Positions 1 through 36,083 of a stretch of DNA of 36,083 nt are shown here, piece after piece (position 1 is the first letter of the stretch; each line of letters starts with the position of its first letter). A program made the translations under genes and the position numbers. Source of the DNA: an uncultured Dehalococcoidia bacterium (GTDB taxonomy: Bacteria > Chloroflexota > Dehalococcoidia > Lucifugimonadales > Australimonadaceae); NCBI GenBank assembly GCA_964596665.1, contig CAZQVD010000002.1:1-36083 (forward strand). The letters run 5' to 3'. The notes under the pieces were generated by a model. It did not search any database, had not been told where the DNA came from, and saw only the letters and a program-made list of their open reading frames with translations.

Positions 1-335
1 TTGCCGCCGATGCCATAACCGTCGCCGTCGCCGCCGGTGACGATGACGTTGAGCCCGTGATTAGCCAATTTGGCGCCCGTGGCCACTGCGAGCGCGCGGC
101 CGTGTAGCGTGTGCATGCCGTACGAGTTGATGTATCCAGGGAAGTTCGACGAGCAGCCGATGCCGCTCACCGTCAGGATCTGATGTGGCTTCAGCCCGAG
201 CTCTGCGCAGGCACGCTGCATGGCGTTCAGCACGCCGAAGTCGCCGCAGCCGGGGCACCAGTCGGGCTCCACCTTGGACTTGAAGTCCTTGGCCGTCAGC
301 TCGATGAATGGTTTTTCGCCTTGAGTTGTCGTCAT
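1..335 (-). CDS. korB: 2-oxoacid:ferredoxin oxidoreductase beta subunit (partial, runs off window start)
   Basis: Not in the ORF track. Manual translation from ATG 335 gives [34 protein letters not shown]...SGIGCSS...[18 protein letters not shown]...[11 protein letters not shown], with the WCPGCG and TPP-binding GDGD motifs. AAGGGGG RBS upstream; directly follows the alpha subunit. Confidence 0.95.
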
Positions 336-345
336 GAGACCCCCT

Positions 346-2121
346 TTAGACCACGATCTCTTGATACGGGATGTATTTCGCCGACGTGCCTTCCATCTGA
401 TCCAGCACCCCGTCCACGATGTGGTGGGGCATGAAGGGCTCTCCGTCGTACTTGCGGATGTGTCCGTCGATGCTGAGCCCGGTCTCGCCTCGCATGTAGC
501 GGTAGAACTGACCCGATTCGTTGTTCTCCACCACTATCGTCTTCTTCGATTTGTTCACGATCGCCGTGATTTCGTCTGCGTGGAACGGGACGATCCACTT
601 GATCGGCAGGTAGTTCACCTTCACGCCGCGCTCGGCCAGCAACGGAAGCGCATCGGCTATCGCCGCGTACGTGGATCCCCAGCCGATCAGCGTCACGTCC
701 GCATCTGTGGGGCCCTCCAGTGTCGGCGGTGCGATGTCGTCCAGAACGTGCTCGAACTTCCGGGACCGCTTCTCCACGCTCGCGCGCCGCTTGTGCGGGT
801 CCGTGAACTCGTCGCTCAGCAGCCCAGAGTTCTCGTCGTGCTCGTCGGTCGCCACCACGTGCACGTAGCCCTCGGTGCCAGGGAGCGCCCGAGGCGATAT
901 GCCCGATTCGGTGTTCGCATAGCGGAGGTACTCACCGCCATTCGACGCCTCACGGATCACCGCTCCCCGGTCGATGGTTGGCTGCAGGTTGATCTGGTCC
1001 GGGTCGATGCTGTAGCGACCCTCGCCGATGAGCAGGTCCGTAAGCACGATCCCCGGGCACTGGTATTTGTCCGTGAGGTTGAACAGCTCGGCCATCGTGT
1101 TGAACGTGTCGAGCGCTGTGAGCGGCGCTACGATGAAGCGCTGGAAGTCACCTTGGCTCGCGCCGAGAGCCTGCCACAGGTCCCCTTGCTCCGTCTTGGT
1201 CGGCACTCCGGTCGACGGGCCGGCGCGCATCACGTCGATGAAGACGGAAGGGATCTCCATCATCGACGCGGCACCGATCGCCTCCGTCATCAGCGCGAAA
1301 CCGCCCCCCGACGTTGCGCACATGGCCCTCGTGCCCGCATGCCCTGCGCCGATGACCATGTTCGCCACGCCGATCTCATCCTCAACCTGGCGGACCATGA
1401 TGCCGAGGTTGCGAGCGTTCGCGGCCATCCAATGCAGCACCCCGGTGGACGGGCTCATGGGGTAGGCGGCGTAGAACTTCACACCAGCCGCCGCTCCGCC
1501 CATCGCCGCCGCCTCGTTGCCTGACCACATCCCCAGCGGCTTCTCGCCGCTCGGGACCGGCGTGGGGAAGGGCACCACGTGCTCGGCCGCATGGTCGAAG
1601 CCGGCCCGCGCCACGCGCACGTTCTCATTCACGACGTCTTCGCCCTTACGCATGAACTGCTGCGTCAAGCTGTCCTGCAGGATCTGGAACTCCATGCCCA
1701 TGATGTGCATGATCGCGCCAATGGCCACGGTGTTTTGGTTCAGGCCCGATCGTGCGCTGCCGGTGAGCTCGGCGATGGGTAGCGGACAGAGCTGCACGCC
1801 TTCGGCATGGTCGCCCGGCGTGATGTTGTCGCTGTTGTACACGGCAACGGCACCCGGCCCCAACAAACCTAGGTGTTTGTTCATGGTGTTCTGGTCCAGG
1901 CACAGCAACAGGTCGAGCTTGTCGCCGTGGCTGTACTTCATCTCCTCCGTCACGCGGAGGGTTAGGAAGATGTGACCGCCTCGCACGATGGACTGGTACG
2001 CGTTGTACGTGTTCAGGTGCAGGCCGCGCCGCACGAGTATCCGCGCGAGGATGTCCCCCGGCGTTGCTATCCCCTGTCCAGCCTCGCCTCCGATGGCGAA
2101 GGCAAAATCAAACCCACTCAT
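346..2121 (-). CDS. korA: 2-oxoacid:acceptor oxidoreductase alpha subunit (fused gamma-alpha)
   Basis: 591 aa. N-terminal GGEAGQG gamma domain; [21 protein letters not shown] and [16 protein letters not shown] motifs; GGAGG RBS. Confidence 0.95.
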
Positions 2122-2175
2122 TCGTCCTCCCTATGCCGCTCCCGCGCGGCAGCGCCCCTTCGTGTCCCGGGCGGC

Positions 2176-3552
2176 TCAGATGTGCACCGCGCGGCCCTCT
2201 GCGGCGAGCGCGGCTTCCTTCACGACCTCCGAAAGCGTGGGGTGTGCGTTCACGACTGCGCCAACCTCCATGCTCGTACCTTCCATCACGCGAGTCAGGC
2301 TCAGCTCGCCTAACAGCTCCGTCACGTCGTGCCCAATCAGGTGCGCGCCCAGCAGCTCGCCGCTATTCGAGTCCACCAGCACCTTCGCGAAACCATCGTA
2401 GTCGTCCAAGGCCAGTGCCTTCGCGTTGGCGATGAACGGGAAACGGCCAACCTTCACGTCGCGCCGTTGCGCCTCGGCCTCCTGCTCCGTCAAGCCTCTG
2501 CTCGCCACCTGCGGGTTGCAGTACACTGCGCGTGGCACCGACAGGTAGTCGATCGGGTAGGCCTCGTGGCCGGCGATCCGCTCGGCCAAGTACACACCCT
2601 GACTCTGCGCCACGTGCGCGAGTGGCATCTTACCTGTCACGTCGCCGATCGCGTAGACGGCATCGCCGTTCGCCCGCAGATCGTCACCGACCGCGATGAA
2701 TCCGCGCTCGGCCACGATGCCCGCGTTCTCGAGTCCGAGGTCCTCCACGTTCCCCGTGATGCCCACCGCAACGACCACCCGGTCGGCCTCCACGTCGAGA
2801 TCACCTTCCGGCGACTCGATCTTCACGATCGCCTTGTTCTTCCGCGGCTCCACCCAGGCGCACTTGGAGCTCGCGAGGATGCTGATCCCCTGCTTCGTCA
2901 GCGCCTTGGCGAGCGCCGCGGCGATCTCCTCGTCCTCTTTCGGCAGGATGTGCGGCTCGAACTCCACCACGGTCACATTCGCACCATACGCGTTGTAGAC
3001 GTAGCCCAGCTCGAGTCCAATCGCACCCCCGCCCACGATCACGACTTCCTTCGGGACCGTGTCCTGGAGGATCGCCTCCCGGTAGGTCACTACCACCACC
3101 CCGTCCACATCGACGCCCGGCAGCGGCTGCGGGCGTGCGCCGGTGGCGATGATGACGTGCTTCGCTTCGATCCGTTCCTCGCCGACCACGACGGTGTGCG
3201 GGTCCACCAGGCGAGCCGTGCCTTCCACGTACTTGACCTCGTTCTTGCGGAGCAGGCTCGCAACGCCCTTGGCCAGCCTGTGGACGATGCGGCGGGAGCG
3301 CTGCAAGGCGACCGTGTAGTCCGCCTTCACCTTGCCCGTGGAGATCCCGTACTTCTCCGCGTCGTTCACCAGGCTCAGTACCTCGGCGTTCCTGATCAAC
3401 GCCTTACTAGGGACGCATCCCCAGTTCAGGCATACGCCGCCGATGGCCTCGCGCTCGACGCACACGGTACGCAGACCCAGCTGGGCAGCCCGGATGGCGG
3501 CGACGTAGCCGCCGGGCCCGGAACCGATGATGGCGAGATCGTACGATGCCAT
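2176..3552 (-). CDS. lpdA: Dihydrolipoyl dehydrogenase (E3)
   Basis: GSGPGGY FAD motif, GGVCLNWGCVPSK redox disulfide, GGGAIG NAD motif, C-terminal HPTLSE. Confidence 0.96.
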   Translation of the reverse strand: MASYDLAIIGSGPGGYVAAIRAAQLGLRTVCVEREAIGGVCLNWGCVPSKALIRNAEVLSLVNDAEKYGISTGKVKADYTVALQRSRRIVHRLAKGVASLLRKNEVKYVEGTARLVDPHTVVVGEERIEAKHVIIATGARPQPLPGVDVDGVVVVTYREAILQDTVPKEVVIVGGGAIGLELGYVYNAYGANVTVVEFEPHILPKEDEEIAAALAKALTKQGISILASSKCAWVEPRKNKAIVKIESPEGDLDVEADRVVVAVGITGNVEDLGLENAGIVAERGFIAVGDDLRANGDAVYAIGDVTGKMPLAHVAQSQGVYLAERIAGHEAYPIDYLSVPRAVYCNPQVASRGLTEQEAEAQRRDVKVGRFPFIANAKALALDDYDGFAKVLVDSNSGELLGAHLIGHDVTELLGELSLTRVMEGTSMEVGAVVNAHPTLSEVVKEAALAAEGRAVHI

Positions 3553-3583
3553 AGACGAAATCTTTCGCTCGACATGCCTGCGC

Positions 3584-3612
3584 TAGATGAGCGCCCTCAG
3601 GGCGCTCATCTA
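3584..3612. other. Perfect 13-bp hairpin in the lpdA 5' leader
   Basis: TAGATGAGCGCCC-TCA-GGGCGCTCATCTA. Confidence 0.8.
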
Positions 3613-3632
3613 CTCGAAAGGACCAGTTGCTC

Positions 3633-3661
3633 AGTATAGGTGTTGCGCCTACCCGTCGCAA
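3633..3661 (-). promoter_or_regulatory. Sigma70-type promoter of lpdA-korA-korB
   Basis: Minus strand TTGCGA (3661-3656), 17 nt spacer, TATACT (3638-3633); about 80 nt upstream of the lpdA ATG. Confidence 0.65.
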
Positions 3662-3938
3662 ACGGCACCGGTGGCGCCACGGCCAATCAGGAGCGCCCCA
3701 TATCGAGATATAGAACAGATCTATGAAGACACCGCTGATCTGAGCCTGGACGTGCGGCTTTGCGGTTTCCGCAAGCTGCGCCAAGCCCTCGGCTCGCTCC
3801 AGCGCTTCCGAGGACCAGGCCCGCGAATGGGCCGACCCCGTGACGTTGTCCGTGCCTGCGAATGGACCCATTTCCCAACCGCTGCACACGAGGCCCGTCG
3901 CCATGCCCTACACCGGCCCCGTATACTTTCTCATTGGC

Positions 3939-4664
3939 ATGGACGAACGCGACTTCCAGATACAAAGCGCCGTGGAGGACACCGTCGTCGTGCGCGCCCC
4001 CAAACAAGCGCTTGCCACCTTCGGCACCACCTCCGTTCGCTACTACCTTGTCTCGGAGCCCACCTACCGCGGCATCGCCGAACTCGGGAAGTCCGTGGCG
4101 CAGGACCCTGGCGAGACCGTGGTCCGCGAAGGGGCCGTGCTCGCCGGGCGTCCACAGGTCGTCACGCCCGACTACCTGTGGCGCCACGAGGGATTCGGCG
4201 ACAACGCCCCGCACTACCTGGAATGGCTCATGGAGCAATACGGCAAGGACCAGCCAGGGCTCCTCTACACCTACAGGAACCAGGGCATGGAGACCTCCAT
4301 CGTGTCAGGCGGTATCAACGAAGTCGCCGCTCGGATCGCTGAGCGCCTGAACCGGGAAGACCGTCGCCTCGAGGCTGTCGTCCAGGGTAGCGACAATCTG
4401 TGGGACGTGTCCCTGATGAAATTTATCTACGAGTTCACCAGCGACTCGGCCCGCTCCAACTTCGAGGAGATGAGCACCCACGGCCTCCTCCAGACCGACA
4501 GGGGTGTGCCTCGCGAGGCACACATGCGCATCCAGCGGCTCATCGAGGAGGCTCGCCGAGGCAACGTCGACCCCTCCGATGTGCATCGGGAGCTAGAGAA
4601 GTGGGATCTCTTCGACGAATACCAGGATCGCTTCTTGGCCCTGTTCAAGGGCAGGAGGCGCTGA
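3939..4664 (+). CDS. Hypothetical protein
   Basis: Globular-looking ORF with GC-biased codon usage. Start placed at ATG 3939 (MDERDFQIQ...), 11 nt after TATACT (3922-3927); the ORF track starts at 3840. No family recognised. Confidence 0.75.
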   Translation: MDERDFQIQSAVEDTVVVRAPKQALATFGTTSVRYYLVSEPTYRGIAELGKSVAQDPGETVVREGAVLAGRPQVVTPDYLWRHEGFGDNAPHYLEWLMEQYGKDQPGLLYTYRNQGMETSIVSGGINEVAARIAERLNREDRRLEAVVQGSDNLWDVSLMKFIYEFTSDSARSNFEEMSTHGLLQTDRGVPREAHMRIQRLIEEARRGNVDPSDVHRELEKWDLFDEYQDRFLALFKGRRR

Positions 4665-4791
4665 AGCAGCACGCTCGCTGATCGACCCCAAGTTTCGGCG
4701 GCACTACCGACAGTATCTCGCGGAGGTTCTGCTGGCGACCCTGTCCCTAAGCGCCGTCCTGCTCGCCGAGATGCTCCTCGCTGGCACCGCG

Positions 4792-5099
4792 GCAGGGTGC
4801 CATCCTGCACCTACCCGCTCCCGCGCTGCGACACAGAGGCGCCACTTTGCGCCCACTCCAACCTGGGGCGCGCGGTCAGACAGAGGGTGCAGGGAGTCAT
4901 ACCTGCTGGGTGTGACGAAGTGTTCCCATGCCGAGTGGGATTCAGTCTGGAGCCTAGCGAAGCGCAGGCGCTGCCGCTCAGCACCGATTGCCCGCAAGCC
5001 AAACCGCCGCCCGGCGACTTTAGCCCGGGAGCCGAAGCGAAGCGTAGGCGCACAGTTAGACGGGCCCCGCCGTAGCGAAGCGCAGTCGCAAAGTTAAAC
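4792..5099 (+). repeat. Cluster of three copies/fragments of the dispersed intergenic repeat
   Basis: Degenerate 5' end GCAGGGTGCCATCCTG (4792); 3' module TTCAGTCTGGAGCCTAGCGAAGCGCAGGCGC (4941-4971); near-full copy 4970-5061 ending GGCGCACAGTTAGAC; third 3' module GCCGTAGCGAAGCGCAGTCGCAAAGTTAAAC (5069-5099). Confidence 0.85.
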
Positions 5100-5105
5100 C
5101 AACCG

Positions 5106-5537
5106 CTAGCGCAACAAGAACCCGGTCGGCGACTTCAGCCGTTCCAGCGCTTCGGTCATGTCGGCCTGCTCCTGGCTGATCCACTCTGCGTACGGCGCGC
5201 CGGGCACTACGAACTCGCGGACGCGGGCGACGGCGGAGGCGTGCGGCTCGCTGCGGATGAAATCGCGCATCGACTCGGCGTCCGTCCACACCGTGTACGT
5301 CCAGAATTCCTTGCGCCACCACTTCGTCTTCAGCCCGCCCGCGACGAACCCCGGGGCGGCGCGGGCAGCCCGGTAGATTTGCATCGAGAGCCGCATGAAA
5401 GCGAATACCTGGCTGTACGAGTGAACTATCTGGTGCGTGCAGACGTGAACCATGGGGCCTGCGGCTTCCCGTAGCCGATCCCGCTCGTCCTGCTCCTCGA
5501 TCGCCCTGTTGATCCGTCGTAATCGTTCTTGTGCCAT
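5106..5537 (-). CDS. DUF3291/ABM-like (dimeric alpha+beta barrel) protein
   Basis: AARAAPGFV...FWTYTVWTDAESMRDFIRSEPHASA pattern typical of DUF3291/monooxygenase-like proteins; 4 nt downstream of the SDR. Confidence 0.7.
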   Translation of the reverse strand: MAQERLRRINRAIEEQDERDRLREAAGPMVHVCTHQIVHSYSQVFAFMRLSMQIYRAARAAPGFVAGGLKTKWWRKEFWTYTVWTDAESMRDFIRSEPHASAVARVREFVVPGAPYAEWISQEQADMTEALERLKSPTGFLLR

Positions 5538-5541
5538 GGTG

Positions 5542-6360
5542 CTACGAGATGTGCGAGGCTCCGTTCACCTCGAGCAACGCACCCGAGACGTAGTTGGCCA
5601 GCTCAGATGAGAGGAAAACGATGGGGCCCACGGCCTCTTCGACCTTGCCCACACGTTTCATGGGCAGCGCCTCGACCACCTTGTCACGGTGCGCCTTGGG
5701 CACTCCGAGCACCGCCTGGCCTAGGCGCTCCTCCTGCGATTCGCGAGCGCGGGTCAGGCGCGTGTCGATCGTGCCGAACGCCACTGAATTCGCCAGTATG
5801 TTGAACGCCGCACCCTCGATTGCGATCGTTCTAGTGAGCCCGACGATGCCGGCCTTCGCCGCCGAGTAATTCACCTGGCCGAGATTCCCGAAACCCGACT
5901 GCGACGACACGGTGACGATGTGCCGCGCAGGCGGCGATTCGCCTCGTTCGCGTTCCTGCTGCGCTCGCTCGCGCATCACCTTGAACGTGTCCCGAACCAC
6001 GTGGAACGTGCCCGTCAGGTGCACGTCGATGATTGCCTGCCACTGCTCGTCCGGCATGCGATGGGCCATGCCGTCCCAGGTATAGCCCGCCGCCGCGACC
6101 ACGATCCCGATGTCGCCGAAGCGATCCATTGCAGCCGTCACGAGCCGCTCGCCGATATCCGCGTCGGTGACCGAGCCTACCACCCCCGCGGCTTTGCCGC
6201 CCATCGCCTCGATCTGCGATAGCGTTTCGTCCAGCGGCTGCTGGTCCAGGTCGTTCACCACCAGACTCGCGCCCTGCTCCGCCAGAGAGAGAGCCACGCC
6301 TTGGCCGATGCCGCGCCCGGCGCCCGTCACGATCGCTACCCTGCCATCGATACCCAGCAC
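5542..6360 (-). CDS. Short-chain dehydrogenase/reductase (FabG-like)
   Basis: TGAGRGIG, NYSAAKAG (YxxxK); RBS GAGGTGAGG; -10 TAAAAT at 6416-6411. Confidence 0.92.
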   Translation of the reverse strand: MLGIDGRVAIVTGAGRGIGQGVALSLAEQGASLVVNDLDQQPLDETLSQIEAMGGKAAGVVGSVTDADIGERLVTAAMDRFGDIGIVVAAAGYTWDGMAHRMPDEQWQAIIDVHLTGTFHVVRDTFKVMRERAQQERERGESPPARHIVTVSSQSGFGNLGQVNYSAAKAGIVGLTRTIAIEGAAFNILANSVAFGTIDTRLTRARESQEERLGQAVLGVPKAHRDKVVEALPMKRVGKVEEAVGPIVFLSSELANYVSGALLEVNGASHIS

Positions 6361-6462
6361 TACCTCACCTCGCGCTACACGCCTCGACCCATCTTCGGGT
6401 CAGGGTGGACATTTTAGAGGCTTCGGCGGCGAAGAACAAAGCCTGCTGGTACCATCTAGCCC

Positions 6463-8370
6463 GTGGTTGCCTCACCCCCCACAGAAAGACGATTGCTCAC
6501 CCTTGAGCTCAGCGGCCTGGGCCGCCTAGGCGAGGCGCTGGCCGAGGCCGACGGCAAGCAGGTGTACGTCTTCGGCGGCATCCCTGGCGAGACCGTCGTC
6601 GCTGAAGTGCTGCGCGAGCGTCGAGGCTACGTCGCGGCGCAGGTCGTCGAGGTCGTGCGCCCATCGCCCCATCGGATCGAGCCCGCATGTGGGTATTTCG
6701 GCCGGTGCACCGGCTGCCAGTGGCAGCATGTGCACTACGACCGTCAGCTCGCCATGAAGCGCGAGATCGTCGTGGACGCACTCGACCGCATCGGCGGCCT
6801 GAGCGACATCGACGTGCGGCCTATGCTTGCGAGCCCTGATCAGCTGGAGTATCGCAACCACGCACGTTTCACCATCAGCCGGCCGCCCCGTGATCGCGAG
6901 GAGGCCTGGCGCCCGGGGCGCCTCGGCTACGTCCATCGCGAGATCCGCAGGCATGTGGAGATCGAACGTTGCCTGCTCATGGCGCCATGGATCAACGAGT
7001 CGTTGGCAGCACTCCAGGGTCACGTGGCCGAGACGACCCAGCTCTCGCTGCGGTACGGAGCCAACACCGGAGACTGGCTGCTCCAGCCGACCATGCGAGC
7101 CGCCGAAGTGCCCATGGTGTCCGGGCAGAAGCACTACAACGAGTCGTTGCTGGGGCACACGTTCCAGGTCTCTTCGCCTTCGTTCTTCCAGGTCAACACC
7201 AAGCAGACGGAGCAGATGGCGGTCATGGTCATCGACGCCCTTCAGCTCACCGGTGGAGAGACCGTTGTCGACGCCTACGCTGGCGTGGGCACCTTCGCGG
7301 TGCTCGTCTCCGACACCGCCGCGCAGGTCATCGCTGTGGAGGAATCGTCCGCGGCGCTGGCCGACGCCCGCGTTAACGTCGAGGGCCTGGATAACGTCGA
7401 GCTGCAACGGGCCAAGACCGAAGACGTGCTGATGGAGATCTGCACGCCTGCCGCCTCCGCCAACGTTCGCGTCATCCTCGACCCGCCTCGCGCCGGATGC
7501 ATGCCGGGGACGCTCGCCGCACTGATCGCCGCACCCCCGGCGCGCATCGTGTATGCCTCCTGCGACCCGGAGACACTGGCCCGCGACCTCAAGGTGCTCA
7601 CCGACGGTCCCTTCCGGATTGAGTCGGTTCAGCCCATCGACATGTTTCCGCAGACCCACCACATCGAGTGCCTCACCACGCTCGTGCTCGACCCCGAGCG
7701 CCAGCGTCGCCTCACTGATCGCAGTTCGATCGTGCTCGCCTCATCGTCGCCGCGTCGTCAGGAGATACTTGCCGCTCTCGGCATCGATTTCGCCATCGAG
7801 ATTACCGACGTGCCAGAGCCACCCGCTGATGAGAGCGACGATCCCCTGGAGTTGGCGACCGCTCGGGCGATGGTCAAGGCTCGCGAAGCAGCCACGCGCC
7901 GTGGCGCGGGCACCGTCGTGGGCGCCGATACGGTCGTTGCGCTCGACGGCGTGGTCCTAGGCAAGCCGGCCGGCGCCGATGAGGCGCGATCCATGTTGCG
8001 TGCGCTCCGTGGGCGCGAGCATCGCGTGATCACGGCCGTCGCCTTGATGGACGCGGCCACCGGCGAGAGCCTTGACGGCCACCGGTCGTCTCGAGTGCTG
8101 ATGCGCGAGTACAGCGACGAGGAGATCGAGGCCTACGTCGCCTCGGGCGATCCATTTGACAAGGCCGGTGCCTACGCCGTCCAGAGTACGTCGTTCGCGC
8201 CGGCGGCCGACGTGCGCGGCTGCTACCTCAACGTGGTCGGCTTACCCGTGTGCACACTGCTGAAGCTGGCGAGTCGATTCGGGATCCAGCTTGAGATCGA
8301 CCGCGGGCGCCTCCCTGCCGGCCTGCACCGCTGCCCTGAATGCTCCAAGCAGGCGGGCGGAGCTGCATGA
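6463..8370 (+). CDS. rlmD: Fusion of 23S rRNA m5U methyltransferase (RlmD/TrmA family) and Maf (YhdE-type) nucleoside-triphosphate pyrophosphatase
   Basis: N-part: TRAM domain, CGYFGRCTGCQWQH Fe-S motif, SFFQVN, DAYAGVG, LDPPRAG, YASCDPETLARD, DMFPQTHHIE. C-part: IVLASSSPRR, GADTVV, LGKP, DKAGAYAVQ, NVVGLP. No intervening stop. Confidence 0.93.
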   Translation: MVASPPTERRLLTLELSGLGRLGEALAEADGKQVYVFGGIPGETVVAEVLRERRGYVAAQVVEVVRPSPHRIEPACGYFGRCTGCQWQHVHYDRQLAMKREIVVDALDRIGGLSDIDVRPMLASPDQLEYRNHARFTISRPPRDREEAWRPGRLGYVHREIRRHVEIERCLLMAPWINESLAALQGHVAETTQLSLRYGANTGDWLLQPTMRAAEVPMVSGQKHYNESLLGHTFQVSSPSFFQVNTKQTEQMAVMVIDALQLTGGETVVDAYAGVGTFAVLVSDTAAQVIAVEESSAALADARVNVEGLDNVELQRAKTEDVLMEICTPAASANVRVILDPPRAGCMPGTLAALIAAPPARIVYASCDPETLARDLKVLTDGPFRIESVQPIDMFPQTHHIECLTTLVLDPERQRRLTDRSSIVLASSSPRRQEILAALGIDFAIEITDVPEPPADESDDPLELATARAMVKAREAATRRGAGTVVGADTVVALDGVVLGKPAGADEARSMLRALRGREHRVITAVALMDAATGESLDGHRSSRVLMREYSDEEIEAYVASGDPFDKAGAYAVQSTSFAPAADVRGCYLNVVGLPVCTLLKLASRFGIQLEIDRGRLPAGLHRCPECSKQAGGAA

Positions 8371-8672
8371 ACCTATTCGGCGTCGGCAACCTCGAGATCA
8401 TCGTGATTCTGCTCGTGGCGCTGCTCGTCCTGGGCCCTGGGCGCATGGTCGACGCCGCACGCTCCCTGGGCCAGTTCTGGAACGACGCCCAACGCACGCT
8501 CCGCGCGGCCGCGGATGCTGCGACCGTCAGGCTCGACGAGCCGCTGACGCTGTCCACCCCACGCGACCCGTTACCCGATCCCGAGGGCGCAGTCGACCGC
8601 GAGCAAGCCAGCGACCCGGCGCCACCGGCCGAGTCGTCCGCGGAGCCAGAGACGCAATCCCGTGGCCAGTAA
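8367..8672 (+). CDS. tatA: Twin-arginine translocase TatA/TatB family subunit
   Basis: MNLFGVGNLEIIVILLVALLVLGPGRM: one TM helix plus an amphipathic helix; ATGA overlap with the upstream gene; precedes tatC. Could be TatB-like. Confidence 0.85.
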   Translation: MNLFGVGNLEIIVILLVALLVLGPGRMVDAARSLGQFWNDAQRTLRAAADAATVRLDEPLTLSTPRDPLPDPEGAVDREQASDPAPPAESSAEPETQSRGQ

Positions 8673-9498
8673 CACCATGACGCTTAGGGAGCACCTCGAC
8701 GAGCTGCGCAAGCGGCTCATGTTCTCCTTGGCGTTCCTCGTGCTGGCGATGGTGGCCGCGTTCATCTTCCGCGACCGCGCTATCGACTTCCTGCTCGAGC
8801 CCGGCTTCGGCCCGCTCGACAAGCGCCCCATCGCAACCGAGGTGCTGGAGACCGTCGGAGTCACCTTCAAGGTTTCACTGATGGTCGGATTTGTGGCTTC
8901 GCTACCGGTGATCCTCTACCAACTCATCATGTTCGTCTCACCCGGCCTCACGGGGCGCGAGAAGCTGTACCTGTTCATGTTCCTCCCGGGTGTGCTGATT
9001 GCCTTCGGCGGGGGTGTGGCCTTCGGCTACTACGTCCTGTTCCCGCCCGCTTTCGACTTCCTCTTCCACTTCGGTGCGGCGAACGTGGACGCCGAGATAC
9101 GCATCGCCTCCTACATGAACGTAATCACCTCGCTCATGTTCTGGATGGGCGTCGTCTTCCAGATCCCCCTCGTCATGTTCGCGCTCGCCCGGCTCGGCGT
9201 CGTGACGCCTCGGTGGCTCGGCCGCTTCCGGCGTATCGCCGTCGTGCTGGCCTTCGTGGCTGCGGCGATGATCACGCCGACGTTCGATCCCGTGAACCAA
9301 ACGCTGGTTGCAGTGCCCATCATCGTGCTGTACGAACTCGGCATCCTGCTCGCGCGCCTCGGCCAGCGCCTGCGCCGCAGGAAAGAACCCAAGCCCGTCC
9401 GAGCGCGCTGGTTCAGGCGCCTCGGCCGCACGTTGCGAGCACACCGAAAACTGCGATTCTGGCGCCGCGGCTCCGAGCCGCCCGCGTCTGTGGAGTAG
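8662..9498 (+). CDS. tatC: Twin-arginine translocase subunit TatC
   Basis: MTLREHLDELRKRL, FVSPGL..REK, FQIP, ITPTFDP..Q, LYE motifs; alternative start ATG 8677. Confidence 0.95.
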   Translation: MASNTMTLREHLDELRKRLMFSLAFLVLAMVAAFIFRDRAIDFLLEPGFGPLDKRPIATEVLETVGVTFKVSLMVGFVASLPVILYQLIMFVSPGLTGREKLYLFMFLPGVLIAFGGGVAFGYYVLFPPAFDFLFHFGAANVDAEIRIASYMNVITSLMFWMGVVFQIPLVMFALARLGVVTPRWLGRFRRIAVVLAFVAAAMITPTFDPVNQTLVAVPIIVLYELGILLARLGQRLRRRKEPKPVRARWFRRLGRTLRAHRKLRFWRRGSEPPASVE

Positions 9499-9504
9499 AC
9501 GGCC

Positions 9505-10779
9505 ATCGGCGCGATCCCCCGCCGACTCGCCCACCTGACGCCCTTCTACTACGGTTGGGTGATCGTCGTCGTCGCCGGCGTGGCCAATGCCTCCCGCGTC
9601 TCGAGTGCCGTCGAAGTCTCCAGCGTATTCGTTCCGGCCCTCGCCGCGGAGTACGGCTGGAGCCGCACCCTCATCGCCAGCGCCACCACCGTGGGGGGCG
9701 TCGCAACGTCGCTCACCGGGCCGATCGTCGGCCGCATTCTCGATCGTTTCGGCGCGCGCCTCGTGGTCCCGTTCGGTGCGCTCGTCGTAGGCGTCGGCTG
9801 CTTCACCCTCGCTAACGTGCAGACCGCGGCCTTGTTCGTGGCCGTCTACGCCATGGTCCGGATGGGCGGCCAGTCGTTCATGCAATTCCCCAATCAGGTC
9901 ACGGTCGCCAATTGGTTCGACCGCCGGCGCGGGACGGCGACGGCGTTGTTGGTCGGCGTAGGCTCAGTAGGCCTCATCGTCGCGCCGGTAGTGGTGCAGG
10001 CGATCCTTACGCGCTCTGGCATCGCGGCGGCATGGATCTTCCTGGGCGTCATCGTGTTGGTGCTGGGGTTTGCCCCCACGCTCTTGCTCACCGCGCGGCG
10101 GCCGGAGGACATCGGGCTTCGCCCCGACGGCGCCGAGGCCCCCGCCGCCGCCGAAGCCGGTACGCCGGCTGATGCCAGTGCCGCGGACTGGACGCTGCAT
10201 GAAGCGTTGGCGACGCCCACGCTCTGGCTCGTACTGGCATCGGGAGTCATGTTTTCGCTCGCGTCCACGGGCGTCGGCTTCCACGAGCTTTCGTACTTTC
10301 AGGAGCAAGGCATCGCGCCGGGCACCACGGCAGCGGTCGTCAGCACCTTCGCCTTCGGCCTGACCGCTGGTGGCGTCGCGTGGGGGTGGCTTGCCGACCG
10401 CATCCGCGTGCAATGGCTCATCATGACGCAGTACGCGTTGGGTTCCGTGCTCACCGCCTGGCTCACGACCATCGACGTGGCGCCCTTCGCTTTCGTCTTC
10501 TCGTTCTCCTTCGGCGTGCTCGTCGGAGGGGGCCTCGCGCTGCCGACGCTCCTCCTCGCCCGCTACTACGGACGCGCCAATCTGGGTGCAATCGCCGGGG
10601 TCCTTCAGATGACGCGAGGTCTCAGCCTCGGCTCGGGGCCCCTCGTAGCGGGCCTCTTCTACGACGCGACAGGCGCCTACTACTCGGCCTTCGTGACCTT
10701 CTCCATCATGGGTCTGGCGTCGGCCGCCCTGATGACGATGGCACGCCAGCCAGACCGGCGGCCCGGAGTGCTGATGTGA
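9505..10779 (+). CDS. MFS transporter (start codon uncertain)
   Basis: 12-TM pattern; FYYGWVIV N-terminal motif, GRILDRFGAR motif A, WFDRRRG, RYYGRANLG. The first canonical start (GTG 9559) lies inside the conserved FYYGWV motif, so ATC 9505 behind GGAG is proposed. Confidence 0.85.
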   Translation: MGAIPRRLAHLTPFYYGWVIVVVAGVANASRVSSAVEVSSVFVPALAAEYGWSRTLIASATTVGGVATSLTGPIVGRILDRFGARLVVPFGALVVGVGCFTLANVQTAALFVAVYAMVRMGGQSFMQFPNQVTVANWFDRRRGTATALLVGVGSVGLIVAPVVVQAILTRSGIAAAWIFLGVIVLVLGFAPTLLLTARRPEDIGLRPDGAEAPAAAEAGTPADASAADWTLHEALATPTLWLVLASGVMFSLASTGVGFHELSYFQEQGIAPGTTAAVVSTFAFGLTAGGVAWGWLADRIRVQWLIMTQYALGSVLTAWLTTIDVAPFAFVFSFSFGVLVGGGLALPTLLLARYYGRANLGAIAGVLQMTRGLSLGSGPLVAGLFYDATGAYYSAFVTFSIMGLASAALMTMARQPDRRPGVLM

Positions 10780-11037
10780 CCAGTGGTATGGGACGTGGGG
10801 GTCTGATCGCCGTGGCGGCTTCCCCCCTGCCCTAGAGGTAACCTGACTCCTGCCAGCACGCCTCGGCGCCGGGATGCAGCGCTATGCCCAGTGATCCCTC
10901 CGGCGTGTCGCGGCACATGCGGTCCGTGGGCAACGGCCCCTCGCCCTGGCCCCTGGGGATGATTTCCTTCATGAAGCACCGGCCTCTCTGTATGCTCGCC
11001 ATTGCAGGCCCTCTTCTTTCGCCGAGGGGGATGCTGC

Positions 11038-11829
11038 CTACAGCGACTTGATCTGTCCCCCGTCGATCGCGATGTTCTGGCCCGTCACGAACGCGGCTCG
11101 GTCGGACGCCAGGAACGCGATCAGCTCGCCGGCCTCGTCGGGGAGCCCGAAACGCCCAGCGGGCACCGCGGCCAGCCGCCGGCTCGTCTGCTCCTCCACG
11201 TCTCGGCCCGCCGCCTTGGCCTGTGCCTGGATCACCGAGCTCAGCCGATCCGTCGCGATCGACCCAGGCAGCACGCTGTTAACCGTGATGCCGTACGGGG
11301 CGACCTCCTGTGCGAGAAGCTTGGAGTATGCGGAGAGCGCAGTGCGCGCGATTGTCGACAGGCCGAGGCCGTCCTCCGGCTCTTTGATCGTCTTCGACAG
11401 TACCGAGACGATCCGCCCGTGGCCGCGCTCAATCATGCCCGGCAGCACCAAGGCGTTCAGTCGGCGTGCGCTGCTGAAGCTCAGGTCGAACGCGAGCTGC
11501 CACTCATCCTCGGAGAAGCCCAGAAGCTCGCCGGGCGGCGGACCACCCAGGTTGTTCACCGCGATGTCCACGCGCCCGTAGCGATCGAGCGCCTCGCTCA
11601 CGATTCGCTCGATGTCCTCCGCCAGCGAAAGATCGCCCACGATGGGCAGCACGCCGTCGACGCCAGGCTTGGCCGCCAGCTTGGCCGCGGCCTGCTCCAG
11701 CTCATCGCCGTGCCGCGCGACCACCACGACGCGCGCGCCTTCGGCCGCCAGCGCGCCCGCAGCGGCGAAGCCGATGCCCTTGCTGGAGCCGCCGACGAGC
11801 GCGATCTTTCCCGCGAGCCCAAGATCCAT
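11038..11829 (-). CDS. Short-chain dehydrogenase/reductase (atypical, 3-oxoacyl-ACP-reductase-like)
   Basis: MDLGLAGKIALVGGSSKGIG, NNLGGPPPG, LSTIAR in place of YxxxK, TGQNIAIDGG; GGAGGG RBS. Confidence 0.92.
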   Translation of the reverse strand: MDLGLAGKIALVGGSSKGIGFAAAGALAAEGARVVVVARHGDELEQAAAKLAAKPGVDGVLPIVGDLSLAEDIERIVSEALDRYGRVDIAVNNLGGPPPGELLGFSEDEWQLAFDLSFSSARRLNALVLPGMIERGHGRIVSVLSKTIKEPEDGLGLSTIARTALSAYSKLLAQEVAPYGITVNSVLPGSIATDRLSSVIQAQAKAAGRDVEEQTSRRLAAVPAGRFGLPDEAGELIAFLASDRAAFVTGQNIAIDGGQIKSL

Positions 11830-12052
11830 CGAATGCCCTCCCGCCGCCGCATCTTAGCCCGCTGACGCCTGCGCCGCGATAGCCGACCTCGGCTAAGCGG
11901 ACCATCTAGCCGGGCTTGTCTCTCGGCAACCTCGCATGCCGGCCCCCAACCCGTTTGATAGCCCACCCCAATCCCAGCCTTCGCACCTTGCGCTGCGGTT
12001 TCTCCTAAGCTGGTGACCGTAAGCCAGCGACATGCCCACAAGGAGGTAACCC

Positions 12053-12127
12053 ATGGGACGCTTCGGGCTCCTTATCTTCTCCAGCCTGCTTTCGCTCATG
12101 GTTGTCGTGCTGATGCAGGCGATCTAA
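12053..12127 (+). CDS. Small hydrophobic peptide, 24 aa (MGRFGLLIFSSLLSLMVVVLMQAI)
   Basis: Below the ORF-track size cutoff. Perfect SD AAGGAGGT (12040-12047) 5 nt before the ATG; single predicted TM helix; TAA at 12125-12127. Confidence 0.65.
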   Translation: MGRFGLLIFSSLLSLMVVVLMQAI

Positions 12128-12137
12128 GCTCAGTGGC

Positions 12138-13808
12138 GTGACCTCCGAAAGCCACGACTCCAGCAACCGTGCCTTCGCCTCCCTCGTCCAGCGTGTGCTC
12201 GATGCGCGTTGGCGGGCCTACCCAAACGAGGCCGCAACTTTCGGCTTCCACGACTACGACGGCCTCCTGCCCACCGCCTCCGAGCAAGCCATTGCCGATC
12301 GCGTCAGCGCGTTGCGCGATTCGCTCGCTGAGGCCGAGGCCGTCGCCCCTCCGACCCTCGACGGGCAACAGCGATTCGACCGCGAGCTGCTGATTTCCGG
12401 CCTGCGCTACGAGTTGTTCGACCTGACGGAGCGGCGCACCCATCGCGCCAACCCAATGGCCCTGATGGCCCCCATCGAGGTCACCAACTACCTCGACCGA
12501 AGCTACGCACCCGTGGAGCAACGCCTCGCGTCGCTGGCCGAGCTCCTGCGCGGCGTGCCCGCCTACCTAGACTCGATCCGCGCCCTGCTGGTGCCTCCCT
12601 TCGCCAAGCCCGTGCTCGAGCAGAGCATCGAGGCTTACCAGGGCATCGCCACCTTCTACCGGGGCGATGTCGCTGCCTTCGTCACGGAGCATGCGTCCGC
12701 TGCGCCTGCGAGCGAGGTGAGCGCGGCGGCGGACGCGGCGGCAGCAGCCGTCGATGAGATGGCTGCCTACCTCGAGCCGCACCGTGCAACGGCCACTGAC
12801 GACTTCGCGATCGGCGCCGACATCTACGCCGGCATGCTGTTGCACGGCGAGATGGTGAGCATCCCGATCGCTGAGATCGAGGCCGCGGGGGAGCGGGAGC
12901 TGGCGCGCAACCAGGCGTTGGTGCGCGAAGCAGCTGAGCACATCGCTCCCGGTGCGCCGGTCGTCGAGGCCATCGTGATGGTCGCGCGCGACCACCCGAC
13001 GGCTGACCGCTTGCTGGACGAGACCCGGGCCATGCTGGAGGAGCTTCGGGCCTTCGTTGTCGACGAGAACGTCGCCAGCGTCGTGTCCGATGTGCGCGCG
13101 GAGGTTCGCGAGACGCCGGCGTTCATGCGCTGGGCTTTCGCTGCCATGGACGGCCCCGGTCCCTTCGAGGAGGTCGCTACCGAGTCCTTCTACTATGTCA
13201 CCCCAGTGGAGCCCGAATGGTCGCCCGAGCAGGCGGAAGAATGGCTCTCCAACTTCAATTACTCTGCTCTCAAGATCATCTCCGCGCACGAGGTCTACCC
13301 CGGCCATTACGTCCACTTCCTGCGCCACCACCACGCACCGTCCGACGCTGCCAAGGTCTTCGGCGCCTACTCCTTCTGGGAAGGCTGGGCGCATTACTGC
13401 GAGGAGATGATGCTGGAGGTGGGCTACGGCGGAGGCGACCCGCGCCTCGCTTTCGCCGAGGCACAGGAGGCGCTGATCCGCATCTGCCGCCTGCTGTGCT
13501 CCATCCGCATGCACACGCAGGGTCAGACCCAGGCGGAGGCAACCCGCTTCTTTCAGGACAACGCCTACATGGAGGAGCTGCCCGCCTCAAAGGAGGCGCT
13601 GCGCGGCACCTTCGACCCGGGCTACCTGAACTACACCCTTGGCAAGCTCATGATCCAGAAGCTGCGCGACGATTGGCAGGCCGAGCAGGGCGCGGCGTAC
13701 AGCCTGAAAGCCTTCCACGACGAGCTCCTCAGCCACGGCGGACCACCCATTCCGCTGCTGCGTCGGGCAATGCTGCGGCATGACGACGGCGGGCTGCTGC
13801 GCGGGTAG
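12138..13808 (+). CDS. DUF885 family protein (putative zinc metallopeptidase)
   Basis: P..AT..G.HDYD N-terminus; HEVYPGHYVH, FWEGWAHYCE and YLNYTLGK motifs. Confidence 0.9.
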   Translation: MTSESHDSSNRAFASLVQRVLDARWRAYPNEAATFGFHDYDGLLPTASEQAIADRVSALRDSLAEAEAVAPPTLDGQQRFDRELLISGLRYELFDLTERRTHRANPMALMAPIEVTNYLDRSYAPVEQRLASLAELLRGVPAYLDSIRALLVPPFAKPVLEQSIEAYQGIATFYRGDVAAFVTEHASAAPASEVSAAADAAAAAVDEMAAYLEPHRATATDDFAIGADIYAGMLLHGEMVSIPIAEIEAAGERELARNQALVREAAEHIAPGAPVVEAIVMVARDHPTADRLLDETRAMLEELRAFVVDENVASVVSDVRAEVRETPAFMRWAFAAMDGPGPFEEVATESFYYVTPVEPEWSPEQAEEWLSNFNYSALKIISAHEVYPGHYVHFLRHHHAPSDAAKVFGAYSFWEGWAHYCEEMMLEVGYGGGDPRLAFAEAQEALIRICRLLCSIRMHTQGQTQAEATRFFQDNAYMEELPASKEALRGTFDPGYLNYTLGKLMIQKLRDDWQAEQGAAYSLKAFHDELLSHGGPPIPLLRRAMLRHDDGGLLRG

Positions 13809-13859
13809 GTGGATAGGAATGAATCGCTCCTGTCGCAGCGCGGCAGCTACAATCCGCAC

Positions 13860-14303
13860 ATGATCCTCGCCCTCTTCGCCCTCATCCTCGTCGTGATTGC
13901 CGGCGCGGCCGCCGCCCCGGTCATGGCGCGCCGCCTCGGCCGCATCGTCGAGCGCGACGTGGGCGTGCTCGGCGCTTCGGTCCTCACCCTCGGGCTCGGC
14001 GGGATCAACCTCGTTGCATTGCTCTGGTTCACCGCTGGTGGGGAAGTGGGCGCGGCCACCCTCCCTTTCGGGGCCGCGCCCATGGCAGCAGGCCTGCTTG
14101 GGCTACGCGTCGTGCGAGGTAGGCTTGCCGGGACCCCGCGCACGGTCTCCCTCCTCGCCGCTGCGGCGCTTGCGCTGGCCGGCATACCGGGCTACTTCGC
14201 GCTTCTCTTCGCCATTGTCTCCTCCGCCGTCGCGGCCGTGGTGTTCCTCGCGGGCATCGACAACCTGCGCCGTCTCGCCAGCGCCCTCGACCCTCGGCTG
14301 TAA
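13860..14303 (+). CDS. Hypothetical membrane protein
   Basis: Four to five hydrophobic segments; start placed at ATG 13860, 6 nt after TACAAT. Confidence 0.7.
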   Translation: MILALFALILVVIAGAAAAPVMARRLGRIVERDVGVLGASVLTLGLGGINLVALLWFTAGGEVGAATLPFGAAPMAAGLLGLRVVRGRLAGTPRTVSLLAAAALALAGIPGYFALLFAIVSSAVAAVVFLAGIDNLRRLASALDPRL

Positions 14304-14371
14304 GGCACCGGACGCGGAAGCTCCACGACCCGATACAATGCCCGCAGCCCCCAGCCTCGTGAGGTGTTCCC

Positions 14372-15616
14372 ATGCCCGGACCCTTGGAAGGAATCCGCGT
14401 CCTCGATCTCACCCGCATCCTCTCCGGCCCCTTCTGCACCATGGTCATGGCCGACCTCGGCGCCGACGTGATCAAGGTCGAGCAGCCGGGCACCGGCGAC
14501 CCCGCCCGCGGCAACGGACCCTTTCTGACGATGGACGCACACGGCAACCAGATCGCTGCCGAGGGGCAGGCCGACGATAGCTACAGCACCTATTTCATGA
14601 GCATCAACCGGGGCAAGCGCAGCATCGCCATCGACCTGGCCAAGCCGAAGGGCAGGGAACTTCTGTTGGAGTTGGCAGAGCATGCCGACGTGCTCATCGA
14701 GAACTTCCGCCCGGGGACCATGGCCAAGCTTGGCCTGACCTATGATGCACTGAAAGCGTGCAACCCCAAGCTCGTCGCGGCCTCGATATCCGGGTTCGGT
14801 CAGACCGGCCCCTACGCCTCGCGACCGGCACTCGACGTCATCGTGCAAGGCATGGGCGGCATGCTCAGCATCACGGGAGAGCCCGGCGGTGGGCCCGTGC
14901 GCCCTGGCGCCAGCATCGGCGACATCACCGCCGCGCTCTTCGCCACCATCGCCATCCAGAGCGCGCTGCTCGAACGGGAGCGCTCAGGCGAGGGTCAGTA
15001 CATTGATATCTCGATGCTCGACTGCCAGGTCTCCATTATGGAGAATGCCTTCATGCGCTACTTTACCCTCGGCCAGATTCCCGAGCGCATCGGCACCCGC
15101 CACCCCAGTTCCACGCCATTTCAGGCGTTCAAGACCGCCGATGGCCACGTGGTCGTCGCGATCATGGGCGGCTCCACGGACCAGTGGCCCCTGTTCTGCG
15201 CCGCCATCGAGCATGCCGAGCTGATCGACGACGAGCGCTTCGTCACGGGTTGGGGACGCACCCAGCACTACGACGAGCTCATCCCCATCATCAGCGAGGC
15301 CATAGCGCAAAAGTCGACGGCCGAGTGGGTCGATATCCTGAGCGGCATGGGCATACCCGTCGGTCCCGTGCAGGACATCGCCGAGGTTGCAGCCGACCCC
15401 CAGATCGCCCATCGCGACATGTTCGTGAAGCTTGACCATCCCGCCGTCGGGCAGGTGCCCTTCACCGGCAACCCCATCAAGCTCTCGCGCACACCCAGCG
15501 GGCCGTCGCTCGTGCCGCCCGGCCTCGGCGAGCACACGGCCGGCGTGCTGAGCGGCGTGCTGGGCATGGGCGAGGCACGCGTCGCTGAGTTACTCGCCGA
15601 GGAGGTCATCGCCTAG
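14372..15616 (+). CDS. CaiB/BaiF family III CoA-transferase
   Basis: PLEGIRVLDLTRILSGPFCT...LGADVIKVE, NRGKRSI, ENFRPG, SISGFGQTGPY, catalytic GD; RBS GAGGTG; TACAAT at 14334. Confidence 0.95.
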   Translation: MPGPLEGIRVLDLTRILSGPFCTMVMADLGADVIKVEQPGTGDPARGNGPFLTMDAHGNQIAAEGQADDSYSTYFMSINRGKRSIAIDLAKPKGRELLLELAEHADVLIENFRPGTMAKLGLTYDALKACNPKLVAASISGFGQTGPYASRPALDVIVQGMGGMLSITGEPGGGPVRPGASIGDITAALFATIAIQSALLERERSGEGQYIDISMLDCQVSIMENAFMRYFTLGQIPERIGTRHPSSTPFQAFKTADGHVVVAIMGGSTDQWPLFCAAIEHAELIDDERFVTGWGRTQHYDELIPIISEAIAQKSTAEWVDILSGMGIPVGPVQDIAEVAADPQIAHRDMFVKLDHPAVGQVPFTGNPIKLSRTPSGPSLVPPGLGEHTAGVLSGVLGMGEARVAELLAEEVIA

Positions 15617-16555
15617 ATGCTCGGAGTCCTGTTCGCTCTCATCTCCACGGCCTCCTTCAGCTTCAACACCGTCATGGTGAGGCGTGGCGTGGTCCGCGCC
15701 TCGGCCTCGGCGGGCGCATTCGTCACAGTGCTCATGGGCGTGCCGATGTTTGCGGTCGCGGCGCTCGTCTCGGGCCAGCTCTTCCGCGCCGCCGAGCTGC
15801 CGGGCACGGGCTACATCCTGCTCTCCGTCGCGGGCATCATGCACTTCGGCTTCGGCCGCTACTGCAACTACCGTGCCGTCGGCGCCATCGGCGCAACCAG
15901 GGTGGCGCCGGTCCAATCCTTCACGATCCCCTACTCCGTATTCATCGCCTTCGTGTTCCTGGGTGAAACGATCAACTGGGGCATGGCCGTTGGGATCGGA
16001 CTCATCCTGGTCGGCCCTGCCATCATGATCGAGCGGGCATCGACGCCGGCTCCCAAGCCGCAGGCCACGCCCAGCGGCGGGTCGGACGCCGAGCCCGCTT
16101 TCGAGCTTCGGCAGGCCGAGGGCTACCTGTTCGCGCTGCTCTCCATCGGCGCCTACGGCACCAGCCCACTCCTGATACGCGCGGCGCTTGACGACCTCGA
16201 CAACATGGCCGTCTACGGCGGGCTCGTCGCGTACTTCGCCGCGGCCACTGCCTTGATCCTCACGCTGGTGATTCCGGCGCGCCGTGGTCTTATCACCGCC
16301 ATGCGCTTCAGGACCGTGCGCCTGTTCCTGGGCGCCGGTTTCTTCGTATTCCTAGCGCAGATGTTCCGCTTCGCCGCGCTCTCCATCGCCCCTGTCGCCG
16401 TCGTTTCCCCGCTGCAGCGCTCCGGAGCCATCTTCACCCTTTGCCTCTCCTGGGCGGTCAACCGCAAGCTCGAAAAGATCACTTGGCGCGTCGTCCTCGG
16501 CATCTTCACATCCACGGGCGGCGCCGTCCTCCTCATCTTGGCCCGCTTCGGCTAG
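15617..16555 (+). CDS. EamA/DMT family transporter
   Basis: About 10 TM helices in two repeats; abuts the CoA-transferase stop. Confidence 0.88.
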   Translation: MLGVLFALISTASFSFNTVMVRRGVVRASASAGAFVTVLMGVPMFAVAALVSGQLFRAAELPGTGYILLSVAGIMHFGFGRYCNYRAVGAIGATRVAPVQSFTIPYSVFIAFVFLGETINWGMAVGIGLILVGPAIMIERASTPAPKPQATPSGGSDAEPAFELRQAEGYLFALLSIGAYGTSPLLIRAALDDLDNMAVYGGLVAYFAAATALILTLVIPARRGLITAMRFRTVRLFLGAGFFVFLAQMFRFAALSIAPVAVVSPLQRSGAIFTLCLSWAVNRKLEKITWRVVLGIFTSTGGAVLLILARFG

Positions 16556-16915
16556 CGGACTCTCAAGAGACCGTGACCCTGTGATTGGGTGCGCGCCAGA
16601 GGGTAGCGGGACGCACGGGTCGTGATATTTGGGTGCGTAAGCGTGCACCTGCCAACACCGCACTTGCACTCACGGTGGCGGCCGCGTCGCTTTCGGATCT
16701 AGTTGCTTTTCGCCTTCCTCATTTCTCTCGATTCAATCGCAAACAGTTCTCGGCGATAGGCGTATGGGTGGCTAATCTACTTTCCCTCTAACCCAGCCGA
16801 AGCGGTCCTCGCCAAGTAATACGGCGCCTACAGTGACAAGAACAAGCCTCCGTCTCGGCTGCGCCGTGGTGTTGCGGTAAGCTATGCGCGCCGGTACCGG
16901 CACAGGAGGCGACGC

Positions 16916-18022
16916 ATGGCGACACAAGTCGCGACGAGGAAGATCGACGCGGATACCCACTTCAATCTGACGGTCGACTACCGGGAGTTGAGGGAGCTGC
17001 TTTCTCGCGGCCAGCAAGCCGAGGCAAGCGAGATGCTGTGGCTCGACGCTCAGCGCATTGTGGACCCCGAGACTGTGCGAGTGGGCCTCACCGGCTCCGG
17101 CGTGCCGAATCCCGGCGAGGGCTCCGGCGATCCGGAGTGGGATCCCGACGCCCGTATCCGCGAGATGAATGCGCTGGGTTTCGACATGCAGGTGCTGAAC
17201 ACCCAGCGTGCCATGCCCGCACCCCTCCACGCCTACCGCCCGCTCTGGCTCCGCACCGCCCTGGCGACGCTCTACAACAACGAAGCGGCGGCGCTGCAGA
17301 AGCGCTACCCTGACCAGTTCATCTGCCAGATCACCTTCCCGTGGGACGACATCGAAGCCTCCGTGAAGGAGGTTGAGCGCGCTGCGGCCCTCGGCCTGAA
17401 GGCAGTCAGCATCTGCGGGAGCTGGCTCGACCAGAACCTCGACGCCTATGAGTTGTACCCCTTCTGGGACGCGATCACCGGGCTCGACCTTGCCTGCATC
17501 GTCCACAACTACACCCAGGGCCATCGCGGCGACATGCACGATCACCGCACGTCCTACCCCATGGTCGGCACCGAGCGCTATCACCGCATGCACATCGGCA
17601 CCTACCTCGGCTTCGGCATCGACTACACGGTTGCCTGCGCTGCGCTCACGTTGGGCGGCGTGCTGGACCAGTTCCCCAAGCTGCGCTTCCTCTTCTTCGA
17701 GGCCGGTGCCACGTGGATGGCCTACGCCATGCACGGCGCGGATCGCTCGTTCTACATCGAGCGATCCTGCTCGCGGACCGACACCCGGCCGAGCGAGCTG
17801 ATCATGCGGCATTGCATGACCGCGGTGGAGAACGTGGAGCCACTGGAGCAGCTCGTGGCGGTCTACGGGGCTGACAACTTCGTCATCGGCACCGATTTCC
17901 CGCACCCTGAGTTCCAGCGCCTGCCCAATGCGTCCACCGACATCACCGACAAGAGCAGTCTGTCCGCGGAGGACAAGGCCAAGATACTGGGGGGCAACCT
18001 AGCGCGCGCACTCAGGCTCTAG
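16916..18022 (+). CDS. Amidohydrolase_2 family protein (decarboxylase/hydratase-like)
   Basis: IDADTH, YPFW...IVH, GGVLDQFPKLRFLFFEAG, GTDFPHPE, KILGGN; AGGAGG RBS. Confidence 0.92.
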   Translation: MATQVATRKIDADTHFNLTVDYRELRELLSRGQQAEASEMLWLDAQRIVDPETVRVGLTGSGVPNPGEGSGDPEWDPDARIREMNALGFDMQVLNTQRAMPAPLHAYRPLWLRTALATLYNNEAAALQKRYPDQFICQITFPWDDIEASVKEVERAAALGLKAVSICGSWLDQNLDAYELYPFWDAITGLDLACIVHNYTQGHRGDMHDHRTSYPMVGTERYHRMHIGTYLGFGIDYTVACAALTLGGVLDQFPKLRFLFFEAGATWMAYAMHGADRSFYIERSCSRTDTRPSELIMRHCMTAVENVEPLEQLVAVYGADNFVIGTDFPHPEFQRLPNASTDITDKSSLSAEDKAKILGGNLARALRL

Positions 18023-18026
18023 GGCG

Positions 18027-18641
18027 ATGCGCACGATGCCCGACGACGACGACGCGCTCTGGGCCGCGATCGAGGCCGCTGGACCGCTTGCTCGGGCTGT
18101 GGCGGAGCGTGATCGGTGGGACGACCCCGACGACTCAAGCGAGCGCTCACAAGCGCAATCAGCGCGTCGTCGAACGTTCATCGCCGCGTACGCCTATGCC
18201 GTGCCAACCCGCGAAACGATTGAAGCTATCACACGCTTCTTCGCCGGATACCGCGTGCTCGAGGTCTGCGCAGGCTCCGGCCTCTGGGCGCAGCTCCTCA
18301 CGGCCGAGGGTGCGGACATCGTGGCGACCGACGGGGCCGAGCCCATTGCGGCGCCACACTTCCCCATCGCGGTGCTTGATGCCACCGACGCGGTAAACGC
18401 CAATCCTGGGTGCACGGCGATGCTCGTCTGCTGGCCATCGCACAAGCAAGACGCGGCGTATCGTGCGCTGCGCTCATTCGGCGGCGATCACTTCGCCTTC
18501 GTGGGCGATCCACGCTTTACTGCAGACGACGGCTTCCACGCGTTGCTTGCCACCGAGTGGGACCTGCGCCACCAGCTGCCGCTGCCTTCGTGGCCAGGGC
18601 TCGCGGACGCCGCACACCTGTACGTGAGACGGACGCCCTAG
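18027..18641 (+). CDS. Hypothetical protein with class I SAM-dependent methyltransferase-like fold
   Basis: VLEVCAGSGLWA motif I, DIVATD, LVCWP; 4 nt after the amidohydrolase stop. Confidence 0.7.
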   Translation: MRTMPDDDDALWAAIEAAGPLARAVAERDRWDDPDDSSERSQAQSARRRTFIAAYAYAVPTRETIEAITRFFAGYRVLEVCAGSGLWAQLLTAEGADIVATDGAEPIAAPHFPIAVLDATDAVNANPGCTAMLVCWPSHKQDAAYRALRSFGGDHFAFVGDPRFTADDGFHALLATEWDLRHQLPLPSWPGLADAAHLYVRRTP

Positions 18642-19612
18642 CTGTCGAGAACACCGGCGGCGTACAGGTCGGACTCCGCGAGCTTGCTCGCGACCGCGCC
18701 CGTCTCCACTGCGAACGACTGAACCGTGTCGATCATCTCGGCGTTGGCGCGCACGCCGTATGCGTACGGATCGTCGCCGAACACGGCTCGTTGCCGGATC
18801 AGCGCGTCGTCCGCGAAGATTAACGCCGATGGGGCCTGGCCGTAGGTGCGCTCCATCGTCAATCGCTGCGCCTCGGTGAAGGCGTCCAGCAGGCTCTTCG
18901 CGGCCCACGGGTGTGCCTCGGCGATCGATCTGCGCAGTATCGTTGCGTGGTGTGCGGGGAAGATGCCAGTGCTCTTGTAGTAGCGCATCGATTCGGTGGC
19001 AGCGTCGCTGAACAGCGTGGTGAACCGCGCCGGATCTGCCAGCGGCCCATGGTTAGGCGGATGCACCGATAGCATCGCGTCGAGCTCGCCGCGATCGAGC
19101 ATCTCCTCCAGCGCGTTCGGGGGTGGGTTGATTGTCACGCCGGCCGGCGGGACGAAGTCTGGGGCGTTTGGCACGATGGGATCAGGCCTGCCTTGGAACC
19201 ACTCGACCTCCGTTTGGCCCACGCCGAACGCGCGCCCCAGGATGCCCCGCGTCCAAAGAGCCGCCGTCATCTGGTAGTCCACGACGCCGACTCGTTTCCC
19301 CTTCAGGTCCTCCGGGTGATCCTGGCGTATGCCGGAGCCGGTGCGGATGACCGTATTCACGTAGGAGAAGGTGCGATTGTGGAACGCAGGCAGCAGGGTA
19401 TAGCCCCAGCCGGCGTGCAGTCCCTTCAGCGTGAAGGAGAAGCTCATCTCTGACATGTCGAACTCTTCGCCGACCAGCTGCTTGCTCCATATCTGGTTCA
19501 GCAGCACATTCAGGTACTTGAGGGTGATGCCCTCAGGCTTCACCTCGCCCGAAATGAGCGGCTGGATGCGGTCCCAAGGACTCATCGCCAGGGTCAGCTC
19601 TAGATCAGCCAT
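18638..19612 (-). CDS. 4,5-dihydroxyphthalate decarboxylase-like protein (type 2 periplasmic-binding fold)
   Basis: L.SGEVKPEGI.L, EFDMSEMSFS, DLKGKRVGVVDYQMTAALWTRG, TGIFPAHH, DPYAYGV.AN; AGGAGG RBS; no signal peptide. Confidence 0.85.
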   Translation of the reverse strand: MADLELTLAMSPWDRIQPLISGEVKPEGITLKYLNVLLNQIWSKQLVGEEFDMSEMSFSFTLKGLHAGWGYTLLPAFHNRTFSYVNTVIRTGSGIRQDHPEDLKGKRVGVVDYQMTAALWTRGILGRAFGVGQTEVEWFQGRPDPIVPNAPDFVPPAGVTINPPPNALEEMLDRGELDAMLSVHPPNHGPLADPARFTTLFSDAATESMRYYKSTGIFPAHHATILRRSIAEAHPWAAKSLLDAFTEAQRLTMERTYGQAPSALIFADDALIRQRAVFGDDPYAYGVRANAEMIDTVQSFAVETGAVASKLAESDLYAAGVLDS

Positions 19613-19660
19613 GGACGGCCTCCTGAGGTCATCATTCGGTTCACTCGGGTGCCGCGCTGC

Positions 19661-20296
19661 CTAAGCGAGCCTCAGCGCGGCCTCATAGTCCTCGTGCGTG
19701 TTCAGATTCGTCAGCGTTAGCGGGTCGTCCACGTCCAAGAACACCCGCCTGTCCGCGAAGTTCAGCATCACCTGCCGCAGTCCCTGCGTCTGCTCGTTGG
19801 TCTGCAGCAACTCCGGGATCAGCGTCCCGTCGAACAGCGGCGGATGCCCCGCCTTGCCGTTCAGCGACGGCACGACTATGAACGGCTCGCCATCCATCCA
19901 GCGCTCACGCAGCGCCCGCAGCATCGCGGCTGACCGTGGCTGATCCACGCTGATGATCAGGACCGCGTCGGTCTCGTAGCTGGCGATGGGCAGCAGGCCC
20001 GCCATGATGGACCAGGTCCGACCTTGCTCGTAGCGCGGATTGTAGAGCGCGTTGACCTCGACGTCCTCCGGCAGCGCATCGGCCACCGCCTCCGCCTCGT
20101 GGCCCAGCACCACGACGATCGGGTCGTAGCCCGCCTCGTGGAGAGCGTGGACCTGATACGCGATCAGCGGCTCGCCGCCCTTCCAGGGCAGCAACGCCTT
20201 CGATGGCAGCTGTGCGTCTCCCTCGCGCATGCGGGTCGACTCACCTGCCGCGAGCAGCACAGCCGCGATGGTGCGATGGTTCGGGTCGGTCGTCAC
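19661..20296 (-). CDS. mocA: Molybdenum cofactor cytidylyltransferase-like nucleotidyltransferase (MocA/YgfJ family)
   Basis: LLAAGESTRM...KALLPW, VDQP, GHPPLF, NLNTHEDY; adjacent to xdhC. Confidence 0.88.
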   Translation of the reverse strand: MTTDPNHRTIAAVLLAAGESTRMREGDAQLPSKALLPWKGGEPLIAYQVHALHEAGYDPIVVVLGHEAEAVADALPEDVEVNALYNPRYEQGRTWSIMAGLLPIASYETDAVLIISVDQPRSAAMLRALRERWMDGEPFIVVPSLNGKAGHPPLFDGTLIPELLQTNEQTQGLRQVMLNFADRRVFLDVDDPLTLTNLNTHEDYEAALRLA

Positions 20297-20321
20297 GGTG
20301 CGTCAGTCTACCCTAGGAAGC

Positions 20322-20430
20322 GTGCGACCCTGGACCCGCTTGCTGCCGCTCAGCAAACACGCAAGCAAGCTCAACCGCCATCCGGCGGCTTCAGTCCTGA
20401 GCCGTAGCGACTGCAGGCGCACAATCACCC
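20322..20430 (+). repeat. Dispersed intergenic repeat, full-length copy
   Basis: GTGCGACCCTGGACCCGCTTGCTGCCGCTCAGC...CCGCCATCCGGCGGCTTCAGTCCTGAGCCGTAGCGACTGCAGGCGCACAATCACCC; aligns along its length with the reverse complement of 24689-24805. Confidence 0.9.
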
Positions 20431-20431
20431 G

Positions 20432-21562
20432 CTAGCGGGCGGGCGACGACGCTTGCTTGCCGACCTTGGCGACGATGCGTTGGAGCTGGGCCTCCTCGAG
20501 CTTCATGGAGCCGCCCGCGTGCCCGTAGCGGAACGCAACCACCTCGGCCATGATCGAGACCGCGATCTCCTCGGGCGTGCGGCCGCCGAGATCGAGCCCC
20601 ACCGGCGAGCGAATCTCGCGCAAGCGCTCTATCGGGGTGCCGCGCTTCAGCAGGCTCTCGTAGATCATGATCGCCTTGCGCTTGCTGCCCAGCAGACCCA
20701 CGTAGCTCGCGGATGTGCGGGCCGCCGCCTCCAGCGCCAGGTCGTCGTACTGATGGCCGCGCGAGCCGACGATGATCGCCGTGTTCGGCGTGATGGGAAA
20801 CGTGTCCAGCCCCTTGTCGTAGGGCGCCACCTTGGTCGCCTCGGCCATGGGGAAACGTTCTCGGCTCGCGAACTCTGGCCGGTCGTCGGTCACCATCACG
20901 CGGAAGCCGAGCATCTCCGCGATCTTGGCCACCTGCAGGTTCACGTGCCCCCCGCCCACCAGCACGACGGTGGCCGGTGCCGTGAAGCCGGCGACGAACA
21001 CCTCGTCGCCCGTGGCCGTGACGAACCGCTCGCTCATGCCCATGGGCATGACGGCTTTAGCCGTCACGATCGCCTCGGCATCAGCCTTCGCGTCGCCCAG
21101 TGTGCCGGTGGTCGTGCCGTCCTCGCGCACCAGCATGCGCGCGCCGATGCGCAAAGTGCTGGCGTTCACCACCGTCGCCACGGCTATCGGCGGGCCGCCC
21201 TCGTAGGCCGCCTCGATCTCGTCTGCGGCGTTGGTGAACGCGCCGGGCGTGTCGAATGGCTCGATGTAAAAGAACATGGACCCACCACACACTAGGCCGT
21301 CCCGGGCGGCGATGTCCTCGTTCAGGTAGTAGTCCTTGAACAGCGGCCCCGTGTGCTCGCGGAGCGCCTCGCGAGCGGCGAACCAGATGTCGCCCTCAAC
21401 GCACCCGCCGCCCAGCGTGCCGACGGTGGAGCCGTCGCCGCGCACGAGCAGCGAAGCCCCCGGCTTCTGCGGCGTGGAGCCCTTGGTGTTTACCACGGTG
21501 GCCAGAACGAAATCCTGGCTCTCCCTGGCGAGGTGTGCAGCTTCTTTGTAGACGGCTTTCAT
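20432..21562 (-). CDS. xdhC: XdhC/CoxI family molybdoenzyme maturation factor
   Basis: TKGSTPQKPGA, GTLGGGCVEG, GLVCGG, a second CoxI domain, VGGGHV, YVGLLGSKRK, PVGLDLGGRTPEEIAVSI. Start placed at ATG 21562 because the ORF-track extension runs through a repeat. Confidence 0.93.
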   Translation of the reverse strand: MKAVYKEAAHLARESQDFVLATVVNTKGSTPQKPGASLLVRGDGSTVGTLGGGCVEGDIWFAAREALREHTGPLFKDYYLNEDIAARDGLVCGGSMFFYIEPFDTPGAFTNAADEIEAAYEGGPPIAVATVVNASTLRIGARMLVREDGTTTGTLGDAKADAEAIVTAKAVMPMGMSERFVTATGDEVFVAGFTAPATVVLVGGGHVNLQVAKIAEMLGFRVMVTDDRPEFASRERFPMAEATKVAPYDKGLDTFPITPNTAIIVGSRGHQYDDLALEAAARTSASYVGLLGSKRKAIMIYESLLKRGTPIERLREIRSPVGLDLGGRTPEEIAVSIMAEVVAFRYGHAGGSMKLEEAQLQRIVAKVGKQASSPAR

Positions 21563-21582
21563 GTGTCCATGATAGCAGCGGC

Positions 21583-21700
21583 GTCTAATCGTGCGCCTGC
21601 GCTTCGCTGCGGCTCCGGACTGAAGCCATCGGGCGGCGGCTTGGCCTTCTCTGCCGATGCTCAGTTGTATCGAGGGGGAGGGTGGGAAGGCAAGAAAATC
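21583..21700 (-). repeat. Dispersed intergenic repeat, long subtype
   Basis: Reverse complement reads TTCCCACCC...CTGAGCATCGGCAGAGAAGGCCAAGCCGCCGCCCGATGGCTTCAGTCCGGAGCCGCAGCGAAGCGCAGGCGCACGATTAGAC; shares its 5' extension with the copy at 27982-28087. Confidence 0.88.
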
Positions 21701-22067
21701 GCGTTTTCGCAGCAGCGCGGCAGCGCCCCTGCTGCGATACTGCTTGAATTGCCCAGCTGGCTGGCAGTGCAAGGAGTAGCAGCCCGTGTCTGCCACCTAC
21801 AATCCGCCTCTACACCAGCACGGGGAACCTCCTCTACGCCGATACCGACATGGGGATCGAGGAGGGCGGATCTGACGGAGGGCTCCTGTTGCCACTAGAT
21901 CCTCGTCAGCGGCACGCTCGAGCAGAGCGTTGATCTAGAGACAAGCTGTCGTGGCTGAACCAGGGTCGCATTCGCCGCCGCGACTGAGGTGACGCAGCGT
22001 CTGGCGCCATCGCTACCGGGCATCACGGCCCGCTACAATGTCACGCAGTCCGTGCTGAAGAGGAATC

Positions 22068-23822
22068 ATGCCAGTCAAGCAGAAATCACCGGCGGAGCGG
22101 GAGCTCGACGAGCTCCGCTTCCGCATTCGTCACTCGGCCGCACACATCATGGCCGAGGCCGTCCTGAAGCTGTTCGCTGATGCCAAGTTCGCCGTTGGCC
22201 CAGCCATCGACGACGGCTTCTACTACGACTTCTCCGTCGAGCGCCCCTTCACGCCAGAGGACCTCGAGAAGATCGAGGCCTCCATGCGCGAGCGCATCGC
22301 CGCAGACGATCCCTTCGAGCAGCGCGAGCTGTCGCGCGCGGCCGCCAACGGCCAATTCGCCAAACAGCCCTTCAAGCTAGAGATCATCGCGGGCATACCC
22401 GGCGAAGATGCCATCACCACCTACGCCCATGCCGGTTTCGTCGACCTTTGCCGCGGCCCTCACGTGGCCTCCACCGGCGACGTGAAGGCCTTCAAGCTGA
22501 TGAGCGTGGCGGGCGCGTATTGGCGCGGCGACGAGCGCAACGAGATGCTCCAGCGGATCTACGGCACCGCGTGGGAGTCGCCGGAGTCGCTGGACGCGCA
22601 CCTGGAGCGCATGGAGGAGGCCGCGCGCCGCGATCATCGCAAGCTGGGCACGGAGCTGGAGTTGTTCTTCTTCGACCCTATCGCCCCGGCGAGTCCCTTC
22701 TTTTTGCCGCGCGGCGCCATCCTGAACAACTCGCTGGTCACCTACGTGCGCGATCTGTATGAGCGTTACGGATATCAAGAGGTGATCACACCACAAGTGT
22801 TTGACTCGGAGCTGTGGAAGCGCTCCGGGCACTACGACAACTACAAAGAGAACATGTATTTCACCTACGTGGACGACCGCGAGTTCGGCGTGAAGCCCAT
22901 GAACTGCCCGGCCGCCGCGGTGCTGTACGGATCGCACCTACACTCGTACCGCGAGTTGCCCGCGCGCTATGCCGACTTTGGCCGGCTGCACCGCTACGAG
23001 CGCTCTGGCGTGACCCACGGCCTCACCCGTGTGCGCACCTTCTCGCAGGATGACGCACACATCTTCTGCACACCGGAGCAGGTGGAGAGTGAGATCGTTT
23101 CGTTCATCGCCATGGTCTACGAAACATTCGGTGTGTTCGGCTTCAGCGACGTCCGGGTGGCGCTGTCGCTGCGCCCCGAGAAGCGCATCGGCACTGACGA
23201 GCTGTGGGACGAGGCGGAGCGCGCGCTGCGGTCGGCGCTGGATGCGCAGGACATCGACTACGAGCCCATCCTCGGCGAGGGAGCCTTCTACGGGCCAAAG
23301 ATCGACTTCTTTGTCGCCGACGCCATCGGACGTGAATGGCAGCTTTCGACCGTGCAACTGGACTACAACCTGGCAGAACGCTTCGACCTGGAGTACGCCG
23401 CCGCAGACGGAACACGCCGGCGTCCGGTGGTGCTGCACCGTGCCATGCTGGGCAGCCTGGAGCGCTTCTTGGGCGTGGTGATCGAGCATTACGGCGGTGC
23501 CTTTCCAGCTTGGCTTGCTCCGGTGCAGGCCGAGGTCATTCCCATCGCCGACCGCCACATCGAGTACGCCGAGACGGTGCAGGCGGAGCTCGGCCAGAAG
23601 GGCCTGCGTGTGCACGTCGACGACCGCGGAGAGCGGATGGGCGCGAAAATCCGCGATGCGCAGATGCGCAAGATCCCCTACATGCTGGTCGTCGGCGATA
23701 AGGAGGCCGAGGCCAACGGTGCCGCCGTCCGCCTGCGCTCCGGTGAAGACCTGGGAATCCTCCGCATCGCCGACGTCGTCGCGCGCCTCGCGGCTGAGGT
23801 GGCGGCGAAATTGTGGCGATAA
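22068..23822 (+). CDS. thrS: Threonine--tRNA ligase (lacks the N-terminal TGS domain)
   Basis: RHSAAHIMA, DLCRGPHV, GAYWRGD..N.MLQRIYG, RDHRKLG, KPMNCP, GLTRVR.F.QDDAH, GAFYGPKID, HRAMLGSLERF. Confidence 0.98.
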   Translation: MPVKQKSPAERELDELRFRIRHSAAHIMAEAVLKLFADAKFAVGPAIDDGFYYDFSVERPFTPEDLEKIEASMRERIAADDPFEQRELSRAAANGQFAKQPFKLEIIAGIPGEDAITTYAHAGFVDLCRGPHVASTGDVKAFKLMSVAGAYWRGDERNEMLQRIYGTAWESPESLDAHLERMEEAARRDHRKLGTELELFFFDPIAPASPFFLPRGAILNNSLVTYVRDLYERYGYQEVITPQVFDSELWKRSGHYDNYKENMYFTYVDDREFGVKPMNCPAAAVLYGSHLHSYRELPARYADFGRLHRYERSGVTHGLTRVRTFSQDDAHIFCTPEQVESEIVSFIAMVYETFGVFGFSDVRVALSLRPEKRIGTDELWDEAERALRSALDAQDIDYEPILGEGAFYGPKIDFFVADAIGREWQLSTVQLDYNLAERFDLEYAAADGTRRRPVVLHRAMLGSLERFLGVVIEHYGGAFPAWLAPVQAEVIPIADRHIEYAETVQAELGQKGLRVHVDDRGERMGAKIRDAQMRKIPYMLVVGDKEAEANGAAVRLRSGEDLGILRIADVVARLAAEVAAKLWR

Positions 23823-23885
23823 ATACGTGAGTTCGCCCCCGATAAGGGCGACGACGTCTAGGCACGCGGGAGGACCGCAGGTTCG

Positions 23886-24188
23886 ATGAGCACGTGGAAG
23901 GCGGGCGACTGGGCAATCTTTACGGGGGCGATCTCGGCCACCTGCGCTCCGGCGCACGGTCGTGCGGGCCGCGATGGGGGCGTGCTCGTTGAGATCATCG
24001 ACGTGGATAACCCCGACCCGCAGGATCCGTCGCTGGCGGGGCACTCGATCTTCGCTCGCTCGAGCTCGTCGGGCGGCGTCGGCGCAGTGCACCCAGACGA
24101 GCTCGAGGTGCCGCCGTGGCTCGCTGGTGGGGGCGGAGCGCTGATCGCGGAGGAGCCCATCCCCGCCGACGCGACCGCCGGAGGGTAA
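23886..24188 (+). CDS. Hypothetical protein (100 aa)
   Basis: GC3-biased codons and GGAGGA upstream; no family recognised. Confidence 0.5.
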   Translation: MSTWKAGDWAIFTGAISATCAPAHGRAGRDGGVLVEIIDVDNPDPQDPSLAGHSIFARSSSSGGVGAVHPDELEVPPWLAGGGGALIAEEPIPADATAGG

Positions 24189-24316
24189 CCGGACCGGGCA
24201 TCGCTGGTTTGCGATAGCGGCACGGTTGTTCCATTTTTGTGCTCGTCACGCGTACTACAGCGTGCCCATGCCGAGCGCGATCTCCACGGACGATTACTCA
24301 TCGGGTATGAGAACTC

Positions 24317-24648
24317 CTAGGGCAGGCCGCTGCTCGTGTCGTTGGCCATGAGCGGCTTGCCGGCGGTGTGGTGTCCAGGCGTCAACCCGAAGATGTTTTG
24401 GTCCGACCCAAACGTGGGGCTGTTGGGCTGTCCGCCTCCGAGCTGGAACGTCTCGATCACGTCGCCGTCGGCATCCCTCGCCACGAGCTCTGACGATTGG
24501 AAGAGGAACGCAGGGAAGTCATTGGGAGTCTGGCCCGGCTGAGAGTCTGGTCCGATGGAAACGCGTATACCGACGATACCGTGGAGGCTAAGCATGCGGC
24601 GAGGGCCAGGGCGGGCGCGGACAGCAACAGCAGCAGTCTTCGTAGCAT
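24317..24648 (-). pseudogene. Probable frameshifted fragment of a secreted protein
   Basis: ATG 24648 gives a signal-peptide-like MLRRLLLLLSAPALALAACLASTVSSVYA; the protein-like continuation (GQTPNDFPAFLFQSSELVARDADGDVIETFQLGG...) is in another frame from about 24540. Confidence 0.4.
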
Positions 24649-24688
24649 GGGGCACTCGGGAAATGCAGCGTTCCCCGAGTAAAGCGGG

Positions 24689-24805
24689 CAGGGTCTAACT
24701 GTGCGCCTTCGCTTCACTACGGCTCGGGACTGACGCCGCCGAGCGGCGGTTTGGCTTGCCCTTTTGTGGCAGAGCGGCAGCAAGTGGATCCAGGGTCGCA
24801 CCCTG
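24689..24805 (-). repeat. Dispersed intergenic repeat, full-length copy with short terminal inverted repeats
   Basis: Ends CAGGGT (24689-24694) and ACCCTG (24800-24805); internal CCGCC-GCTC-GGCGG hairpin and GAGCCGTAGTGAAGCGAAGGCGCACAGTTAGAC module on the minus strand. Confidence 0.9.
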
Positions 24806-24824
24806 GTGCTATGGTTGGTTGTCG

Positions 24825-25841
24825 ATGAGCTCCTCTATCAACAACATCGGCCCTGTCGCCGTGGTCGGCACGACAATCTGGGGCACGACGTTGGCCATGA
24901 TCATGGCCCGCCGTGGCGTGGACGTGCGACTGCTGTCGCGCACGGGCGGCGAGGCCGATGCGCTGGAGTCGGCACGCGAGCTTCCCCACCTGCCGGGCCA
25001 TGTATTCCCGAACTCGCTTCGGACCACCGCCGATTGGGGCACCGGGCTCCAAGGCGCTGCTGCGGTGCTGTTCGTGGTGCCGAGCCACACGATGCGCGCG
25101 AACGCACGCCGCGCTGCGCCGCACCTCGTTGGCGACGCGATCGTGGTCTCGGGCTCCAAGGGCCTGGAGCACGGCACAGGCAAGCGCATGAGCGTGGTGC
25201 TGGCGGAAGAGCTGCCGCATGCCGCGGAGAGCCTCTGCGCGCTCTCGGGTCCCAACCTGGCGCGGGAGGTGGTCCGCGACCTCCCCGCGTCGTCGGTGGT
25301 CGCCTCAGCCAGCCAAGATGCCGCCATGCAAGCCCAAGCGCTGCTCACGTCGAGCACGTTCCGTGTGTACACGAATGCGGACGTCATCGGCACGGAGCTG
25401 GCAGGGGCGTTGAAGAACGTGGTCGCCATCGGTGCCGGCATCACCGACGGCATGGAACTTGGCGACAACGCGAAGGCGGGCTTTCTGACCCGTGGCCTCG
25501 CCGAGATTACGAGGCTCGGTGTGGCAGCGGGGGCGCAGGCTGCGACGTTCGCGGGTAACGCGGGCCTCGGTGATCTGCTTGCCACCTGCTTCAGCACGCT
25601 CAGCCGCAACCACCGGGTGGGCATCGCGCTGGCACAAGGCATGTCACTCGACGAGTCGATCGATGCGTTGGGAGGCGAGGTCGCGGAGGGAGTGACGACC
25701 ACGCCCGCTGCGCTGGACATGGCACGAGCCCACGGCGTGGAGATGCCGATCACCGAGATGACGCATCGCGTGCTCTTCGAGGGCATGCCACCGCGCGACG
25801 CGCTGATGCAGCTCATGGCTCGCACCCCCCGCCCCGAATAG
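24825..25841 (+). CDS. gpsA: NAD(P)H-dependent glycerol-3-phosphate dehydrogenase
   Basis: VVGTTIWGTTLA, SKGLE, LSGPNLA.EV, GALKNVVAI..G, GDNAKA, GLGDL.ATC.S.LSRN, VAEGV.T. Confidence 0.96.
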   Translation: MSSSINNIGPVAVVGTTIWGTTLAMIMARRGVDVRLLSRTGGEADALESARELPHLPGHVFPNSLRTTADWGTGLQGAAAVLFVVPSHTMRANARRAAPHLVGDAIVVSGSKGLEHGTGKRMSVVLAEELPHAAESLCALSGPNLAREVVRDLPASSVVASASQDAAMQAQALLTSSTFRVYTNADVIGTELAGALKNVVAIGAGITDGMELGDNAKAGFLTRGLAEITRLGVAAGAQAATFAGNAGLGDLLATCFSTLSRNHRVGIALAQGMSLDESIDALGGEVAEGVTTTPAALDMARAHGVEMPITEMTHRVLFEGMPPRDALMQLMARTPRPE

Positions 25842-25842
25842 G

Positions 25843-25883
25843 GCAGGGTGCCGCTCTAGTCTGGAGCCACCCAGGCGCACAGT
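25843..25883 (+). repeat. Internally deleted copy of the dispersed repeat
   Basis: GCAGGGTGCC 5' end joined to TAGTCTGGAGCC..CAGGCGCACAGT 3' module, immediately after the gpsA stop. Confidence 0.6.
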
Positions 25884-25896
25884 GAAAGCAGCGCGC

Positions 25897-26892
25897 CTAG
25901 CTATCGAGCAGCATTGGCGCGTAGAGCTCCTCCGGCGTGATCACGCGGGGTGTGAGACCCTGCTCGTGGGAGAACTCCATCGCCTTCTCGATCACCATGC
26001 GGTTGGCCGCCAGGCCATAGGGGAAGATGTCGGTGGCGAGCGCACCCGAGGCGCTACGGTCGAGCACGCCCGTGTCGAGCCAGGGGGCGGTCGACTCGCG
26101 GGTGTTCCGGTACGACACCTGCTTGGCCTCCTCGAACGCCTCGAAAATGTTGCGCGCGACCCATGGGTTCGCCTCGTAGATCGAACGGCGCAGGATGACG
26201 GTGTGATTGAACGGGAAGATGCCGGTCTTCTGATAGTAGCGCGCTGCCTCGGCACGAGGCTCGGGGAACATCATGTGCATCTCCGGCTGCTTGGCCAGGT
26301 CTATGGTGCTGCGGTTCATTCCGCCGCCGCCCCAGAAGTAGTGCTGGATAGCGTCGAGCTCGCCCTTCATCATCATGTCGCCCATGTTGGAGCTCTCGGG
26401 GATGAATTTCAGCGTCACCCCGGGAGGCGCCTGGAAGCCGGTCGCGCCTGCGTGGGAGTATTGCGGCGTGCGCTCCATCCACCACTCCACGTCCGTTGCC
26501 TCGACGCCGTACTCGTGGTGGAAGAAGCCGCGGGACCACAGAGCCGCGGTCATCTGGTACTCGTTGACGCCGACGCGCTTGCCCTTCATCTGGTCAGGCG
26601 AGTCGATGCCGGCGCCGTTGCGCGCGATGGCGGTGGTGCCGAAGAAGTAGCGCGTGGTGAAGATGGGCAGCGCCACCCAGTTCGTGTCGCCGGCCGCGGT
26701 GATCATCAGCAGCGAGGAGATGGACATCTCGGAGACGTCGAACTCCTGGTGCGTGAGCTGACGGTGGAACTGCTCGCCTGGGGAAATCCGGCTGCACGTG
26801 AGCTCAATCCCCTCGGCTTCGACGGTGCCGTCGAGGATGGGCATGCTGCGAGGGTTCGGGGCGAATGCGAGGCTCAGGGATAGCTTTGCCAT
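25897..26892 (-). CDS. 4,5-dihydroxyphthalate decarboxylase-like protein (second paralogue)
   Basis: ILDGTVEAEGIEL, EFDVSEMSISS, KGKRVGVNEYQMTAALWSRG, TGIFPFNH, DIFPYGL.AN; AAGGAG RBS. Confidence 0.87.
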   Translation of the reverse strand: MAKLSLSLAFAPNPRSMPILDGTVEAEGIELTCSRISPGEQFHRQLTHQEFDVSEMSISSLLMITAAGDTNWVALPIFTTRYFFGTTAIARNGAGIDSPDQMKGKRVGVNEYQMTAALWSRGFFHHEYGVEATDVEWWMERTPQYSHAGATGFQAPPGVTLKFIPESSNMGDMMMKGELDAIQHYFWGGGGMNRSTIDLAKQPEMHMMFPEPRAEAARYYQKTGIFPFNHTVILRRSIYEANPWVARNIFEAFEEAKQVSYRNTRESTAPWLDTGVLDRSASGALATDIFPYGLAANRMVIEKAMEFSHEQGLTPRVITPEELYAPMLLDS

Positions 26893-27006
26893 ATACGGCT
26901 CCTTTGACTACTCCCTCACCCACCCACGCTGGGCACGCACGGATGGCTCACAGGAGAGGGCGCGGCCAATCCTACTCCATCGGCATCGGATTGGCGCGAC
27001 AGGAGC

Positions 27007-27912
27007 TTACTGACAGAGCATCGCGACCCAGTCATCGTCGCGCAAACGCTCGCGGATCCTCAGTCCGGCGGCGGCAAACGCCGTTTCGACGGACGCACGC
27101 CTTTCTTCGAGGATGCCTGCACCCACGAGCCATCCACCCGGCTTGAGCGCCCGGCGCAGCTCCGGCGCGAGATTCACCAGGGCGACCGAGTTGATGTTGG
27201 CGAGCACGATGTCGGCCCACCCGGACGGGACGTGGTCGTTCGGCAGCGTGCCGGCGTAGCAGCGGACCTTGCCGGAGACGCCGTTGGCACGCAGGTTCGC
27301 TCGCCCCGCCTTAACGGCGATCTTGTCGATCTCCACCCCGATGACACGCCCGGCGCCGAGCTTCGCGGCACCAACGCTGAGGATCCCGGAGCCCGCACCA
27401 ACGTCCAGAACCTTGTCGCATGGCTTGATCAGCCGCTCCAAGCTCTCCAGAGCGCGGTGAGTGGTGGGATGGTGCCCGGTGCCGAACGCGAGACCGGGGT
27501 CGATCTCGATGACGACGTCGCCGTCCCGCACCGAGCCATGGTCCCACGGCGGGCTGACCACGAGGTGCTCGCCGACGCGCAGGGGCGTGAAGTGGGCCTT
27601 CCATGCGGCCTCCCACTCGCTCTCCTCGATCTCGCGCTCCTCGATCCCGTTGAGTGGCGTGAGCTTGCCGATGAGCGCGACACCGATGTAAACAATCTCC
27701 CGCTTGGAGCGGAACGCGGGAGTCTGCGGCATGTAGGTGCGCAGGACCGCGCTGGGCCGAGGCGGCTGGCTCTCGCCGATGTCGGGATCCCATCCGCCCG
27801 CCTCCTCGATGGCAACGCCGCCCTTGCCGTAGCGGCGGAAAAGCTCGGCGACGGGCTCCACGAATTCAAAGGGGACTTCGATCTTAAGCTCGAGCCACGG
27901 GTGGGTTGCCAT
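27007..27912 (-). CDS. prmA: Ribosomal protein L11 methyltransferase
   Basis: W...WKAHFTP, IEIDPGLAFGTGHHPTT, VLDVGAGSGILS, ANI; downstream of dnaJ. Confidence 0.95.
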   Translation of the reverse strand: MATHPWLELKIEVPFEFVEPVAELFRRYGKGGVAIEEAGGWDPDIGESQPPRPSAVLRTYMPQTPAFRSKREIVYIGVALIGKLTPLNGIEEREIEESEWEAAWKAHFTPLRVGEHLVVSPPWDHGSVRDGDVVIEIDPGLAFGTGHHPTTHRALESLERLIKPCDKVLDVGAGSGILSVGAAKLGAGRVIGVEIDKIAVKAGRANLRANGVSGKVRCYAGTLPNDHVPSGWADIVLANINSVALVNLAPELRRALKPGGWLVGAGILEERRASVETAFAAAGLRIRERLRDDDWVAMLCQ

Positions 27913-27981
27913 GGGGGTGAGGTTAGCACGCCAATTTGCCAGCCCGGCTACTCGCCGCTGATTTGCGATAGTCGCGCGTCT

Positions 27982-28087
27982 TTCCCACCCAGCCGCTCGC
28001 CATGTCTGAGCATCCGCCGAGCAGGCCGGACCGCGGCCCGGCGGCTTCAGTCCGGAGCCGTAGCGAAGCGGAGACGCACAGTTAGAA
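27982..28087 (+). repeat. Dispersed intergenic repeat, long subtype
   Basis: TTCCCACCC...CTGAGCATCCGCCGAGCAGGCCGGACCGCGGCCCGGCGGCTTCAGTCCGGAGCCGTAGCGAAGCGGAGACGCACAGTTAGA. Confidence 0.88.
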
Positions 28088-28091
28088 CGTG

Positions 28092-29177
28092 CTATTCCTG
28101 GAATGTACGCTGGAGCTCTTCGAGCAACTCGCGCTGACGCTTGGAGAGGCGGTCCGGGGTGGCGATGTTGACCGTGACGATCTCGTCACCGCGCTTGTTT
28201 TCGCGTCCCAGGAACGGCACACCCTGGCCTTTGATGCGGAACACGGCGCCGGGCTGCGTGGCGGGCGGCACCTTGAGCTTGCTGGTGCCTTCGAGCGTGG
28301 GCACATCGAGCTCGACACCGAGGGCCGCTTCAGGGAAAGTGAGTTCCAGCATGTAGAGGATGTCGTTGTCGTCCCGATCGAACAATTCGTGCGGCCTGAT
28401 GCGGATGCCCACGAACAGATCGCCCGCTGGGCCGCCCATGTCCCCGGCGTCACCCTGGCCGCGCACGTTGAGCGTGGCGCCGTTGGGCACGCCTGCCGGC
28501 ACGTTCACGGAGAGCTTGCGGCGCGAGCGCTCGTCGCCGCTCCCCTTGCATTGCGTGCAGGGGGTTGGGATCGTCTGTCCCGCGCCGCTGCAGACGTTGC
28601 ACTCGGCCTCGGTCACGAACTGTCCGAAGATACTGCGCTGGGAGCGCCGCACTCGGCCGGAGCCCTTGCAGTTCGTGCAGGTCGCGGTCGCGGTGCCCGG
28701 TTCTGCCCTGATGCCGCTGCAACGGGTGCACCGTTCGGTGCGATTGATCTCAATCTCCTTCCCGGCACCGAACACGGCCTCTTCGAAAGTCACGGTCAGC
28801 GTGGTCTGGAGGTCGCGGCCCTCGCGTCCCCGGGTGCGGGTGCCCGCTCTGCCCATCCCACCACTGTTGCCGAAGAAGGCGTCGAATATGTCGCCGAAAC
28901 CGCCGAAAAGATCGGAACCCTCGAAGCCCTGGCCGGTACTCGCGCTACCGTTGCCCACGCCGGCATGACCGTAGCGGTCGTATCGGCTGCGACGCTCAGG
29001 GTCGGTGAGCACCTGGTAGGCCTCGTTGACCTCTTTGAACTGCTTCGGGGCGCCGGGGTCCTTGTTGCGGTCCGGGTGGAGCTCGAGCGCCTTCTTGCGA
29101 AAAGCCTTGCGGACGTCCTCCTCGGAGGCGCCGCGGCCAACTTCGAGGACCTCGTAGTAGTCGCGTTTGGTGGTCAT
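28092..29177 (-). CDS. dnaJ: Chaperone DnaJ
   Basis: J domain with HPD, G/F-rich linker, four CxxCxGxG-type zinc motifs, C-terminal domain. Confidence 0.97.
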   Translation of the reverse strand: MTTKRDYYEVLEVGRGASEEDVRKAFRKKALELHPDRNKDPGAPKQFKEVNEAYQVLTDPERRSRYDRYGHAGVGNGSASTGQGFEGSDLFGGFGDIFDAFFGNSGGMGRAGTRTRGREGRDLQTTLTVTFEEAVFGAGKEIEINRTERCTRCSGIRAEPGTATATCTNCKGSGRVRRSQRSIFGQFVTEAECNVCSGAGQTIPTPCTQCKGSGDERSRRKLSVNVPAGVPNGATLNVRGQGDAGDMGGPAGDLFVGIRIRPHELFDRDDNDILYMLELTFPEAALGVELDVPTLEGTSKLKVPPATQPGAVFRIKGQGVPFLGRENKRGDEIVTVNIATPDRLSKRQRELLEELQRTFQE

Positions 29178-29193
29178 GCCGTGGCGCGCTCGA

Positions 29194-30233
29194 TCACGAG
29201 CCGGGTTCGTCTAGCGAGCTGACGAGCCGGGTCAGGAAGTCGGCGAGGTAGCGGACGCTTGCGATGGCCTGTGTGTAGTCCATGCGCGTGGGTCCGACGG
29301 CGCCGATGACGCCGGAGGAATGACCGTAGGAACCATAGCGGGAAGTGACCAGGCTATAGGGGCGTAGCGAGGCACGCCGGCTCTCTTCGCCGATCACGAC
29401 GTCGACATCTCCCTCCGGCAGAGACTCCTCCATGACTTGGAGCAGCGAGGCGTCGTCCTCCAGCACCTGAACCGCGTCGCGTGCGCGCTCGCCGCTTTGG
29501 AACTCGGGTTGGCCAAGCATGTGCCGTAGCCCGTCGGTATAGTGCCGCTGGGGCTCATCAGAGTCTTCATCGTCGAGCAGGCGCTGCACCTCGGCGGTGA
29601 CCGCCTCGGCGTCGGCGCCGAAAGCGCGCGCCGCGTCCCACCACGCGCGGACCTCGAGGGCGTTCTTGCCGATCAGCGCTGCGTTGAGGCGAGCTGCCAG
29701 CCCAGTGAGCTGATCCTGGTCGACGGGCTGGGCGAAATGAACCATGCGTTGCCGTAGACGCGCCTCTTGGCACACGAGCACCAGCAGGGCTTGCTGGTTG
29801 TGGATGTGCACGAGCTGTAGCTGCTTCACGCGGGCCGTGGACACGCGTGGCGCGGTTGCGATGGCCCCGTTGCGGAGCGCACCATGGTCGCGCGGTGGGC
29901 CCAGGCCTCCGGGTCGCCCGTGTCCGCGTTTATCGCGCCCTGCACGAGTATCTCAAACCCGCGCGGCGGGCGTGCTCGAAGTGTGGCGCGCTCGACGTAG
30001 AATCGGTAGGCAAGGTCACCGGGTACTGCACCGGCCGAAGCGTGAGGCCTGGAGATGTAGCCCATCTCCTCAAGCTCCGCCATGTCGTTGCGGATCGTAG
30101 CCGGACTCACCTTCATGTCGTGCCTGCGCACAATCTGCTGTGAGGCGACAGGCGTTGCCGTCCGGATGTAGTCGCCAACGATGATGTCGAGGAGCGCTTG
30201 CCGGCGAGGGTTCAGCGTCGAGCTATGCTGCAT
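29194..30233 (-). pseudogene. hrcA: Heat-inducible transcription repressor HrcA, split by a frameshift near 29880
   Basis: N-half has L..IV.DYI.TATPVAS, VSPATIRNDMAELEEMGYI.RPHASAG..P, YRFYV. C-half in another frame has L.QPEF, V.IG.E, G.IG.VGPTRMDY. CIRCE upstream. Confidence 0.9.
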
Positions 30234-30253
30234 TGGAAGCCTCTTCACGTCGA

Positions 30254-30280
30254 TTAGCAGTCGCAACTTTCGAGTGCTAA
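30254..30280. promoter_or_regulatory. CIRCE operator (HrcA binding site)
   Basis: TTAGCAGTC-N9-GAGTGCTAA, one mismatch to TTAGCACTC-N9-GAGTGCTAA, between the promoter and the hrcA start. Confidence 0.95.
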
Positions 30281-30291
30281 TCGACCACCCG

Positions 30292-30321
30292 AATGTAGCA
30301 TCGGGCGCTCGCGGGAGTCAA
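30292..30321 (-). promoter_or_regulatory. Sigma70-type promoter of hrcA-dnaJ
   Basis: Minus strand TTGACT, 18 nt spacer ending in TGc, TACATT. Confidence 0.75.
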
Positions 30322-30393
30322 TCGGTCCGCGTCCTGTATCCACGGCAGTCCATGATGGCTATCCCAGGAGATTCAGCCAAGAGGTGAAGGCTA

Positions 30394-30411
30394 TTGTGAA
30401 ATCCCTCTCAA
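30394..30411. promoter_or_regulatory. Candidate Rex (or CRP/FNR-family) operator
   Basis: TTGTGAA-ATCC-CTCTCAA versus Rex TTGTGAA-N4-TTCACAA (2 mismatches); also TGTGA-N6-TCTCA; 4 nt upstream of the -35 box. Confidence 0.45.
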
Positions 30412-30415
30412 AGCG

Positions 30416-30444
30416 TTGACTGACCGGCTCCCCGAGGCTATATT
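30416..30444 (+). promoter_or_regulatory. Sigma70-type promoter of the GuaB3-type gene
   Basis: TTGACT, 17 nt spacer, TATATT. Confidence 0.8.
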
Positions 30445-30481
30445 TCCTCAAATAACTACAACAACCAGGGGGTGCGAAGCT

Positions 30482-31633
30482 ATGGTGCTACCGCGTGTTC
30501 AGGTTCGAGAGCTTCGAAGGACCTACGGCTTTGAGGAGGTCGCCATCGTTCCTGGCGACGTCACGACCAACCCCGAGCTCTCCGACCCCACGCTGCGCAT
30601 CGGCCCCTACGACTTCTCCATTCCCATCTTGGCTTCCGCCATGGACGCCATCGTCAGCCCCGAATTCGCGGGTCTCATGGCCAAGGCCGGCGGCCTTGGC
30701 GTGATGAACCTCGAAGGTGTCTTCTCTCGATACGAGGACCCAATCGCCGCGATCCAAGAGGTCTCCTCCGCGCCCCGCGAGGGGCTCACCGAGGTGCTGC
30801 AGAGGATCTACACCGCTCCTATGAAGGAGCACTTGATCGGGCAGCGCGTGCAGGAGATCAAGGCGACCGGTGCCGTGATCGCTGTTTCGGTGACCCCGCA
30901 GAACACGAAGCGCTTGGCACCACTGGCGGTGGAGGCCGGAGCCGACATCATCGTGGTCCAGTCCACCGTCACCACCGCGCGCCACATCTCCAACAGCTAC
31001 ACGGGTCTGCATTTCTCGGAGCTGGTCGAGCAGCTCCCGGTCCCTGTCCTCGTGGGGAACACGGTCACGGCAAGCGCGACGCTCGAGCTGATGGAGCAGG
31101 GCATTGCGGGTGTGCTCGTCGGTGTCGGCCCAGGTGCCGCGTGCACCACCAGGGACGTGACCGGCATGGGCGTGCCGCAGGTTTCAGCCACGCTGGAGTG
31201 CGCCGCCGCCCGAGATGAGTTCTACGCACGCACGGGCCGCTACGTCGTGATCATCACGGACGGCGGCATCCGCACAGGCGGCGACTTCTGCAAGGCGATG
31301 GCCGCCGGCGCCGACGGCGTGATGATCGGCACGCCATTCGCGCAGACGTACGAGGCTCCCGGTGGAGGCTTCAACTGGGGCATGGCCAGCCCTCACCCTG
31401 CACTTCCCCGTGGAACGCGGATCAACGTGGGCGCGCAGGCCACCCTGGAACAGGTTCTCTTCGGCCCCAGCCACCGCACCGACGGCACGCACAACCTGAT
31501 CGGCGCGCTCAAGGTGAGCATGAGCATGGTGGGCGCGACGACCATCGAAGAGTTCCACGAACGAGCCGAGCTCGTCGTGGCGCCGACGATCGCAACCGAG
31601 GGCAAGATCTTCCAGCGCGCCGGTCAGATCTAG
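30482..31633 (+). CDS. guaB: GuaB3-family IMP dehydrogenase-related protein (no CBS domains)
   Basis: RRTYGFEEVAIVPG, IPILASAMD, GGLGVMNLEG, VGVGPGAACTTR, DGGIRTGGD, WGMA.P...LPRGTR. The true start is ATG 30482; the ORF-track TTG is the -35 box. Confidence 0.92.
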   Translation: MVLPRVQVRELRRTYGFEEVAIVPGDVTTNPELSDPTLRIGPYDFSIPILASAMDAIVSPEFAGLMAKAGGLGVMNLEGVFSRYEDPIAAIQEVSSAPREGLTEVLQRIYTAPMKEHLIGQRVQEIKATGAVIAVSVTPQNTKRLAPLAVEAGADIIVVQSTVTTARHISNSYTGLHFSELVEQLPVPVLVGNTVTASATLELMEQGIAGVLVGVGPGAACTTRDVTGMGVPQVSATLECAAARDEFYARTGRYVVIITDGGIRTGGDFCKAMAAGADGVMIGTPFAQTYEAPGGGFNWGMASPHPALPRGTRINVGAQATLEQVLFGPSHRTDGTHNLIGALKVSMSMVGATTIEEFHERAELVVAPTIATEGKIFQRAGQI

Positions 31634-31745
31634 GGTCTGGCTGCGCGCCTGCGCTCCTCTACGGCCCCGGACTAAGGGTCGCGGCTCCTGCCGCTCCGCC
31701 TAGCTCTTGCTGAGCGGCAGCGAGTAGGGCAAGGATGCACCCTGC
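31632..31745 (-). repeat. Dispersed intergenic repeat, divergent full-length copy
   Basis: Reverse complement reads GCAGGGTGCATCCTTGCCCTACTCGCTGCCGCTCAGC...GCGGCAGGAGCCGC...TTAGTCCGGGGCCGTAGAGGAGCGCAGGCGCGCAGCCAGACCCT; its end overlaps the guaB TAG stop. Confidence 0.85.
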
Positions 31746-31758
31746 GTAGCGCGTTGCC

Positions 31759-33054
31759 CTAACCTGTGCGATTGTCTTCAGCATCGCGAGCGTGCGCCGG
31801 TGGGCGGGCGACGAGCACCAAGACCATCGCGGTCATGCTCACGAGAACGAACACACTGAAGATCGAGCGGTAGCTGCTGGTGGCATCGTAGGCGAGAGCC
31901 GCGGCCAACGGTCCGGTGGCCTGCGCGATGTTCTGGGCGGCGCGCACCACCCCCTCGATCGAGCCCAGGTGCCGCCGTCCGAAGTAGTCGGCGAATATGA
32001 GCCGCTGGAGCGGCACCGAGCCTCCCTGTGCGATGCCGTAGACGATGCTCCAAACGATGGCGACCCAGGCTGGCCCCACGCTGAGCAGTATGGCGAGGCC
32101 GATGCCGTTCAGCGCAAAGTCCGCTGCCAGCACGTAGCGAACGTTGAAGTGGTCGCGCAGGAAACCCGCCAGCAGCGCACCGGCCGCTCCGAACCCGGAT
32201 TGCATCGAGAGCGCCACGACCGCTAACCCCGGCGACAGCCCGCTGTCGGTCAGATACGCCACGACGTGGAGTACCAAGCCTCCACGGCCGAACCACCAGA
32301 AGAAGCCCGCGGCGGAGATGAGGTAGAACGAAGGCTCGTGAAGGGCCTCCTTCAGGGTCAGCGAAACGTCCGCGACCATGGGCCTGGGCCTTGGTTCCTC
32401 CGGCGAAGCGGCCCTGATGTCGGGCGGCCGCCCGTCGGGCAGCAGACCCATATCCTCCGGCCGGCGCCGCATGAACAATGCCGTGGGCACCATGGACACG
32501 ATCAGGATGAGCATGCCCACGCCGAACGCCGCCGGGCGCCAGCTCGAGCTGCTGATGAGCGCCTGCACGAACAGCGGTATGATCGCCGCGCCGATGGGGA
32601 AGCCCAGATTGCTCAGCGAGAGGGCACGGCCGCGCCTGGCGATGAACCAGTTGGGGATGACGACGGCGGTCGCGACGGCTAGGACGCCGGTGTTCATACT
32701 TCGGGCGATCATCTGCAGCGCGTAGAAGTGCCAGAGGTTCTCCATGACGGACATCAAGGCGAAAGCGGTGCCGAGGACTCCGTAGGCGGCGACCAAGGCC
32801 CACCGCGATCCGAACCGATCGACGATGGGTCCGGTGAGTATCGCGGCCCCGCCTCCGGCGATGCCTCCGATGGTCAGCGGGAGCGTGAACGTGGCGCGAG
32901 TCCACCCGAACTCCTCAGTGATTGGCTTGAGGAAAATGCCGAGCACGGGCAGGGCCTCGGTACTGGCGCTGAATCCGCCCAAGGCGACGACCAGCACCAA
33001 CACCCAGCCGTAGAACACGCGGGGTTGGTGGGGTGGCGTTTCTGGTGGCGTCAA
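31759..33054 (-). CDS. MFS transporter
   Basis: VFYGWVLV, GPIVDRFGSR, WFIARRG, DYFGRRHLG. Start placed at TTG 33054, downstream of an extended -10 TGcTATCAT (33095-33087). Confidence 0.9.
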   Translation of the reverse strand: MTPPETPPHQPRVFYGWVLVLVVALGGFSASTEALPVLGIFLKPITEEFGWTRATFTLPLTIGGIAGGGAAILTGPIVDRFGSRWALVAAYGVLGTAFALMSVMENLWHFYALQMIARSMNTGVLAVATAVVIPNWFIARRGRALSLSNLGFPIGAAIIPLFVQALISSSSWRPAAFGVGMLILIVSMVPTALFMRRRPEDMGLLPDGRPPDIRAASPEEPRPRPMVADVSLTLKEALHEPSFYLISAAGFFWWFGRGGLVLHVVAYLTDSGLSPGLAVVALSMQSGFGAAGALLAGFLRDHFNVRYVLAADFALNGIGLAILLSVGPAWVAIVWSIVYGIAQGGSVPLQRLIFADYFGRRHLGSIEGVVRAAQNIAQATGPLAAALAYDATSSYRSIFSVFVLVSMTAMVLVLVARPPAHARDAEDNRTG

Positions 33055-33115
33055 AAAAGGGATCCGTTGTCGGGGTGGCCGCGCCGATGATAGCAGCAGA
33101 GGTGGCAGCGCGGCG

Positions 33116-33144
33116 TTGACCGGCTTGGATCCCAGCCGTATGCT
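33116..33144 (+). promoter_or_regulatory. Sigma70-type promoter of the pantothenate operon
   Basis: TTGACC (33116-33121), 17 nt spacer, TATGCT (33139-33144). Confidence 0.8.
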
Positions 33145-33150
33145 GCCGCC

Positions 33151-33297
33151 GCCGCCTATCTCGCTTCCAGCAGAAGGCGAGCACAGCCCGAAAAACTGAG
33201 GTTGGCCCGAAGCCGCTGGGATCGTTCGGCCGAGACGGCGCGGGGCTGGTGTTGGAATGGCATTCTGCCACGACGCCCGCCTGCGCGGGCGTTTTCT
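33151..33297 (+). ncRNA. Candidate cis-regulatory leader RNA (riboswitch/attenuator) of the pan operon
   Basis: About 170-nt UTR with several helices and mutually exclusive terminator/antiterminator pairing, folded by eye (see findings). Confidence 0.6.
33272..33297 (+). terminator. Intrinsic terminator inside the pan operon leader
   Basis: ACGCCCGC-CTGC-GCGGGCGT followed by TTTCT, about 25 nt before the first ATG (33323). Confidence 0.7.
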
Positions 33298-33322
33298 GGT
33301 CTCTTGCCCCTGGCAGGATCCA

Positions 33323-34309
33323 ATGAAAGATACACTGACCGACGTCATAGGCCTGGAAGTGGGTCACCAAAGCGACCTCGCAGCGGGCACGGGTTGCACC
33401 GTCGTGCTTGCGCGCGAGGGTGCGGTGGGCGGAGTGGACGTACGCGGCGCCGCCCCGGGGACCCGTGAGACGGACCTGCTGCGGGCCGAGAACTCGGTCG
33501 AGAAGATCCACGCGGTGGTGCTCAGCGGTGGCAGCGCCTACGGTCTGGATGCGGCATCGGGCGTGATGCGGTTCCTCGAGGAGCAGGGTGTGGGGCATCG
33601 CGTCGGTGATTTCGTCGTGCCCATCGTCCCTGGAGCGATCATCTTCGATCTGGGCACCGGTGCCAACGTGCGGCCGAGTGGCGGTGACGGCTACACCGCC
33701 GCCACCGCCGCGTCGAGTGATCCTCCCGAGCAGGGCACCGTGGGTGCAGGTGTGGGTGCCACCGTCGGCCAGGTGCTGGGCCGAGGCGCCGCGATGAAGG
33801 GTGGCGTCGGTTGTGCCAGCATGGACCTGGGCGGTGGTGTGGTGCTCGCAGCCATCGTCGTGGTGAACGCCATCGGCGGCGTGCACGATCCTGACTCCGG
33901 CGAGCTGCTGTGCGGGCCGCGTGGCGAGGACGGCCGGTTGCATGACAGCATTGCGGTTTACGCCGACCCTGATTTTGGAAAGCGCGCAAGCGCGGCGCGC
34001 ACGCAGGCGCTCGGGAACACGACGATCGGCGTGATCGCGACCACCGCCATGCTCACCAAGTCTCAGGCGAACCGGCTTGCAACCATGACGCACGACGGAC
34101 TGGCGCTGGCGATCCGGCCGACGCATACGCCACACGATGGGGACACGATGTTCGCGCTGTCCACCGGCTGCGTGGATGCTCCTGATGAATGGACCCGCCT
34201 CTGCGCCCTGGCGCCCACGGTCACCGCGCGGGCCGTCGTCAACGCGGTGCGGCACGCGACGAGCCTGCACGGCTTTCCGTCCATGTCGGAGCTCGCTGCC
34301 GATGGCTGA
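33323..34309 (+). CDS. P1/S58 family peptidase (DmpA/NylC-like Ntn hydrolase)
   Basis: LTDV.GLEVGH, TGCTVV, DVRGAAPGTRETDLL, LSGGSAYGL, VPIVP.A.IFDL, GNTTIG autoproteolysis site, HDGLA..I.P.HT..DGDT.F. Confidence 0.92.
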   Translation: MKDTLTDVIGLEVGHQSDLAAGTGCTVVLAREGAVGGVDVRGAAPGTRETDLLRAENSVEKIHAVVLSGGSAYGLDAASGVMRFLEEQGVGHRVGDFVVPIVPGAIIFDLGTGANVRPSGGDGYTAATAASSDPPEQGTVGAGVGATVGQVLGRGAAMKGGVGCASMDLGGGVVLAAIVVVNAIGGVHDPDSGELLCGPRGEDGRLHDSIAVYADPDFGKRASAARTQALGNTTIGVIATTAMLTKSQANRLATMTHDGLALAIRPTHTPHDGDTMFALSTGCVDAPDEWTRLCALAPTVTARAVVNAVRHATSLHGFPSMSELAADG

Positions 34310-35168
34310 GCTTCCCGCGATCGGCTTCATCGGTGCGGGCCGCGTGGCGCGTGTGTTAGCGCCGGCCTTCGCGGGCGCCGGGTATCGCGTCGTGGGGGCC
34401 GCGAGCAGGTCCTCCGCATCGGCCGAAGCGCTGGCCGCGACGGTGCCCGGTTGCGCGGCGACCGACGGCCAGGGTGTGTTGGCGGCAGCGGAGCTGGTGT
34501 TCATCACGACGAACGACGCGGCCATCGCCGACGCCGTCCGGGACGTGGCGTGGGCGCCGGGCAAGGCCGCCGTCCACTGTAGCGGCGCCTCGACGCTCGA
34601 TCCCTTGGCCCGTGCGAAGAAAGCGGGTGCGGCCGTGGGGTCGTGGCATCCGTTCCAAACGTTCGGCGCCGCGGGCACCACGACGGATCTCGAGGGCATC
34701 ACGGTGGGCATCGATGCGGAGGCTCCGCTGGACGGCACGCTGGGCGAGATCGCGCGCAGGCTCGGTGCGACGCCGATCGCCGTCCCAGAAGCGGCGCGCG
34801 CGCTGTACCACGCAGCATCGGTCATGACCTGCGGCTATCTGACGACGCTGCTGTATCAGGCGCAAGCGCTCTGGGAGCGCGCCGGGCTGCCCCCTGAAGC
34901 GGCGGGGCCGGCCATCGGCAAGATCGCCCAGTCGACCCTGGGCAACGTGATCCGGGCCGGGGCGCACGCTGCGCTTACGGGCCCGACGTCGCGAGGCGAC
35001 GAGGTGACGGTCCGCCGCCACCTGGGGGCGATCTCGGATGCCGCTCCCGGTCTGCTGCCGCTGTATCGCGCACTCACGGAACGCTCGGTAGCGCTCGCGA
35101 GAGAAGCGGGCCGCGATCCAGGGAATGTCGACTGGGAATCGTTGCTTGCTGGCAAGAAGGAGGGCTAA
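34302..35168 (+). CDS. Rossmann-like/DUF2520 oxidoreductase (PanG-like putative ketopantoate reductase)
   Basis: IGFIGAGRVA, VHCSGA, SWHPFQTF, LYHAA, ALTGP.SRGD..TV..HL; lies directly upstream of panB; start ATG 34302 overlaps the peptidase end. Confidence 0.88.
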   Translation: MAELPAIGFIGAGRVARVLAPAFAGAGYRVVGAASRSSASAEALAATVPGCAATDGQGVLAAAELVFITTNDAAIADAVRDVAWAPGKAAVHCSGASTLDPLARAKKAGAAVGSWHPFQTFGAAGTTTDLEGITVGIDAEAPLDGTLGEIARRLGATPIAVPEAARALYHAASVMTCGYLTTLLYQAQALWERAGLPPEAAGPAIGKIAQSTLGNVIRAGAHAALTGPTSRGDEVTVRRHLGAISDAAPGLLPLYRALTERSVALAREAGRDPGNVDWESLLAGKKEG

Positions 35169-35170
35169 TC

Positions 35171-36016
35171 ATGCCGATCCGCACGACCAAGCTGATGGAG
35201 ATGAAGCAGGCGGGCGAGCGCATCGCGTGTGTTACCGCCTACGACTTCCCCACGGCCAGGCTCGCCACCGCGGCCGGCCTGCCACTAATCCTTGTCGGCG
35301 ACAGCCTGGGCAACGTGGTGCTCGGATACGACAGCACGTTGCCGGTGACCATGGACGACATGGTGCACCACACGCGGGCGGTGGTCCGCGGCGCGCCGGA
35401 TGCGCTGGTGGTGGCGGACATGCCGTTCATGAGCTACCAGATCAACGCGGACGAGGCAATGCGCAATGCCGGGCGGCTCATGCAAGAGGGTGGGGCGAGC
35501 GCGGTCAAGCTTGAGGGCGGCCAGCACATCGCCGAGACGGTGACGCGCCTCACGGATGCGGGCATACCAGTGATGGGCCATCTGGGACTCACGCCTCAGT
35601 CGGTGAACCAGCTCGGCGGTTACCGTGTGCAGGGCCGCACGCTGGCCGAGGCTCAGCGCATGCTCGACGACGCGGAGGCGCTCGAGCGGGGGGGTGCGTT
35701 CTCCATCGTGCTTGAGGCGGTCCCTGCGCCATTGGCGGCCGTCGTCACCAAGCGTCTGCGCGTGCCGACCATCGGCATCGGTGCGGGCGCGGAGTGCGAT
35801 GGTCAGATCCAGGTGCTCCACGACATCCTCGGCCTCGGTACGCGCCAGCCCAAGCATGGGAAGCGGTACGTCGACCTGAACGCGGTGATCGGCGAGGCGC
35901 TGCAGCGGTATGCCGCCCAGGTCCGCGAGGGTACGTTCCCGGCAGAGGAGCATGCGACGGACATCGACGATGCGGTCCTGCTGGAGCTGTTGGGCGCCGT
36001 CGACTCGGAGCGCTGA
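35171..36016 (+). CDS. panB: 3-methyl-2-oxobutanoate hydroxymethyltransferase
   Basis: TAYD, ILVGDSLG, VADMPFMSY, AVKLEGG, GHLGLTPQS, TIGIGAG..CDGQ; AAGGAGG RBS. Confidence 0.98.
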   Translation: MPIRTTKLMEMKQAGERIACVTAYDFPTARLATAAGLPLILVGDSLGNVVLGYDSTLPVTMDDMVHHTRAVVRGAPDALVVADMPFMSYQINADEAMRNAGRLMQEGGASAVKLEGGQHIAETVTRLTDAGIPVMGHLGLTPQSVNQLGGYRVQGRTLAEAQRMLDDAEALERGGAFSIVLEAVPAPLAAVVTKRLRVPTIGIGAGAECDGQIQVLHDILGLGTRQPKHGKRYVDLNAVIGEALQRYAAQVREGTFPAEEHATDIDDAVLLELLGAVDSER

Positions 36017-36083
36017 TGCTCCGAGTCGAAACGGTCGCGGCGCTGCGCGAAGCGGTCGGCGCAGCCGCGCGCCCGCTGGGCCT
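36016..36083 (+). CDS. panC: Pantoate--beta-alanine ligase, N-terminus (partial, runs off window end)
   Basis: TGATG overlap with panB; MLRVETVAALREAVGAAARPLG resembles the PanC N-terminus preceding the VPTMG motif. Call rests mainly on synteny. Confidence 0.7.
   Translation, partial: MLRVETVAALREAVGAAARPLG

Follow-up and report, generated by a model that had tools for sequence, protein, structure and literature searches.

The pantothenate operon and its leader

The window considered here is the whole stretch of DNA that was analyzed, 36,083 nucleotides from an uncultured Dehalococcoidia bacterium. Within it, the feature of interest is flanked on one side by an MFS transporter gene that runs leftward (31759 to about 33021) and on the other by an operon that runs rightward, and it is framed by the following elements.

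33116-33144, forward strand: sigma-70-type promoter, with the -35 element TTGACC at 33116-33121, a 17-nt spacer and the -10 element TATGCT at 33139-33144
33272-33297, forward strand: intrinsic terminator, with the stem GACGCCCGC / GCGGGCGUU, the loop CUGC and the U-tract UUUUCU
33323-34309, forward strand: S58 peptidase (DmpA-like), the first regulated gene, 328 aa (Pfam PF03576, E = 4.9e-46)
34302-35168, forward strand: DUF2520/Rossmann-like oxidoreductase (Pfam PF10728 and PF10727)
35171-36016, forward strand: panB, ketopantoate hydroxymethyltransferase (Pfam PF02548, E = 6.7e-115)

The DUF2520 protein probably acts here as a PanG-type ketopantoate reductase; oxidoreductases of this kind are tied to Francisella PanG in a genome paper (PMC4572677). 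An open frame that starts at ATG 36016 overlaps the panB stop codon by one base and leaves the contig after 22 codons (36016-36083, MLRVETVAALREAV...). This short fragment is probably the start of panC. With NCBIfam, neither the S58 and DUF2520 proteins nor the ECF S-components described below could be named, the single match being a weak one to the folT family (24.9 bits, with a cut-off of 60).

A search for canonical aspartate decarboxylase (PF02261) found it in no more than 5 of the 57 family genomes, and not in the window's own assembly, which is 87.8% complete. The S58 peptidase may be tied to beta-alanine supply, which is put forward as an idea and not as a result. On the other side of the leader, a gene of the IMPDH/GMP-reductase family (PF00478; 30416-31633 in the window) also lies 5′ of the pan leader in many relatives, while the MFS transporter stands between the two only in some of them.

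A promoter consensus scan returned one site, TTGACC-17-TATGCT at 33116-33144, where 50 shuffled sequences gave 0.0 sites on average. From its position, transcription is predicted to start at about 33150-33151, which leaves a leader of about 172 nt between a start near 33151 and the ATG at 33323. An in-frame upstream ATG at 33257, which would lengthen the S58 gene, was rejected because homologs align from ATG 33323. The terminator was found in two scans: a consensus scan placed it at 33278-33291 with a U-run, and a separate scan gave a 9-bp stem from 33272, with the stem reaching 33293. Thus, the promoter, the leader of about 170 nt and the terminator at 33272-33297 that an original prediction, made from the sequence of the window, had placed at this locus were all recovered. 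No conserved leader peptide was seen among the listed open frames. Just past the terminator, at 33302-33318, a 7-bp hairpin of the minimum free energy (MFE) fold (UCUUGCC/GGCAGGA) buries the Shine-Dalgarno sequence AGGA of the S58 gene (33315-33318).

Homologous leaders

When 61 related genomes were searched at the DNA level, three others proved to have the leader itself in addition to the genes, in each case upstream of an S58-DUF2520 pair. A covariance model built from these four leaders (R1; the window and the three genomes) matched once in each of 19 family genomes out of 57, with that of the window among the 19. A second model, R2, which was built from the 19 family leaders, has matches in 40 of 151 sampled genomes of the order, three of which carry two. 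In addition, a scan for an exact pattern of the second hairpin of the leader (H2, below), with one genome per species, found 120 stretches, 80 of which were taken further. Among these 80 listed stretches (of the 120 found), 45 are full-length R2 matches, and all 45 are labelled Chloroflexota, as Dehalococcoidia, Anaerolineae, SAR202, Thermoflexia, Ardenticatenales or just Chloroflexota. Among the 35 listed stretches without an R2 match are all listed records from other phyla and from archaea. By these labels, the window's organism belongs to the Chloroflexota.

A covarying fold of two hairpins with bulged adenines

The fold that is supported by covariation consists of two tandem hairpins, H1 (33151-33182) and H2 (33212-33239), and a short helix, P2, around H2. 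Each hairpin follows the same order: 3 bp, a bulged A, 5 bp, a second bulged A and an apical stem. Along the window, its parts are as follows.

33151-33182, forward strand: H1 (pan hairpin 1), seen in the MFE fold, with compensatory changes; homologous copies align here with RF01749 hairpin 1
33183-33204, forward strand: linker, which in the MFE fold forms a local hairpin at 33184-33204, a helix that differs among homologs
33205-33208, forward strand: 5′ strand of P2, GCCC, pairing with 33243-33246
33212-33239, forward strand: H2 (pan hairpin 2), seen in the MFE fold, with covariation; homologous copies align here with RF01749 hairpin 2
33243-33246, forward strand: 3′ strand of P2, GGGC, in the window also the first part of an alternative (antiterminator) helix

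In the description that follows, pairs are named by the last two digits of their positions. The base of H1 has the pairs G51-C82 and C52-G81, after which A33180 is bulged on the 3′ strand; five pairs (C53-U57 with A75-G79) form its middle, A33158 is bulged on the 5′ strand, and an apical stem of variable sequence starts with U59-A74. Compensatory changes are found in 11/11 pairs of this hairpin, with 94.1% of cells paired among the 81 distinct sequences. H2 has four pairs at its base (G12-C39 to G15-C36), then the bulged A33235, a middle section in which C16-G34, U17-A33, G19-C31 and G20-C30 surround a G18/G32 mismatch, the bulged A33221, and a tip with U22-G29, C23-G28 and the loop GUUC. Compensatory changes occur in 8 of its 12 pairs, and the G33218/G33232 mismatch is kept in 72/81 sequences. 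Conservation of the H2 sequence is strong in the family set, whose members were collected with a covariance model and without any pattern; in the 45 of the 92 sequences that were chosen by the exact H2 pattern, its invariance exists by construction. All four adenines (A33158, A33180, A33221 and A33235) are unpaired in the MFE fold.

As for P2, compensatory changes are seen in 3/3 pairs, and 85.2% of cells are paired in the 19 family sequences and 80.9% in the 81 distinct ones; for instance, homologs have UGCCC/GGGCA, UGCCU/AGGCA or CGUCC/GGACG at this place. This helix is not evident in the Anaerolineae-type copies. In such copies (L129, L078, L066, L098, L076, L062 and L074), an extra hairpin, CACCG-CUUUCC-CGGUG, abuts the base of H2 and occupies the place that P2 has in the window's family. 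The linker between the two main hairpins holds the block AAAAACUGA, the counterpart of an ACAAC(U/C)GA block in close relatives.

Over the whole fold, both-sided changes were found in 20 of 27 pairs of the 19 family sequences, and 90.5% of cells were paired, against 33-48% when partners were slid by 1-3 columns; none of 500 shuffles of the same sequences reached the observed pairing and covariation values. Among all 92 matches (81 distinct), 23/27 pairs covary and 90.8% of cells are paired, figures that, like those of the family set, come from alignments fitted to the covariance model beforehand. The segment 33150-33322 does not fold with significant stability (z = -1.35, with 16/200 shuffles folding as well) and, consequently, stability cannot carry the claim that the element is real. 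Judged by its conservation and covariation, the leader element is real. With a promoter on its 5′ side and a terminator on its 3′ side, it is, on the same grounds, a conserved and structured cis-regulatory RNA that precedes a pantothenate operon, as had been proposed for it at the outset.

The helices that the original prediction had drawn for the aptamer have fared differently. It had proposed a hairpin at 33160-67/33173-81, a closing stem at 33182-90/33241-51 and an inner stem at 33202-11/33225-33. An aptamer made of them would define a riboswitch class of its own, with no relation to any known motif. The window sequence permits all three helices with standard base pairs. Nevertheless, in the 19 homologous leaders, the cells of the hairpin are paired in 51.8% of cases, those of the closing stem (scored on its five pairs inside the alignment) in 64.1% and those of the inner stem in 48.6%, and this last stem is also incompatible with the covarying H2. 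Taken together, the three helices are paired in 54.3% of cells, compared with 52.3% for shuffled sequences and 31-46% for controls with slid partners. Thus, they are features of the window sequence alone and not of the family.

Relation to the pan motif

The pan motif is an orphan RNA (Rfam RF01749) described by Weinberg et al. 2010 (Genome Biol 11:R31, PMC2864571). Its curated covariance model has 92 positions and a gathering score of 36.2 bits, and B. subtilis, which has a copy of the motif, served as a control in the search. In the window, the model gave no match at the gathering threshold, nor, at E <= 10, any match on 32950-33450 (501 bases), and it found none over the window's whole assembly. 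When the same 501 bases were scanned with Rfam at E <= 10, only chance matches appeared, the best of which was CRISPR-DR28 (26.5 bits), on the terminator hairpin. The absence of any Rfam family at threshold on the window is what would be expected of a new class. Its homologs, by contrast, link the leader to RF01749. Within the family, the model has matches below the gathering score at sites found by R1 or R2: over all 92 positions in G017 (32.0 bits) and G018 (21.8 bits), and partially in G002 (17.9 bits). In the order, where the scan covered 20 of 28 new loci, four of the 20 have a match at the motif site: L049 with 36.4 bits, L033 with 32.1, L040 with 29.4 and L043 with 28.8. The score of L049 is above the gathering score of 36.2, and at the same site R2, which was built only from the window's family, gives 45.1 bits. 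There is, in effect, a continuous series of intermediates between the window's leader and RF01749 members within the same order.

The alignments also show which parts correspond. Hairpin 1 of the pan motif, uGGgcgGU-A-UC...GA-ACcgc-A-CCa, is H1, and hairpin 2, CuGCCUgG-A-UCc...gGA-CcGGG-A-CaG, is H2, with the linker between them. As in the pan motif, the leader has tandem hairpins with 3 bp, an A on the 3′ strand, 5 bp, an A on the 5′ strand and a short apical stem. Its bulged adenines (A33158 and A33180 in H1, A33221 and A33235 in H2) are flanked by covarying pairs and have the spacing of the Rfam consensus; H1 and H2 lie 29 nt apart, and R2 spans both in 92/92 matches. The location is likewise that of the pan motif, in the 5′ leader of pantothenate genes: S58-DUF2520-panB follow in the window, and all 19 family loci precede S58 or panB. 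The window copy does not reach the gathering score of RF01749, which is an operational cut-off and not a structural feature. Since every described feature of the pan motif is found and homology to accepted members runs through intermediates such as L049, the leader is a divergent and GC-rich member of the pan motif and not a new class.

Consequently, the pan motif, which the original prediction had named as a candidate, turned out to be the right family, with homologs that align to RF01749 end to end, while the novelty that it had implied was lost. Its proposed comparison with Rfam came out in two ways, negative at threshold on the window itself and positive for homologs at the motif site. With these links, and with its helices pairing in homologs about as shuffles do, a new and unrelated class of riboswitch built on those helices is extremely improbable.

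Several traits set the window's leader apart from the motif as described. The linker in the consensus of the pan model is AU-rich, whereas that of the window is GC-rich and partly structured. The structure line of RF01749 is without a helix such as P2, which surrounds hairpin 2 in the window's family. In addition, the first regulated gene is an S58 peptidase, unlike in the pan motif as described. The Rfam model is too AU-biased to detect the GC-rich leader of the window. As this curated model misses GC-rich copies of the Dehalococcoidia type, the pan family is larger than its annotation suggests.

Genes behind the motif

In the 19 family loci, the next gene is that of the S58 peptidase in 18 and panB in one, and DUF2520 follows S58 in all 16 loci that are long enough to show it. 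Among the 45 named Chloroflexota loci obtained with the pattern scan, a pathway gene stands directly next in 33 (S58 in 22, DUF2520 in 10 and panB in 1). The remaining 12 are more diverse. Two of them have coaX, which encodes type III pantothenate kinase, confirmed by Pfam (L078 and L076); in L076, coaX is followed by coaBC and then by an S58 gene. Genes for ECF S-components come after the motif in three named loci, tandem ECF-type ABC ATPases in another three and a PHP-domain protein in one (all by Pfam). In L062 and L066, the next genes are ECF-like by their look, with no Pfam scan, and L124 runs off its locus. The loci located in this wider set are these.

L078 6965-7732 (reverse strand) and L076 1933-4022 (forward strand): coaX/coaBC loci, from the set of Anaerolineae, Ardenticatenales and Thermoflexia records, assigned by Pfam
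L064 4195-4869, L103 5823-6443 and L098 5870-6460: ECF loci behind the motif, with S-components of unassigned specificity or tandem ATPases
L129 3517-5307, L059 5731-7491 and L074 1049-2515: further ECF loci of these kinds behind the motif

These copies keep both bulged-A hairpins, with an H1 that is fully covaried (CACGG/CCGUG in place of CGCCU/AGGCG). Thus, as judged from gene order, the pan regulon in Chloroflexota appears to reach beyond pantothenate synthesis to probable uptake and CoA synthesis, while in its main text the 2010 description (PMC2864571) places the motif only before panB, panC and aspartate decarboxylase. The presence of coaX/coaBC and ECF genes in the regulon narrows the likely signal to CoA status and not pantothenate alone.

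Transcription start and expression platforms

A promoter-like sequence (TTGNN-N16-19-TAnnnT) ends 3-10 nt before the first base of the motif in 19/19 family loci and in 74/81 distinct loci, compared with 0/81 control stretches. In 70 of the 81 distinct loci, the distance from the end of the promoter to motif base 1 is 6-7 nt. Promoter spacing thus suggests that the RNA begins at the first base of H1, that is, at the predicted transcription start.

Downstream, a terminator within 150 nt of the motif was seen by eye in 14 of the 19 family loci, 20-35 nt after the motif, and by script in 13. Over the 81 distinct loci, 38 have a terminator behind the motif, and none was found in control stretches inside genes. 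Other family loci are built differently. In L020, L025 and L026, the start codon is only 11-19 nt past the motif and, in L020 and L026, the 3′ strand of P2 overlaps the purines of the Shine-Dalgarno sequence; to L018 and L024 no platform type was assigned. Two types of platform occur in the family: a terminator and, in L020 and L026, an overlap between the 3′ strand of P2 and the Shine-Dalgarno region. In the window's clade, then, the RNA would be structured from its transcription start and has an additional covarying helix, P2, whose 3′ strand may double as the start of an antiterminator or as part of a ribosome site.

Alternative pairing and its energetics

In the window, two further elements lie between H2 and the end of the terminator.

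33258-33270, forward strand: spacer hairpin P4, UGGCA-UUC-UGCCA, seen in the MFE fold
33240-33286, forward strand: alternative helix (antiterminator), which extends P4 and uses the 3′ strand of P2 and the 5′ strand of the terminator

Relatives have a hairpin of other sequence at the place of P4, for instance GGCCA/UGGCC or UCUUC/GAAGA. When 33151-33297 was folded, the conformer with the alternative helix was the unconstrained MFE (-67.6 kcal/mol), and the conformer with the terminator followed at -66.4 kcal/mol, a gap of 1.2. On these models, the window's leader looks bistable, which fits a switch. In the other 13 leaders of the terminator type, the MFE contains the aptamer as well as the terminator, with a margin of 4-18 kcal/mol. 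Thus, the alternative helix that had been predicted is indeed present in the unconstrained MFE of the window, but it is not conserved as such, the MFE of homologs being the terminator conformer.

Folds of the 14 leaders from which the 3′ strand of the terminator was withheld gave mixed partners for its 5′ strand, which paired with the 3′ strand of P2 in 5/14, with the 3′ strand of H2 in 3/14 and elsewhere in 6/14. The idea of a conserved antiterminator was dropped on account of these mixed partners. As a logic, antitermination is plausible on such energy models.

Mechanism and polarity

A core at the 5′ end of the RNA, followed by a terminator or a ribosome site and by a regulon of synthesis, probable uptake and CoA conversion, points to a cis-acting sensor of the CoA pathway. 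Quite probably, the element is a GC-rich pan-motif leader that acts as a transcription attenuator and reports pantothenate/CoA status. In the proposed mechanism, the RNA would start at base 1 of H1, the two bulged-A hairpins would fold and P2 would clamp H2, so that H1, H2/P2, the spacer hairpin and the intrinsic terminator would follow each other before the S58 peptidase-DUF2520-panB(-panC) operon. An effector recognizing the bulged-A hairpins would keep H2 and P2 folded; with the 5′ strand of the terminator left free, the terminator would form, and the operon would be off when the product of the pathway is plentiful. Without the effector, the 3′ strand of P2 and the bases that follow it would pair with the 5′ strand of the terminator, which would allow read-through.

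A polarity in which binding of the effector turns expression OFF, through the terminator or through a masked ribosome site, is moderately probable. It is preferred because of the bistability of the window's leader, the overlap between P2 and the Shine-Dalgarno region, and general considerations. The energy models of homologs would also accommodate the reverse polarity. The hairpins could be mainly an ON device, or an element of processing or stability, with termination by default and an effector needed for read-through or for stabilization of the mRNA; such an effector might be, for instance, a protein that is present when CoA is scarce. In effect, aptamer plus terminator is the predicted MFE in 13/14 terminator-type leaders, so OFF looks like the default state, and P2 by default covers part of the Shine-Dalgarno region in L020 and L026. 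Nevertheless, energy models ignore co-transcriptional kinetics, and in 8/14 leaders the 5′ strand of the terminator can first pair with the 3′ part of the aptamer. In addition, end-product repression is the usual logic of biosynthetic operons. On balance, an ON device or a processing element is unlikely, and an effector that promotes termination is the preferred reading.

Candidate effectors

In PyrR or TRAP leaders, a protein that senses a metabolite binds the leader RNA and picks the terminator or the antiterminator. Attenuation of this type fits the view of those who described the pan motif in 2010, who, in their paper (PMC2864571), considered its simple dimeric arrangement suggestive of a site for a dimeric protein. 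Unlike PyrR or TRAP leaders, the operons regulated by pan RNAs encode no protein in common, and autoregulation by an operon product is for this reason unlikely. A trans-acting and probably dimeric protein is the effector with a likelihood just short of even, and it is favored because of that dimeric reading (PMC2864571) and the lack of any ligand report for a motif that has been public since 2010. Direct binding of a metabolite of the CoA pathway is possible and is held more tentatively, and an effector of some other kind is unlikely.

If a metabolite is bound directly, the leader would be a true riboswitch, in which CoA, 4′-phosphopantetheine, pantothenate, pantoate or a similar compound binds the hairpins and stabilizes H2/P2 and the terminator. 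This tentative possibility has several observations behind it. A covarying structured domain is joined to an expression platform, and one conserved RNA core is combined with differing platforms, as in riboswitches. No protein gene is common to all the regulated operons, the H2 sequence varies little in the model-found family set, and a regulon of pantothenate synthesis, probable uptake and coaX/coaBC suggests a signal at or below pantothenate. There is also a precedent for such simple designs: the guanidine-II (mini-ykkC) riboswitch consists of two small, similar tandem hairpins that at first sight seemed too simple for a riboswitch, and the RNA was once thought to be bound by a protein. This is an analogy only, as guanidine-II has conserved loops where the pan leader has bulged adenines, and no Rfam match to guanidine-II was found in the window.

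Other observations speak against direct binding. The aptamer helices are predicted to be stable on their own, and nothing in the energy models calls for an effector. The motif was published in 2010 and has obvious candidate ligands, and a search of the literature for its function, a ligand or a binding protein turned up neither a functional experiment nor a report of binding; for instance, in a paper on the CoA pathway of B. subtilis (PMC11487621), the words riboswitch and RNA motif are absent. Furthermore, according to reviews from 2022, no riboswitch for CoA has been validated (PMC10043782, PMC9971707), and the describers of the motif read its simple design as a site for a dimeric protein (PMC2864571). 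Direct sensing of CoA, pantothenate or a precursor is treated as a candidate function.

A more specific proposal sees in the pan-type leader the natural riboswitch for CoA or a late precursor, such as 4′-phosphopantetheine, that has been missing for so long. Since the hairpins precede synthesis genes, a probable ECF importer and coaX/coaBC, the common signal would most sensibly lie downstream of pantothenate; the proposal itself is rather doubtful. The choice between a metabolite and a protein as the partner of pan RNAs is worth settling, as no CoA-sensing riboswitch has been validated according to the 2022 reviews (PMC10043782, PMC9971707). If the CoA riboswitch did prove true, the GC-rich variants, with P2 and their clean terminators, would be good constructs for finding the ligand.

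Occurrence in environmental libraries

Marine metagenomes contain DNA of the window's organism. In RNA libraries, short contigs with 95-99% likeness lie over the leader in four runs from three studies; these contigs show neither ends nor strand and may contain DNA, and they were given no evidential weight. Two of them, possibly DNA, cross the terminator (33170-33433 and 33170-33393), and one (33121-33296) stops in the U-tract, yet starts 30 nt upstream of the predicted transcription start. Both of the crossing contigs, which come from two different studies, begin at 33170, inside the loop of H1, and run into the S58 gene. This shared start may be due to chance, to a site of processing or to a break in the assembly at a point where strains vary.
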